Shown: one piece after another, positions 1-64,000 of the stretch
Position numbering within the stretch: position 1 is the first letter of the stretch
How the letters are laid out: each line of letters begins with the position of its first letter
NCBI GenBank assembly: GCA_902598315.1
Contig: CACKBP010000005.1
Location: forward strand, 32,583-96,582
From: an uncultured Pelagibacteraceae bacterium
Lineage (GTDB): Bacteria; Pseudomonadota; Alphaproteobacteria; Pelagibacterales; Pelagibacteraceae
Reading direction: 5' to 3'
Length of the DNA: 64,000 bases
Notes under the pieces: model-generated
What the model was told of the DNA's origin: nothing
Databases searched by the model: none
What the model saw: the letters and a program-made list of their open reading frames with translations, nothing else
Position numbers and translations under genes: made by a program

Positions 1-441
1 TTTAAAAGTAAATTTAAATGTAAAGTTGGATTTTCAGATCATACAAGTGGAGTTGAGGCCAGTATTGCAGCAGTGGCGATAGGAGCTGACTATATTGAAA
101 AACATCTTACTTTGAACAAATCAGAGAAGGGACCTGATCATAAATCTTCGATTGAGCCAACAGAATTAAGCAAGATGATTAAAATTATAAGACAATTACA
201 ATTAAAAAAACAATTTAAAAAAGAACCTACTAAAAACGAGTTAAAAACTAAAATCAAAGCAACTCGAAGTTTGTTTGCATTTAAAAATATATTAAGAGGT
301 ACAAAAGTAAAAAATGTAGATATTATTTCTTTAAGGCCGGCCATTGGGATCAAACCTGAATATTTTAAAAAAATAATAGGAAGAAAAGTCAAAAAAAATA
401 TCAAGAAAGGCGATTTAATCAAGCTTTCAAGCTTAGTATAA
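1..441 (+). CDS. neuB: N-acetylneuraminate/legionaminate synthase family (NeuB/SpsE), C-terminal part with SAF domain; starts before the window
   Basis: Frame is open from base 1: FKCKVGFSDHT...IEKHLTL...GPDHKSSIEP, then the SAF domain (RSLFAFKNI...LRPAIGIKP). Confidence 0.9.
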   Translation, partial: FKSKFKCKVGFSDHTSGVEASIAAVAIGADYIEKHLTLNKSEKGPDHKSSIEPTELSKMIKIIRQLQLKKQFKKEPTKNELKTKIKATRSLFAFKNILRGTKVKNVDIISLRPAIGIKPEYFKKIIGRKVKKNIKKGDLIKLSSLV

Positions 442-444
442 ATC

Positions 445-1350
445 ATGAAAATTCTCGTTACTGGATCATCTGGTTTTTTAGGAAAAAAATTAGTTAAAAT
501 ATTATTGAGGAGTAATCATAAGGTATTCGGAATAGATATTAAAAAAAATGATAAATTTGAAAATAAAAATTTTAAATATTTAAAATTAAATTTAAATAAT
601 TTAGGTAATTTAAAAAAAAATATAAAAAAAATTAAAAAAATTGATTTAATTATTCATACTGCAGCAAAACAACCGTATAAAGCTGAATTTGATATTGAAA
701 ATTATTTTAAAATCAACTTTTCCGGAACAAAAAATCTTTTAGAAGTTTGTAAAATTAATAAAATTCAAAAACTTATTCAGTGCTCAAGTTTTAGTATTTA
801 TGGTAATTTAAAAAGTCCCATAAGTGAAAATGATGTTCCCAATCCAAGAAACACTTATGGTTTAAGCAAATTACTGACAGAAAATTTACTTAAATTTTAT
901 TCTGAGAAATACTCTATGAAAATAATAGTCCTTAGATTTGATGGAATATATGGACCAAAACAAAATTTACCAGGTTTTATAAAAATGTCATTTAAAGCTG
1001 CAAAAAGAAATAATTCAATCAACCTTTTCAATATGGGAAAACTTAAAAGAGATTATATTTATATTGATGATGCTGTGAAAGCAATAAATATGTCAATGAA
1101 AAAAATTGATAAAATTAGATTTAAGATTTTGAATATTGGGGGAGGGAGTGCCATTTCGTCTCATAGCTTGGTAAAAAAAATAATAAAGATTTGTAAGTCA
1201 AGCTCAAAAATCTTACTGGTGAAAAAAAATAATAAAAACTTTTCAAAAGATATATATATGAATATAAAAGAAGCTAAGAAATTTTTAAAATTTAAACCCT
1301 TAAACATAAATAAAAATTTGATTAAAATGTACAATGCTGAAAAAAAGTAA
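445..1350 (+). CDS. NAD-dependent epimerase/dehydratase (extended SDR)
   Basis: TGSSGFLG Rossmann motif, YGLSK catalytic motif, LRFDGIYGP, RDYIYIDD. Confidence 0.9.
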   Translation: MKILVTGSSGFLGKKLVKILLRSNHKVFGIDIKKNDKFENKNFKYLKLNLNNLGNLKKNIKKIKKIDLIIHTAAKQPYKAEFDIENYFKINFSGTKNLLEVCKINKIQKLIQCSSFSIYGNLKSPISENDVPNPRNTYGLSKLLTENLLKFYSEKYSMKIIVLRFDGIYGPKQNLPGFIKMSFKAAKRNNSINLFNMGKLKRDYIYIDDAVKAINMSMKKIDKIRFKILNIGGGSAISSHSLVKKIIKICKSSSKILLVKKNNKNFSKDIYMNIKEAKKFLKFKPLNINKNLIKMYNAEKK

Positions 1351-2491
1351 AAAACTTTTCCAAGTCGCCAGTCCTTATTTTTCTAATCAAGATAAAAAAT
1401 GGATTTTAAAAAGAACTAATGAGGTATTAGATAAGAAGTTGAGCACTGGTCCATTCTCGAAAAAATTTGAGGAAAAATTTGCAAAATTTATAGGTGTTAA
1501 ATACGCAGTATTTTTAAATACTTGCACAAGTGCATTGGAAATATCTGTAAGATATTTAAATTTAAAAAAAAATGATGAAGTAATAGTCCCCTGTGAAACA
1601 TTTATTGCAACCGGAATGGCAGTAAGCTCACAAGGAGGAAAAGTAGTTTTTGCTAACATCAATCCGAAAACATTTTGTATAGATTTAGATGAAATAAAAA
1701 AAAGAACTACAAAAAAAACAAAAGCTCTGATGCTTGTTCATTTTGGAGGTTATATGCCCCACGATATTCTTGAAATTAAAAAATATTGTAAAAGAAAAAA
1801 AATTTCAATTGTCGAGGATTGTGCTCATGCGATTGGATCAGAAGTTAGAGGTTTAAAAGCAGGATCAATAGGTACTTCTGGATGTTTCTCATTCTTTTCT
1901 ACAAAAACAATAACTACTGGAGAAGGTGGTATGTTAACTACTAATGATAAAAAATTATATAATTTTGCATTATCCTTGAGAGAACGGGGAAGAGATTGGA
2001 AGAAAAATGGCGAACTCTACTCCATAGGTTGGAGATCATGTAGGGTACCAGAAATTTGTGCGGTAATGGGTTTAAGCCAATTCTCTCACATAAAGAAAAT
2101 AAATTTACACAGAAAAAAAATATGTAAGATTTATGAAAAAGAAATAAATAAGACTAATTTTCTCACTTGCTTACCTTTAATAAATAATTCTAATATGTCT
2201 ATTTGGAAACACATAACCGTGATTAATGACAACAAATTAAAGAGAGAGAAATTAGCAAAAGTTATTAGAGACAAACACGGTATAATTATTAATTGGGCCT
2301 ATGATCCTCCCTTACACTTACAACCAGTATATAAAAAATTAATTCCAAACACTAAAAAAAAATTCAAGAATACAGAAATATTAATGAAAAAACATTTTCA
2401 CCTTCCGCTTCATATGCAGATCTCAGAAAAAAATGCTAAATTTATTATCACAAAAGTCATTGAAGAATGTAAAACAATTTTAAAAAGATGA
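1334..2491 (+). CDS. DegT/DnrJ/EryC1/StrS PLP-dependent sugar aminotransferase
   Basis: EDCAHAIG; FSFFSTKTITTGEGG with the PLP lysine. Confidence 0.92.
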   Translation: MLKKSKKLFQVASPYFSNQDKKWILKRTNEVLDKKLSTGPFSKKFEEKFAKFIGVKYAVFLNTCTSALEISVRYLNLKKNDEVIVPCETFIATGMAVSSQGGKVVFANINPKTFCIDLDEIKKRTTKKTKALMLVHFGGYMPHDILEIKKYCKRKKISIVEDCAHAIGSEVRGLKAGSIGTSGCFSFFSTKTITTGEGGMLTTNDKKLYNFALSLRERGRDWKKNGELYSIGWRSCRVPEICAVMGLSQFSHIKKINLHRKKICKIYEKEINKTNFLTCLPLINNSNMSIWKHITVINDNKLKREKLAKVIRDKHGIIINWAYDPPLHLQPVYKKLIPNTKKKFKNTEILMKKHFHLPLHMQISEKNAKFIITKVIEECKTILKR

Positions 2492-3171
2492 GTAAGGTAG
2501 TAATTCATCAACCAGAATATTTACCTTGGATTAATTTATTTATAAAAATGTCTTTGTGTGAGAAATTCGTTTTTTTAGACAATGTTCAATACGCGCGTAG
2601 ATCATTTCAAAATCGAAATATAATTAATTCAAATAATCAGCTATCTTATATCACAGTACCAATAGAATATTCTGATAGAGATACTTTGATAAATGAAATA
2701 AAGATAGATCTTAACAAAAAATGGAAAGAAGATCATTTAAATAAATTTAGAAATTCATATAAAGAAACTAAGCATTATAAAAAAGTAATAAATCTCGTTG
2801 AAGAAATTTTTTCTAACAACTACAGCTACTTAAGTGAACTAAATCAAGATTTAACCAAATTAATAGCAAAAAGGCTTGATATAAATTGTAATTTTTATCT
2901 CTCTTCAAAAATTAATGCGGAGGGGAAAAAAAGTGCAATAATTCTAGATATCTGTAAGAAATTTAATACTTCAAATTATATTACGGGTGTGGGTTCAAAA
3001 TCATACCTAGAAGAAAATGATTTTAAAAAAAATAATATTGAAATATCATATATAGAACCAACTAACATTACTTACCACCAAACAAATACTAAAAAATTTA
3101 TTTCAAATTTATCTATAATTGATTACTTATTCAATGTTGGATTTAAACCTTTACAAATAAATTTAAATTAA
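2488..3171 (+). CDS. WbqC-family protein (putative acyl/glycyl transferase)
   Basis: IHQPEYLPW, FVFLDNVQY, QNRN, YITGVGSKSYL, NLSIIDYLFN. Confidence 0.88.
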   Translation: MSKVVIHQPEYLPWINLFIKMSLCEKFVFLDNVQYARRSFQNRNIINSNNQLSYITVPIEYSDRDTLINEIKIDLNKKWKEDHLNKFRNSYKETKHYKKVINLVEEIFSNNYSYLSELNQDLTKLIAKRLDINCNFYLSSKINAEGKKSAIILDICKKFNTSNYITGVGSKSYLEENDFKKNNIEISYIEPTNITYHQTNTKKFISNLSIIDYLFNVGFKPLQINLN

Positions 3172-3172
3172 A

Positions 3173-4330
3173 GTGAAAAAACGAAAAGTTTTATTTATTA
3201 CAGGATCACGATCAGATTTTTATATTCAGAAACCAATTTTACTGGAAGCAGCAAAAAGCCCAATGCTAGAACCTTTATTAATTGTTTCAGGATCTCATTT
3301 ATCAAAAAAATTTGGATTGACATTGAAAGAAATAAAAAAAGAAAAGAAAATTAAAATTATAGCTATTATTAAAAATCTAAAAGTATCTGATGAAAAAATT
3401 TCAAGATTAAAAACCATGTCAAATCAATTAAGCAAAATTATAAATTTAGTCAAAAAAATTAGTCCAGATATAATCATTTCACCTTTTGATAGGGAAGAAT
3501 CAATATCTATTGCGCTCGTAGGCATTTATTTAAGAATTCCAATAGCACACCTAGGTGCAGGAGATAAAACAGAATATAATTTAGATGGCATTATAAGACA
3601 TAGTGTAACTAAACTTTCTAACTTTTCTCTCTGTTTTACTAAGCAAAATTCGGAAAGAGTTAAGAAAATGGGAGAAGAAAAAAGCAGGGTATTCACTGTC
3701 GGACACACTGCAGTAGAAAGATACAAAAAAGCAAATAAAATTTCCCTTTCAAATTTATCTAAATTTCTTAGACTAGATCTCAAAAAAGAAAATCATATGA
3801 TATTATTTATTCAACATCCTGTTAGCAACTGGCTTGACAAAACGAAAGAGCACATAAAAACTTCTTTCAGAGCTATTGATGAATTAAATTTGCCAACTAT
3901 TATAATAAGGTCTAATTCTGATCCAGGAACATTAATAATTCAAAAAGAATTTCAAAATTTTAAATTTAAAAATAAAAAAGTAAGATTTTATGAAAACATT
4001 GAAGAAAATCTATTTATTAATATAGTAAAGAATGCCTCAGTTTTGTTAGGAAACTCTAGCATGGGAGTATTGGAGGCACCCTCTTTAAATTTACCAGTAG
4101 TTAATATTGGGGAGAGGCAGAAAGGAAGGCAAAACGCTGGAAATATTATCTTTGTACCACATGATAAAAAAAAAATTATTTTAGGGGTAAAAAAAATACT
4201 TAAAAATATAAATTTAAAAAAAAAATTTAAAAATATATATAACTCCTCGACGGCCTCAAAAAAAATTGTAAAAATATTAACTAAAATTAAACTTGATGAT
4301 AAATTACTTAACAAAAAAATGACATATTAA
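3173..4330 (+). CDS. neuC: Hydrolysing UDP/GDP-N-acetylhexosamine 2-epimerase (NeuC/LegG family)
   Basis: TGSRSD, GSHLS..FG.T, DR.E, IRHSVTKLS, QHPV, GNSSMG, NIGERQKGR; GTG start. Confidence 0.85.
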   Translation: MKKRKVLFITGSRSDFYIQKPILLEAAKSPMLEPLLIVSGSHLSKKFGLTLKEIKKEKKIKIIAIIKNLKVSDEKISRLKTMSNQLSKIINLVKKISPDIIISPFDREESISIALVGIYLRIPIAHLGAGDKTEYNLDGIIRHSVTKLSNFSLCFTKQNSERVKKMGEEKSRVFTVGHTAVERYKKANKISLSNLSKFLRLDLKKENHMILFIQHPVSNWLDKTKEHIKTSFRAIDELNLPTIIIRSNSDPGTLIIQKEFQNFKFKNKKVRFYENIEENLFINIVKNASVLLGNSSMGVLEAPSLNLPVVNIGERQKGRQNAGNIIFVPHDKKKIILGVKKILKNINLKKKFKNIYNSSTASKKIVKILTKIKLDDKLLNKKMTY

Positions 4331-6180
4331 TGCAAAGTTTTTACCTTACAAATCGAAATGAAAATAATTTAAATTTAAATATTTTAGATTCTTATTTAAA
4401 TAAAACAACTGTTGTCGCAAACAATTTTAATATAAATTTTTTTTATTCAGATAAAAGAGAGTCTATAATTAAAAAAGACAAATCATTCATCGCAAACCTG
4501 GGTGTTTTTATATACAAAAATAGATTTAACAAAGAAGCACTAAAATTTTTACTTGAAGACTTAGAAAAAGGAGAAAACTTAGAAGATATTTTACTTTCAG
4601 ATTATACTAGGGGCCAATTTTGCTTAATATTATTTTTAAATAATAAACTTCAAGTTATTACTGACAGACTGGGTTACTATCCTGTTTACCTATATAGAAA
4701 AGGTAATAATATTTCCATGTCTAACGCTATGTTGGGTCTGGCTAAAAATAATAAAAATAGTTTAAATAAAATCGGCGTGGCTCAATATTTATCTGAAAAC
4801 TATAAACATATAACTTATGCATGTTGCGATCAAAACATCACTAATGAAATAACATATTTAGAACCAGGTGCGATTTATAGTTTAGAAAATAACGATTTAA
4901 AACAGTACAAATATTTCTATTTAAAAGAGATTTTAAAAATAGGAAAATATATATCCTTTGATGAAGTTTTAGAGAAAACGGAAAAAATTTTATCTGAAAA
5001 TTTATCTTTTTTAAAAAATTTCAATGGTGAAATTCACTCTGATGTAACAGGAGGAGTTGATACTCGAGTAGTTTTAGCAATTTTAAAACATTTAAATATT
5101 AATCATTCGATTGGAATACAGGCTATTACTGAATATGACGACTTTTCAAATTATGGAAAATTTAGTGAAATAAATATTGTTAAGAAAATCTTAGATTACA
5201 GAAAGCAAAATTTTTATCTATTTAGTGAAGATGATTATTTAGAAAATCAAAAATTAATTGACAATATAACTTTTTTTCACAGTCACAAACAAACATATAA
5301 TAGAAGAACTGGTTATTTTTTTAATATAAGAAATAAGGGTAAAGATATTTTAACTTCTGGTCTCAGTGGCACCGAGTTGCTACGTTTGTCTTATTACGAT
5401 TATTTCAAAAGAAATGACAAAATTGACTTAGAAAACTTCCACCGAGAATATGTAGAATTAGTAGATATTTTGCATGATGATTACTTAAGTGAGAATAAAT
5501 ATTATGAACATTTAAAAGATTTTTATAGTAAAAACTTATCTGGAATAAATCACAAAAAAGATAAAGATTTATCCTCTTACATCGACTATTTTGCTTTCTA
5601 CAGAACCCACTTTTGTAGATATTTGTCATTAGCAAATAGTTTTTTACCCTTTTATACTCCATACGGCGATTATCCTTTTGCAAGTTTCATGTATCAAGTT
5701 TCATACGACTTAAAGAAAAAGTTTAAAATTCAAAGACATTTACTATCAAAAATTGAACCTGAATTAGCGTCATTTAACTCTACACGAGGATTTCCCTTAG
5801 AAAAAGTCAGTTTTTTCAATTTTTATAAGTTTTCAAGAATGATTAGCAATAATATCCCTCAGCAATATTTTAGTATCAGGCAAAAAATGTCGACTTTTTA
5901 TAAAAAAAAATTAATAAATTTTCTTTTTGAAAATAGAAAAATTTATGACACTTATTTTAAAAAAAAGAAAAAAGATTATTCTAAGAGGAAAAATTTATGG
6001 AATACTCCAGATCAAATCTCAGTTATTGAAGATTTAGAAAATTTATTAAAAAAAGATTTACCCGTTTTTGAAATAGTTAGCCGTAAAAAGTTGGTTAAAT
6101 ACACAAAACAAGATTGCAATTATAATGTTATTAATAGGGTAATAAACTTAAATCGAATATTAGAATATATTAATTACTGA
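4330..6180 (+). CDS. Asparagine-synthetase-like amide ligase lacking the N-terminal catalytic Cys
   Basis: GQFCLI..., TDRLGYYPVY, LEPG, DVTGGVDTR (SGGxDS-type PP-loop), SGLSGTELLR, YTPY. Confidence 0.7.
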   Translation: MQSFYLTNRNENNLNLNILDSYLNKTTVVANNFNINFFYSDKRESIIKKDKSFIANLGVFIYKNRFNKEALKFLLEDLEKGENLEDILLSDYTRGQFCLILFLNNKLQVITDRLGYYPVYLYRKGNNISMSNAMLGLAKNNKNSLNKIGVAQYLSENYKHITYACCDQNITNEITYLEPGAIYSLENNDLKQYKYFYLKEILKIGKYISFDEVLEKTEKILSENLSFLKNFNGEIHSDVTGGVDTRVVLAILKHLNINHSIGIQAITEYDDFSNYGKFSEINIVKKILDYRKQNFYLFSEDDYLENQKLIDNITFFHSHKQTYNRRTGYFFNIRNKGKDILTSGLSGTELLRLSYYDYFKRNDKIDLENFHREYVELVDILHDDYLSENKYYEHLKDFYSKNLSGINHKKDKDLSSYIDYFAFYRTHFCRYLSLANSFLPFYTPYGDYPFASFMYQVSYDLKKKFKIQRHLLSKIEPELASFNSTRGFPLEKVSFFNFYKFSRMISNNIPQQYFSIRQKMSTFYKKKLINFLFENRKIYDTYFKKKKKDYSKRKNLWNTPDQISVIEDLENLLKKDLPVFEIVSRKKLVKYTKQDCNYNVINRVINLNRILEYINY

Positions 6181-6182
6181 TA

Positions 6183-6848
6183 ATGAAAAATATTTTATTT
6201 ATAGCACCCCACTTAGATGACGAAACAATTGGCTGTTGTGGTACAATTTTTAGACACAAAGAAGAAGGTGATCACACTCATTGTCTATTAATCACTAAAG
6301 TAAAATCTAATAAAATTTGGAGCAAAAATGTAGTTGCTAAAAAGCAAAAAGAATTAGAAAAGATTAAAAAGATTTATAAATTTAATTCATTTAATCAATT
6401 TAATTTTAAACCTGGAGAGTTAAAAAAAAAATCTTTAAAGGTACTTGTCACAAAGCTAAGTATTATCTTTAAAAAAATAAAACCAGAAATAATATATACA
6501 CCTTTTGAGAGAGATATTCATACTGACCACCAAATCGTCACTAAAGCTGTCTTGTCTGCAAGCAAATGGTTTAGACATAAAACTATTAAAGAATTGCTGA
6601 TGTATGAGACTTTGTCTGAAACAAATTTTAATTATAATGAAGATCTAGCATTCAGGCCAAACTATTTTGTAGATATTTCTAAATATTTGAAAAAAAAATT
6701 AAAGATCTGTAACGAATACAAAACAGAATTTAAAAAACATCCATTCCCAAGAAGTTTAAAATCTGTAGAGGCCTTAGCTAAATTAAGAGGATCAGAGTCA
6801 GGTTATAACGCCGCTGAGTCTTTTAAATTAGTATTTAAAAAAATCTAG
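6183..6848 (+). CDS. PIG-L/LmbE family N-deacetylase
   Basis: APHLDDETIG and DIHTDH metal motifs; PNYFVDIS, HPFPRS, AESF. Confidence 0.9.
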   Translation: MKNILFIAPHLDDETIGCCGTIFRHKEEGDHTHCLLITKVKSNKIWSKNVVAKKQKELEKIKKIYKFNSFNQFNFKPGELKKKSLKVLVTKLSIIFKKIKPEIIYTPFERDIHTDHQIVTKAVLSASKWFRHKTIKELLMYETLSETNFNYNEDLAFRPNYFVDISKYLKKKLKICNEYKTEFKKHPFPRSLKSVEALAKLRGSESGYNAAESFKLVFKKI

Positions 6849-6859
6849 ATAGTACAAAA

Positions 6860-8539
6860 TTGATCAAAAACATTTGTATAGCTCAAACTGTTAATGAATT
6901 GAGGTATATCTTAAACAAAGATATTCCAAACATTTATGTCGTGCCATTAGACTTAGAGGTACAAATTTATTGTCTCAAAGAAGGTATAAATTATTTGGAT
7001 CCTATTGATTATATTAACACAGAATTTCATAGATACGGTCTCATAGAGTCTGAAAAGTTAATTAATAGTATAAAGTATAAAAATATTGAATTTGAAAGCC
7101 ATCAAATAATTGTAAAAACTTTCATCGGTTTTAGATTTAATTCAATAATTTATTTAATTTATTTATTAAAAAAAATATATGAAAAAAATAAAGTTGGTAA
7201 AATAGTAGTTTCAGGATGGAATACATATAGAGGTGAATACTCTGAAAACAATTATTTTATATCATCAGTTTTAAAAATTTTTTTCAAAAAAAAAGATATA
7301 ATTTTTTTATCAGAAGAGAAAATTAAAAAAACTTTTAAAACAAGAAGTGAGTTTGAAATAAAAGGTCTTAATAGCAAAAAAAAAAAGTATGTTCTTTTAA
7401 CTAACATAGGGTACAATTTTTATAGATTTATCAAATTTTTTAAAAACAAAGACTATGTAATTCTAGCTCCAGAGGAGCAAAATCTACATTTTCTAAAAAA
7501 AATTGCTTTAAAAAACTTTTTTAATGTAATTTTTTTTAGATTTAAGAATAAATTTACCAAAAAAAAAATAACGCGCGTTCCAAATATTAAGATTAGTTAT
7601 AAAAATAAAAAATTTGTAAAAATACTTTATGATAGGTTCGATGAGGAAAGAAACAATTTGATAAATCTTATTACCAAATGTAATGCTATAGATGGATTAT
7701 TTGAAAAAGTGAAAATTTTAAAAGTAATATCAAACAATGTTAGAGGAGAACAAGGTTACTATTTAGAGAGAGCAACTAAAAATAAGATAAATTCTATTTG
7801 CGTACCTCATGGAACCATCAGTGAGAACTTTGATAAGTACGATAGAATTTATAAAAAAAATATTTCTGAAGCTATAATTTTTAATAAAGCAAGCCATATT
7901 GCTTCTCAATCAAATATTTCAAAAAAATTTTTTCAGAAGCAAAAAAATAAATTTAATAGCAAGATAATTGAATCTGGTAATTTAATTTTTTGCCAGGCTA
8001 GAGAAAGAAAAAAAAATAATAAAATCAAAATCCTCTTTGCAGTAACTTTAAAAAATTTTTTTAATATTCAATTTTTAGGCGTAGAAATGTATTATGAATT
8101 TTTAGATAATTTAAAATTTTTAAATAAATTTGCTAAAGAAAATAATATTAAGATTTATGTAAATCTTCATCCTGCTGGTGCAAAAAGTAGAAATAATTTG
8201 CAAATTATTTTTCCAGAATTAAATTTTACAAGCAATAATTTAACAAATTTATTAAAAAAAGTTGACATAACATTAAGCTTTTCATCTTCTGTAATTGAAG
8301 ACTCTCTTAACTCTTTTGTTCCTGTAATACTTTTAGATAGATGGAAAAGATACAAACATTGCATTTCAGAAAAAAATTTTAATAAGAGAAATTCTGCGGT
8401 TTACTATTTAAATGATGAAAATAATTTATTAACATGTATAAAAACAATAAAAAAAAGTAAAAAAATTAACTTTAGCAAATATATCTCTAAATCAGATTTT
8501 AAAGATAATATAAAAAAATTTATCAGAAAAATAAAATGA
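6860..8539 (+). CDS. Hypothetical protein, probable GT-B fold glycan transferase
   Basis: 559 aa, TTG start; C-terminal VPHG, NLHP and SFSSSVIEDSL motifs. Confidence 0.5.
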   Translation: MIKNICIAQTVNELRYILNKDIPNIYVVPLDLEVQIYCLKEGINYLDPIDYINTEFHRYGLIESEKLINSIKYKNIEFESHQIIVKTFIGFRFNSIIYLIYLLKKIYEKNKVGKIVVSGWNTYRGEYSENNYFISSVLKIFFKKKDIIFLSEEKIKKTFKTRSEFEIKGLNSKKKKYVLLTNIGYNFYRFIKFFKNKDYVILAPEEQNLHFLKKIALKNFFNVIFFRFKNKFTKKKITRVPNIKISYKNKKFVKILYDRFDEERNNLINLITKCNAIDGLFEKVKILKVISNNVRGEQGYYLERATKNKINSICVPHGTISENFDKYDRIYKKNISEAIIFNKASHIASQSNISKKFFQKQKNKFNSKIIESGNLIFCQARERKKNNKIKILFAVTLKNFFNIQFLGVEMYYEFLDNLKFLNKFAKENNIKIYVNLHPAGAKSRNNLQIIFPELNFTSNNLTNLLKKVDITLSFSSSVIEDSLNSFVPVILLDRWKRYKHCISEKNFNKRNSAVYYLNDENNLLTCIKTIKKSKKINFSKYISKSDFKDNIKKFIRKIK

Positions 8540-9327
8540 AGATTATAAAAAAAGTCTATAATTTTTTCCTGTTATCAATTTACGAATTTTTATCAAAGAA
8601 TATTGAAAAAAAAATTACTGAAACCCATGTAGATAAGATTAAATTAAAATTTTATACCCCAAACAAAATAACTTTTTTTCGTGCGAAAACTATTTTAATC
8701 AAAGAGCCCGAGACAATATCTTGGATTAAAAATTTTTCGTCTAATTCGATATTTTGGGACGTCGGTTCCAATGTAGGCACTTTCACTTGTGTAGCAGCTA
8801 AAATTAAAAAGTGCAAAGTTTACTCTTTTGAACCTTCATATTTTAATTTAGGAATTTTATCAAAAAATGTTCTTATTAATGGAATAGAAGATCTTGTAAC
8901 AATACTTCCTTTTCCATTAACTGAAAAAATTAAAGTAGGTAACTTTACAATGTCATCCATTGATCAAGGAGCAGCTATCTCTACTTTTGGAGAAAATTTT
9001 TCTTTTGACGGTTCTGAAATAAATAAAGCATTTATTTATAAAACAGTAGGAATATCAATGGATCAAGCAAACAAAATTCTTAATTTACCATTACCAGATT
9101 ATGTCAAAATTGATGTAGATGGTATTGAGCATCTAATTTTAAATGGAGCACAAGATGTTTTAAAAAATACTAAAGAAATATTGATTGAAATAAATGACGA
9201 ATTTGAAGATCAGCGGAAAAAATCAACAGAGTATCTAAAAAAATTTGGATTAAATTTGCACAGCAAAACCCATCAATATAATAATAAAGCTAAAAAAATT
9301 TATAATCAAATATGGAAGAAAAAATAA
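8536..9327 (+). CDS. FkbM family methyltransferase
   Basis: KEPETISWI, WDVGSNVG, YSFEPS, PDYVKIDVDGIEHLIL. Confidence 0.9.
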   Translation: MKIIKKVYNFFLLSIYEFLSKNIEKKITETHVDKIKLKFYTPNKITFFRAKTILIKEPETISWIKNFSSNSIFWDVGSNVGTFTCVAAKIKKCKVYSFEPSYFNLGILSKNVLINGIEDLVTILPFPLTEKIKVGNFTMSSIDQGAAISTFGENFSFDGSEINKAFIYKTVGISMDQANKILNLPLPDYVKIDVDGIEHLILNGAQDVLKNTKEILIEINDEFEDQRKKSTEYLKKFGLNLHSKTHQYNNKAKKIYNQIWKKK

Positions 9328-10124
9328 TACAAGAAATTAAAGATAAAGGAATTGTTAAAATTGATAATTTTTTGGATAAATACGAATTATCTGAATTATC
9401 AAACATTGTCTCTTACTACTCTGCACCTAAAAATGACCCGAAAAGTTATTTTCCGGTTAATTTTTGGACATTGATGTTAAAAATTCTGAAACTAGATTTA
9501 AAAAGATTTTTTCACAGTCTTTATCTGTGGAAAATAAAGGATAAGAAGAAACTGGATAGACTTGCTGCTAATTTTTTTTGTAAGAAAATTAAATTAAATT
9601 TTATTGATGCTTATTATAGTAAAAAAAGTGAATTAGCCATATTACCTTGGCATACAGATCAAGCTTATCATGGAAAGAGAGAAATAACAGAATTTAATCA
9701 CCCTGATAAATTTTTTTTAAAAATATTTATTTATTTGACAGATGTTAGTCCTAATAACGGCTGTATGAGTTATGTTCCAGGCTCTCATAAAATAGGGTTT
9801 GCTATCAGGAAAGCAATTTATAATAAAAAAATACCTTATCAACCTTATTGGAGTTTAAGAGATTTTAAAAAAATTTTAAATGATAACCAAACTTATTTTT
9901 TGGATTACTTTAAGGATACCAATTTAATTGACGATTTTTTTAAAAAAATAAAAGATTTAGATTTAAATGAAAAAAAAGTGATTACTGAAGGCAAATTTAG
10001 TTACAAGGCCAAAGCTGGAAGTGCAATAATATTTGACGAAGGCGGTGTACATCAAGGATCGAAACCTCAATTTAATGATAGAATGGTTTTAAGATATTTA
10101 TATAGTCCAAAAAAAATTACTTAA
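9312..10124 (+). CDS. Phytanoyl-CoA dioxygenase (PhyH)-like Fe(II)/2OG oxygenase
   Basis: WHTD...IYLTDV...GCMSYVPGSHK...GSAIIFD...VHQG...DR facial triad pattern. Confidence 0.8.
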   Translation: MEEKIIQEIKDKGIVKIDNFLDKYELSELSNIVSYYSAPKNDPKSYFPVNFWTLMLKILKLDLKRFFHSLYLWKIKDKKKLDRLAANFFCKKIKLNFIDAYYSKKSELAILPWHTDQAYHGKREITEFNHPDKFFLKIFIYLTDVSPNNGCMSYVPGSHKIGFAIRKAIYNKKIPYQPYWSLRDFKKILNDNQTYFLDYFKDTNLIDDFFKKIKDLDLNEKKVITEGKFSYKAKAGSAIIFDEGGVHQGSKPQFNDRMVLRYLYSPKKIT

Positions 10125-10128
10125 CACT

Positions 10129-10875
10129 ATGAGAGTGATAGCACTTCTTCCTGCAAGACTAAAATCAACAAGAATCAAAGAAAAACTTTTAAAAAAAATA
10201 CATGGGGTACCAATTATTTTGCATACAATTCTTAGGGCACAAGCTATAAAATCTTTAAGTAGAATCATAGTTTGTACTGATAGTAAAAAAATTTTAAACA
10301 TAACCAAGAGTTTTGCAGAAACATACGTTTCAAAAAAAAAACATAATAATGGCACTGAAAGAATTGCAGAAATTTCGAACAAACTCCAAGCCGGTCTAAT
10401 AGTTGATATTCATGCTGACGAAGCGACTTTAGAGCCCAAAAATGTCGCGAAACTAATAACTTTTCATAAAAAAAATAAAAAGTTTGATATCGTTGTTCCA
10501 CACAAGGTTTCAAAATATTCTGGTGGCAAAAATGTTGTAAAGATAATATCAGGTAAATACAATAAAGTGCTTTATTTCACTAGATCGGATGCTCCTTACG
10601 GCTTTAGAAAAAAAAATAATAAATTTTTACATCATCTAGACACAATATCTTTTAAACCTTCTGCATTAAAAAAATTTTCAAAATTAAAGAAAAGTAAATT
10701 AGAAATAATAGAGGGCATTGAATTAATGAGAGCTCTTGAAAATAATTTTAATATCGGGACATTTCCAATAAAAACAAAATCTTTTTCTGTAAATACACCT
10801 GGAGACTTAAAATTGGCAAAAAAAATGATTAAACCTAAAGTGTATTTTAGAAGAATTAATGAAAAAAAAAAATAA
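10129..10875 (+). CDS. kdsB: 3-deoxy-manno-octulosonate cytidylyltransferase (KdsB)-like CMP-ulosonate synthetase
   Basis: PARLKSTR...K, GTERIAE, NVVK, LYFTRS..P, LE..EGIELMRALE, SVNTPGDL. Confidence 0.8.
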   Translation: MRVIALLPARLKSTRIKEKLLKKIHGVPIILHTILRAQAIKSLSRIIVCTDSKKILNITKSFAETYVSKKKHNNGTERIAEISNKLQAGLIVDIHADEATLEPKNVAKLITFHKKNKKFDIVVPHKVSKYSGGKNVVKIISGKYNKVLYFTRSDAPYGFRKKNNKFLHHLDTISFKPSALKKFSKLKKSKLEIIEGIELMRALENNFNIGTFPIKTKSFSVNTPGDLKLAKKMIKPKVYFRRINEKKK

Positions 10876-11485
10876 GAAAGTAATAATTTTTGATCTAGAC
10901 GGAGTTTTAATAAATTCAAAAAAGAATATGGAAATTTCTTGGAATAAAACAAGAATAAAATTTAATCTTAAATATAACTTCAATACATATTTTAAAGAAA
11001 TTGGTAAACCTTTTAAAGATATTCTTGTAAAAATTGGAGTAAAAGAAAAATTTAAAGAAATAGAAAAAAATTTTAGATTAGAGTCAAAAAAAAATTTCAA
11101 TAAAATTAAACTATATAAGAATGTTATAAAAACTTTAAATTTTTTGAGATTAAAAAAAAAAATTACTGTTGGGGTTTTCACCTCAAAAGATAAATTAAGA
11201 ACGTTAATATTTTTGCGTAAACTAAAAATTAAAGTAGATTTTGTTCAATGTCCTCAAACTGGATATAAAGGTAAACCATATCCAGATTTACTCAATAAAA
11301 TAATAAAAGAGAGAGGACTTGAAAGAAAAAATTGCACGTATGTTGGTGATACCAAAATAGATTTAATGTCAGCAAAAAAAGCAAAGATTAATTTTATTCT
11401 TGCTAAATATGGCTACAAAATAGGAATAAAAAATTATAGACATTCAATAAATTCGATTACAGAAATAAAAAACTTAATTTCATGA
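10859..11485 (+). CDS. HAD-superfamily phosphatase (subfamily IA)
   Basis: FDLDGVL, FTSK, KPYPD, YVGDTKID. Confidence 0.88.
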   Translation: MKKKNKKVIIFDLDGVLINSKKNMEISWNKTRIKFNLKYNFNTYFKEIGKPFKDILVKIGVKEKFKEIEKNFRLESKKNFNKIKLYKNVIKTLNFLRLKKKITVGVFTSKDKLRTLIFLRKLKIKVDFVQCPQTGYKGKPYPDLLNKIIKERGLERKNCTYVGDTKIDLMSAKKAKINFILAKYGYKIGIKNYRHSINSITEIKNLIS

Positions 11486-12930
11486 AAGAAGATCAATTGT
11501 TAAAAACAATAAAAATTATTTCAAATAATATTTACCGAAATGACACAGATGTATCAATCGCCGCTAATGAATTGCTTAATCAGTTTAAAGGCAATCCTAT
11601 GTATATTAAAAGGTTTAAGTTAAGTAGACAAAAGTATTTTTATAATCTTTTTTTATATTTAGGTAAATTTATTTATCTTGTTTTATTAAATATTCTATTT
11701 TCAATTTATTCAACATTGTTTAAAAAAAAAATATATCAATCAACTGAAATAGATTTAATTATGATCTCACAAATAATTTCAGTAAGTCAAAATGAAAACA
11801 AAGATATCTACTTTGGAAGTATTTCAAAAATTTTAAAAAAAAAAAAATTCAGACTTAAAAAAATTTATATTAACAATTTAGGATTAAGTTTCATTAATAG
11901 AAAATTCCACAATCTTCATTCACCTAATAATATTATAATAAATACTAATATTTACTTTTTACAATTATTTAAAATTTATTTTTCCTTATTAAAAAAATAT
12001 TTCAAATATTTATTTTTAAGTTTTAAGATTGAAAACAAAGAAAAAAATCAAATATTAAAAATTATTTCTTTAGAGTTTTTAAATCCTAAAACTCTCAATA
12101 ATTTGATTATTGAAAGGAAAGTTTTTAAATTTATTAGTGAGAACAATGTTAAGAATTTAGCTTTGACATTTGAAGGTTTCTCATGGGAAAAAATGGTTTT
12201 ATATGCTGCAAAACAAGCAAGTCCAAAAACAAATGTAATTGGTTATCAATTCGCATGTCTTACGAAAAATCAAATATTGCATTCAAAATCTATGAGTAGA
12301 TCTTACAAACCAGATGTCATTTGGACTAATGGTTTATTAAATAAAAAAAAACTACAAAAGAAATTTGAAAATGTCACCGTGATAGGAACAGATCGAATTA
12401 ATGGAAAAGTTAATAAAAATCAAAAATCAAAAAATAATATTTTAGTAATGCCAGAAGGTATAATTGAAGAAATAGATTTAATGATGAAATTTTCACTTAG
12501 TTGTGCAAACAAATACCCAAATCTAAAATTTATTTGGAGATTCCACCCATCAATTTCAAAAAATTATATTAGAAAAAATTTTATGAATGAAATTATTCCT
12601 AGAAATATTATAATTTCAAATAAAAAACTTTTTGAAGATATCTCTACCTGTTCATCTTTTTTTTATAGAGGAAGCACGACAGCAGTTGTTGCTCTACAAC
12701 ATGGATTGTTTCCTTTTTATTTGAACTTAAAAAAATCGATAAATATTGATCCATTATATGATTTTAATTCTTGGAAAATGGTCGTGAATTCAATATCTGA
12801 TTTTAAAAATTTTAATTACAATCTAAATAGGTTTTTAAGTCAAAAAAAAAGAAAAAAAGATGCAATAAATTTTTCAAAAAAGTATTTTATTAAGCTTAAT
12901 CCAAAAAAAATAATTAAATCTCTAATTTAA
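11482..12930 (+). CDS. Hypothetical protein, probable GT-B fold glycan transferase
   Basis: 482 aa; TFEGFSWEK, GYQF, PDVIWTNG, MPEG, WRFHPS, YRGSTT motifs. Confidence 0.5.
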   Translation: MKEDQLLKTIKIISNNIYRNDTDVSIAANELLNQFKGNPMYIKRFKLSRQKYFYNLFLYLGKFIYLVLLNILFSIYSTLFKKKIYQSTEIDLIMISQIISVSQNENKDIYFGSISKILKKKKFRLKKIYINNLGLSFINRKFHNLHSPNNIIINTNIYFLQLFKIYFSLLKKYFKYLFLSFKIENKEKNQILKIISLEFLNPKTLNNLIIERKVFKFISENNVKNLALTFEGFSWEKMVLYAAKQASPKTNVIGYQFACLTKNQILHSKSMSRSYKPDVIWTNGLLNKKKLQKKFENVTVIGTDRINGKVNKNQKSKNNILVMPEGIIEEIDLMMKFSLSCANKYPNLKFIWRFHPSISKNYIRKNFMNEIIPRNIIISNKKLFEDISTCSSFFYRGSTTAVVALQHGLFPFYLNLKKSINIDPLYDFNSWKMVVNSISDFKNFNYNLNRFLSQKKRKKDAINFSKKYFIKLNPKKIIKSLI

Positions 12931-13701
12931 ATGATTCTTCATAAACTAAAAAAGTTGTATTATTTTATTCGGTCTCACATAAAAAAAAATGACTTGGAAT
13001 ATTTAAATTATCAAGAAAAAATGTTTTCAAAAAATAATTTAGATAGAAAAAAAGGTATAGAAATTTTTAAAAAGATAAGATCTGATTTTGAGATTCCCTA
13101 TTCGAGCATGGATTCAGAGCATCAAGTAATTTTTTCCTCAATCTCCCAAAAAAAGGAAAGTATCAATAAAATTTTAGAGATAGGAACTTACGATGGAAAA
13201 AATGCATTTTTGTTATCAAAACTATTTCCACAATCTGAAATTACGACAATTGATCTACCAGAAGAGGATGAAAAATTTAAAAATTATTACGATAGAGGAG
13301 ATAAGATAAAATTTTCAAATTTCATAGAAAAAAGAAATTCGTTTATTGATCAATCTAGTAATGTAAATTTCAAGAAAATCAATTCGCTTAATTTAATTTT
13401 TGAGGAGAATAAGTTTGATTTAATTTGGATAGATGGAGCTCATGGTTTTCCTTTTGCAACTAGTGATATATTGAATTCTTTAAGACTTTGTCAAAAAGAC
13501 GGTTGGATTATTTGTGATGATATTTATACAAGTAGAATAAAAAAACCAGATGAAATGTATAATTCAAATACATCAATAGACACATTAAAACATTTGCATA
13601 ACGCAAAAATCATTTCTTATGATTTATTCTTAAAGAGGATTGAAAAAATTTTTAATTATTTTCCCTCGGAACAAAAATTTATAGCAATAATAAAAAAATA
13701 A
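12931..13701 (+). CDS. Class I SAM-dependent methyltransferase (Methyltransf_24-like)
   Basis: ILEIGTYDG, TTIDLP, FDLIWIDGAH, IICDD. Confidence 0.85.
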   Translation: MILHKLKKLYYFIRSHIKKNDLEYLNYQEKMFSKNNLDRKKGIEIFKKIRSDFEIPYSSMDSEHQVIFSSISQKKESINKILEIGTYDGKNAFLLSKLFPQSEITTIDLPEEDEKFKNYYDRGDKIKFSNFIEKRNSFIDQSSNVNFKKINSLNLIFEENKFDLIWIDGAHGFPFATSDILNSLRLCQKDGWIICDDIYTSRIKKPDEMYNSNTSIDTLKHLHNAKIISYDLFLKRIEKIFNYFPSEQKFIAIIKK

Positions 13702-13706
13702 ATTTT

Positions 13707-14882
13707 ATGCCTAAATTTCATTTATCTATTCCAGATTACAATTTAAAAGAAATAACTGCAGTTACAAAAGCAATAAAATCTGGATGGATTTCTACAGCTG
13801 GTCCTGATGTAATAAAGTTTGAGAAATTTATTTGTAAAAAAGTTAATGCAAAATATTCAGTTGCATTAAATAGTGGAACTTCAGCAATTCATTTAGCGTT
13901 AAGTGTTGCAGGTGTAAAGAGAGGTGATGAAGTATTGGTCCAGTCATTAACCTACGTAGCTTCAATTAATCCAATTTTATATTTAGGAGCAAATCCAATT
14001 TTTTTTGACGTGGATAATAATTTTCATTTAAAAATTGATGATATTTATGAATTTTTAAAAACTCAAACAGTTTTTAAAAATAAAAAGTGCATTAATAAAA
14101 AAACAAAAAAAATTATAAAAGCTTTGCTAGTCACCCATCTATGGGGGAATGTTCAAAACATACAAAAATTAAGAAATATTTGTAAAGTTAGAAATATAAC
14201 AATAATCGAAGATGCAGCAGAATCTTTGGGATCAAAAATTAAGGTTGGAAAAAAAATCATAAACTGTGGTTGTCAAGGAAATTTAGGGTGTTATTCATTT
14301 AATGGTAACAAAATTATCACTACCGGAAGTGGCGGTGCTGTAGTCACAAAAAATAAATCATTTTTCAAAAATATTAATTATTTGGCTAATCAATCAAAAG
14401 ATGACGCTTTTCATGACATTCACAAAAAAATGGGTTTTAACTATAAGTTAAATAATCTTTTATCTTGTTTAGGTATAATTCAATTAAAAAAATTAGATAA
14501 TTTTATTATGAGAAAAAAAAAAATTCATGATCATTATAAAAAAGAATTTAAGAATATGGATAATTTAAAACTTTTAATGCCTCTTCCTAATACTTTAAGC
14601 AATTATTGGTTTAATGTAGTTACATTTAAAAATTTAGATAATATATCTTTCAAAAAATTGAAATTAATGTGTAAAGAGAATGGGATTGAAATCAGACAAG
14701 TATGGAAACCTGCACATACACAGGACTATTTAAAGAAGTTTCAACAATTTAAAATTTATAACTCAGAAAAATTATATAAAAAATCTGTATGTTTACCCTC
14801 AAGTTTGCGGTTAAGTAAAAAAAATTTAAAATTCGTATCAAGAAAAATTAAAAATTTTTGTCAAATTAATATAAAAACTTAA
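13707..14882 (+). CDS. DegT-family aminotransferase, LegC-like
   Basis: SGWISTAG, NSGTSAIH, EDAAESLGS, SFNGNKIITTGSGG. Confidence 0.88.
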   Translation: MPKFHLSIPDYNLKEITAVTKAIKSGWISTAGPDVIKFEKFICKKVNAKYSVALNSGTSAIHLALSVAGVKRGDEVLVQSLTYVASINPILYLGANPIFFDVDNNFHLKIDDIYEFLKTQTVFKNKKCINKKTKKIIKALLVTHLWGNVQNIQKLRNICKVRNITIIEDAAESLGSKIKVGKKIINCGCQGNLGCYSFNGNKIITTGSGGAVVTKNKSFFKNINYLANQSKDDAFHDIHKKMGFNYKLNNLLSCLGIIQLKKLDNFIMRKKKIHDHYKKEFKNMDNLKLLMPLPNTLSNYWFNVVTFKNLDNISFKKLKLMCKENGIEIRQVWKPAHTQDYLKKFQQFKIYNSEKLYKKSVCLPSSLRLSKKNLKFVSRKIKNFCQINIKT

Positions 14883-14887
14883 AAAGT

Positions 14888-14916
14888 TTTACTTTTATTA
14901 AAAAAAAATATAAGAT
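14888..14916 (+). promoter_or_regulatory. Candidate sigma70 promoter for gmhA-GT2-galE
   Basis: TTTACT-17bp-TAAGAT in the largest intergenic gap of the island; the AT-rich background weakens this. Confidence 0.3.
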
Positions 14917-14927
14917 CTTTATAATCA

Positions 14928-15494
14928 ATGAGTGATAAAATTTTTTTGTCAGATTATTTTAATACTTTAAAAAAATTGATTAATTTTGAAAAACAAACTG
15001 ATCAATTAGTTAACGTAAAGAAAATTATTTTAGAAGCTAAAAAAAATAAAGCGAAAACTATGATTTTTGGTAATGGAGGTAGTGCTGCAATTGCTAGTCA
15101 CTTTAGCGTAGATTTAACAAAAAATGCTGGAGTGAGATGTGTGAATTTTAATGAATCTGATTTGCTTACATGTTTTTCAAATGATTTTGGTTACGCGAGA
15201 TGGGTAGAGAAAGCTATTGAATATTATGGAGACAAAAATGATATATTAATTTTAATTTCTGCAGGTGGAGAGTCAAAAAATATGATCAATGGAGTCACCG
15301 CAGCAAAAAAAATTGGTATTAAGAAAATTATTACCTTTACGGGTAATAATAAAGATAATTCATTATCACGATTAGGCGACATTAATTTTTGGGTAGATAG
15401 TAAAGCCTACAATCATATAGAAAATGTGCATCAAATATTATTACTCTCATTAGTTGATCTAATTATTGGAAAGAGTGAATATCTTCCCAATTAA
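14928..15494 (+). CDS. gmhA: SIS-domain phosphoheptose isomerase (GmhA-like)
   Basis: FGNGGSAAIASH, SNDFGY, ISAGGESKN, IENVHQ. Confidence 0.82.
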   Translation: MSDKIFLSDYFNTLKKLINFEKQTDQLVNVKKIILEAKKNKAKTMIFGNGGSAAIASHFSVDLTKNAGVRCVNFNESDLLTCFSNDFGYARWVEKAIEYYGDKNDILILISAGGESKNMINGVTAAKKIGIKKIITFTGNNKDNSLSRLGDINFWVDSKAYNHIENVHQILLLSLVDLIIGKSEYLPN

Positions 15495-15521
15495 AAATAT
15501 AAATTAACATTAATCAGAAAC

Positions 15522-16427
15522 ATGGTTAGCGATAACAAAAACCCTTTAGTTTCAATTTTATTAAATTGCTATAATTCGTCTCTATATATATCCAGGGCTA
15601 TCAAAAGTGTATTAAATCAATCTTATAAAAATTGGGAATTAATTATTTGGGACGATGGATCTTCAGATAATAGCTTGGAAATAATAAAAAAATTTGAAGA
15701 TAAAAGAATCAAATTATATTCTCAGAAAAAAAATTCTGGATTAGGCAAAAGCAGAATAAGTGCTAAAGAAAAAATAAATGGAACTTTGGTCTCAATAATT
15801 GACTCAGATGATTACTTTGACTCCCATAAAATATCAAAACAGGTAGCAGTTTTTAATGAAAACAATAATATTTCATTATGTGCAACTTGGGCAAAATTTT
15901 ATGATAAAAATATGCAAGAGAAAAAACAATTTAATACTAAACTTGATAACATGAGTATAGTAAAAAGATTACAATTTATTAATATTCTTCCACACTCTTC
16001 TCTGATGTATAAAAAAAAATATGCTTTAGAGGTAGGTTGGTATTCCAATAAATATGAATACTCTCAAGATTATGATTTAAGCTTAAAACTATTAAACAAT
16101 AGCGAATTTTTTCTTATCAAGGAATTCCTAACACATATTGTCCAACCCGAAAATAGCATGTCTTTAAGCTCTAAGTACAAATTTATAAAAGTAGAAGAAA
16201 ATATTAAAATTCTTGAGGGTAATTTAAAAAAATCTAATTTAAATTCATTGGAAATTTCACTTTTGAAAGATGTAATTAAGATTAATAATATTAAAAAAAA
16301 TATATTAAGCTTAAGAAATAATTTTATAGACTCCTGTAAAAAATTATTAATAATTTTTATTAAGGATCCATTAATAATCTTTAAATTTAGGTTACTAAAA
16401 AAAATTTCTGAAATAAACAAAATATGA
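15522..16427 (+). CDS. Glycosyltransferase family 2
   Basis: PLVSILLNCYN, WDDGSSD, IDSDD, YSQDYDL. Confidence 0.9.
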   Translation: MVSDNKNPLVSILLNCYNSSLYISRAIKSVLNQSYKNWELIIWDDGSSDNSLEIIKKFEDKRIKLYSQKKNSGLGKSRISAKEKINGTLVSIIDSDDYFDSHKISKQVAVFNENNNISLCATWAKFYDKNMQEKKQFNTKLDNMSIVKRLQFINILPHSSLMYKKKYALEVGWYSNKYEYSQDYDLSLKLLNNSEFFLIKEFLTHIVQPENSMSLSSKYKFIKVEENIKILEGNLKKSNLNSLEISLLKDVIKINNIKKNILSLRNNFIDSCKKLLIIFIKDPLIIFKFRLLKKISEINKI

Positions 16428-17404
16428 ATGTCTTAATAACTGGCGGTGCTGGCTACATAGGAAGCCATGTGGCTTTAGAGTATTTAAAAGAAAATTGTAA
16501 AGTAACATTAATTGATAATCTTGAGTTAGGTAATAAAAACCTTGTACCTGACAGTGCAGAATTAGTAATTTGTGATATTTCTGATGAAAGAGAAATTACA
16601 AAATTAATAAAAGAGAAAAAATTTGATATAGCTATTCACCTTGCGGCATATACAAAAGTAGGAGAGTCAGTTAAAAATCCAGAAAAATATTTTAATAATA
16701 ATTATACAAAAGCCATAAAATTTTTTGACATATGTGTCAAAAATAATCTAAAAAAATTTATTTTTTCTTCTACTGGAGCAGTCTATGGTAATAGTAATAG
16801 TAAAAACTTTTTGGAAAGTGACACAAAAAATCCAATCAATCCTTATTCAGAAAGTAAACTAAAAACAGAGAATTATTTAAAAAGTCTTTCCAATAAAAAA
16901 GATGTTCAAGCTATTTCGTTAAGATATTTTAATGTAGCTGGATCAGATAGTCTTTTAAGATCAGGGCTAGTTACCAACCCTGATAATTTGATAAAAGCTA
17001 TTTGTGAATTTATTGTTGGAAAACGAGATGAGTTTATAGTAAATGGAAATAATTATAATACACCCGACGGCACTACTATAAGAGATTTTATTCATGTCGT
17101 AGATTTAGCAAATATACACTATATGGTTTCTAATAAATTACTTGAAAACAAAAATCATTTTTACGATGTGTATAATTGTGGTTATGGTGCAGGATACTCC
17201 GTGATGGAAATTTTAAAAAAATTTGAAGAAATTATTCAACATAAGATTAATTTTAAGATAGGCAAAAGAAGAGAGGGAGATGCAGAAATATCTGTTGCTA
17301 ACGTGACCAAGTTAAGTAAAGATTTTTTGTGGAAACCTAAATTCAATAACCTTAAAGTTATTTTGGAATCTTCACTAGCTTGGGAAAAAAAAATAAAACT
17401 TTAA
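16424..17404 (+). CDS. galE: UDP-glucose 4-epimerase
   Basis: TGGAGYIGSH, VGESV, FSSTGAVYG, NPYSESK, LRYFNVAG, DGTTIRDFIHVVDLA. Confidence 0.93.
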   Translation: MNVLITGGAGYIGSHVALEYLKENCKVTLIDNLELGNKNLVPDSAELVICDISDEREITKLIKEKKFDIAIHLAAYTKVGESVKNPEKYFNNNYTKAIKFFDICVKNNLKKFIFSSTGAVYGNSNSKNFLESDTKNPINPYSESKLKTENYLKSLSNKKDVQAISLRYFNVAGSDSLLRSGLVTNPDNLIKAICEFIVGKRDEFIVNGNNYNTPDGTTIRDFIHVVDLANIHYMVSNKLLENKNHFYDVYNCGYGAGYSVMEILKKFEEIIQHKINFKIGKRREGDAEISVANVTKLSKDFLWKPKFNNLKVILESSLAWEKKIKL

Positions 17405-17446
17405 TTTTATAAAAAATAGATTATAAATTTTTCCTTGAATATTTAG

Positions 17447-17521
17447 GGGCGTGTAGTTCAGTGGTAGAACGCTACGTTGACATCGTAGAGGTCATAAGTT
17501 CAATTCTTATCACGCCCACCA
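17447..17521 (+). tRNA. tRNA-Val (GAC)
   Basis: Cloverleaf: acceptor GGGCGTG/CACGCCC, anticodon arm CTACG-TTGACAT-CGTAG, TTCAA loop, encoded CCA. Confidence 0.96.
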
Positions 17522-17550
17522 AAGTCTTATTTTTAGCCAATAATCAAACC

Positions 17551-17579
17551 TTTACATTATAAAACTTAAATACTATAAA
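17551..17579 (+). promoter_or_regulatory. Candidate sigma70 promoter directly upstream of 5S rRNA
   Basis: TTTACA-17bp-TATAAA; predicted +1 near 17585-17586. Confidence 0.5.
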
Positions 17580-17584
17580 GCATT

Positions 17585-17700
17585 GCCTGGTGATTTTTGC
17601 GAAGGGGCCACACCCGATCCCATTCCGAACTCGGAAGTTAAGTCCTTCAGCGCCGATGGTACTTTGTCTTAAGATATGGGAGAGTAGGACGTTGCCAGGC
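17585..17700 (+). rRNA. rrf: 5S rRNA, unlinked from 16S/23S
   Basis: Terminal helix GCCTGG/CCAGGC; conserved CACCCGATCCCATTCCGAACTCGGAAGTTAAG, CGCCGATGGTACT, GGGAGAGTAGG. Confidence 0.97.
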
Positions 17701-17710
17701 TAAAAAATTT

Positions 17711-17836
17711 ATGAAAGTTGCTAGCTCATTAAAATCACTTAAAAAAAGAGATCTTAACTCTAAACTTGTTAAGCGAAGAGGCAAATTATATATAATCAAT
17801 AAAAAAAACCCTAGATTTAAAGCTCGTCAAGGTTAA
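17711..17836 (+). CDS. rpmJ: 50S ribosomal protein L36 (zinc-free type), absent from the ORF track
   Basis: Hand translation [41 protein letters not shown]. Confidence 0.96.
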
Positions 17837-17838
17837 TA

Positions 17839-17949
17839 ATGAGTGAGAATGATTTCAAAAAAACTTATTCTGGTTTTACCAAATTTGTCTTATGGGGAAC
17901 GTTAGCAGTTATAGCCATTCTAGTGATTTTAGCATTAACGCTCTTATAA
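17839..17949 (+). CDS. aa3-type cytochrome c oxidase subunit IV (small single-TM protein), absent from the ORF track
   Basis: MSENDFKKTYSGFTKFVLWGTLAVIAILVILALTLL*; TYxGF..W pattern plus TM helix; usual alphaproteobacterial position before pntA. Confidence 0.8.
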   Translation: MSENDFKKTYSGFTKFVLWGTLAVIAILVILALTLL

Positions 17950-17967
17950 ATAATAGCGAACTTTAAG

Positions 17968-19062
17968 ATGATCGTAGGCTCAACAAAAGAAGATTTAACT
18001 TTAGAAAAAAGAGTTTCCTTAACACCAGAAACTGCAAAAAATTTAATCAATCTTGGATTAAAGATTTGTTTAGAAAAAAATTATGCAAACCATATTGGTA
18101 TTGATGATAAAGAATTTGAAAAAGTTGGAGTTGTAATAGAGAATTCATCCAACGAAGTATTAAATACCTGTAATTTATTAATAAAAGTTAATTGTCCATC
18201 AGATAATGAAATTAATTATATAAAAGAAAATACTATTTTAATAGGAATGCTTAATCCCAGCAAAAATAATGATAAAATACAAAAATTAATTCGAAAAAAA
18301 GTAAGTCCTTTCACGTTAGAGCTTTTACCTCGTATTACAAGAGCACAGTCAATGGACGTACTATCATCACAGTCAAATCTAGCTGGTTACAGATCAGTAA
18401 TTGACTCAATTTTTGAATTCGAAAAGGCAGTTCCTATGATGATGACAGCGGCCGGTACCGTTCCAGCTGCTAAAGTTTTGGTTATTGGAGCTGGTGTTGC
18501 TGGCTTACAAGCAATAGCAACAGCTAAAAGATTAGGGGCGATTGTATCAGCTACCGATGTAAGAGCTGCTTCAAAAGAACAGGTTGAGAGTCTTGGTGGC
18601 AAGTTTTTAATGGTAGACGCAAATGAAGACATGGAAACTTCAGGTGGATATGCAAAAGAAACATCGGAAGATTATAAAAAAAAACAAGCACAGATGATGA
18701 GAGAGGCTTTAAAAAAAAATGATATCGTTATTTGTACCGCGCTTATACCCGGAAAGCCAGCACCAAAAATTTTGACCGAAGATTTAGTAAAACTGATGAG
18801 ACCAGGATCTATTATTTATGATTTAGCTGCCGAGCAAGGCGGCAATTCCGCTTTTTCAGAGCCCGGGAAAATTAATTTAATTGACGGTATAAAAGTAATA
18901 GGTGTAAAAAGTTTAATGAATAGTTTACCTCTTACTGCTTCAAGCCTGTATGCTAAAAACTTATTTAGTTTTGTAAGAAATTTATATAGTAGAGAGAAGA
19001 AAGTTTTTAATATTAATTTAGAGGATGAAATAATAGAAAAATCTCTAGTAAAAAAAGATTAG
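17968..19062 (+). CDS. pntA: NAD(P) transhydrogenase alpha subunit, part 1
   Basis: EKRVSLTP, PRITRAQSMDVLSSQ, GAGVAGLQA, TALIPGKPAP. Confidence 0.96.
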   Translation: MIVGSTKEDLTLEKRVSLTPETAKNLINLGLKICLEKNYANHIGIDDKEFEKVGVVIENSSNEVLNTCNLLIKVNCPSDNEINYIKENTILIGMLNPSKNNDKIQKLIRKKVSPFTLELLPRITRAQSMDVLSSQSNLAGYRSVIDSIFEFEKAVPMMMTAAGTVPAAKVLVIGAGVAGLQAIATAKRLGAIVSATDVRAASKEQVESLGGKFLMVDANEDMETSGGYAKETSEDYKKKQAQMMREALKKNDIVICTALIPGKPAPKILTEDLVKLMRPGSIIYDLAAEQGGNSAFSEPGKINLIDGIKVIGVKSLMNSLPLTASSLYAKNLFSFVRNLYSREKKVFNINLEDEIIEKSLVKKD

Positions 19063-19064
19063 TT

Positions 19065-19376
19065 ATGGAAATAGATCCCTTTATATTTAGATTAAGTATA
19101 TTTATTTTGTCAATATTCATTGGCTATTATGTTGTATGGAGCGTCACACCATCTCTTCACACACCGTTAATGTCAGTTACAAACGCTATCTCATCAGTTA
19201 TTATTGTGGGAGCTATAATAGCGGCTTTAGCTGGATCCTCAGGAAGTATTTTCAACATTTCAAGTATTTTTGGTTTTATCGCTATAATTTTAGCAGCAAT
19301 TAACATATTTGGAGGTTTTTTAGTAACTCAAAGAATGCTCCAAATGTACAAAAAAAAGAAAGATAAAAAGAAATGA
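19065..19376 (+). CDS. pntAB: NAD(P) transhydrogenase alpha subunit, part 2 (membrane)
   Basis: VTPSLHTPLMSVTNAIS, NIFGGFLVTQRML. Confidence 0.96.
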   Translation: MEIDPFIFRLSIFILSIFIGYYVVWSVTPSLHTPLMSVTNAISSVIIVGAIIAALAGSSGSIFNISSIFGFIAIILAAINIFGGFLVTQRMLQMYKKKKDKKK

Positions 19377-20776
19377 TTTCTGCAAATTTATCGGCAGTTT
19401 TCTATCTAATTTCAGGAATATTATTTATTCTTGCTCTAAGAGGTTTGTCATCTCCAGATACTTCTAGACAAGGAAACTATTTTGGAATCGCAGGAATGAT
19501 AATTGCTGTAGTCGTCACATTTTTATCTATTGGTAATTTTTCTTCATCTTTAGTTTATGTAATAGTTTTTCTATTAATTGGGGGCGCAGTTGGAGCTTTT
19601 ATAGCCTTCAGAATTCCAATGACTGCTATGCCAGAGCTAGTGGCAGGTTTCCACAGTTTAGTTGGTTTAGCTGCAGTTTTTGTAGCTATATCAGCCTTTC
19701 TAAATCCAGCAGCTTTTAATTTAGGAATTGTAGGAAAAATTAAATTAGCAAGTCTTATAGAAATGTCTATTGGTGCAGCAGTAGGTGCAATTACTTTTTC
19801 AGGTTCAATAATAGCTTTTTTAAAATTAAGAGGGATAATGTCTGGCTCTCCAATTACATTTAGTGGCCAGCATATGTTAAATTTATTTCTAGGTTTAGGA
19901 ATTTTTGTTTTGATATTTTATCTATGTAAAACACAGTCGGCAAATATCTTTTGGACTGTAATTTTGATTTCTTTTTTAGTTGGTGTTTTGTTGATAATAC
20001 CTATTGGAGGGGCAGACATGCCAGTTGTAATTTCAATGCTTAACTCTTATTCTGGTTGGGCAGCAGCTGGAATAGGTTTCACTTTAGAAAACACGGCCTT
20101 GATTATAACTGGTGCACTCGTTGGATCTTCCGGAGCAATTCTTTCTTACATTATGTGTAAAGCAATGAATAGGTCTTTTGTTAGTGTGATACTTGGTGGA
20201 TTCGGAGCAGACAATTCTTCTGAAGATAAAAAAGGAAGTAAAGATCAGAAACCAGTTAAAAGTGGAAATGCTGAGGATGCAGCTTTTTTAATGAAAAACG
20301 CTTCATCAGTTATCATAGTTCCAGGTTACGGAATGGCTGTGGCACAAGCCCAACACGCTCTTAGGGAAATGGTAGATAAATTAAAAAAAAATGATATCAA
20401 AGTAACCTATGCAATCCATCCAGTTGCAGGGAGAATGCCGGGACACATGAATGTCTTGTTAGCTGAAGCAAATGTTCCTTACGATGAGGTATTCGAATTA
20501 GAGGATATAAACAATGATTTTGCAAATTCAGACGTAGCATTTGTAATTGGAGCTAATGATGTAACCAATCCTGTGGCTAAAACAGATCCTAAAAGTCCAA
20601 TATTCGGTATGCCAGTACTGGATGTAGAAAAATGTAAATCAGTCTTATTTGTCAAGAGAAGTTTGTCACCTGGATATGCTGGAATAGACAATGAATTATT
20701 TTATAAAGATAATACTTTGATGTTATTTGCGGATGCAAAAAAAATGACAGAAGATATTGTTAAAAATTTAGATTAA
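19373..20776 (+). CDS. pntB: NAD(P) transhydrogenase beta subunit
   Basis: MPELVAGFHS, GGADMPVV, PGYGMAVAQAQ, HPVAGRMPGHMN. Confidence 0.97.
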   Translation: MISANLSAVFYLISGILFILALRGLSSPDTSRQGNYFGIAGMIIAVVVTFLSIGNFSSSLVYVIVFLLIGGAVGAFIAFRIPMTAMPELVAGFHSLVGLAAVFVAISAFLNPAAFNLGIVGKIKLASLIEMSIGAAVGAITFSGSIIAFLKLRGIMSGSPITFSGQHMLNLFLGLGIFVLIFYLCKTQSANIFWTVILISFLVGVLLIIPIGGADMPVVISMLNSYSGWAAAGIGFTLENTALIITGALVGSSGAILSYIMCKAMNRSFVSVILGGFGADNSSEDKKGSKDQKPVKSGNAEDAAFLMKNASSVIIVPGYGMAVAQAQHALREMVDKLKKNDIKVTYAIHPVAGRMPGHMNVLLAEANVPYDEVFELEDINNDFANSDVAFVIGANDVTNPVAKTDPKSPIFGMPVLDVEKCKSVLFVKRSLSPGYAGIDNELFYKDNTLMLFADAKKMTEDIVKNLD

Positions 20777-21477
20777 TGAAAACAAAAATATTCTGTGATA
20801 TAGCTGATTATGAAACTATCAAATTTTTCAATAATAAATCTCTAGTTGATGGTTTTACTACCAATCCAAGTTTAATGAGATTAGCAGGAGCTAAGAATTA
20901 TAAAGATTACTCTCTTAAGATTTTAAAAATTTGTAAAAAAAAACCAATTTCTTTTGAGGTGTTTGCAGATAACTTTAAAGATATGCTTAAACAAGCTTAT
21001 GAAATTAACTCTTGGAGTAAAAATGTTTACGTGAAAATACCAGTAGTAAATTCTAAAGGAATTTTTACTGGTCAAGTTATTAAAGAATTAAGCGATAAAG
21101 GGATTAAACTAAATATAACAGCAGTTTATACGTTTGAACAAACCAGAAAGGTTTATAAAAAATTAAACAAAAAAACTAAATCTATTATCTCTATATTTGC
21201 TGGAAGAATGGCAGATAAGGGCAAAGATCCACTTCCAATCTTTAAAAAAAGTATTTCTTTGACAAAAAAAAGTAAAAATATAGAAATACTTTGGGCAAGC
21301 ACTAGAGAGGCATATAATTACACTCAAGCAAAACAATTAAACTGCAATATAATTACTATGCCACCTAAAATTATAAATCAAATTAGCACATTTGGAAGAA
21401 GTTTTAAAAAAATGACAATAGATACTGTAAAAGGTTTTCTAAGCGATAGCAAAAAATCTAAATTCTATTTAAAATAA
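20776..21477 (+). CDS. tal: Transaldolase (small type)
   Basis: GFTTNPSL, ISFEV, YVKIP (Schiff-base Lys), SIFAGR (Phe indicates TAL rather than FSA), LWAS. Confidence 0.88.
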   Translation: MKTKIFCDIADYETIKFFNNKSLVDGFTTNPSLMRLAGAKNYKDYSLKILKICKKKPISFEVFADNFKDMLKQAYEINSWSKNVYVKIPVVNSKGIFTGQVIKELSDKGIKLNITAVYTFEQTRKVYKKLNKKTKSIISIFAGRMADKGKDPLPIFKKSISLTKKSKNIEILWASTREAYNYTQAKQLNCNIITMPPKIINQISTFGRSFKKMTIDTVKGFLSDSKKSKFYLK

Positions 21478-21482
21478 TTAAC

Positions 21483-21559
<77 letters not shown>

Positions 21560-21564
21560 TTAAA

Positions 21565-21768
21565 TTATTTTTTTTTTATGTTTATAGCTTGAAGCTTATC
21601 TTTCTCTTCTTTTATATCAAAAAAAATTGTTTGTTCCTCTTTCAGCACTCTTAATTTAGAATTTTCTAACGCTGATACATGAAGAAAAATATCTTTTTGC
21701 GTTTTATCTTCTGTGATAAAACCATAACCTTTTTTTGCATTGAACCACTTCACTTTACCTGACGGCAT
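21565..21768 (-). CDS. cspA: Cold-shock protein
   Basis: GKVKWFNAKKGYGFI, DIFLHVS; AGAGGA SD supports a start at 21768 rather than 21783. Confidence 0.93.
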   Translation of the reverse strand: MPSGKVKWFNAKKGYGFITEDKTQKDIFLHVSALENSKLRVLKEEQTIFFDIKEEKDKLQAINIKKK

Positions 21769-21793
21769 TTTTAATCCTCTCATTTTATAAAAA

Positions 21794-21988
21794 TTAGTAC
21801 CTGTTTTTTAGTTTTTGAAGTTTTTTTATTCTTTTTAAGTTTTCAGTTTGAACACGTTTCTTTTTTTCTGAAGGTTTCTCATATGTACTTTTCATTTTCA
21901 TTACTTTAAAAAATCCTTCCTTTTGCAATTTTCTTTTTAGAACTCTGATTGCCTGCTCTACATTATTGTCTTTAACGTCTATCTTAAT
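21794..21988 (-). CDS. rpsU: 30S ribosomal protein S21 with probable ATT start, absent from the ORF track
   Basis: (M)KIDVKDNNVEQAIRVLKRKLQKEGFFKVMKMKSTYEKPSEKKKR...RY*; GGAGG 5 nt before ATT; in-frame TAA five codons upstream. Confidence 0.93.
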   Translation of the reverse strand: MKIDVKDNNVEQAIRVLKRKLQKEGFFKVMKMKSTYEKPSEKKKRVQTENLKRIKKLQKLKNRY

Positions 21989-22039
21989 AAAAACCTCCAG
22001 TTAATTTTCATGTTTGTTATCACTTGTATACTACTTTGT

Positions 22040-22624
22040 CTAGACTGAGACTATCTGTGCCTTTTTTTCCTCTCTAATTTTAGCTTTTTTTTCCCTCTCA
22101 ATTCTTCTCTTAGCTTTTTCTAAACTTTTTTGAAAAGCCTCTTGAGTACATAGAGATAAAATTACAGGATCTCTCGGTTTTAAGTTAGAAAAATTCCAAT
22201 AACTTCTTTTTCTAATTAAAGACACCGTCCCTTTTGTGCTGCCTACAAGCTTTGATATTTGCCCGTCGGTTAGCTCAGAAGCATTTTTACAAAGCCATAA
22301 AATTGCGTCAGGTCTATCTTGTCTTTTAGAAAGAGGGGTATACTTTGGTTTTTTTCTCTCCTTTACTTCAACTTCATCTATTTTTTTTAAAAGATTTAAT
22401 TTTTTATTTGGATCATTTGAGCAGGTTTCTATTTCCTCTCTTGATAATTGCCCAGCTAAAATTGGATTATAAGCTTTTATACTTTTTGCTACATCTCCAT
22501 CCGCTATTCCTTTCACTTCTAATTCATGTAGATTACAAAATTCCGCAATTTGTTTAAAAGTAAGTGTAGTATTTTCAACAAGCCAAACAGCAGTAGCTTT
22601 TGGCATGAATGGAGTTTCGCTCAT
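22040..22624 (-). CDS. trcR: DUF1013 protein / TrcR transcription regulator
   Basis: PFMPKATAVWLVENTTLTFKQIA, YTPLSKRQDRPDAI, YWNFSNLKPRDPV. Confidence 0.88.
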   Translation of the reverse strand: MSETPFMPKATAVWLVENTTLTFKQIAEFCNLHELEVKGIADGDVAKSIKAYNPILAGQLSREEIETCSNDPNKKLNLLKKIDEVEVKERKKPKYTPLSKRQDRPDAILWLCKNASELTDGQISKLVGSTKGTVSLIRKRSYWNFSNLKPRDPVILSLCTQEAFQKSLEKAKRRIEREKKAKIREEKKAQIVSV

Positions 22625-22626
22625 AA

Positions 22627-22851
22627 TTATTTTTTTGATCTAAGATTACTAAATTTTTTATTATATTTACTAACTCTTCCTTTATCTAAAATTTTTTGAG
22701 TTCCACCTGTCCATGCAAAATGTGACCTCGGATCAATATCCAACCTAAGAGTGTCATTTTCTTTTCCCCAGGTAGACTTAGTTTCAAACTGAGATCCATC
22801 TGTCATTACAACTTTAATTTTATGGTAATCAGGATGTATGTTTTTTTTCAT
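22627..22851 (-). CDS. rpmE: 50S ribosomal protein L31 (zinc-free)
   Basis: [30 protein letters not shown]. Confidence 0.95.
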
Positions 22852-22879
22852 TGGCCGAGTTTTATATTAATATTAGTTT

Positions 22880-23680
22880 TTACTCAATATCTTTTTTATT
22901 AATTAAATCTTTTAAATTTTGATGAATATTACTGTTAGAGGCCAAAATATTCTTTTTTATAGGATCTTCTTCACTTTGTTCAAAAAAATTAACAAACCCC
23001 CCTGCTTCTTTTACTATAATAATCCCAGCAGCTATATCCCAATAATTTAATTCTCTTTGCCAATAACCATCAAATCTTCCTGAAGCAACATAAGCCATAT
23101 CTAAAGCTGCGCTACCAAATTTTCTTATATTTGTAACGTTTTTAGAAATTTTTATATACTCAGAAAAAATTTTTTCCTTTATCTTACTAGTTTGCTTTGG
23201 CCCTCCAGTAACTAATAAAGACTCTTGAAATTTTTTCTTATTGGAAACTCTTATTCTTGAATTATTTAAATAAGCACCATTACCTTTCTCTGCACAAAAC
23301 ATTTCGTTGGTAATCGGATTGAAAATCACTCCACATTTAATTTCGTCATTTTCTTCATATCCTATAGATATTGCGAATTGAGGTATTCCATTGAGGAAAT
23401 TCATTGTTCCATCGATTGGATCTATTATCCATCTATTTTTATTATTTGATCCATTTAAAATTCCAGACTCCTCTGTTAAGATTCCGTAATTTGGTTGAGC
23501 TTTTTGAAGTTCTTCAACTATTATTTTTTCAGTTCTTTTGTCTGCAGATGTAACAAAATCTCCAGGTGCTTTTGAAGAAACCTGCAAGTTTTCGATTTCT
23601 CCAAAATCCCTTATCAAGAACCTAGATGCCTTCATGCAAGCTTTAATAATTACATTAATATGAGGAGAGTCTAATCTCAT
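22880..23680 (-). CDS. suhB: Inositol monophosphatase family (SuhB)
   Basis: DFVTSAD, WIIDPIDGTMNF, GSAALD, WDIAAG. Confidence 0.93.
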   Translation of the reverse strand: MRLDSPHINVIIKACMKASRFLIRDFGEIENLQVSSKAPGDFVTSADKRTEKIIVEELQKAQPNYGILTEESGILNGSNNKNRWIIDPIDGTMNFLNGIPQFAISIGYEENDEIKCGVIFNPITNEMFCAEKGNGAYLNNSRIRVSNKKKFQESLLVTGGPKQTSKIKEKIFSEYIKISKNVTNIRKFGSAALDMAYVASGRFDGYWQRELNYWDIAAGIIIVKEAGGFVNFFEQSEEDPIKKNILASNSNIHQNLKDLINKKDIE

Positions 23681-24243
23681 TTACTTACTCTTTTCACATA
23701 CTCTAAAGTTCTTGTATCTATTACAATTTTTTCTCCGCTTTCCACAAAAGGTGGAACGTTTATTTTGACTCCACTTTCAAGAATAGCAGGTTTATACGAT
23801 GAAGAAGCGGTTTGATTTTTAATTGAAGCATCTGTAGACTCAATCTTACATTCAATTGTATTTGGTAATTGAATTGAAATTGGTTTTTCGTTCATAAAAA
23901 AAACTGTTACCTCTAAATTTTCTTTTAGAAGTTTGTACTGTTCCCCAGTAATTAATTTAGATATTTGAACTTGATCAAAAGTCTCATTTTCCATAAAATG
24001 ACAATTTTCTTCATCAGAGTATAAAAAATTAAATTTTTTTTCATCTACTTCTGCTTTCTCTACTGTCTCACTCGATCGAAACCTTTCATTTAGCTTAGTT
24101 CCCTTAACTACATTTTTAAGTTCAACTTGATTAAAGGCCCCACCTTTACCTGGTTTAACATGTTGGGTTTTTAGAACATTCCAATAGTCATTTTTATGTT
24201 CTATTATCATACCGGGTTTAATTTCATTAGCTGTTATTTTCAT
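23677..24243 (-). CDS. efp: Elongation factor P
   Basis: HVKPGKGGAF, KPAILESG, VPPF, DTR..EY..R. Confidence 0.96.
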   Translation of the reverse strand: MKITANEIKPGMIIEHKNDYWNVLKTQHVKPGKGGAFNQVELKNVVKGTKLNERFRSSETVEKAEVDEKKFNFLYSDEENCHFMENETFDQVQISKLITGEQYKLLKENLEVTVFFMNEKPISIQLPNTIECKIESTDASIKNQTASSSYKPAILESGVKINVPPFVESGEKIVIDTRTLEYVKRVSK

Positions 24244-24842
24244 CTAAATTTTTTTATTGCAAATTTGGGTTTTAATTTCGGGTTATCCCAAATATAACTT
24301 GATATTGCAATATATTTTGCTCCATATTTAATTAATTTTTTGTAATTTTTATTATTAATACCACCAATTGCAACAATTGGTTTTTTTATATTTTTCTTAG
24401 CCCATTTTAAAATATTCAAATCAGCTTTAACTGCTTTTGATTTCAATTTTGATTTATAAAAAGCTCCAAATGCTAAATAATCAGCATTACATCTTATAGC
24501 TTTTTCTGCAAGTAATTTCGAATTATGACAGGTTATACCCAAAATTTTATTTTTTAATTTCCGTCTAGCGATTTTCTTAGACCCATCTAATTGTCCTAAG
24601 TGGCACCCATCAGCTCTAGATTTTAAAGCTAATTTATAATCATCGTTAACTATTAATTTTACTTTATATTTTGAAGTAATTTTTTTAACTTTTTTAGTTA
24701 TGTTAATTATTTTATCTTTTTTAATTTTTTTTAATCTTATTTGAAAAAATGCAGTGTTGCCGAAAGACAGAACTTCTTCAAGTTCACTATAAAAATTTTT
24801 ACTTATTTTATTTGGAGAGATTAAATAAATGGATCTTTTCAA
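24240..24842 (-). CDS. thiE: Thiamine phosphate synthase (ThiE-like)
   Basis: QIRLK, LIVND, DGCHLGQLD, GITCHNS, DYLAFG, VAIGGI. Confidence 0.88.
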   Translation of the reverse strand: MKRSIYLISPNKISKNFYSELEEVLSFGNTAFFQIRLKKIKKDKIINITKKVKKITSKYKVKLIVNDDYKLALKSRADGCHLGQLDGSKKIARRKLKNKILGITCHNSKLLAEKAIRCNADYLAFGAFYKSKLKSKAVKADLNILKWAKKNIKKPIVAIGGINNKNYKKLIKYGAKYIAISSYIWDNPKLKPKFAIKKFR

Positions 24843-24847
24843 TGAAA

Positions 24848-25864
24848 TTAAGCCGCTGAATCTTTTTCTAATTTTTCAGACCATTCTCCTTTTGAAGACA
24901 GCCCATTCATTTTTGCTCTGTGATTAAAAGCTTTTTGAATATTTTCAGTATTTTTTTGGTCTTTACCGAATTCTTTAAGGGCACTTGCTTGTAAACCTCT
25001 CCCATAAGAAAAAGTAATTAAAAAACTTGTATCATTAATTTTATTAATTTCATTTAAGTTTTTGCTTGACTCAATTTCAGTTTGACCTCCCGATAAAAAA
25101 GCAATGCCAGGCACTTCTGACGGAACATTTTTTTTAAGACAATCTAATGTTTTTTTTGCAATTTGTTCAGCACTGGATTTTTCTTTACAGTCTATGCCAG
25201 GAATTATCATATTAGGTTTTAAAACAGTTCCCTTTAAATCAACTTTATGAGTATTTAACTCATTATAACATTCATTAAGAACGTCAGTAGTCACATCGTA
25301 ACATTTATCTATATTATGTGAGCCATCCATTAAAACTTCTGGCTCTATAATAGGAACCATTTTTGATTCTTGAACTAAAGCAGCATATCTTGCTAATGCA
25401 TGAGCATTAGACTTTATGGATTGTTTAGAGGGAAAATCATTTCCAATTTTATATACAGCTCTCCACTTTGTGAATCTTGCGCCTAGTTTGTAGTATTCTT
25501 TTAATCTTTCTCTTAATCCATCTAATCCCTCAGTAATTGTCTCATCATTAGAGCCTGCCATAGGTTTTGCACCCTTATCTACTTTTATTCCAGGTATAAC
25601 ACCATGTTTTGAAATTAGCTCAGGTATCGTAAGACCTAAAGTTGTTGTCTGTCTGATAGTTTCATCAAATAAAATTACACCGCCTATGTAATTTTTCATT
25701 GCACTTGAATTAAAAAGTGTTTGTCTAAAATTTAGTCTATTTTGTTCAAGATTGTCGACATTAATACTTTTGAATCTTTTTGCTATAGTACCAGTGCTTT
25801 CATCTGCAGCTAAAATACCTTTACCTTTTTCACACATTTTTTTAGCTATCTCATTTAATTCCAT
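24848..25864 (-). CDS. fbaB: Fructose-bisphosphate aldolase class I
   Basis: GILAADES, GIKVDKG, KWRAV, VPIIEPEV, LKPNM, FLSGGQ, FSYGR. Confidence 0.96.
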   Translation of the reverse strand: MELNEIAKKMCEKGKGILAADESTGTIAKRFKSINVDNLEQNRLNFRQTLFNSSAMKNYIGGVILFDETIRQTTTLGLTIPELISKHGVIPGIKVDKGAKPMAGSNDETITEGLDGLRERLKEYYKLGARFTKWRAVYKIGNDFPSKQSIKSNAHALARYAALVQESKMVPIIEPEVLMDGSHNIDKCYDVTTDVLNECYNELNTHKVDLKGTVLKPNMIIPGIDCKEKSSAEQIAKKTLDCLKKNVPSEVPGIAFLSGGQTEIESSKNLNEINKINDTSFLITFSYGRGLQASALKEFGKDQKNTENIQKAFNHRAKMNGLSSKGEWSEKLEKDSAA

Positions 25865-25873
25865 AAAAGTTTT

Positions 25874-27064
25874 TTATTTTAAAACACTCAGACCAGGCAA
25901 GTCTTTTCCTTCAAGGTATTCTAGAAAGGCGCCTCCTGCTGTTGATAAGTGAGTAAAAAACAGTTTTTCTTTACTTTTGTTTACTGCAGAGAGCGTATCT
26001 CCACCTCCTAAAATCGAAATTAAAGATTTATTTTTAGTATTTTCTGAAATTTTTTTTGCTATAGACATTGTTCCATCTTTAAAATTTTCATTTTCAAAAT
26101 AACCAGCCGGGCCATTCCATAAAAGAGTATTTGAGTTATCTATTTTACTGCAAATTGATTTTATTGTTTCTTTTCCTATATCTAAAATAATCTCGTCCTT
26201 TTTTATATCTTTTAGTTTTTTATTTATACCGTTACCTGATAATTCTTTTCCTACTTTACAATCTTCAGGTATGATTATTTCACAATTTTTTTCATCTGCT
26301 TGTTTAATGATCTTTTCTATAATATTTTTTGTATTTTTTTCTACTAGAGATTTTCCCACTCGATAACCCTTAAATGAAATAAAATTATTAGCCATTGCTC
26401 CAACTATTACAAGATTATCAACCTCTTTTATTAAATTAGATATAACATTAATTTTTGTAGATATTTTTGCACCACCTATAATACATGTTACAGGCCTCTT
26501 TTTATTTTTCGTAATAAAATTAATAGCGTTAATTTCTTTTTTCATTAAAAAACCTGCATAAGATTTTTTAACAAATTTTGTGATTTTATGAATCGAAGCT
26601 TGTTTTCTATGAGAGCACGAAAAAGCATCGTTAATATAAATATCACAAATTGAACCCAGTCTTTTTGCAAAAACCTCGTCGTTCTCCTCCTCCTCTTTAA
26701 AATATCTAATATTTTCAAATAAAATTATGTCTCCTTCTTTATTGTATGAAAATTCTTCCATAATATTTCTTTTTAAGTTCCCTTTGTAGAAATAAACATT
26801 CGTATTTAACTTTTTTTTTAAATATCTATGTATTGGATCAAGCGAGAGTTCCGGCACTCTTTGACCCTTTGGCCTTCCTAAGTGACTCAAAATTATGATT
26901 TTAGCTTTTTTTTTTATTAATGTTTTAATGAGTGGAAAACACAAATTTATTCTAGTGTCATCCTGGATTATATTATCTTTAATTGGAACATTAAAATCTA
27001 ACCGCAACATAACAGTCTTATTTTGAACATCTAAATTTTCAGAAAAAAAATTTATATTCTCCAT
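25874..27064 (-). CDS. pgk: Phosphoglycerate kinase
   Basis: RLDFNVP, SHLGRP, NDAF..SHR, GGAK, WNGP, STAGGAFLEYLEG. Confidence 0.96.
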   Translation of the reverse strand: MENINFFSENLDVQNKTVMLRLDFNVPIKDNIIQDDTRINLCFPLIKTLIKKKAKIIILSHLGRPKGQRVPELSLDPIHRYLKKKLNTNVYFYKGNLKRNIMEEFSYNKEGDIILFENIRYFKEEEENDEVFAKRLGSICDIYINDAFSCSHRKQASIHKITKFVKKSYAGFLMKKEINAINFITKNKKRPVTCIIGGAKISTKINVISNLIKEVDNLVIVGAMANNFISFKGYRVGKSLVEKNTKNIIEKIIKQADEKNCEIIIPEDCKVGKELSGNGINKKLKDIKKDEIILDIGKETIKSICSKIDNSNTLLWNGPAGYFENENFKDGTMSIAKKISENTKNKSLISILGGGDTLSAVNKSKEKLFFTHLSTAGGAFLEYLEGKDLPGLSVLK

Positions 27065-27074
27065 TAGGTCTGAC

Positions 27075-29057
27075 TTAATTTCTTAGATGATTTTGAATTA
27101 TATTTAAGATTTTTTCCTCTGTTAAATTAAAATGTTCATAAATTTTTTTGTAAGGGGCGCTTTCACCAAAACTCTCTATACCAAAACTATAACCTTTATC
27201 TCCTCTATACTTTTGCCAAGAAGAAACTGAGCCTGCCTCGATTGTAAATACCACAGAGTTTGAATCGAATATCTCTTTCTTGTAGGCTTCTGGTTGTTTA
27301 TCAAATAAATCCATACAAGGCATTGAAACAACTTTTGATTCAATTTTATTTTCTTTTAACCTTTCTTGAACTTTTATAGCCAATTCTAATTCTGAACCAG
27401 ATGCTACTAATATGACATTGCTCTCATGGGAAGTTACTTTTATTGTATAAGCTCCATTTGCACATTTGTTGGTCTCTGAATACTCTGGGTTTATGTAAGG
27501 TAGCTTTTGCCTTGATAACACAATCGCACTTGGAGTATTTTTACTTTTAAGAGCAATCTCCCAGCATTCTAAAGTTTCATTAATATCAGCTGGTCTAAAT
27601 ACATTTAAATTAGGAATTGCTCTTAAACCAGCTAGTTGCTCTATTGGTTGATGCGTTGGCCCATCCTCTCCAAGCCCAATAGAATCGTGTGAAAAAATAT
27701 ATATTACTTTAAGTCCCATTAAAGCTGATAATCTAATTGAAGGTTTACAATAATCAGAAAAAATTAAAAATGTTCCTCCATAAGGTATTAAGCCACCATA
27801 CAATGCTAATCCATTCATAACTGCCGCCATACCATGTTCTCTGACCCCGTAATGAATATAATTTCCATTAAAATTTTTTGAATTTACTATGACTGAGTTA
27901 GAAGTTTTTGTATTATTTGAGCCGCTTAAATCAGCTGAACCCCCGATTAATTGAGGAAGAATACCAGTTAAACTTTCTATTGTTTTTGCAGAACACTGCC
28001 TGGTTGCTAAGCTTGGTTTAGAAGTAAAATATTTAGATTTTTCCTCTTTAATTAAATTAACTAATTTTGAGTTATCAAGTTCTTTATTAATATTCTCTAA
28101 TTCTATTAAAATTTTTGATTTTTTTTTATTAATATCGTTTTTCCATTTTTCCTCTAACTTTTCTCCCTTTTCACCAATTTTTTTCCACTCATTTAAAATA
28201 TCATCAGGTATTACAAATGGTTTATTATTCCATTTAAGTTTTTTTCTCACTAATGCTATTTCATCTTCTCCCAATGGAGCGCCATGAGACGATGACTTGC
28301 CAGATTTATTAGGAGAACCGAAACCAATAATTGTCTTACAGGAAATTATTGTTGGCTTATTTGATTTTGTAGATTTAGTAATAGCACTAGAAATCTGCTT
28401 ATTGTTATGCCCATCAATTTCTAAAAAATTCCAGCCGTATGATTCAAATCTTTTTTTATAGTTATCAGATACACTTAAAGATGTAGATCCATCAATTGAT
28501 ATTTTATTATTGTCAAAAAAAACAATTAAATTCTTAAGTTTTAAATGACCTGCTAAACTCATGGCCTCATGACTTATACCTTCCATTAAATCTCCATCAC
28601 TCGCAACTACATAAGTTTTATTATTAATTATACTTTTCCCAAATTTTTTGCTCAAAATTTCCTCTGCTAAAGCCATTCCAACAGCATTACCTAAACCTTG
28701 CCCAAGTGGGCCAGTTGTAGTTTCAATTCCAGAACCTTTTTTATATTCGGGATGGCCAGCACAAATAGAATTTAACTGTCTAAAATTTTTTATGTCCTCT
28801 AAAGAAACTGATTTGTAGCCAGTAAGGTAAAGCAATGAATAAAGAAGCATCGAACCGTGACCAGCTGATAAAATAAATCTATCTCTATTAATCCATTCTG
28901 GATTTTTAGGGTTAAACCTGAGGTGGTATTTAAATAAAACTGTAGCTACATCAGCCATGCCCATCGGCATGCCTGGGTGGCCAGAGTTTGCTTTTTGCAC
29001 AGCATCGATTGAGAGAAACCTTACTGCATTTGATAAATGATTTAAATTTATACTCAC
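27075..29057 (-). CDS. tkt: Transketolase
   Basis: SGHPGMPMG, DRFILSAGH, TTGPLGQG, DGDLMEG, GEDGPTHQP; GTG start. Confidence 0.97.
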   Translation of the reverse strand: MSINLNHLSNAVRFLSIDAVQKANSGHPGMPMGMADVATVLFKYHLRFNPKNPEWINRDRFILSAGHGSMLLYSLLYLTGYKSVSLEDIKNFRQLNSICAGHPEYKKGSGIETTTGPLGQGLGNAVGMALAEEILSKKFGKSIINNKTYVVASDGDLMEGISHEAMSLAGHLKLKNLIVFFDNNKISIDGSTSLSVSDNYKKRFESYGWNFLEIDGHNNKQISSAITKSTKSNKPTIISCKTIIGFGSPNKSGKSSSHGAPLGEDEIALVRKKLKWNNKPFVIPDDILNEWKKIGEKGEKLEEKWKNDINKKKSKILIELENINKELDNSKLVNLIKEEKSKYFTSKPSLATRQCSAKTIESLTGILPQLIGGSADLSGSNNTKTSNSVIVNSKNFNGNYIHYGVREHGMAAVMNGLALYGGLIPYGGTFLIFSDYCKPSIRLSALMGLKVIYIFSHDSIGLGEDGPTHQPIEQLAGLRAIPNLNVFRPADINETLECWEIALKSKNTPSAIVLSRQKLPYINPEYSETNKCANGAYTIKVTSHESNVILVASGSELELAIKVQERLKENKIESKVVSMPCMDLFDKQPEAYKKEIFDSNSVVFTIEAGSVSSWQKYRGDKGYSFGIESFGESAPYKKIYEHFNLTEEKILNIIQNHLRN

Positions 29058-29100
29058 TTTTAATAACCTATATAGACTTAAAGTAAGTATATCAATATTA

Positions 29101-29109
29101 TGATATAAT
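29101..29109 (+). promoter_or_regulatory. Extended -10 element (TGaTATAAT), likely leaderless start of the zapA operon
   Basis: Perfect TGnTATAAT ending 5 nt before the ATG at 29115. Confidence 0.5.
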
Positions 29110-29114
29110 ATTTT

Positions 29115-29438
29115 ATGAGCATAATTGAAAAGAAAGAAAAAAATTTAAAGCTATTAATTAATAAACTTGACTCACTCACTTTAACTTATTCACAACCGAC
29201 ATATGAGATAGAGAAAATAAAAACTGAAAAAAATGAAATCTTAAGACAAAAAATAAAAATAGAAAACAAGAATCAAGAGCTATTACGCGAGCACAAATAC
29301 TTGAAAGAGAAAATTAAAAGATTGCAATTAGAGGTCAAAAAGAAGATGGAGTTACAAAATAATTTTAACCAAGAAATAGATGAATTAAGTCAAGAAACAG
29401 AAAATTTAGTAACTGAAATTGAAAAATGGCAAATATAA
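29115..29438 (+). CDS. Coiled-coil protein upstream of zapA (ZapB/ZauP-like)
   Basis: Heptad-rich 107 aa protein overlapping the zapA start. Confidence 0.6.
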   Translation: MSIIEKKEKNLKLLINKLDSLTLTYSQPTYEIEKIKTEKNEILRQKIKIENKNQELLREHKYLKEKIKRLQLEVKKKMELQNNFNQEIDELSQETENLVTEIEKWQI

Positions 29439-29872
29439 GCGTAAAATTTAATAACAGAGATTATTTACTTTCTTGCGATGATGGACAAGAAGAATCGCTT
29501 AAAAAACTAACTAAATTTTTGGATAATAAATACTCAGAATTAAAAGATAAACTTGGAAATATCGGAGAAAATAAGCTTTTATTGATCACCACAATTCAAT
29601 TAATTGACGAATACTTTGATCTTAAAGAAAAAGTTACGCAACAAAAAATAAAATTAGATAAAATTATTAATAAATTTAAAGAAATAAAGTCATTAGCTAT
29701 TGAGTATAAAGATGAAAAAGATATCGAAATAAAAAAACTTAACAGTGAACTTGAAAATTTTAAAAAAACAATTGAAGAAAATAATAATTTATATGAGTCA
29801 ATGCTTGATAAAACTACCCAATCACTTGAGAAAATAATTTCAAACACTGAGTCTCTATCCAAAATACAATAA
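29426..29872 (+). CDS. zapA: Cell division protein ZapA
   Basis: ISVKFNNRDYLLSCDDGQEESL, GNIGENKLL...LIDE, C-terminal coiled coil. Confidence 0.88.
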   Translation: MANISVKFNNRDYLLSCDDGQEESLKKLTKFLDNKYSELKDKLGNIGENKLLLITTIQLIDEYFDLKEKVTQQKIKLDKIINKFKEIKSLAIEYKDEKDIEIKKLNSELENFKKTIEENNNLYESMLDKTTQSLEKIISNTESLSKIQ

Positions 29873-30424
29873 ATGGATAAAAAGGGGTTAATTAGAAAAA
29901 AATTTTTCTTCTTAAGAAAAAAAAATTACTTTGAAGTAAAAGATAGTTATTTCACACCTATAATTAAATTAATATCGAAAATTAAAATAGATAGAAAAAT
30001 TAATGTATCAATTTATTATCCATCTTTTTACGAGGTGAATGTACTAAAACTCCTTGATAATGAATTTTCTAAAAATTGCAACTTTTTGTTACCAATTATT
30101 GAGAAAAATAACAAAATGCAATTCTACAAATGGAAAAAGAATGATATTTTATTCGTAAATAAATATGGTTTACTCGAGCCAAAAAAGTCTAGAAAAATAA
30201 TCCCAGATGTAGCTTTAGTTCCAATTTTAAGCTTCGATAAGAAAAAAAATAGAATTGGTTATGGCAAAGGTTATTATGATAAATATTTAAATAAATACAG
30301 AAATTCTAATAAAAAGATTTTAACTATCGGTGTTGCTTTTTCTTTTCAAAAATATCATAAACTGCCAGTGAACCATAAAGATTTTAAACTAGATTTTGTT
30401 GTTACAGAAAAAGGTATGATATAA
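29873..30424 (+). CDS. ygfA: 5-formyltetrahydrofolate cyclo-ligase
   Basis: YGLLEP, PDVALVP, RIGYGKGYYD, HKDFKLD.VVTE. Confidence 0.93.
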   Translation: MDKKGLIRKKFFFLRKKNYFEVKDSYFTPIIKLISKIKIDRKINVSIYYPSFYEVNVLKLLDNEFSKNCNFLLPIIEKNNKMQFYKWKKNDILFVNKYGLLEPKKSRKIIPDVALVPILSFDKKKNRIGYGKGYYDKYLNKYRNSNKKILTIGVAFSFQKYHKLPVNHKDFKLDFVVTEKGMI

Positions 30425-31230
30425 TGAGAATTTTAGTTCTAGGAGATGTAGTAGGTTCATCTGGAAGAAAAGCTTTAAAAAAAAATTTATCAAATATAAT
30501 AAAAAAAAATAAAATTGAATTTTCAATAATCAACGGAGAAAATGCTGCTGACGATGGGAAAGGGATTACTAAAAAAATAGCTGAGGAACTTTTCTCTCAA
30601 GGGATAGATGTGATTACATCTGGCAACCATATTTGGGACAAAGAAGAAACCGCTAGTTATATTGAAAAAGAAATTAGACTTCTTAGACCAGCTAACTTAG
30701 CAGATGGTTCCCCAGGAAAGGGTTTTGGTATTTTTTCATCTAAAAAAAAAAAATTTAAAATTGGAGTCATAAATTTGATGGGAAATGTTTTTATGAGGAA
30801 AACAGATGATGTTTTCAAAGTAGCGAAAGAGATTAGTAAAAAAATTATTTTGAAAAAAAATGTTGATTTTTCTGTTATAGATTTTCATGGTGAAATCACA
30901 AGCGAGAAAATGGCTATAGCTCATTTTTTTGATGGTGCTTGTACTTGTGTAGTTGGAACACATACTCACGTTCCAACTGCAGATACCAGAATTTTAGAAA
31001 AAGGAACTGCTTACCAAACAGATTTAGGTATGTGTGGAGATTATAATTCTGTAATAGGGATGAATAAAGAAAATTCATTAAAAAGATTTCTTAAAGATAA
31101 AGAATCACTAAAGCATTTTCCCGCTGAAGGAGAAGGAACATTATCTGGCGTTATTATCGATGCAAACGAAAACACAGGTCTAGCAAAAGACGTATCTAGA
31201 ATAATAATTGGCGGATCATTGGAAATATAA
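30424..31230 (+). CDS. ymdB: TIGR00282/YmdB metallophosphoesterase
   Basis: GDVVG, NGEN, TSGNH, DFHGEITSEK, GTHTHV, TDLGMCG. Confidence 0.93.
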   Translation: MRILVLGDVVGSSGRKALKKNLSNIIKKNKIEFSIINGENAADDGKGITKKIAEELFSQGIDVITSGNHIWDKEETASYIEKEIRLLRPANLADGSPGKGFGIFSSKKKKFKIGVINLMGNVFMRKTDDVFKVAKEISKKIILKKNVDFSVIDFHGEITSEKMAIAHFFDGACTCVVGTHTHVPTADTRILEKGTAYQTDLGMCGDYNSVIGMNKENSLKRFLKDKESLKHFPAEGEGTLSGVIIDANENTGLAKDVSRIIIGGSLEI

Positions 31231-31232
31231 TT

Positions 31233-31955
31233 ATGGCAGGTCATTCTCACTGGGCAGGTATAAAACATAAAAAAGGAAGAGCTGATAAAGAGAGGTCAAA
31301 AATATTTTCAAAACTTTCAAGAGAGATAACTGTTGCAGCTAGACTTGGAGATAAAGATCCCCACATAAACCCAAGACTAAGAACTGCTATACAGGCTGCT
31401 AAACAGGCAAATATGCCAAAAGATAATATCTTAAGAGCAATAAGTAAGTCAGAGATTTCTGGTGATAAAAATTATGAAAATTTAAGATATGAGGGATTTG
31501 GACCTTTCAACGCTGCTTTAATTATCGAGACATTAACTGATAATAAAAACAGATCTGCTTCAAGTATAAGAACGGTATTACAAAAGAATGGCGGCAGGCT
31601 AGGAGAATCTGGGTCAACTAAACATTTGTTCAATAGCTGTGGAATAATTCACATTGACAGAAATATAATTAGCGAGGAAGAGGTATTTGAGATTGCTTCA
31701 AACTCTGGAGCAAAAGATTGTTTACAACTAAATAATTTTCACGAAATAATTACACGAAAAGATGATTTTTATAAAATCAAAACTGAGTTTGAAAAGAAAA
31801 TAGATAACTTCGCGTACTCAGCCATAGAGTGGCGTGCTTTAAGTATGTTAAATCTTAATAAAGAACAAAGCAGTAAACTAATTGAAGTTTTGACTACTTT
31901 AGATGAGCTAGATGATGTACAAAATGTATTTACTAATGCTAATTTAGATAATTGA
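31233..31955 (+). CDS. yebC: YebC/PmpR family protein
   Basis: MAGHSHWAGIKHKK, NPRLR, YEGFGP, LTDNKNR, DDVQNVF. Confidence 0.96.
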   Translation: MAGHSHWAGIKHKKGRADKERSKIFSKLSREITVAARLGDKDPHINPRLRTAIQAAKQANMPKDNILRAISKSEISGDKNYENLRYEGFGPFNAALIIETLTDNKNRSASSIRTVLQKNGGRLGESGSTKHLFNSCGIIHIDRNIISEEEVFEIASNSGAKDCLQLNNFHEIITRKDDFYKIKTEFEKKIDNFAYSAIEWRALSMLNLNKEQSSKLIEVLTTLDELDDVQNVFTNANLDN

Positions 31956-31959
31956 CTTA

Positions 31960-32457
31960 ATGAAAATAATTGGAATAGATCCAGGATTAAGTGGGGCAAT
32001 AGCGATATTAAAAGATAATAAAGTTTTAAAAATTTTTGATATACCGGTGATGTCAGAAGGGAAGAAAAATAAAAAACAACTTAATAGTGCGCAATTAGTC
32101 AACTTAATAAAGGAAAATACTATCAATGATGAAGATGTGGCAGTTGTAGTTGAACAAGTCAATGCTATGCCAGGCCAAGGAGTAACAAGTATGTTTAATT
32201 TCGGACAAACATTTGGAGCGATAAAAGGTATTTGTGCAGCTTTAAATTTACCTATATTTTTTGTTAGACCATCTAAATGGAAAAAACATTTTGAGCTAAT
32301 TAATTCTTCTAAAGATGCTAGCAGAACTAAGACAATAGAAATGTATCCCTCTTTATCCAGCCAGCTTGCAAAAAAAAAAGATGTTAATAAATCTGATGCT
32401 ATCTTAATCGCTAGATATTTTAGTGAGACAAGGGTATTAGATAATAATAACCGATAA
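31960..32457 (+). CDS. RuvC-superfamily Holliday junction resolvase of MOC1/phage type
   Basis: IGIDPGLSGAIA, VVEQV.AMPGQGVTSMFNFG, RPSKWKKHF.L, KDASR, YPSLSSQLAKKKD...DAILIA. Confidence 0.8.
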   Translation: MKIIGIDPGLSGAIAILKDNKVLKIFDIPVMSEGKKNKKQLNSAQLVNLIKENTINDEDVAVVVEQVNAMPGQGVTSMFNFGQTFGAIKGICAALNLPIFFVRPSKWKKHFELINSSKDASRTKTIEMYPSLSSQLAKKKDVNKSDAILIARYFSETRVLDNNNR

Positions 32458-32508
32458 TTTTAATAAAAACGCCAAATTCATGACACATTCTGAAAGTAAT
32501 GAACTTTA

Positions 32509-33189
32509 ATGGAACAAGATATTGCAGCACAAATAGTTGGATTAGGTGGCGCTTCTGATTTTTCATTGTGGAGCCTATTTTTGCGAGCTGATTTTGTGGT
32601 CAAATTTGTAATAATCTTACTTATAGCAAGCTCAATATTCTCATGGGCTTTAATTTTCGATAAATTTAAATTATTTAAAAATATAAATAAATCTACAGAA
32701 GATTTTGAAAAAAAATTTTGGAAAGCTAAATCAGCTGAAAATTTTAACAACAATCTTCCCGTTAACTCTAGTGATCCTGCTACATTAATATTTAAAGCAG
32801 CAATGACAGAGTTAATAAAAACTAAGAGACAATCATCAGCAGTTCAATCAGCAAGAGTTCAACGAATTTTAGAAATAGCAACAGACAACGAAATAAAAAA
32901 AGTTGAAAAAAATTTTACTTTTCTAGCTACTATTGGATCTACAGCACCTTTTATAGGATTATTTGGAACAGTTTGGGGTATAATGAATTCTTTTCAATCA
33001 ATCGCTATTTCAAGAAATACAAGCCTTGCAATTGTTGCGCCTGGTATCGCTGAAGCATTATTCGCAACCGCTTTAGGATTATTGGCTGCTATACCAGCGG
33101 TAGTTGCTTACAATAAATTTAATAGTGACTCTAGAAGATACTTTTCAAAAATTGATAATTTTTCTAAACGATTTCTATCTATAATTTAA
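32509..33189 (+). CDS. tolQ: TolQ
   Basis: FLATIGSTAPFIGLFGTVWGIM, VAPGIAEAL.ATA.GL.AAIPA. Confidence 0.96.
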   Translation: MEQDIAAQIVGLGGASDFSLWSLFLRADFVVKFVIILLIASSIFSWALIFDKFKLFKNINKSTEDFEKKFWKAKSAENFNNNLPVNSSDPATLIFKAAMTELIKTKRQSSAVQSARVQRILEIATDNEIKKVEKNFTFLATIGSTAPFIGLFGTVWGIMNSFQSIAISRNTSLAIVAPGIAEALFATALGLLAAIPAVVAYNKFNSDSRRYFSKIDNFSKRFLSII

Positions 33190-33190
33190 A

Positions 33191-33604
33191 ATGTCATTTA
33201 ACTTTAATCGCTCAAAAAACGAACCTATGAGTGAAATTAATGTGACTCCGTTCGTAGATGTTATGCTTGTATTACTTATAATTTTTATGGTTACAGCACC
33301 CTTGCTTACTGTTGGTGTTCAAGTTGATTTGCCAGAGTCAGCAGCAGATTCTCTCCCTGATGATCAAGAGCCATTGACAATTAGTATTAATTCCAAGGGA
33401 GAAATTTATATACAAGAGCATCAGGTCACATATCAAAAAATGGTACCTAAATTATTAGCAATAGCAAAAAATAGAACTGATACTAGAATTTATGTTAGAG
33501 GCGACAAAAATATAAATTACGGCAGGGTTTTGGAAGTTATGGGAACATTATCTGGAGCAGGTTTCTCAAAAGTTGCACTAATTTCAGAACCATACAAAAA
33601 TTAG
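33191..33604 (+). CDS. tolR: TolR
   Basis: EINVTPFVDVMLVLLIIFMVTAP, RGDKNINYG. Confidence 0.96.
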   Translation: MSFNFNRSKNEPMSEINVTPFVDVMLVLLIIFMVTAPLLTVGVQVDLPESAADSLPDDQEPLTISINSKGEIYIQEHQVTYQKMVPKLLAIAKNRTDTRIYVRGDKNINYGRVLEVMGTLSGAGFSKVALISEPYKN

Positions 33605-33612
33605 GATGTTGC

Positions 33613-34422
33613 ATGACAAAAAGTTTAATTTATTCAATAACTTTTCACTCAATAATGATTTTGATAACTTTTTTGACCTTACCATTCATGCTTAGAGAAC
33701 CTGTAGAATTACCTCCAATTGTATCAGTAGAATTAATTCAAATATCAGACAAAACCAATATTCCTTATGCTCCAAAAGCTAGAAAAATTATTGAGGAAAC
33801 TAAAAAAAAAGAGGAAGAAAGAGTGGTATCAGAACAAGCTCCACCTGCTGCTAAAGCTAAAGAAAAACCAGATCGTATTCCTTTACCTAATGATAAAAAA
33901 GAGCAAAAAAAAATAATTAAAAAGAAGCAAAATCCCGAAGAGGTTAAACCGCTTATAAGACAGTCTTCAGAATTTGAAAAAAAAGAGATTATAGACACTA
34001 ATCAAATAGCTGCTTTAATTGATAAAGCAAAAGAGGTAGAAGCAGTTAAAGAAAAACAAAATAATAAAATTACCCAAAGCACTAAAAAAAATTCATTTGC
34101 AACTGGGTTAACATTATCTGAAGAAGATGCTTTGCGAGCACAAATATTTGGATGTTGGAGCGTGCCTTTAGGATTACCATATGATCAAGATTTGTTAGTA
34201 AGAATCAAACTTCAATTGAAAAAAGATGGAACAATTACAAAATCTGAAATTTTAGATCATGAGCGTATGAACATGCCAGGACAAAAGTTTTATAAAGTTC
34301 TTGCTGAAAGCGCTCTAAGAGCTGTAAGAATATGCCAACCTTTAAAAGTACCACCTACAGGGTATGATAAATGGAAAGATTTACAATTAAATTTTAACCC
34401 AACGGAAATGTTAAAAGGGTAA
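33613..34422 (+). CDS. tolA: TolA
   Basis: N-terminal TM with SxxxH, charged linker, CW..P...[12 protein letters not shown]-domain; operon position. Confidence 0.85.
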
Positions 34423-34423
34423 T

Positions 34424-35761
34424 ATGAGAAATTTGACTTTAACTATCACAGTTTTTTTTAGTCTAATTGTTAATTCGAACGCGCTAATAGAAGTGGACAT
34501 AACTCGAGGTAACCTTGATCCATTACCAATTGCAGTTTCTCCATTACATGTAGATATTAAATCTGAAGAATATAAAGAACTTAAAGTAAAAGAATTAGGT
34601 TCAGAAATTTCCAAAATCATTGAGAAAAATTTTAAAAATACAGGATTATTTAATCCTCTAAAAAAAGATGCTTTTGTTCAAAAACCTGACATAGCTCATT
34701 TAAAACCTCGATTTGAAGACTGGCGCCTTATAAAAGCTCAAGCTTTAGTGACAGGTAAGTTACTGGTGAAAGGCGGCAAATTAAAAGTTGAATTTAGATT
34801 ATGGGATTTAGCAGCTGCTCAGGAAATGACAGCACTTGCATTTACAACAACTCCAACAAATTGGAGAAGAGTAGCACACATTATTTCGGATAAGATTTAC
34901 GAGAGGCTTACAGGAGAAGAAGGTTACTTTGACACACGAATTATTTACGTGGCTGAGAGTGGGCCCAAAAATCAGAGAATAAAAAAATTAGCCATAATGG
35001 ACCAAGATGGAGCAAATACCAAATATCTAACCTTGGGAAATGAATTAGTTTTAACACCTAGATTTAATCCAACAAATCAAATGGTTACTTATATGTCTTA
35101 CTTTAGAAATATGCCAAGAGTGTATTTACTTGATATTGAAACAGGGACACAAGAGGTGGTGGGAAATTTTCCTGGAATGACATTTGCCCCGAGATTTTCA
35201 CCGGATGGAAAAAAAATAATTATGAGTTTTGCTAAGGATGGTAACTCAGATATATATACTATGGATTTGGAAACAAGATTAGTTGAAAGAATCACCGAAC
35301 ATTCATCGATTGATACATCTCCATCCTTTTCACCAGATGGCAAATTCATCGCCTTCAATTCTGATAGAAGTGGTCTGCAACAAATTTACGTGATGAGGAG
35401 TGATGGCACTAAGGTAAAAAGAATTACTTTTGGAAAAGGTATTTATGGAACTCCTGTTTGGTCGCCTAGAGGAGATTTAATTGCGTTCACAAAAATGCAT
35501 AAAGGTAAATTTTATATTGGTGTAATGAGGATTGATGGATCAGGCGAAAGATTATTGACTGAAAATTACTATCAAGAGGCACCTTCATGGTCTCCTAATG
35601 GAAGAGTTCTAGTTTTTTATAGAGAGACTAAAGCAGGAGATAGAGGTGAGGGATTTTCAGCTAAATTGTGGTCAATTGATATTACTGGCTATAATGAAAG
35701 AAGACTTTCTACTAAATCAGACGCTTCAGACCCATCTTGGTCCTCTTTATTATCTAAGTGA
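34424..35761 (+). CDS. tolB: TolB
   Basis: [23 protein letters not shown]40 repeats ([15 protein letters not shown]). Confidence 0.96.
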
Positions 35762-35836
35762 GGTTGAATTTAATGTAAAATATACTTGAATAATTTCTAA
35801 TAATTTGAAATAACCACACTAAACCTAGGGGAAAAA

Positions 35837-36313
35837 ATGAAATTAAATTCGAATTTAAAAAATGTACTTTTAGTAATATTTGCAACTTTAGTACTAAGTG
35901 CTTGTTCAACTGCCAAAAAATCTGGCGATATTGATGGTGATGTATACACTGGAAAAGAAACTGTAGAATATTTAGCTGCAGGAGTTCCTGACAGAGTGTT
36001 TTTTGCTACAAATAAGTCTTCTTTAACAACTGCATCGAGAGCCACATTAAGAAAACAGGCAACATATTTAAGAAAAAATAAAAATTTAAATGTTACTATT
36101 GAAGGTCATGCTGATGAAAGAGGCACAAGAGAATATAACTTAGCTTTGGGTGAGAGAAGAGCTAATGCAGCTAGAGATTATCTAATGACTTACGGTATAT
36201 CAGGAAAAAGAATTTCAGTAATAAGTTACGGAAAAGAAAAACCTGTTAATCCTAAATCTTCGCCTTTAGCTTGGTCTCAAAATAGAAGATCAGTTACTGT
36301 AAAAGTAAATTAA
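35837..36313 (+). CDS. pal: Peptidoglycan-associated lipoprotein Pal
   Basis: LSAC lipobox; IEGHADERGTREYNLALGERRA; NRR. Confidence 0.96.
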   Translation: MKLNSNLKNVLLVIFATLVLSACSTAKKSGDIDGDVYTGKETVEYLAAGVPDRVFFATNKSSLTTASRATLRKQATYLRKNKNLNVTIEGHADERGTREYNLALGERRANAARDYLMTYGISGKRISVISYGKEKPVNPKSSPLAWSQNRRSVTVKVN

Positions 36314-36324
36314 TAATAGATTTT

Positions 36325-36365
36325 AAAAAGACCCTTTGAATTGAATGTCAGAGGGTCTTTTTTTT
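36325..36365 (+). terminator. Intrinsic terminator after pal, possibly bidirectional
   Basis: AAAAAGACCCTTTGA-loop-TCAGAGGGTC followed by a T run. Confidence 0.85.
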
Positions 36366-36392
36366 GCCATTTTATCTGAATAAAAAAGAATC

Positions 36393-37355
36393 ATGTTCAG
36401 ATTAGTAAAATATACTTTAATTTATACCTTGCTATTACCTTTATGGCTCTTAAGCAATCTTCAAGGTGAAGAGGAAGAAATTTATCTAAAATCTATTTCT
36501 GATCAGATACAAGTTATAACTAAAGATTTAAAAACTTTAGAGAAAGCTGTATACCAAAAATCTGATGTCTCCATGTCACTTAGTCCAAGTTCTTTAAAAA
36601 CAGATGGGCTTAATGAAGATATTTTAACAAAGCATCTTTTAAAATTAAATGAAATCGAAGATCAATTTAGAGAACTTACGAATAAATTTGAAGAAGTTAA
36701 TTTTAAGCTAGATAAATTATCAACTAGAGTAACTAAAATTCAATCTGATACTCAATTACGGTTTTCGGATATTGAAAGCGGTGTTGTTACTGACCCAAAA
36801 AAGAAACAAACTGTTTTGCCTGGCACAAGCAAACCACAAGATTTTGGTGCAAGCCCAGGATACAAAACTTCAAATTTGCCTTCTCAACAAACTATAAACT
36901 CTATAGAAAGTGCCCAAACTGTAATTACAGAGGAAGCAGAAAAAAAAGAATCTTTATTGCCTGATAAACCTGCGATGGAACAATATGAATTTGCAGTTAG
37001 TTTTATGAAAATCGGTGATTATGAAACAGCCGAATTTGCTCTAAGAGAATTTATAGATAAAAATAAGGATCATGATTTAGCGGGGAGTGCCCAATATTGG
37101 TACGGAGAGACTTTTAGAATAAGACAACTATATTCTGATGCTGCCACAGCTTATCTCGATGGATATCAAAATTATCCTAAAAGCAAAAAAGCACCAGACA
37201 ATCTTTTAAAATTAGGGATTACAATGGTTCAACTTGGTGAAAAAGACCAAGGTTGCAAAATGATTTTGGGCCTAAAAAAAGAATACCCAAAAGCGAGCAA
37301 GTCTGTGTTACAAAAAGCTCAGTATGAGCAAAAAAAATTCAAGTGCAAATCTTAA
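36393..37355 (+). CDS. cpoB: Tol-Pal protein CpoB/YbgF
   Basis: Signal peptide, coiled coil, TPR domain (AQYWYGE, KAPDNLLKLG). Confidence 0.9.
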   Translation: MFRLVKYTLIYTLLLPLWLLSNLQGEEEEIYLKSISDQIQVITKDLKTLEKAVYQKSDVSMSLSPSSLKTDGLNEDILTKHLLKLNEIEDQFRELTNKFEEVNFKLDKLSTRVTKIQSDTQLRFSDIESGVVTDPKKKQTVLPGTSKPQDFGASPGYKTSNLPSQQTINSIESAQTVITEEAEKKESLLPDKPAMEQYEFAVSFMKIGDYETAEFALREFIDKNKDHDLAGSAQYWYGETFRIRQLYSDAATAYLDGYQNYPKSKKAPDNLLKLGITMVQLGEKDQGCKMILGLKKEYPKASKSVLQKAQYEQKKFKCKS

Positions 37356-38343
37356 AAAATTTTTAGGTGATTTTAAAGATTTTGATAAAATATATTTAAA
37401 TTTTAAAAATAAACTAAATAAACTCAAAAAAAAAACTTATGTGGTTGCTGTATCTGGTGGCCCAGATAGCCTAGCTTTAGTAGCTTTAACTAAAGTCTAT
37501 AGTCTAGATAAAAGTTCAAAGTTTCACTACATTTTAGTTAATCATAACATAAGAGAAAATTCCTCTCTGGAGTCCAAAAAAGTCAAACTAATTTTAAAAA
37601 AAAAAAAGATTAATTTAAAAATTTTAAATAACAACATTAAAATTTCTGCAAATATACAAAATCAAGCTAGAATTTTAAGGTATAAAATGATGGTAGATTA
37701 CTGCCAAAAAAATAAAATCAAAACAATATTGACTGCGCATAATCTTGAGGATCAAGTAGAAACGTTTTTTATACGTCTTTCCAGAGGCAGTGGATTAAAA
37801 GGTTTATCGTCAATGCGATATTCTTCTAACTTAGAAAATAATGTCAAATTGATTAGACCTTTGTTAGATACGAAAAAAAAGTATCTAGTGAAAATTACAG
37901 AAAAAATGTTTGGTAAATATATAAATGATCCCTCTAATTTAGACAAAAAATTTCTTAGAACCAAAATAAGAAATTTAAAATCATCCTTAGAAAAGAGCGG
38001 AATAAACTACGATCAGATAATTAAATCAATACATAACTTAGCATCAAGTAATGATATTTTGGACTCTTACTATTCGCAAATATTTAAAAAAGTAGTTAAA
38101 GCCTCAAGTAAGCAAATTCTCATAAATTTAGATAAATTTGGAAAATACGAAAATGAGATTAAAATATGGATTATTAACTCTTGTATAAAAATTTTGAAAA
38201 AAAATTATTATAATCCTAGAACTAAAAAAGTTATATACCTAATTGGCAAGCTTGGTAGCAAAAAATTTAAAAAAAGCACTCTTGGAGGGTGTGTGTTTGA
38301 AAAGAATGATCCTCTTTTAAGCATAAAATTGGAAAAAAAGTAA
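37324..38343 (+). CDS. tilS: tRNA(Ile)-lysidine synthetase
   Basis: AVSGGPDS, ARILRY, TAHNLEDQVET, IRPLL, DPSN. Confidence 0.94.
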   Translation: MSKKNSSANLKKFLGDFKDFDKIYLNFKNKLNKLKKKTYVVAVSGGPDSLALVALTKVYSLDKSSKFHYILVNHNIRENSSLESKKVKLILKKKKINLKILNNNIKISANIQNQARILRYKMMVDYCQKNKIKTILTAHNLEDQVETFFIRLSRGSGLKGLSSMRYSSNLENNVKLIRPLLDTKKKYLVKITEKMFGKYINDPSNLDKKFLRTKIRNLKSSLEKSGINYDQIIKSIHNLASSNDILDSYYSQIFKKVVKASSKQILINLDKFGKYENEIKIWIINSCIKILKKNYYNPRTKKVIYLIGKLGSKKFKKSTLGGCVFEKNDPLLSIKLEKK

Positions 38344-38437
38344 TACTGCGATAAAATGGTTATAATTTGTCTTATTTACAACTTAATTAAAGATAAAATA
38401 TACTTGTTTATTAGAATTAAATGATTATTTAAAGCTT

Positions 38438-40333
38438 ATGAATATTAAAAATTTAGTAATGTGGGTTATTATTGTTCTGCTCTCAGTTGGGCTATTCAAT
38501 ATGTTTCAAGATCCAAATAGATCAAGAACAACAAATAACTCTCTTCCCTTTTCAAACTTTCTAAATGAAGTTGATAATGGAAGAGTTGTAGAGGTAAAAA
38601 TTCAAGGAAATAATATTTCTGGAGTATTAGCAAACGGTGATACTTTTTCTACATACTCTCCAAATTATCCAGAACTTGTTGATAAACTTTCATCAAATGG
38701 AGTAAGTATTATTGCATCACCGCAAGAAGATAAAATGCCTTCACTGCTAGGAATTTTATTATCGTGGTTTCCGATGTTATTACTGATAGGTGTTTGGATC
38801 TTTTTCATGCGTCAAATGCAAGGTGGTAAAGGTGGCGCGATGGGTTTTGGTAGATCCAAAGCAAAACTTTTAAATGAAGCACAAGGTAAAGTTACATTTA
38901 ATGATGTTGCGGGCGTAGAAGAGGCAAAAGAAGAAGTAGAGGAAATTGTTGAGTTTTTAAAAGACCCAAAAAAATTTAGTCGTTTAGGAGGAAAGATACC
39001 TAAGGGTGCATTATTAATCGGCCCTCCTGGAACTGGAAAAACTTTATTAGCAAAAGCTATTGCTGGAGAGGCAAATGTTCCGTTTTTTTCAATTTCAGGA
39101 TCAGATTTTGTTGAAATGTTTGTAGGTGTAGGGGCTTCAAGAGTTAGAGATATGTTTGAGCAAGGTAAAAAACATTCTCCATGTATAATTTTTATTGATG
39201 AGATAGATGCTGTTGGAAGAAGTAGAGGAGCTGGATTAGGCGGAGGAAACGATGAAAGAGAGCAAACATTAAACCAGTTACTTGTAGAGATGGATGGCTT
39301 TGACACCAACGAAGGAATTATATTAATTGCCGCAACTAATAGACCTGATGTTTTAGACCCAGCTCTTCTTAGACCAGGAAGATTCGATAGACAAGTTGTA
39401 GTAGGAAACCCAGATATCATCGGAAGAGAGGCAATTTTGAAAGTCCATGTTAAGAAAATTAATATTGGTCCAGATGTGAAATTAAGAACAATTGCGAGAG
39501 GCACTCCAGGATTCTCAGGCGCAGATTTAGCTAACTTGATAAATGAGTCAGCGCTTCTTGCTGCAAGAAAAAATAAAAGAGTAGTTACTATGTCAGATGT
39601 AGAGGAAGCTAAGGATAAAGTAATGATGGGTGCTGAAAGGCGATCTATGGTCATGTCAGAAGATGAAAAAAAATTGACTGCATATCATGAGGGCGGTCAC
39701 GCTATTGTTGCATTAAACGAAAAAGCATCAGATCCAATACATAAAGCCACTATAATTCCAAGAGGTAGAGCTTTAGGAATGGTAATGAGATTACCTGAAA
39801 GAGATCAACTTTCAGTATCTAGAGAAAAAATGCATGCGGACATAGCTGTTGCAATGGGTGGAAGGATTGCAGAAGAGATTATTTTTGGACATGACAAAGT
39901 AACATCAGGCGCATCTTCGGATATTGAAATGGTAACTAAGATGGCAAAAAATATGGTTACGAAGTACGGAATGACGACAGAATTAGGAACAATAGCTTAC
40001 GGGGAAAATGAAGAAGAAGTTTTTTTAGGTAGATCAGTCACAAAACAGCAAAATATGTCGGAGGAAACTGCAAAAAAAATAGACGCTGAAGTAAAAAAAA
40101 TTGTAGATAAAGGTTATGAAAGAGCAAAAAAGGTATTAACTGATAAAATTGATGACTTGCATAAAATAGCCAAAGCTCTTCTTATCTACGAAACACTGTC
40201 TGGTGATGAAATAAGAGATTTAATAATAAAAGATATAAAACCAACAAGGTCTTTTAAAGAAGAGGAAAATGATGATGGAAAATCATCATCAGCATTGGGA
40301 TCATTAGGATTAAAACCAAAACCTGCTATTTGA
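38438..40333 (+). CDS. ftsH: ATP-dependent zinc metalloprotease FtsH
   Basis: Two TMs, [27 protein letters not shown]. Confidence 0.98.
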
Positions 40334-40337
40334 TGAA

Positions 40338-41399
40338 ATGATCAAATATTACACTAGAGCGTGTAATTTTTATTATGGACATCAAGCTAAGGCATTAATA
40401 AAAAAAAAACAAGCTCTTCCATTATGCGGCAGTAAAAAGGTCGCTTTCAACAAAATTGAGATTTTCTCAAAGAATAAACAGTCAATAAAAACAAAATTAA
40501 TAAATCTGCATGATGTAAAAAATCTCAAGAAAAAAGAGCAAAAAAAAATAAGAAAAGATTTAATTAAAATATCTTCAAGTAGAAAGAATTTTTTGAAAAA
40601 TTTAGATTTTTCGAAACCGTCAATTATGGGAGTGCTCAATTTAACACCAGATAGCTTTTCTGATGGCGGTAAGTTTAATAAAGACCATAAATCTTTTAAA
40701 CAAATAGAAAAAATGATTAAGTCTGGTGCAGACATAATTGATGTGGGCGGTGAGTCGACTAGGCCTGGATCAAAAACGATAAAATCTATGACCGAGTGGA
40801 ATAGAGTAAAAAACGTTATGAAAAAATTTAAAAAAAAATACCGTAATACCTGTTTATCTATTGATACAAGAAAGTCAGACATAATGATTAAAAGTATTAA
40901 ATATGGAACTGATATAATTAATGATGTGTCAGGGTTTAATTATGATGAAAATTCACTTCTTATAATTAAAAAACATAAAATCCCGAAAATACTACACCAT
41001 ATGCAAGGAACACCAAATACAATGCAAAAAAACCCTAAATATCATAATGTGTTACTTGATATTTATGATTTTTTCGAAAAAAATATTAATACAAAATTAA
41101 AAGATAAAAAAATTATTATAGATCCTGGTATAGGTTTCGGTAAAAATCTGAAACATAATTTGACTTTAATGTCCAAGATATCTTTGTTTCATAGTCTTGG
41201 ATTACCTATTTTGATTGGGACTTCAAGAAAAAGATTTATAAAACAAGTTTCAGGAAAATATGATAGCACTGAAAGAATTGGAGGTACCTTGGCATCAGTA
41301 ATATTTCTTCTCATGCAAGGTGTTCAAATTTTTAGAGTACACAATGTTAATGAGGTTAAACAAGGAATCTTAGTGCTTGATAAGATATTATCCCAATAA
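40338..41399 (+). CDS. folP: Dihydropteroate synthase with N-terminal extension
   Basis: MGVLNLTPDSFSDGG, GGESTRPG, DPGIGFGK, SRKRFI, RVHNV. Confidence 0.95.
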   Translation: MIKYYTRACNFYYGHQAKALIKKKQALPLCGSKKVAFNKIEIFSKNKQSIKTKLINLHDVKNLKKKEQKKIRKDLIKISSSRKNFLKNLDFSKPSIMGVLNLTPDSFSDGGKFNKDHKSFKQIEKMIKSGADIIDVGGESTRPGSKTIKSMTEWNRVKNVMKKFKKKYRNTCLSIDTRKSDIMIKSIKYGTDIINDVSGFNYDENSLLIIKKHKIPKILHHMQGTPNTMQKNPKYHNVLLDIYDFFEKNINTKLKDKKIIIDPGIGFGKNLKHNLTLMSKISLFHSLGLPILIGTSRKRFIKQVSGKYDSTERIGGTLASVIFLLMQGVQIFRVHNVNEVKQGILVLDKILSQ

Positions 41400-42730
41400 T
41401 GAAAAATAAATATTTTGGAACAGATGGAATTAGAGGAACAGTAAACCAGGGGAATATTACGGGTGAAAAATTTTTCAAATTTGGACTAGCTTCGGGCACT
41501 TATTTTAAAAATTTAAAAAAAAATAAGCAAATAGCAATCATAGCTAAGGATACCCGGCTATCGGGATATACATTGGAGCCAGCTTTAGTTTCAGGACTGG
41601 CATCTGGAGGCATGAATGTTTTAACCCTTGGACCTTTACCCACTAACGGTCTAGCAATGTTAACAAAAACAATGAGAGCAAATATGGGGATCATGATTAC
41701 AGCCTCTCATAATCCATATCATGATAATGGTTTAAAACTGTTTGGTCCTGATGGTTTAAAATTATCTAATAAAATTGAAAAAAAAATTGAAAAATTAATA
41801 GACTCGAAAACTACAAAACAGCTCTCAAATGCTAAAGTTTTAGGAAGGGTGAAAAGATTAGAAGATGGTAACGATAGATATATTAAAATATTAAAAAACA
41901 ATTTTCCAAAAAATTATATGCTCAATGGAATTAAAATTGTTTTGGATTGTGCGAATGGAGCAAGCTATAAAGCAGCTCCAAAATTACTTAAAGAACTTGG
42001 TGCAAAAGTTTTTTGCATAGGAGTTAAACCAAATGGTTTAAATATAAATGACAAATGTGGATCTACATTTCCATCAAAAATAAAGTCTTATGTAAAGAAA
42101 AAGAAAGCACATGTTGGAATTTCATTTGATGGTGACGCAGATAGAATAATTATGTGCGATGAAAAAGGTAAAATTATAGATGGAGATCAAATTATTGCTA
42201 TGCTTGCATGTAGATGGAAATCAAAAAAAATTTTAAAAGGTGGAGTGGTTGGAACCCTGATGTCTAATTATGGACTAGAAAAATTTTTAAAGAAAAAAAA
42301 AATTAAATTCTTTCGATCAAAAGTAGGCGATAAATATGTAAAGGAAAAGATGAAGAAATTAAAATTTAATCTTGGAGGTGAACAGTCTGGCCATATAATA
42401 CTTGGAAAATTTGCTACCACTGGAGATGGATTACTTGTGGCATTAGAAGTTCTTTTTTCTTTAAGAAAACAAAAAAAAGCTAGTAAATTATTAAACGTTT
42501 TTAAACCTTTGCCTCAAGTATTAGAGAATATTTTGGTAAAAGATAAAGAAATTATTAATCGTTCTAAATGTAAAAATGCTATACAAAGAGCTATCTTAAT
42601 GATGGGTAAACAAGGAAGAATTTTGGTAAGAAAGTCTGGTACAGAACCAAAAATCAGAATTATGGCAGAGTCTCATAATAGAAATTTAATTTATAAATGC
42701 ATAAAACTAATTAGGAAAACATTAAAATAA
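41399..42730 (+). CDS. glmM: Phosphoglucosamine mutase
   Basis: FGTDGIRG, TASHNP, DGDADR, GGEQSGH, RKSGTEP. Confidence 0.96.
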   Translation: MKNKYFGTDGIRGTVNQGNITGEKFFKFGLASGTYFKNLKKNKQIAIIAKDTRLSGYTLEPALVSGLASGGMNVLTLGPLPTNGLAMLTKTMRANMGIMITASHNPYHDNGLKLFGPDGLKLSNKIEKKIEKLIDSKTTKQLSNAKVLGRVKRLEDGNDRYIKILKNNFPKNYMLNGIKIVLDCANGASYKAAPKLLKELGAKVFCIGVKPNGLNINDKCGSTFPSKIKSYVKKKKAHVGISFDGDADRIIMCDEKGKIIDGDQIIAMLACRWKSKKILKGGVVGTLMSNYGLEKFLKKKKIKFFRSKVGDKYVKEKMKKLKFNLGGEQSGHIILGKFATTGDGLLVALEVLFSLRKQKKASKLLNVFKPLPQVLENILVKDKEIINRSKCKNAIQRAILMMGKQGRILVRKSGTEPKIRIMAESHNRNLIYKCIKLIRKTLK

Positions 42731-42731
42731 G

Positions 42732-43544
42732 TTGAAACCTAGAGCAAAAATTTTAATCATAGCTGGCTCAGACTCCTCTGGTGGCGCAGGTATACAAGCT
42801 GACATAAAAACTGTAACTGCATTAGGTGGATATGCAATGACAGCAGTTACGGCAGTCACAGCTCAAAATACCACTGGAGTAAATTCAATAGTATCAATAA
42901 ACCCTATAGAAATAGAAAAACAAATTTTATATACATGTAAAGATATTAGACCTGATGCTATAAAAATTGGAATGTTACATTCTTCTTTGGTGATCAATTC
43001 AGTTTGTAAAAGTTTAAAAAAATTGAATATTAAAAATGTAATTTTAGATCCAGTTATGTTTGCAAAAGGAGGGGCAAGATTAATTGATGAATCTGCAATT
43101 ATGAATCTTAAAAAAAAATTAATAAAAAAAGTTTTACTACTTACTCCAAATATCCCAGAAGCCGAGGTTCTCACTGGAATAAAAATTAATAGCACTGATG
43201 ATATGAAAAAAGCAGCTAAAATTTTAATTAGGTTTGGAGTAAAAAATGTTTTACTTAAAGGTGGTCATAAAAAATCGAAAATTATAAAAGATGTACTGCT
43301 AAATAAAAAAGAATTTAACATATTTCAAAATAGAAAAGTAAAATCAATCAATACTCATGGAACTGGTTGTACTCTATCAAGTTCTATAGCAACATTTTTA
43401 TCATGTGGAAAACCCTTAAAGAAATCCTGTGAGTTGGGAATTAAATATGTTAACCAAGCTATTAGAAATAACGTCAATTATGGAAAAGGACATGGTCCAA
43501 TAAATCATCTTAACTCAATAAAAATAGAAAAAAAATTTTTATAA
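42732..43544 (+). CDS. thiD: Hydroxymethylpyrimidine/phosphomethylpyrimidine kinase
   Basis: [33 protein letters not shown]. Confidence 0.95.
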
Positions 43545-44836
43545 TGAAAAATGTTGTTGTTGTAGGATCACAATGGGGAGATGAGGGAAAAGGCAAAATA
43601 GTTGACTGGTTGTCAAGTCAAGCTGATGTAGTAGTGCGTTTTCAAGGAGGTCATAACGCAGGGCACACATTAGTAATAAATAAAAAAGTTTTTAAATTAA
43701 GACTTTTGCCTTCAGGAATTGTAAGAAATGGAAAAATTTCTATTCTTGGAAATGGAGTAGTGATTGATCCATGGGCATTAATAGAAGAAATTAAAGATAT
43801 TAAAAAACAAGGCATAAATGTTTCCCCAGAGAATTTTATGATCTCAGAGTCAGCATCTCTTATTCTTCCTTTTCATAAAGAAATGGATGAAATCAGAGAG
43901 GATACAGCTGGTAAAGCTAAAATTGGAACTACGAGAAGGGGTATTGGTCCGTGTTACGAAGATAAGGTCGGAAGGAGATCTATAAGAGTTATGGATTTGA
44001 GATCTGAAAGTAATTTAAATAGCAGACTTGAAAATGTTTTGTTACATCATAATGCTATAAGAAAAGGTTTGAAAAAAAAAATATTCAAAAAAGATGAGCT
44101 AAAAAAAAAACTTTTAAAAATTGCACCAGAGATTTTAAAATTCGCAAAACCAATTTGGTTAAAATTAGATGAATTTAAGAAAGAAAGAAAAAAAGTTCTA
44201 TTTGAAGGTGCTCAAGGTATATTATTAGATGTAGATCACGGAACATATCCATTTGTAACTTCTTCAAATACTGTACCAGCTATGGCTGCGACCGGTTCTG
44301 GAACTGGTCCAGAAAAAATTGGATATATTTTAGGAATAACTAAAGCATATACTACAAGGGTTGGAAGTGGACCATTCCCTACTGAATTAAAAAATAAAAT
44401 AGGTGAGAGTTTAGGTAAAAGAGGTAAAGAATTTGGAACAGTAACAGCTAGAAAAAGAAGATGTGGATGGTTTGATGGAGTTCTTGTGAGACAAACTATT
44501 AAAATTTCTGGTATAAATGGTATTGCGCTCACAAAACTTGATGTTTTAGATGAATTAGAAGAAATTAAAATGTGCGTAGGATATGAATTAAATGGAGAAA
44601 AGTTAGACTATCTACCCGCTGCATCTGAGGATCAATTTAATATAAAACCAATATATAAATCTTTTGCTGGCTGGAAAACTAAAACCCAGGGTATTAGAAA
44701 TATGAAAGATTTACCAGATAACGCAAAAAAATATATTTATGCTCTAGAAGATTTTATTGGAGCAAAGATTTCAAGTATTTCAACAAGTCCAGAGAGAGAA
44801 GATACGATCTTGATTGAAGATCCTTTCAAGCATTAA
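43544..44836 (+). CDS. purA: Adenylosuccinate synthase
   Basis: [37 protein letters not shown]. Confidence 0.98.
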
Positions 44837-45732
44837 TTAGAGGGTAGCAAATTTTTTGATTTACTAGCGTTTATCATTGATTTTTGCAGTTTTTCAAAAG
44901 CTTTTGTTTCTATTTGTCTAATACGTTCTCTACTAATTTTATATTTTTTACTCAGTTCCTCTAAAGTTTTGGGACTCTCGGACAATCTTCTAGCTTCAAT
45001 AATTTCTTTTTCCCTATCGTTTAAAATTTGCATTGCACTTTTTAATAACTCTTTTTTATCATCATATTCTTGTTGTTGTGAGATAATCAACTCTTGATCT
45101 AAATTATCATCTACTAACCAATCTTGCCATTCATCGGTCTCACCGCTCTTTATTGGATCGTTAAGAGACTTTTCTTGGCCCATCATCCTTCTATTCATAT
45201 TAACTACTTCCTCAGAATCCACATCAAGTCTTTTAGAAATTTCTTTCACATGCTCGTCTTTCAAATCACCCTCTTGCCCCGGAGCTATTTGATTTTTAAG
45301 TTTTTTTAAATTAAAAAAAAGCTTCTTTTGAGCTGTTGTGGTTCCCATTTTCACCAAACTCCATGATCTTAAAACATATTCTTGAATCGAGGCTTTTATC
45401 CACCACATAGCGTAAGTTGCCAGTCTAAAACCTTTGTCAGGATCAAATTTTTTAACAGCCTGCATTAAGCCTAAATTACCTTCAGAGATTAATTCGTTTA
45501 CTGGTAATCCGTAACCTCTATACCCCATTGCAATTTTAGCAACTAATCTAAGATGGCTTGTAACTAATTTATGTGCTGATTGAAGATTTCCATTTTCCCT
45601 CCAATTTTTTGCAAGCATGTACTCTTCCTCAGCATCGAGCATAGGAAATTTTTTGATCTGAGCAAGGTAAATAGAAAGTCCTCCAACCGCAGGTGTAGGC
45701 AAATTACTTATACGATTATCACTCATATTCAT
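44833..45732 (-). CDS. rpoH: RNA polymerase sigma factor RpoH (sigma32)
   Basis: RpoH box [12 protein letters not shown]; [29 protein letters not shown]. Confidence 0.96.
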
Positions 45733-45758
45733 ATGATTTATAGATTAAAAAAATATTT

Positions 45759-46739
45759 TCAACTATTAAGATTTTTAAGTAATTTCAATAGTTTTTTAAA
45801 TTCGGTAGGTTTTTCAAGGCTAAAACTAACCCATTTATTTTTAGTAGGGTGAATGAATTCTAAAGTTTGAGCATGTAAAACTTGCCCTTTAATATTATCA
45901 AGAATTTCTATAAATTTTTTATTGACTTTTTTGAACTTTAATTTTTTTCTACCATACTGCTTGTCACCAAGAAGAGGAGATCCTTTATAGCTTAAGTGAA
46001 CTCTAATTTGATGGGTTCTACCAGTTTCTAATTCGCACTCTAGTAAACTTATTTTTGGGACATCTTTTAAATTAAAAACTTTCAATGTTTTATAATTTGT
46101 AATTGCTTTTTTTCCTCTATTCTCACTAACACTCATTAATTGCCTGTTTTTATTACTTCTAGCAATTAAAGTTTCTATGCGACCATTCAACGGTCTTATT
46201 GTTCCCCAAACTAAACATTGATATTTTCTCTTAATTGTATGCTGACCAAATTGTTCGCCTAATTTTGAGTGCGATATATTATTTTTTGCAACAACTAGTA
46301 ACCCACTAGTCTCTTTATCAATTCTATGTACTATTCCAGGTCTTAAATTTCCATTAATGTTAGATAATTTATTTTTATATTTATAGAATAAAGCGTTTGC
46401 TAGTGTATTTTGAAAATTTCCTGAACCAGGATGCACAACCATCCCTTTCGGCTTATTAATAACAAGTATGTCTTTATCTTCAAAAACTGTTTCGATATTT
46501 ATTTTATTAGCAACTAACCTAGTTTCTATTTTGTCGACTGTTTTAAAAATTATTTTATCATTAATTTTAACTTTTACTGAAGGTGAGGTTATGACTCTAC
46601 CATTTATAATTAAGTTTTTTTTTTCGATTAATTTCTTTAAGTATGAACGTGTCAAGTTTTCTATTTTTTTTGACAGAAAAATGTCTATCCTAATGCCAAT
46701 ATCTTTTTTATCGACTAAAAATTCAGTTGTTTTATTCAT
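45759..46739 (-). CDS. rluD: RluA-family 23S rRNA pseudouridine synthase (RluD)
   Basis: S4 domain, NKPKGMVVHP, VHRIDKETSG, LETGRTHQIRVH. Confidence 0.92.
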   Translation of the reverse strand: MNKTTEFLVDKKDIGIRIDIFLSKKIENLTRSYLKKLIEKKNLIINGRVITSPSVKVKINDKIIFKTVDKIETRLVANKINIETVFEDKDILVINKPKGMVVHPGSGNFQNTLANALFYKYKNKLSNINGNLRPGIVHRIDKETSGLLVVAKNNISHSKLGEQFGQHTIKRKYQCLVWGTIRPLNGRIETLIARSNKNRQLMSVSENRGKKAITNYKTLKVFNLKDVPKISLLECELETGRTHQIRVHLSYKGSPLLGDKQYGRKKLKFKKVNKKFIEILDNIKGQVLHAQTLEFIHPTKNKWVSFSLEKPTEFKKLLKLLKNLNS

Positions 46740-46764
46740 AAATTAATTTAAATTATTATATATT

Positions 46765-46842
46765 GCGCCGGTAGCTTCAACTGGATAGAGCGCCGGATTT
46801 CGGCTCCGGAGGTTATGGGTTCGACTCCTATCCGGCGCACCA
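46765..46842 (+). tRNA. tRNA-Arg (TCG)
   Basis: Acceptor GCGCCGG/CCGGCGC, anticodon arm CCGGA-TTTCGGC-TCCGG, A20 identity base, encoded CCA; one extra T in the D-stem. Confidence 0.9.
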
Positions 46843-46844
46843 AC

Positions 46845-47657
46845 TCATAAAATCCAATTTTTAAATTTATTTTTGTTATTAATTATATAATCGGGAAAAG
46901 TACTGTCTATATCAATTACCTGATATGTAATATTTCTATCGAATAAATCTTTTTTGTTAAATATTCTTTCTTCAATATTTTTTACATTAGTGAATTTCTC
47001 TAAATTATATTCTTGGTGCGAATAAGAAATAATCTTATTTCTAATAGATGCTGGATCTTTTAAAAAACTAAAATGCCAACCTCCATTTTTAATTACTTGA
47101 AAATCTTTACGAAAAAAATTCCAAAAAGATTTTTTTTTCAATTTTATATTTCTTAGCCATTGTGGAGATTTAAGGTATTTTTTTTGACATATTTTCGTTC
47201 CTGTCCAATCACCTTCAGTAATATTTAAAAGATTAATCTTTGATTGGAAGTTTTTTTGCAAAAAGCACGCAAATTTATTATCTATTTTAAATTCTTTAAT
47301 TTTATTTGGATCAGGAATTTCATCAATATCAGAAATCATTATTAAGTCCTCTCCAGAAAATTTATTATAACCTCTCTCTAAAGCATTCCTTTGAAATTGA
47401 TCTCTTAAGTGATTGTTATGCCAACCTTTTTTAAATGATCTTACTACTTTTGGAAGATCATCAATTATTAAATATTCAATTTTATCTTTAAATTTTGAGA
47501 AATTTTCAAATTTAAAATTTAGTTCTTTTGGTTTACCAGCATGATCTTTGGTTGCTTCACCGATTACGAATTTATCAACATGTTTATATAATGTATTAAG
47601 CCTAATATCTAAAACTACATCTTCATCAAAATACATAAAGCAATCTATTAATTTCAT
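46845..47657 (-). CDS. Glycosyltransferase family 17-like (beta-1,4-GlcNAc transferase)
   Basis: IDCFMYFDE, VDKFVI.E, QRNAL, MISDIDEIP, GGWHFSF. Confidence 0.85.
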   Translation of the reverse strand: MKLIDCFMYFDEDVVLDIRLNTLYKHVDKFVIGEATKDHAGKPKELNFKFENFSKFKDKIEYLIIDDLPKVVRSFKKGWHNNHLRDQFQRNALERGYNKFSGEDLIMISDIDEIPDPNKIKEFKIDNKFACFLQKNFQSKINLLNITEGDWTGTKICQKKYLKSPQWLRNIKLKKKSFWNFFRKDFQVIKNGGWHFSFLKDPASIRNKIISYSHQEYNLEKFTNVKNIEERIFNKKDLFDRNITYQVIDIDSTFPDYIINNKNKFKNWIL

Positions 47658-48352
47658 AATTTAATAGTTAGTGTAGTAAAGCCTAACTTTTTATTATTTA
47701 AATTACTTGATGCGCAATGTAAACTAGTTCTATCAAAAACCAGTAAGTCACCTAATTTCCATTTAAATATAAAATCGACTTCTAATCCCTTTAAATTCTC
47801 AATATTCTCGTGTTTTAAATATTTTTCGTGAATTGAAGTGTCAAAATCTTTTCCACCATAAAGTTTCAAATGTTCAGAAGATCTCTTATTGTATCCTTTA
47901 GCTGAAAGTTCTTTTGGATCAATTGAGAAGGTAGTAGCACATCCATAAAACCGATTTTTAAATATTATTGTTTCTGAGTTTTCAGATAAAGGTAATAAAG
48001 TTTGTTTATAAATAATTTTGCTAAAATCAAAACCAGAATCCACGTGTAATGAAACTGGCATTGAGCTCTCTTGAAATAAGCCTAAACTTTCTAATCCATC
48101 TTTTGTTTTTGGGTTATCCAAATCAAAAGAATTTAGATTAGCTTTCAACTTTTGTATAAAAGTTTTTTGAAGATCTGGGAAAAAATTAGTAGACCATTTT
48201 TTCTTTATTATTTTTTGTCTTTTATTATCTATTTCGACTGGCAAGTGATCAAACAGTTTTTTAAATAGTTTGATCTCTTCACTATTAATAAAATTTTTAA
48301 TTACAAACGGTTTTTGTTCGTTTTTTTTAATCTTATCTAAATATTTATGCAT
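47654..48352 (-). CDS. Hypothetical protein, probable Fe(II)/2OG oxygenase (DSBH fold)
   Basis: SLHVDSG (HxD) ... WKLGDLLVFDRTSLHCASS ... KLG. Confidence 0.6.
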   Translation of the reverse strand: MHKYLDKIKKNEQKPFVIKNFINSEEIKLFKKLFDHLPVEIDNKRQKIIKKKWSTNFFPDLQKTFIQKLKANLNSFDLDNPKTKDGLESLGLFQESSMPVSLHVDSGFDFSKIIYKQTLLPLSENSETIIFKNRFYGCATTFSIDPKELSAKGYNKRSSEHLKLYGGKDFDTSIHEKYLKHENIENLKGLEVDFIFKWKLGDLLVFDRTSLHCASSNLNNKKLGFTTLTIKL

Positions 48353-49143
48353 TATTCACCCATATTGATTAGTGTCCCACGTTTTTTTGCACCAAAATAA
48401 GAAATATAAAAAATCATAATTCCAAAAGAAAAATAGATTATAGAAATAAATATCGATTTAATAATATTCATATAATCAACTAATCCAGTCATTAATATAT
48501 TTCTCATTTCTTCAAAAATATGAACTAATGGAAGCAATTTAGCGATAATTTGAAGAAAGTCTGGAAGTATTTCTATGGGATAGTAAATGCAGCCGAGCGG
48601 CGCAAGAAAAAATAAAGTTGCCCAAGCAATATTTTCAAATGAGGGACCATATCTAAGCAAACCAGATGTTACTAAAAGCCCTAAAGTTATGCCAAAGAGA
48701 TATAAAGCTAGCAATAAAAAAATTAATGGAATTCCAAGCTTTAAAATAGACACACCAAATAGAGGTATTGTTATTAAAACAGCAGGCACTAGCCCTATTA
48801 AAGTTCTTAAGATTGCAGTTAATGTTATTGCTGCAATTATCTCACTAATCTTAATAGGAGCGATAAATAGATTTGTAAAATTTCTACTCCAAATTTCTTC
48901 AAGAAACATTATATTAAAACTAATACTAGCTCTAAATAAAAAATCATATAAAATTGCTGCAGTTAATATAATTCCAACAGTATTATTATAATACTCGGAA
49001 TTAAGAGTAAAAAATTTTGATATAAAGCCCCATAAAAAAATTTGTACAGTCGGCCAATAAATCAAATCAAGTACTCTAGGAAAAGAATTCATAATTAAAT
49101 ATAGATGACGCAATCCTAAAGCATAAATTTTTTTGAAATTCAT
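48352..49143 (-). CDS. ABC-2 type exporter permease
   Basis: About six TM segments, LEEIWSRNF.NLFIAP, IYYPIEILP, PLVH.FE. Confidence 0.88.
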   Translation of the reverse strand: MNFKKIYALGLRHLYLIMNSFPRVLDLIYWPTVQIFLWGFISKFFTLNSEYYNNTVGIILTAAILYDFLFRASISFNIMFLEEIWSRNFTNLFIAPIKISEIIAAITLTAILRTLIGLVPAVLITIPLFGVSILKLGIPLIFLLLALYLFGITLGLLVTSGLLRYGPSFENIAWATLFFLAPLGCIYYPIEILPDFLQIIAKLLPLVHIFEEMRNILMTGLVDYMNIIKSIFISIIYFSFGIMIFYISYFGAKKRGTLINMGE

Positions 49144-49144
49144 T

Positions 49145-49864
49145 TTAACTCCTTGCTAATTTTAAAAATGTTTCTTCTAAATTATTTCTTCCATGTTTTT
49201 TTATGAGCTCTACGCAAGTGCCGTTATCAATTATTTTACCATTTTTCATCATTATTACACTGTCACACAGCCTTTCAACTTCACTCATATTATGTGAAGC
49301 AAGTAATATTGTAATTTTATTTTTCTTTTTATATTCTTGAATATAATTTCTAACAAAGTCTCCTATATCTGGATCTAAACTTGCAGTCGGTTCATCTAAT
49401 AGTAATATTTCAGGTTTATTAATTAAAGATTTTGCAAGTGAGACCCTATTTTTTTGACCAGATGAGAGTTCTCCAGTTTTTCTATTGAAAAAATTTTTAA
49501 TATCTAAATCACTTGCGATATCGTTAATTCTGGTTTTTAAATCGTCTACACCGTATAATCTTCCATAAATTTCGAGATTTTGGATTACTGTTAATTTTTT
49601 TGGAAGTTCAACATATGGAGAAGCAAAATTAAATCTTTTTAAGATTTCATCTCTTTTAAATGTATTTATATTTTTATTTTCTAAAACGATAGCACCGCTA
49701 GTCGGTGTTACTAGCCCTAACATCATACCAATTGTTGTAGTTTTTCCACAACCATTAGGCCCTAATAAACCTATAGTTTTATCTCTTTCCATATTAAAAT
49801 TGATATTGTCTACAGCAAAATAGCCGTTATAACTTTTTGAAAGTTTTTTAATTTCGATAAACAT
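49145..49864 (-). CDS. ABC exporter ATP-binding protein
   Basis: GPNGCGKTT, LSSGQ, LLLDEPT, ASHNMSE. Confidence 0.93.
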   Translation of the reverse strand: MFIEIKKLSKSYNGYFAVDNINFNMERDKTIGLLGPNGCGKTTTIGMMLGLVTPTSGAIVLENKNINTFKRDEILKRFNFASPYVELPKKLTVIQNLEIYGRLYGVDDLKTRINDIASDLDIKNFFNRKTGELSSGQKNRVSLAKSLINKPEILLLDEPTASLDPDIGDFVRNYIQEYKKKNKITILLASHNMSEVERLCDSVIMMKNGKIIDNGTCVELIKKHGRNNLEETFLKLARS

Positions 49865-50811
49865 TATTGAGATGCTTTTTTTAGACGGTCGTTGATTGCT
49901 ATACCTGGGCCATAATTAGGGACTTTAGAAACAAAGATTCTTTTGTAACCTTTTTTTTTAATTTTTCTCATAATTTTATATAAATTAGCTGCAGCTTCTT
50001 TCAAGTCACCATTTTTACTTAAATCAAAAAAATTTTTCCTTTTTTTATATTTATTCCCAAAAATGATAAAAGCATCATTAATATTTGAGGGTTTACGACC
50101 AATTATTACAGGTATCCCAGGCGAATAATGTTTTTTTAACATTCCTGGCGATTTAATTCTAGATTTTTTATGTGAAAGGTTGGTTTTTAAAAATTTTTTA
50201 ATTTCCTTTGAGCTTATTATTCCTGGTCTTAATATTCTTGGTTTATCAGTTAAATCTAAAACTGTTGATTCGATTCCAATTTTTGATTTTCCTCCATTTA
50301 TAATTATCTTTATTTTTTTTTGAAATTCTTCATACACATCTAATGCATTTATTGGGCTCAATCTTGAAGAAAGATTAGCACTTGGCATCGCTAAAGGAAA
50401 TTTAGAACTTCTTATTACAGTCTTAACGATATTATTTTTAGGAAATCTAATTGCTACAGTGTTTAAGCCAGCAGTTGCTAATTTATCAATATTAGTATTC
50501 TCTCTTTTTTTTAAAACAAATGTTATAGGACCTGGACAAAATTTTTTATAAAGTTTAAAGAAATTCTTATTAAAAATAACATCTTTATTAGCATCTTTCA
50601 AACTTGTGTAATGAATGATTAAAGGATTTACCTTTGGTCTTTTTTTCAATTTATAAATTTTTTTAATAGATGCTTTTGAATATGCGTTTCCTGCTAAACC
50701 ATAAACTGTTTCAGTGGGCAAACCAACAATATTACCTCGTTTAAGGGATTCGACAGTTTTTTTTAGTATTTTTTTGTTGAAAGAATATATATTTGAATAG
50801 ATGTTTTTCAT
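49864..50811 (-). CDS. sua5: L-threonylcarbamoyladenylate synthase (Sua5 type)
   Basis: PTETVYGL, KKRP..NPLI, PSANLS, GIESTV, SPGML..HYSP, AINDRL..A. Confidence 0.94.
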   Translation of the reverse strand: MKNIYSNIYSFNKKILKKTVESLKRGNIVGLPTETVYGLAGNAYSKASIKKIYKLKKRPKVNPLIIHYTSLKDANKDVIFNKNFFKLYKKFCPGPITFVLKKRENTNIDKLATAGLNTVAIRFPKNNIVKTVIRSSKFPLAMPSANLSSRLSPINALDVYEEFQKKIKIIINGGKSKIGIESTVLDLTDKPRILRPGIISSKEIKKFLKTNLSHKKSRIKSPGMLKKHYSPGIPVIIGRKPSNINDAFIIFGNKYKKRKNFFDLSKNGDLKEAAANLYKIMRKIKKKGYKRIFVSKVPNYGPGIAINDRLKKASQ

Positions 50812-50832
50812 AATGTTATTATTATTATCTTT

Positions 50833-51063
50833 ATGAAAATCAAAAATATTCTAGCTAATGTCAAAAGTAAATCATTAAAAGAGGCTAGGGATGAAATTGA
50901 TGAAATACTTATAAAACTTGAGAGTGAAAAACTTGATTTTAATAATGTTGAAAATGAGTACAAAAGACTTATTGAACTCAATAAATATGTAGAAGATTTA
51001 TTTAAAAAAAGGACAAAAGAAATATCAAACATAACAAAAACTAAAATTGATGATCAAAAATAA
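50833..51063 (+). CDS. xseB: Exodeoxyribonuclease VII small subunit (divergent)
   Basis: SLKEA..EIDEIL.KLE helical pattern; conserved xseB-ispA-dxs order. Confidence 0.7.
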   Translation: MKIKNILANVKSKSLKEARDEIDEILIKLESEKLDFNNVENEYKRLIELNKYVEDLFKKRTKEISNITKTKIDDQK

Positions 51064-51925
51064 ACTTAATAGAAATGCAAAAAAAGTTGATAAATTCATA
51101 ATTAATTTTTTAAGAAAACAAAAAAACTCATTATTAACTATTCCTATGAAATACGGATCAATCTCCGGAGGAAAAAAAGTGAGGTCTACAATTATTTTTG
51201 ATGCTGGAAAATTGTTTAACATTAGAGAGAAAAAACTTATTAATATTTGTGCTGCTGTGGAGTGTATTCATTCTTATTCATTAATACATGACGATCTACC
51301 ATGTATGGATGATGACTCCATTAGGAGAGGAAAACCTTCTACCCACAAAAAATTTGGAGAAGCGACAGCTGTTTTAGCTGGGAATTCACTATTAACTTTA
51401 GCTTTCGAAATAATTTCTGACAAGGCAAACTTATTATCGTTCAAACAAAAAAATGAAATTGTAACTTTATTAGCTAATTTTTCAGGTCATACAGGAATTG
51501 CTGGCGGTCAGGCATTAGATTTAAAATTTGAAAATAAAAGAAAAAAAATTAAAGACATCATTGCAATGCAAAGAAAAAAAACCGGAAAATTATTTAATTT
51601 TTGTCTTCGGTCAACTGCAATAGTAGCAAATAAAAATAGTAGAGTGCAATTGTCGTTAGGAAAACTTGGTGAAGAAATAGGTTTATTATTCCAGTTAGTT
51701 GATGACTTTCTTGATATTAAAGGTTCAATTAAATTGGTGGGTAAACCAATTAAAAAAGATAAGAAGAAAGGAAAATCAACCTTAATAAACCTGATCGGAT
51801 ATGAAAATTCAATGAAGTATGCTCATAACTTAGAAAAAAAAATATTGCTTAAACTAAAAAAACATGGAAAAAAAGCAGTAGATTTGAGAGAAACAATTAA
51901 ATTTATAAAGCAAAGAGATTTTTAA
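51047..51925 (+). CDS. ispA: Farnesyl/geranyl diphosphate synthase
   Basis: [39 protein letters not shown]; the start may be ATG 51050. Confidence 0.94.
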
Positions 51926-53844
51926 TGGCTAGATTGTTAAAGCAAATTAATTTTCCATCAGATTTAAGAAAATTTAAAAAAGCTGATTTAAAACAGATTT
52001 CCGAAGAGCTAAGAGAGGAATTAATTGAAGTCGTTTCAGAAACAGGAGGCCATTTGGGAGCTGGCCTAGGAGTTATAGAACTGACAGTTGCCTTGCATTA
52101 TGTGTTTAATACTCCAAAAGATAAATTAGTTTGGGATGTAAGTCACCAGTGTTATCCTCATAAAATAATAACAGGTCGTAAAAATAGAATTAGAACTTTA
52201 AGACAAGGTGGAGGGCTTTCAGGATTCACTAAAAGGACTGAAAGTGAATACGATCCTTTTGGAGCTGCTCATAGCTCAACTTCTATATCTTCTACACTTG
52301 GAATGGCCGTTGCAAAAAAACTATCTAACAATAATAATAGTGTTGTTGCAGTAATAGGCGATGGAGCTATGAGTGCAGGAATGGCATATGAGGCAATGAA
52401 TAATGCCGGGGCACTTAAATCTAACTTAATTGTAATACTTAATGATAATGACATGTCAATTGCAAGACCTGTTGGAGCCATGAGCAATTATCTAGCTAAA
52501 CTATTATCTGGTAAGCTATATTTTAGTTTAAGAGAAACGGTAAAGATGGTTATTTCAGCCTTTTCAAAAAGGTTTTCACAAAAAGCAGGAAAAGCAGAAG
52601 ATCTTTTAAGAAATATTGTTACTGGTGGAACTTTATTTAGTGAGCTAGGATTTTATTACGTTGGTCCAATAGATGGTCATAATGTTGAAAATCTTGTTCA
52701 AGTTTTTGAAAATGTGAAAAACTCTAATCATAAAGGTCCAGTTTTAATTCATATAAGAACTCAAAAAGGAAAAGGCTACGAGCCAGCCGAGTCTTCTGGA
52801 GATAAATATCATGGAGTATCAAAATTTAATGTTTCAACTGGCGAACAGTCCAAATCAAAGTCTAGTAACCCATCCTATACAAAAGTATTCGCCGAAACTT
52901 TAATTAAGCATGCTCAACAAGATACAAAAATAATTGGTATAACAGGCGCTATGCCCTCCGGTACCGGACTAAATTTATTTGAAAAAAAATTTCCGGATAG
53001 AACTTTTGATGTTGGAATAGCTGAACAACATGCAGTTACATTTGCTGCTGGGCTTGCAACTGAAGGATATAAACCTTATGCAGCAATATACTCAACATTT
53101 TTACAAAGAGCCTATGATCAAATTGTGCATGACGTTGCTTTACAGTCCTTACCAGTGAGATTTGCCATAGATAGAGCTGGTCTTGTAGGCGCAGATGGAC
53201 CAACACATGCGGGATCTTTTGATATTACTTTTTTGGCTACATTACCAAATTTTATTGTAATGGCTGCAAGTGATGAAGCAGAACTTGTCAGGATGATAAA
53301 TACTTCGGTATCTATAAATGACAGACCCTCAGCATTTAGATATCCGCGCGGAAATGGAACAGGAGCTCAACTACCAAATATAGATGAAATATTAGAAATA
53401 GGTAAAGCCAGAGTCATTAAAGAGGGAAAAAAAGTAGCCATTTTAAATTTTGGTGCAAGACTAGAGGAATGTAACAAGGCTTCTCAAAAACTTTCTAATA
53501 AAGGAATTGAGTGTACAATTGTTGATGCACGGTTTGCTAAGCCTTTAGATGAAAAATTAATAATTGAAATCGCAACTAACCACGAGGTTTTGATAACTAT
53601 TGAGGAGGGATCAATAGGTGGATTTGGGTCGCACGTTATGCAACTATTGTCAGATAGAGGAGTTTTCGATACTGGATTAAAATTTAGATCTATGATTTTA
53701 CCAGATATTTTTATTGATCAAGATACTCCACAAAATATGTATCAAATTGCAGGATTAGACCATCTCTCAATAATAAATAAAGTTGAAGAAACCTTGAATT
53801 CGAAAATAATTTTAGCAAAAAATAAAAACAAATTTTCAAATTAA
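51925..53844 (+). CDS. dxs: 1-deoxy-D-xylulose-5-phosphate synthase
   Basis: [38 protein letters not shown]. Confidence 0.97.
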
Positions 53845-54923
53845 CCGCATTGAGCTTTGTTCATTAAATAATGATCTAAAAGAACACAATTAATCATTGC
53901 TTCACCAATAGGTACAGCTCTTATCCCTACGCAAGGATCATGTCTTCCTCTAACAGAGATTTTAGTATTTTTACCTTTTTTATCAATGGTCTGTCTGCTT
54001 GTAAGTATGGATGAAGTGGGTTTTACTGCAAACGATGCTACAATATCTTGGCCAGAAGAAATTCCACCTAAAATACCCCCCGCTTGATTTGATTTAAATT
54101 TTACAGCTCCAGATCCCTTGGTCATCTCATCTGAGTTTTCTTCACCACTTAAAAAAGCTGCATTCATACCAGCTCCGATATTTACTCCTTTAACAGCATT
54201 AATACTCATTAACGCTGCTGCAATATCAGTATCTAACTTCGAGTATATAGGAGCGCCTAAACCAATTGGAATACCTGAAGCTCTTAGCTCAATGATTGCA
54301 CCACATGATGATCCTGCTTTTCTGACAGCTAAAAGATATTTTTCCCATAATTTGACTGATTTTTTATCGGGACAAAAAAATGGGTTTTTCCTAATTTCTT
54401 TCTCATTCCAATTAGATTTATCGCAGGACATCAAACCCAACTGAGTGACTGCCCCAACAACCTTAAATTTTGAACCTAAAATTTTTTTCAATACAATTTT
54501 TGCTACAGCTCCAGCTGCTACTCGACAAGCTGTTTCTCTAGCCGACTGCCTTCCACCTCCTCTATAATCTCTAATACCGTATTTTTTAAAATAAGTGTAA
54601 TCAGCATGACCAGGTCTAAATTTGTTTTTAATGGTTTCGTAATCTCTAGATCTTTTATCCTCATTATAAATAATAATCGAAATTGGTGTACCCGTAGTTT
54701 TGCCCTCAAACACGCCTGATAAAATTATTGCTTTATCTGATTCTTTTCTTTGAGTTGTAAATTTAGATTGCCCAGGTCTTCGCATATCCATATCTTTCTG
54801 AATATCTGTCTCAGAAAGAGGTATATTTGGAGGGCATCCGTCAATAATACAGCCAATTGCAGGCCCGTGAGATTCTCCCCATGTAGTAAATCTAAATAAT
54901 TTTCCAAAAGTATTAAAAGACAT
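53841..54923 (-). CDS. aroC: Chorismate synthase
   Basis: GESHG, RPGHAD, RGGGR.SARET, KPTSS, GRHDPC. Confidence 0.97.
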
Positions 54924-54957
54924 AGATAATTAATGTATAAATTATTTTATAGAATAT

Positions 54958-55590
54958 ATGAATCAAAAAAATGGCAAAAATTCACTGGGCATTGATAATT
55001 GCTTCGAAGAATTGGACAATCCTATAGAATTGTTCAAAAAATGGTTTGCAAAAGCAGAAGAAAGCGAAATTAATGACCCAAATGCAGTTGCGGTAGCTAC
55101 CTCAGATTTAAATAATCAACCTAACGTCAGAATGGTTTTACTAAAAGGTCTGAGCGATAAAGGATTTGTTTTTTATACAAATTTTAATAGTAAAAAAGGT
55201 GGTGAACTTAAAGTAAATCAAAAAGCCTCTATGTGCTTTCACTGGAAAAGTTTAAGACGCCAGGTTAGAGCTAAAGGAAAGGTAGAAGAAGTTTCAGCTA
55301 AAGAAGCAGATGAATATTATAATTCAAGACCTTACAAAAATAGAATTGGCGCTTGGGCTTCATCACAATCACAAATTTTAGATAATAGAGAAACATTTTT
55401 AAACAAAATCAAAGAATTTGAAAAAAAATATCCTGATCAAAAAAATGTTCCTCGACCTCCTCATTGGTCTGGTTGGAGATTGTTACCTGAAGAAATTGAA
55501 TTTTGGTTAGACGCAGAAGGTAGAATACACGAAAGATTAAATTATATAAAAAATAACGGTAAATGGAAAAAAGAACTTTTATATCCTTAA
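54958..55590 (+). CDS. pdxH: Pyridoxamine 5'-phosphate oxidase
   Basis: RMVLLK, FYTN..SKK, RQVR, WASSQS, PRPPHWSG, EFW...RIHER. Confidence 0.96.
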   Translation: MNQKNGKNSLGIDNCFEELDNPIELFKKWFAKAEESEINDPNAVAVATSDLNNQPNVRMVLLKGLSDKGFVFYTNFNSKKGGELKVNQKASMCFHWKSLRRQVRAKGKVEEVSAKEADEYYNSRPYKNRIGAWASSQSQILDNRETFLNKIKEFEKKYPDQKNVPRPPHWSGWRLLPEEIEFWLDAEGRIHERLNYIKNNGKWKKELLYP

Positions 55591-56600
55591 TAAGTTCTGT
55601 TTAGACTAAAGCTTGTTAAATTTTGTAAAATTTTTTTATCTTCGGTCTCTGGAAAAATTGCTAAAGCATCGTAGGACATGTTTACAAAATACTCAGCCTT
55701 TTTAAATGTTGTCTCAACTGCTTTATATTTAGAAATCAAGCCTAGGGTTTTACTAAAATCCTCATAAGTTCTTTTTTCTTTGTTCATTATCTTGGCCAAA
55801 AAACTTTTTTCATCATTATTTCCTTTTTGGAAAATTGTAATAAGAGGAAGAGTAGCTTTCCCTTCAAAAAAATCTTTGCCGATTTCCTTACCAAATAATT
55901 TTTCTTTAGCATAATAATCTAGAGCATCATCTGCTATTTGAAAGGCTAAACCTAAATTTCTTCCATAAGATTCCAAAGCTTTTTTCTCTTTTTCATTACT
56001 ACCTGATAAACAAGCACCTGTTTTTGTAGCAGCAGAAAAAAGAGAGGCAGTTTTTAAATTAATAATATCTAAATATGTTTCCTCCAATAAATCAGCTTCT
56101 CCTTTATGTTGAAGTTGCAAAACCTCACCCTGAGCAATTTTAGAAGAAGTAGAAGACAATAGCTTAAGAACTTCTAAATCTCCATCTTCAACCATCATCT
56201 CAAAACATCTACTTAAAAGATAGTCTCCAACCAAAATAGAAGACTGGTTGCCCCAAATTGAATTTGGAGTTTTAATACCTCTTCTTAATTGACTTTCATC
56301 AATCACATCATCATGAAGTAACGTTGCAGAATGTATTAACTCAACACAAGCTGCTAAATTTACATCTCTAACATTATCTTTGTATCCGGTTAATTTTGCT
56401 GAACCCAATGTTAAAAGGGCTCTCAATCTTTTTCCGCCTGAGCTTAAATGATGAGAGCTCATTTTCTCTATAAGGTTCACATCACTCCGCAACTTAAATT
56501 GAATCAATTCTTCTACTTTTTGAAGTTTTACACCAAGTAAATTCTTTAATTCCAAGTAAGCTGAATTTGCTGATTTTTTTAATGGTACAACTAATCCCAT
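55587..56600 (-). CDS. ispB: Long-chain polyprenyl diphosphate synthase
   Basis: GGKRLR, TLLHDDVID, GEVLQ, KTA, FQIADDALD; ATG at 56600 (MGLVV) is more plausible than TTG at 56672. Confidence 0.92.
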   Translation of the reverse strand: MGLVVPLKKSANSAYLELKNLLGVKLQKVEELIQFKLRSDVNLIEKMSSHHLSSGGKRLRALLTLGSAKLTGYKDNVRDVNLAACVELIHSATLLHDDVIDESQLRRGIKTPNSIWGNQSSILVGDYLLSRCFEMMVEDGDLEVLKLLSSTSSKIAQGEVLQLQHKGEADLLEETYLDIINLKTASLFSAATKTGACLSGSNEKEKKALESYGRNLGLAFQIADDALDYYAKEKLFGKEIGKDFFEGKATLPLITIFQKGNNDEKSFLAKIMNKEKRTYEDFSKTLGLISKYKAVETTFKKAEYFVNMSYDALAIFPETEDKKILQNLTSFSLNRTY

Positions 56601-56747
56601 AAAATGTTTATATTTGTTTTTAATTGATAATAAATTTTTAATTAGTAGCGTGGTGACGCACCTAGAATTCAACCATAAGTAGCGAAATTATTAATTAAAA
56701 TTTACATTATTACTGTTATAAGAATAAAAATAACCATCGTAAAAAAT

Positions 56748-57560
56748 ATGTTTTCATTTTTTAAGAAAAAAAAAATAGTTCCTCATGTAAGGCTAACAGG
56801 AATAATTGGTTCAGCCGGTAAGTTTAAGCAAGGTATGGAATTAGCTAACCAGAGAGAAATTTTAAGGAAGGCTTTTTCCGTAAAAAAAATTTCTCATGTC
56901 GCTATCTCTATAAATTCACCTGGCGGATCTCCTGTTCAATCACATTTAATTTATAGTTATATCAGACAACTAGCTGAGAAAAATAAAGTAAAAGTTATTG
57001 TGTTTGCTGAAGATGTTGCTGCTTCTGGAGGATATTTTATTGCTTGTGCAGGAGATGAAATTTATGCAAATTCAAGCTCAATAATTGGATCAATCGGAGT
57101 AATATCGGCCTCATTTGGTTTTAAGGACCTGATCCAAAAAATCGGAGTTGAGAGAAGAGTTTATACTGCTGGAAAAAATAAAAGCACTTTAGATCCTTTT
57201 AAAGAGGAAAAAGAAGATGACATTAAAAGATTAAAAACTATTCAATTAGAGTTGCACGAAGACTTTATCAAAATAGTAGAAAGAAGCAGAGGTACAAAAC
57301 TTAAAGATCCCGAAAAAAATAATATTTTTACTGGAGAATTTTGGACAGGCAGAACATCTCTTAAGCTCGGATTAATTGATGGCATCGGAAATGCAGATCA
57401 AGTTTTAAAAGAAAAATTTGGTGATAAAGTTGTAATCAAAACTTTTGAAAAACCAAAAGGATTTATTGCGAGAAAATTGTCCTCATCTATACAGGATCCA
57501 TTTGAAAAAGTTGCGAATGTAATTGAAGAAAAGTCTATGTGGCAGAGATTTGGTTTGTAA
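56748..57560 (+). CDS. S49 family peptidase (SppA/SohB-like)
   Basis: INSPGGSP, DVAASGGY, GSIGV, TAGKNK, FTGEFW.G. Confidence 0.93.
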   Translation: MFSFFKKKKIVPHVRLTGIIGSAGKFKQGMELANQREILRKAFSVKKISHVAISINSPGGSPVQSHLIYSYIRQLAEKNKVKVIVFAEDVAASGGYFIACAGDEIYANSSSIIGSIGVISASFGFKDLIQKIGVERRVYTAGKNKSTLDPFKEEKEDDIKRLKTIQLELHEDFIKIVERSRGTKLKDPEKNNIFTGEFWTGRTSLKLGLIDGIGNADQVLKEKFGDKVVIKTFEKPKGFIARKLSSSIQDPFEKVANVIEEKSMWQRFGL

Positions 57561-58445
57561 ATGCCAGCTAAAAAAAAAGTTAAAAAAAAAATAAATTTTC
57601 TTTCTTTTCAGGACATTATTATGAATCTTCAAAAGTTTTGGGGGAAAAATGGGTGCATAATATTACAACCTTATGATTTGGAAGTTGGTGCGGGAACTTT
57701 TCATCCTGCTACTACATTAAGATCTTTAGGACCTAAACCGTGGAAAGCAGCTTATGTTCAGCCTTCAAGGAGGCCAACAGATGGAAGATACGGTGAAAAC
57801 CCAAATCGTTTGCAACATTATTATCAGTATCAAGTAATAATTAAACCTTCTCCAAATGATATAAAACAAACATACTTAAAGAGCCTAGCTTCAATTGGTA
57901 TAGATGTAAAAAATCATGATATCCGATTTATTGAAGACGACTGGGAGAGCCCAACTCTTGGCGCAGCAGGTTTAGGTTGGGAAGTATGGTGTGATGGAAT
58001 GGAAATAACGCAGTTTACTTATTTTCAACAAATGACAGGGATAGAATGTAAACCAGTTCCAGTTGAGATTACTTATGGTCTCGAAAGACTTTGTATGTTT
58101 GTTCAAGGTAAAAGTAATGTTTTTGATCTCGACTGGAATAGTGAAGGTGTAAAATACAAAGAAGTTTTCTTTCAAGCTGAAAAAGAATTTTCTGCTTATA
58201 ATTTTGAGTTTGCAAACACAGACACTCTACTAAAAAATTTTGAAAATATTGAAAATGAATGCAAATCTTTACTTGAAAAAAAACTTTCACTACCTGCTTA
58301 TGATCAGTGTTTAAAAGCAAGTCATATTTTCAATTTATTGGATGCCAGGGGAGTTATTGGGGTAGCAGAGAGAACAGGTTATATAACTAGAATTAGAGAA
58401 CTTGCAAAAGGTTGTGGAGCACTTTGGTTAAGCTCACAAAGCTAA
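57561..58445 (+). CDS. glyQ: Glycine--tRNA ligase alpha subunit
   Basis: [41 protein letters not shown]. Confidence 0.98.
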
Positions 58446-58448
58446 ATT

Positions 58449-60503
58449 ATGGCAGAACTATTATTGGAATTATATAGCGAAGAAATTCCACCTCAATTAC
58501 AAATAGAAGCAAGATTACAAATTAAAAAATTTATCGAAAACGCTTTTAAGGAAGAAAAAATTAAATACAAAGAATTTTCAGTTTTTTCTTCACCAACTAG
58601 ATTATCGTTAATTGTTAAAGGCCTTTTTGAACACATTAAGACAGAGTCTAAAGAAATTAAGGGACCTAAGGTAGGATCACCGGATCAAGTTATTCAAGGT
58701 TTTATGCAATCTAAAAATGTCCTCGAAAAAGATTTAATAAAAAAAGATACCGAAAAAGGAAAATTTTATTTTATTAAAATAAAACCTCAATCAATTTCAG
58801 TTGAACACCTGCTTAATCAAATTATTCCTAAGGCAATAAGTTCAATAAGTTGGAAAAAATCGATGAAGTGGTCAGACTATAGCTTGATTTGGGGTAGGCC
58901 TTTAAGGTCCATCTTTGCAAGATTTAATAACAAAAAACTATCTTTTAAATTTGATCACTTGGAAACAACCGACTCAATAATTATTGAACAAGATTTAACT
59001 ACTAAAACAAAAAAAATAAAAGACTTTAAAGACTATTTGAGTTTTTTAAAAAGCAATAAAATTACTGTAGACCATAATGAGCGAGAACAAATTATTGTTA
59101 AAAAAATTCGTTCATATTCTCAATCCAAAGAATATAAAGAAAGCCTAAATTTAAAACTTTTGGATGAGGTCGTAAATATTGTGGAAGATCCAAATTTACT
59201 TCATGTTAGCTTTAATAAAGAATATTTAAAAATACCCCAAGAAATTATAATTTCTACTTTAGAGAAGCACCAGAGATATTTTCCAATTTTTGATAACAGG
59301 GATCGGTTAACTAATTATTTTTTTGTTGTAGCAAATAAAAAAGATAAAAAAAAGTTGATAACTCAAGGAAATAAAAGAGTTGTAGAAGCAAGATTAGCAG
59401 ATGCCAAATTTTTTTGGGATAAAGATCGTTCTAAAAATATGATTAAACAAATCGCTAATCTTAAATCAGTAACCTTTTATGAAAAACTTGGTACTATTTA
59501 TGACAAAACGCAGAGATTGAGACAATTAGCTGGCCTACTATCAGATGATTTAAACATAAATAAAGAAAAAATTCAGATCGCAGCCTCAATTTCTAAGTCT
59601 GACTTATGCTCTGATTTAGTTGGAGAGTATCCAGAACTTCAAGGCGTGATGGGAAAATATTTTGCGTTAGCGCAAGGTTTTGAAAAAGATGTTGCTAATT
59701 CAGTAAGCGATCATTATTTACCTATTGGTCTTACTTCAATTTTACCAAAGAAACCTTTTAGCTACTCTATTTCAATAGTAGATAGAATAGACACTCTAGT
59801 TGGTTTTTTTGTAATTAGTGAAAAACCAACTAGTTCAAAAGATCCTTTTGCTTTAAGACGAGCCGCAGTTGGATTATTAAGAGTAATTATTGAAAACAAA
59901 TTAACATTTAAATTGAGAGAACTAATTAGTTATGCAATTAGACTTTATCAAGAACAAGGCGTTGAGATAAAAAATGAAAAAACGGAACAAGAAGTTTTGG
60001 ACTTTATAAAAGAAAGAATGAGAAACGTTTTAAAATTAAAGAATATCAAAACTGATATTATTGAAGCATCAATAAGTTCACACGTAGGAGATAATTTTTT
60101 AGCTCTTTATACGAAAACAATCTTAATGAACAAATATAAAAATAAAGGCATAGGTCTGAATGCTATTAGTTCATATAAAAGAGCTTCAAATATTTTGGAT
60201 AAGGCTGGTAAGAGAATCACTGGCAGACCTGATGCAGTCTTATTTAGAAAAGAGGAAGAGAAAATACTTTACGAGAAAATAAATGAAATCCGAAAAGCTT
60301 TGACTGTAAAAGATGACAATAAAGACTATGAAAGCTTGTTGATAAAGCTTTCAGATACCAAAGAATCTACAGATAATTTTTTTGACAATGTTGTTGTAAA
60401 TGAAGAAAATCAGGATATTAAAAATAATAGATTAGAGTTGTTAAAATTGTTCTGTAATACTTTTGATAACTTTATAGATTTTTCAAAATTAGAAGGATTG
60501 TAA
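58449..60503 (+). CDS. glyS: Glycine--tRNA ligase beta subunit
   Basis: ELYSEEIP, W.RPLR, HQRYF, ARLADAKFF, GEYPELQG, SSKDPFALRR, NRL.LL. Confidence 0.96.
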   Translation: MAELLLELYSEEIPPQLQIEARLQIKKFIENAFKEEKIKYKEFSVFSSPTRLSLIVKGLFEHIKTESKEIKGPKVGSPDQVIQGFMQSKNVLEKDLIKKDTEKGKFYFIKIKPQSISVEHLLNQIIPKAISSISWKKSMKWSDYSLIWGRPLRSIFARFNNKKLSFKFDHLETTDSIIIEQDLTTKTKKIKDFKDYLSFLKSNKITVDHNEREQIIVKKIRSYSQSKEYKESLNLKLLDEVVNIVEDPNLLHVSFNKEYLKIPQEIIISTLEKHQRYFPIFDNRDRLTNYFFVVANKKDKKKLITQGNKRVVEARLADAKFFWDKDRSKNMIKQIANLKSVTFYEKLGTIYDKTQRLRQLAGLLSDDLNINKEKIQIAASISKSDLCSDLVGEYPELQGVMGKYFALAQGFEKDVANSVSDHYLPIGLTSILPKKPFSYSISIVDRIDTLVGFFVISEKPTSSKDPFALRRAAVGLLRVIIENKLTFKLRELISYAIRLYQEQGVEIKNEKTEQEVLDFIKERMRNVLKLKNIKTDIIEASISSHVGDNFLALYTKTILMNKYKNKGIGLNAISSYKRASNILDKAGKRITGRPDAVLFRKEEEKILYEKINEIRKALTVKDDNKDYESLLIKLSDTKESTDNFFDNVVVNEENQDIKNNRLELLKLFCNTFDNFIDFSKLEGL

Positions 60504-63163
60504 TGGCAAAAGTTATATTTAGCTTTAATGATAAATCTGCCAAAAAATTAAAGAACAAAAAAAATATTTTGGGCGGAAAAGGAGCAAACCTTGGTGAGAT
60601 GGGTAGATTAGGCTTACCTGTTCCCCCTGGATTTACTATTACTACTGAAGTTTGTGATTTATTTTACAAAAATAAAAAAAAATTACCCGAAAAAGTATTA
60701 CAAAATATTGAATCAGAGCTAAATAATATTGAAAAGAAAACTCAAAAAAAATTTGGTGATCTTAAAAATCCATTATTAGTATCAGTTAGATCTGGTGCTA
60801 GAATTTCAATGCCTGGCATGATGGATACAATTTTGAATCTTGGTCTTAATGACAGAACAGTTGAGTCACTAAAAAAGAGAACTTCTAACGGACGATTTGC
60901 TAAAGACAGCTATAGAAGATTTATCCAAATGTACAGTAATGTAGTTTTAGGTGTAGAGGGACATTTATTTGAAGAACTAATTGATAATTACAAATTAACC
61001 AAAGGAGTTTTGTTAGACACAGATCTAGACGAGAGCGATTGGGATGGCTTAATTATTAATTTTAAAGAGTTAGTAAAAAAAGAAAAAAAAATTAATTTTC
61101 CTCAGGATGTCAAAGAACAATTATTTGGAGCAATAAACGCAGTATTTTTATCTTGGGACAGCCAAAGAGCAAAAACTTATAGAAAACTAAATCAAATTCC
61201 AGATCATTGGGGAACAGCTGTGAATGTTCAAGCTATGGTTTTTGGAAATATGGGTGATGACTGTTCAACAGGTGTTGCCTTTACAAGAAATCCTTCAACA
61301 GGAGAAAAATCTTTCTTTGGAGAATTTCTAATTAATGCACAAGGTGAAGATGTAGTAGCAGGTACAAGAACTCCGCAATACATCACTAAAAAAGCAAAAA
61401 AAGATTCAGGATCTAAAGATCCTTCAATGGAGGAGGCTATGCCTAAAGTTTATAAAGAATTAGCAAAAGTGTTTATTAAGTTAGAGAAGCACTATAAAGA
61501 TATGCAAGACATTGAGTTTACAGTTGAAAATAATAAACTTTGGATGTTGCAAACAAGATCTGGAAAAAGAACAGCCAAAGCTGCAATTAAAATTGCAGTG
61601 GATATGGTTAAAGAGAAATTAATTTCAAAAAAAGAAGCAATCAAAAGAATTGATCCAAATACTTTAGATACTTTATTACATCCTACTTTAGACGAAAAAG
61701 TTGAGAAAGAGGTAATTGCTTCGGGATTACCGGCATCACCAGGTGCTGCAAGTGGTAAAGTTGTTTTCACTGCTGATGAAGCAGAGAAACTAAACGGGAT
61801 GATGCAAAATACAATATTAGTAAGGTTAGAAACTTCACCAGAAGATATACATGGAATGCATGCAGCTAAAGGTATTCTTACTGCAAGAGGAGGAATGACG
61901 AGCCATGCTGCAGTAGTAGCAAGAGGAATGGGGAGACCATGTGTTTCAGGCTCAAGTGAAATAACAATCGACTATGATTTAAAACAATTTAAAGCTGGGG
62001 ATGTAATTATTAAAGAGGGGGATATTATCACTATAGACGGTGGAAGTGGAAAAGTAATGAAAGGGTTAGTTCCTACTGTCAAACCAGAAATTTCTGGATA
62101 CTTCTCTACAATAATGAAATGGGCTGATGAATTTAGAAAATTAAGAGTAAGAACAAACGCCGAAACGGAAGCAGATAGTAAAACTGCTAGAGAGTTTGGT
62201 GCTGAGGGAATCGGTTTATGTAGAACTGAGCATATGTTCTTTGATGAAGAGAGAATTCTATCCGTTAGACAAATGATTTTGTCTAAATCAAAAGATGACA
62301 GGAATAGTGCGCTAGATAAACTTCTACCTCATCAAAAAGAAGACTTTAAAAAAATATTTAAAGTTATGTCAGGTTTACCTGTTACAGTAAGATTATTAGA
62401 TCCACCACTTCATGAGTTCTTACCAAAAGCTGACAAAGATATAGAGGAAGTAGCAAGATCTTTAAATTTATCTGCAAAAGAGGTCAAAGATAGAATAGCA
62501 GAGCTTCATGAGGAAAATCCTATGCTTGGACATAGAGGGTGTAGACTGGGTATTTCTTTCCCAGAAATTTATGAGATGCAATGTAGAGCAATATTTGAAG
62601 CTATAGTCGAATTAAAAAAACAAAAAGTAAAAGCAGCTTTTGTAGAAATTATGATACCTTTAGTATCTACTGATTCTGAATTAAAAATTCTAAGGGCCTT
62701 AGTAAATAAAATAGCTAAAGAAATAGAAAAAGAAAATAAATTAAAACTAGAATATATGGTAGGTACTATGATTGAATTACCACGTGCCGCTTTACAAGCG
62801 AAGTCTATCTCTAAACATGCTGATTTCTTTAGTTTTGGAACTAATGATTTAACACAAACTACTTTTGGAATAAGCCGGGATGACTCAGGAAAATTTTTAA
62901 ACGATTATATTGATAATAAAATTTTTGATGTAGATCCATTTGTTAGTATTGATCAAAATGGAGTAGGTGAGTTAGTTCAAATAGCTTCCTCAAGAGGCAG
63001 GAAAACAAACAAAAATATTAAATTAGGTATTTGCGGTGAACACGGTGGTGATCCAAAGAGTATTGAGTTTTGTTCTAGAACGGGACTTAACTATGTTTCC
63101 TGCTCTCCATTTAGAGTGCCAGTAGCAAGATTAGCTGCTGCACAAGCGGAATTAAGAAAATAG
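60503..63163 (+). CDS. ppdK: Pyruvate phosphate dikinase
   Basis: LGGKGANL, SVRSGA, GGMTSHAAVVAR, GLCRTEHMF, FGTNDLTQ, GICGEHGG. Confidence 0.98.
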   Translation: MAKVIFSFNDKSAKKLKNKKNILGGKGANLGEMGRLGLPVPPGFTITTEVCDLFYKNKKKLPEKVLQNIESELNNIEKKTQKKFGDLKNPLLVSVRSGARISMPGMMDTILNLGLNDRTVESLKKRTSNGRFAKDSYRRFIQMYSNVVLGVEGHLFEELIDNYKLTKGVLLDTDLDESDWDGLIINFKELVKKEKKINFPQDVKEQLFGAINAVFLSWDSQRAKTYRKLNQIPDHWGTAVNVQAMVFGNMGDDCSTGVAFTRNPSTGEKSFFGEFLINAQGEDVVAGTRTPQYITKKAKKDSGSKDPSMEEAMPKVYKELAKVFIKLEKHYKDMQDIEFTVENNKLWMLQTRSGKRTAKAAIKIAVDMVKEKLISKKEAIKRIDPNTLDTLLHPTLDEKVEKEVIASGLPASPGAASGKVVFTADEAEKLNGMMQNTILVRLETSPEDIHGMHAAKGILTARGGMTSHAAVVARGMGRPCVSGSSEITIDYDLKQFKAGDVIIKEGDIITIDGGSGKVMKGLVPTVKPEISGYFSTIMKWADEFRKLRVRTNAETEADSKTAREFGAEGIGLCRTEHMFFDEERILSVRQMILSKSKDDRNSALDKLLPHQKEDFKKIFKVMSGLPVTVRLLDPPLHEFLPKADKDIEEVARSLNLSAKEVKDRIAELHEENPMLGHRGCRLGISFPEIYEMQCRAIFEAIVELKKQKVKAAFVEIMIPLVSTDSELKILRALVNKIAKEIEKENKLKLEYMVGTMIELPRAALQAKSISKHADFFSFGTNDLTQTTFGISRDDSGKFLNDYIDNKIFDVDPFVSIDQNGVGELVQIASSRGRKTNKNIKLGICGEHGGDPKSIEFCSRTGLNYVSCSPFRVPVARLAAAQAELRK

Positions 63164-63216
63164 ATTAAAAAAATAACATATCATCTTTGCAGATTATTCA
63201 CTTACAATAAAAAGTT

Positions 63217-64000
63217 TTAAAGTATCAATAAGCTACTATCAAAAGATTTAGCGCTGTGGGTAATAGCGCCTACCGAAATTCTATTTATCCCCGTTTTCGA
63301 TATTTGATTAATATTTTTTAAAGTAGCATTACCAGAATACTCTGTTTGATATTTTTTTTTGCAAAGTTTTAAGCATTTTTTCAGTTGTGAGGAATTCATG
63401 TTATCAAAAAGAATTCTTTTAAATTTTAAACCTATAACCTGTTTGAGTTGATTGATATTTTCTATTTCCACTGTAATAATTTTTTTTGTTTTAATAGCTT
63501 TCTTGACTAATTCCCTAAGATTATTCGATGCACTAATATGATTATCCTTTATAAGAATTTCATCGCTTAAATTATATCTATGATTATGACCACCACCTTT
63601 TTTGACAGCATATTTCTCAAGTGTTCTCAAATTAGGTGTAGTTTTTCTTGTACAACAGATCTTAGTTTTTTTACCAATTTTTTTTACGAATTGATTAGTG
63701 ATAGTTGCGATACCTGAGGCATGATTAAGAAAGTTTAAAGCAGTTCTCTCAGCAGTTAAGATTGTTTTTGTTCTAGCTTTTATATTAGCAATTACTTTAT
63801 TTTTTTTTATTTTTTTTCCATCAGAGACTTTCTTTGTAAAAATGGTTTCTCTTCCAATTAATTTAAAAGCTGTTTTACAAAACTCTAAACCAGCTATTAC
63901 ACCATCTTGTTTAGCTATTATCTTAGCTTGAATTATTTTATCTTTTGTTCTTAAGATGTTTGTAGTGATATCACCTCTTGGCTTCAGGTCTTCCCCTAGA
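63217..64000 (-). CDS. nadC: Quinolinate phosphoribosyltransferase, 5' end beyond the window
   Basis: Frame is open to the window edge: LGEDLKPRGDITT...ERTALNFL...CTRKTTP, NHR, LIKDNH, FDNM, ISVGAITHS. Confidence 0.94.
   Translation of the reverse strand, partial: LGEDLKPRGDITTNILRTKDKIIQAKIIAKQDGVIAGLEFCKTAFKLIGRETIFTKKVSDGKKIKKNKVIANIKARTKTILTAERTALNFLNHASGIATITNQFVKKIGKKTKICCTRKTTPNLRTLEKYAVKKGGGHNHRYNLSDEILIKDNHISASNNLRELVKKAIKTKKIITVEIENINQLKQVIGLKFKRILFDNMNSSQLKKCLKLCKKKYQTEYSGNATLKNINQISKTGINRISVGAITHSAKSFDSSLLIL

Follow-up and report, generated by a model that had tools for sequence, protein, structure and literature searches.

The gene that lies between yebC and tolQ in SAR11 bacteria, here called X, encodes a RuvC-fold nuclease of the phage/MOC1-type family and stands in the place that ruvC, ruvA and ruvB take in other Alphaproteobacteria. 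X is likely (probability about 0.8) to be the main Holliday-junction resolvase of the cell: RecA would form the junction, RecG would move it, and a dimer of X would cut it by nick and counter-nick, as MOC1 does. Its position, fold, conservation and selection, and the absence of Ruv matches in the samples, are the observations from which we infer activity, dimer formation, a partnership with RecG and a phage origin.

Position of X in the yebC-tolQ slot

The window (the whole stretch of 64,000 nucleotides that was analysed) comes from the assembly of an uncultured Pelagibacteraceae bacterium. On its + strand the gene order is ymdB-yebC-X-tolQ-tolR-tolA-tolB-pal-cpoB-tilS-ftsH, and the following features make up the locus.

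29426..31230, + strand: zapA-ygfA-ymdB, conserved upstream stretch of the same gene string
31233..31955, + strand: yebC (PF01709, PF20772), upstream anchor of the slot
31960..32457, + strand: X (P0001), ATG start, MOC1/phage-family RuvC-fold nuclease of 165 residues, candidate stand-alone Holliday-junction resolvase
32458..32508, no strand: 51-nt spacer between X and tolQ, the position of ruvA, ruvB and ybgC in other Alphaproteobacteria
32509..33189, + strand: tolQ, downstream anchor of the slot, then tolR-tolA-tolB-pal-cpoB-tilS-ftsH

The initial annotation had described a single 165-residue gene between yebC and tolQ, and an ORF of that length was found at 31960-32457. The interval given for it, 31960..32508, has the correct start, 4 nt past the yebC stop; its end takes in the spacer that separates the X stop from tolQ at 32509. 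The motifs quoted for the protein (GIDPG, VVEQ and a C-terminus of the form WKKHF...SKD.SR...YPSLSSQL.KKKD) are all present in the translation. The GC3 of X is host-like (0.205 versus 0.16-0.24).

The P. aeruginosa annotation has the order yebC-ruvC-ruvA-ruvB-ybgC-tolQ. The corresponding order yebC-ruvCAB-(ybgC)-tolQ was found in 14 of 20 RuvC-bearing alphaproteobacterial regions, which were not a random draw, and 11 of them included ybgC. The order yebC-X-tolQ was seen in 38/38 same-genus loci and 80/80 named Pelagibacterales records, and is not due to chance. Ten loci from other SAR11 genera comprised five with yebC-X-ybgC-tolQ (five genera), four without ybgC, and one of the truncated form (G065) described below. 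Since five SAR11 genera keep ybgC between X and tolQ, X replaces exactly ruvCAB, and ybgC left separately; a ybgC-like thioesterase is encoded elsewhere in the source genome (C4, E 8e-19). The slot order in P. aeruginosa, in the alphaproteobacterial regions and in the SAR11 loci thus bears out the earlier proposal of an in-place replacement of ruvCAB. Absence of ruvA, ruvB and ybgC from the locus also stands, but the inclusion of ybgC in the replacement does not, its loss being a separate event.

Other gene junctions in the window were noted. On the - strand, at 24848-29057, pgk and fba come directly after tkt without an intervening ORF for gap (GAPDH), in contrast to the usual tkt-gap-pgk order of Alphaproteobacteria. 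At 29426-29873 zapA and ygfA abut, leaving no room for the 6S RNA gene ssrS, which lies between these genes in many proteobacteria.

Family identity and predicted fold

X scored below the cut-off of the Pfam RuvC profile (PF02075; 15.8 versus 22.2 bits) and far below that of the NCBIfam RuvC profile (NF000711; 13.7 versus 163 bits). PHROG 1770, annotated 'Holliday junction resolvase', gave a full-length match to residues 1-154 with an E value of 1.4e-36. The best match to X among the sequences of solved structures was NtMOC1 (E 2.1e-21), the best bacterial RuvC giving an E value of 0.03. An AlphaFold model of X, computed from an input of 95 sequences, had a pLDDT of 94.7. This predicted model superimposed on MOC1 structures with TM scores of 0.79-0.86 and an rmsd of about 2 Å (TM 0.85 at an rmsd of 2.1-2.2 Å, the latter for 6kvo), and on bacterial RuvC with TM scores of 0.49-0.63 (0.57-0.63 for most chains); the score on bIL67 RuvC was 0.58. 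The superposition on MOC1 that the initial annotation had proposed therefore separates MOC1 (TM 0.85) from most bacterial RuvC chains, and together with the PHROG 1770 and NtMOC1 matches it upholds the suggested MOC1/phage-family identity. X is a member of the phage/MOC1-type family, and is neither plant MOC1 proper nor canonical RuvC. Some copies of X are already labelled 'crossover junction endodeoxyribonuclease' in databases.

Active-site and DNA-contact residues

Residues were counted in 48 SAR11 rows and 84 other rows of the family. Equivalences to NtMOC1 were taken from a sequence alignment, and the roles of NtMOC1 residues from PMC7078210. The main elements are listed below.

31978..31980, + strand: D7, equivalent to the metal ligand D116 of NtMOC1, in 48/48 SAR11 rows and 84/84 other family rows
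32152..32184, + strand: E65 (NtMOC1 E175) and a loop matching the MOC1 base-recognition loop (alignment, with PMC7078210 for the loop)
32203..32241, + strand: helix with G82, G86, G90 and A94, corresponding in sequence to the MOC1 dimer-interface residues G192, G196, G200 and A204
32311..32313, + strand: K118, aligned with the catalytic lysine K229 of ZmMOC1, in 48/48 SAR11 rows
32371..32397, + strand: basic patch K138-K139-K140, with D141, N143 and D146 (NtMOC1 R250-K252, D253 and E258)

The NtMOC1-equivalent residues of X are invariant or nearly so among the 48 SAR11 rows. X keeps three of the four residues of the MOC1 catalytic tetrad D116/D118/E175/E258; where MOC1 has the extra aspartate D118, X has G9, which is found in all 48 SAR11 and all 84 other family rows. 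D141, N143 and D146 each occur in 48/48 SAR11 rows, and further equivalences pair K38 with R149, K108 with K218 and D146 with E258. Judged from sequence only, the helix residues G82, G86, G90 and A94 are kept in 48, 48, 48 and 47 of the 48 rows respectively. The metal-C histidine of MOC1 (ZmMOC1 H253) aligns to V142, next to the invariant D141. Within the base-recognition loop X has M70 for Y180, Q73 for the cytosine-reading D183, and V75 for K185. All 48 SAR11 rows carry M70 and Q73 in place of the MOC1 base-recognition pair Y180/D183.

The states G9, Q73, M70 and V75 are those of the majority of the 84 non-SAR11 family rows, and RuvC is described as having no analogue of ZmMOC1 D117 (PMC11183143). 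X therefore has the general active site of the family, and plant MOC1 is the derived form.

RuvA, RuvB and canonical RuvC were not found in the genomes searched

The source genome (G000) is 83% complete, so the absence of genes from it leans on its relatives. RuvB was scored with the RuvB_C profile in preference to RuvB_N (PF05496), because RuvB_N also responds in archaea (14/14 controls); RuvB_N gave four weak AAA+ matches in G000, two of them marginally over the cut-off, and was set aside. No RuvB_C match over the cut-off was found in 201 Pelagibacteraceae genomes, many of them single-contig, or in 151 genomes of the order, and one was found in 287 of 298 other Alphaproteobacteria (a sample that includes the unpublished G282). 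RuvA_N gave no match in G000, in 30 Pelagibacteraceae genomes or in 10 sister-family genomes, and was detected in 11/11 small-genome controls. Canonical RuvC (TIGR00228) was found in none of the five genomes searched. When RuvA, RuvB and RuvC of E. coli and of AT-rich Alphaproteobacteria were searched against G000 by tblastn, short AAA+ matches only were returned. The genome-wide search that the initial annotation had called for thus yielded no ruvA, ruvB or canonical ruvC in the genomes searched, single-contig ones included. The recG search called for alongside it did find RecG, both in G000 (636 bits, just under the cut-off) and in 5/5 genomes. RusA and RadA were each found in 0/5 genomes. 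YqgF/RuvX was present in 5/5; each of the 10 bacterial controls, RuvB-bearing genomes, had it as well.

Nine sub-threshold RuvB_C matches in Pelagibacteraceae were rejected, as they lie in frames of 164-216 residues, too short for RuvB. A lone RuvB_C match in G618 (L173, f48) is 25% identical to E. coli RuvB. The match sits where a contig begins, next to cytochrome oxidase-like genes, in a genome 82% complete with 4% contamination, and may be a phage-type ATPase or contamination.

RadA/Sms was not found in nine small marine genomes (G000, G068, G075, G037, G275, G296, G426, G414 and G257). As it is also missing from 2/2 RuvABC-bearing genomes of family f9, its loss is not tied to the resolvase swap. 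A second strong match to the RecG profile, probably Mfd, was seen in G037, G275, G296 and G426, and none in G000 or G075, which suggests loss of Mfd in Pelagibacteraceae; the RecG-profile regions of G000 are at C1 73430-75184 and C10 8377-9609.

X is an old core gene of SAR11

X was detected in 194 of 200 sampled Pelagibacteraceae genomes and in 11/11 genera, nearly always as a single copy. The sample takes in the unpublished G103 and G171, and the result is the same either way. All 80 named records returned for X carry titles of Pelagibacteraceae, Pelagibacter or Pelagibacterales, which marks the source genome as a member of SAR11. The median dN/dS was 0.07 for X, compared with 0.11 for yebC and 0.05 for tolQ. 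Because X is widespread, is under this constraint and has host-like GC3, we conclude that it is an old core gene.

Twenty longer proteins, seemingly fused forms, each on one contig and mostly joined to neighbours such as yebC or tolQ, were discarded as artefacts of assembly or gene calling; plant MOC1 was not among them. At locus L052 (G065), residues 1-72 of X are joined to the last 80 residues of tolQ after yebC, by a deletion or an assembly artefact. No RNA run contained more than 0.13 of the sequence words. Contigs over parts of X were present in four metatranscriptomes, one 251-nt piece being without difference, and these are no proof of transcription.

Origin of X

Trees were made by 'quick' searches; a 116-row tree used 60 of 102 eligible representative rows, and later trees used subsets of 46 and 44 rows from which long or duplicate rows were left out. 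In the 116-row tree, 14 SAR11 rows and four close metagenomic rows formed one branch (SH-aLRT 99) on the side of phage, prophage and metagenome sequences, and 23 alphaproteobacterial RuvCs formed another (99), across a long branch. After nine non-alphaproteobacterial RuvCs were added, a clade of X with alphaproteobacterial RuvC was rejected (p-AU 9.8e-47, 164 log-likelihood units; LG+G4, quick search). X is thus not nested in alphaproteobacterial RuvC (nesting would have overturned the earlier proposal), and it is unlikely to have come down vertically from the resident ruvC.

Homologues of X were found in 125 phage records, the best 38-40% identical, and at 10 IMG/VR loci, up to 46% identical and none beside yebC or tolQ. 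The family comprises 13,636 clusters with the shared motifs MPGQGV..MF.FG and WKKHF. Outside SAR11, strong matches in the class were limited to 3 of 298 genomes, two of them in prophage-like surroundings as read from the neighbouring genes, and a search with P0251 for named chromosomal relatives outside SAR11 returned nothing. X was probably captured from a phage, although a root on the SAR11 branch was not rejected when alphaproteobacterial RuvC was the sole outgroup (p-AU 0.8).

It had also been suggested that X bears specially on the origin of MOC1. Scores against NtMOC1 and ZmMOC1 were 80 and 45 bits for X, 72 and 70 for cyanophage PaV-LD, 72 and 44 for a prophage-like alphaproteobacterial copy (L081), and 50 and 29 for epsilon15. 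On this comparison, which is one of scores only, the suggestion is not sustained.

Other nucleases occupy the slot in lineages without RuvAB

X is absent from the sister family (f2; 0/24 genomes), in which RuvB was found in 0/27. A 126-residue Hjc-like PD-(D/E)XK protein, type A, follows yebC there in 20/20 loci (L058-L077, at about 2310-2700). Type A is present in 27/27 f2 and 0/123 Pelagibacteraceae (f1) genomes, and within the order it and X are mutually exclusive. It matches PF24608 and PHROG 244, and is 51% identical to a Roseobacter phage protein annotated as a resolvase.

Eleven of the 298 non-SAR11 genomes are without RuvB, and 10 of these were examined. In five, the gene next to yebC on its downstream side is a small PD-(D/E)XK-like ORF, and these five define the two further types, B and C, described below. 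The rest comprise two with canonical ruvC in fragmented assemblies, one with a contig ending in yebC, one 0.5-Mb genome with a dUTPase-like gene after yebC, and G492, with no ORF there. In G492 (L217:5645-7800; a single contig of 1.5 Mb), neither an ORF of at least 50 residues nor a ruv remnant lies between yebC and ybgC. RuvA and RuvB were not found in this genome, tolQRAB is gone and pal is kept; it may represent a lineage with no resolvase in the slot.

Type B, a PD-(D/E)XK protein of 97-108 residues matching PHROG 2002, was found in 57/61 genomes from the order that includes G275, which we take to be HIMB59/AEGEAN-169. The order yebC-B-tolQ was seen there in 30/30 loci (L110, L111, L113 and L128-L157), with RuvB in 0/61 and RuvA in 0/16 genomes. 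Type B has no Pfam match and databases call it hypothetical; its fold match to Hjc/Hje is weak (best Foldseek E 7e-3; Z 6.0, rmsd 3.8, 83 aligned residues). HIMB59 has been argued not to belong to SAR11 (PMC3264578). Type C has 168 residues, matches PF24608 and is 45% identical to jumbo-phage proteins. It was detected in 15/19 genomes from the order that includes G296, where RuvB was found in 1/19 and RuvA in 0/12; three of the four genomes missing it also have no yebC, and in the other the contig ends after yebC. Type C loci (L108, L109 and L158-L172) read yebC-C-(ybgC)-tilS-ftsH, the tol-pal genes being missing from the locus. Alignments between types A, B and C are poor (best 40% over 40 residues), and all three are under purifying selection (0.05, 0.064 and 0.085 respectively).

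Four nucleases of two folds, from families annotated as phage resolvases, thus occupy one slot, always without RuvAB, and this is the strongest evidence that X does the job of RuvC alone. A host tree of 2343 columns needs two changes for the losses of ruvAB, but a single clade of all RuvAB-less lineages was not rejected (p-AU 0.064), and composition is biased; ruvAB may instead have been lost once, with serial swaps in the slot thereafter. Somewhat better than even, in our estimate, are the chances of a wider pattern: small-genome marine Alphaproteobacteria would have repeatedly dropped RuvABC and domesticated an available phage resolvase in the same slot, one MOC1-type and three Hjc-like. The ocean bacteria that are most abundant and most recombinogenic would then finish recombination by a motor-free resolvase with RecG alone (RadA was not found either), as chloroplasts do, and the position behind yebC would act as a socket for interchangeable resolvases.

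Proposed mechanism and alternative explanations

We propose that X forms a homodimer joined through the G82/G86/G90/A94 helix, which would bind a four-way junction through K38, K108 and K138-140. The E65-V75 loop may open the crossover. D7, E65 and D146 would coordinate the metal ions for two symmetric nicks, with assistance from K118 and perhaps D141. The dimer would work without RuvA as a scaffold or RuvB as a motor, branch migration coming from RecG and RecA. As Q73 stands in place of MOC1 D183, the preference for cut sites is predicted to differ from the cytosine rule of MOC1.

Some observations count against this reading. D118 is replaced by G9 and H253 by V142, YqgF/RuvX is present and could share the job, and identity to the nearest phage copies is no more than 38-46%. 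Our literature search found no cleavage or genetic data on SAR11 or phage members of the family. The phage RuvC of bIL67 also cuts forks (PMC3864405), and the substrate range of X may therefore be wider than junctions. X might be a broad debranching nuclease acting on forks, flaps, D-loops and junctions, with resolution shared with or done by YqgF/RuvX or RecG-driven unwinding. Such promiscuity of phage RuvC-family enzymes (PMC3864405), the differences between the base-reading residues of X and those of MOC1, the presence of YqgF in 5/5 genomes and a title and abstract that give RuvX a complementary resolvase role in M. smegmatis (PMC11466669) are in keeping with this idea. We nevertheless consider it improbable: YqgF occurs equally in all 10 RuvB-bearing bacterial controls and so is no substitute peculiar to RuvAB-less lineages, the occupation of a single slot by four different genes of resolvase families speaks for junction resolution, and X is much nearer to the junction-specific MOC1 (TM 0.85) than to bIL67 RuvC (TM 0.58).

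The ruvC position of X, its host-like GC3 and a root on the SAR11 branch that is not rejected would also suit a native ruvC that diverged in place after loss of ruvAB, phages and the MOC1 lineage having taken the family from cells, or the likeness being convergent. The 164 log-likelihood units (p-AU 1e-46) that a grouping with alphaproteobacterial RuvC costs make this very unlikely, as do the motifs MPGQGV..MF.FG and WKKHF held in common with the 13,636-cluster family and the entry into the same slot of genes with a PD-(D/E)XK fold, for which RuvC cannot be the ancestor. Harder still to credit is a conserved but non-catalytic role for X in binding junctions or DNA, or a nuclease role that has nothing to do with recombination. 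Two metal ligands of MOC1 (D118 and H253) are indeed unmatched, but RuvC too has no D118 analogue, D7, E65, D141, D146 and K118 are invariant in 48/48 SAR11 rows, and the dN/dS of X is 0.07. A stand-alone junction resolvase remains our preferred reading of X.

Implications and comparison with known systems

Recombination in SAR11 is reported to exceed mutation in rate by a factor of up to 60 (PMC3448164). RuvB is near-universal in the class, yet none was found in the SAR11 samples despite this high recombination. X puts a name to the enzyme by which SAR11 probably completes recombination, and it brings the question within reach of tests on one small protein. If the proposal is correct, a RuvAB-free resolvase that has a sequence preference of its own would influence where crossovers fall, how long tracts are and how forks are rescued, and so bear on SAR11 population genetics. 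The four different nucleases of the slot amount to a natural experiment in which a gene is displaced in place by non-orthologous ones. They also supply bacterial members of the MOC1 family, in which there has been interest as a programmable cutter (PMC10867802). A literature search of openly accessible main texts returned no paper on a SAR11 resolvase or on this replacement, and the main texts of PMC3448164 and PMC4053759 contain no mention of 'ruv'.

Chloroplast MOC1 (6kvn, 6kvo and 6lct for NtMOC1; 6is8, 6jrf and 8kfr for ZmMOC1) resembles X in fold, in the equivalents of D116, E175 and E258, and in the dimer glycines, basic patch, catalytic lysine and C-terminal layout. X differs in having no equivalent of D118, D183 (Q73), Y180 (M70), K185 or H253, in lacking an N-terminal extension and in lying on a bacterial chromosome, and it is not nearer to MOC1 than some phage copies are. 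The PHROG 1770 phages (Salmonella phage epsilon15, Planktothrix phage PaV-LD) share with X D7-P-G9, E65, the MPGQGV loop and W107-K108, the 'Holliday junction resolvase' label of that group being an annotation. In that family the gene is a sporadic phage gene, whereas X is a single-copy, fixed chromosomal core gene; N143 is invariant in SAR11, whereas the family has G, D or N. Bacterial RuvC (TIGR00228, PF02075) has in common with X the RNase H fold, the first-strand Asp, the mid-strand Glu and the slot after yebC, but X falls under all cut-offs, superimposes with TM scores of only 0.57-0.63, does not form a clade with it and has no RuvAB that we could find. The archaeal and phage Hjc-type PD-(D/E)XK resolvases resemble the slot genes of the other three lineages (PF24608, PHROG 244, PHROG 2002), with weak best fold matches to Hjc/Hje; their fold is unrelated to that of X, and the likeness is one of analogy only. 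In E. coli, RusA, a prophage-derived stand-alone resolvase, substitutes together with RecG for RuvABC. That bypass is a laboratory suppressor that depends on a silent gene of another fold, whereas a whole family has X fixed in nature; RusA itself was found in 0/5 genomes.
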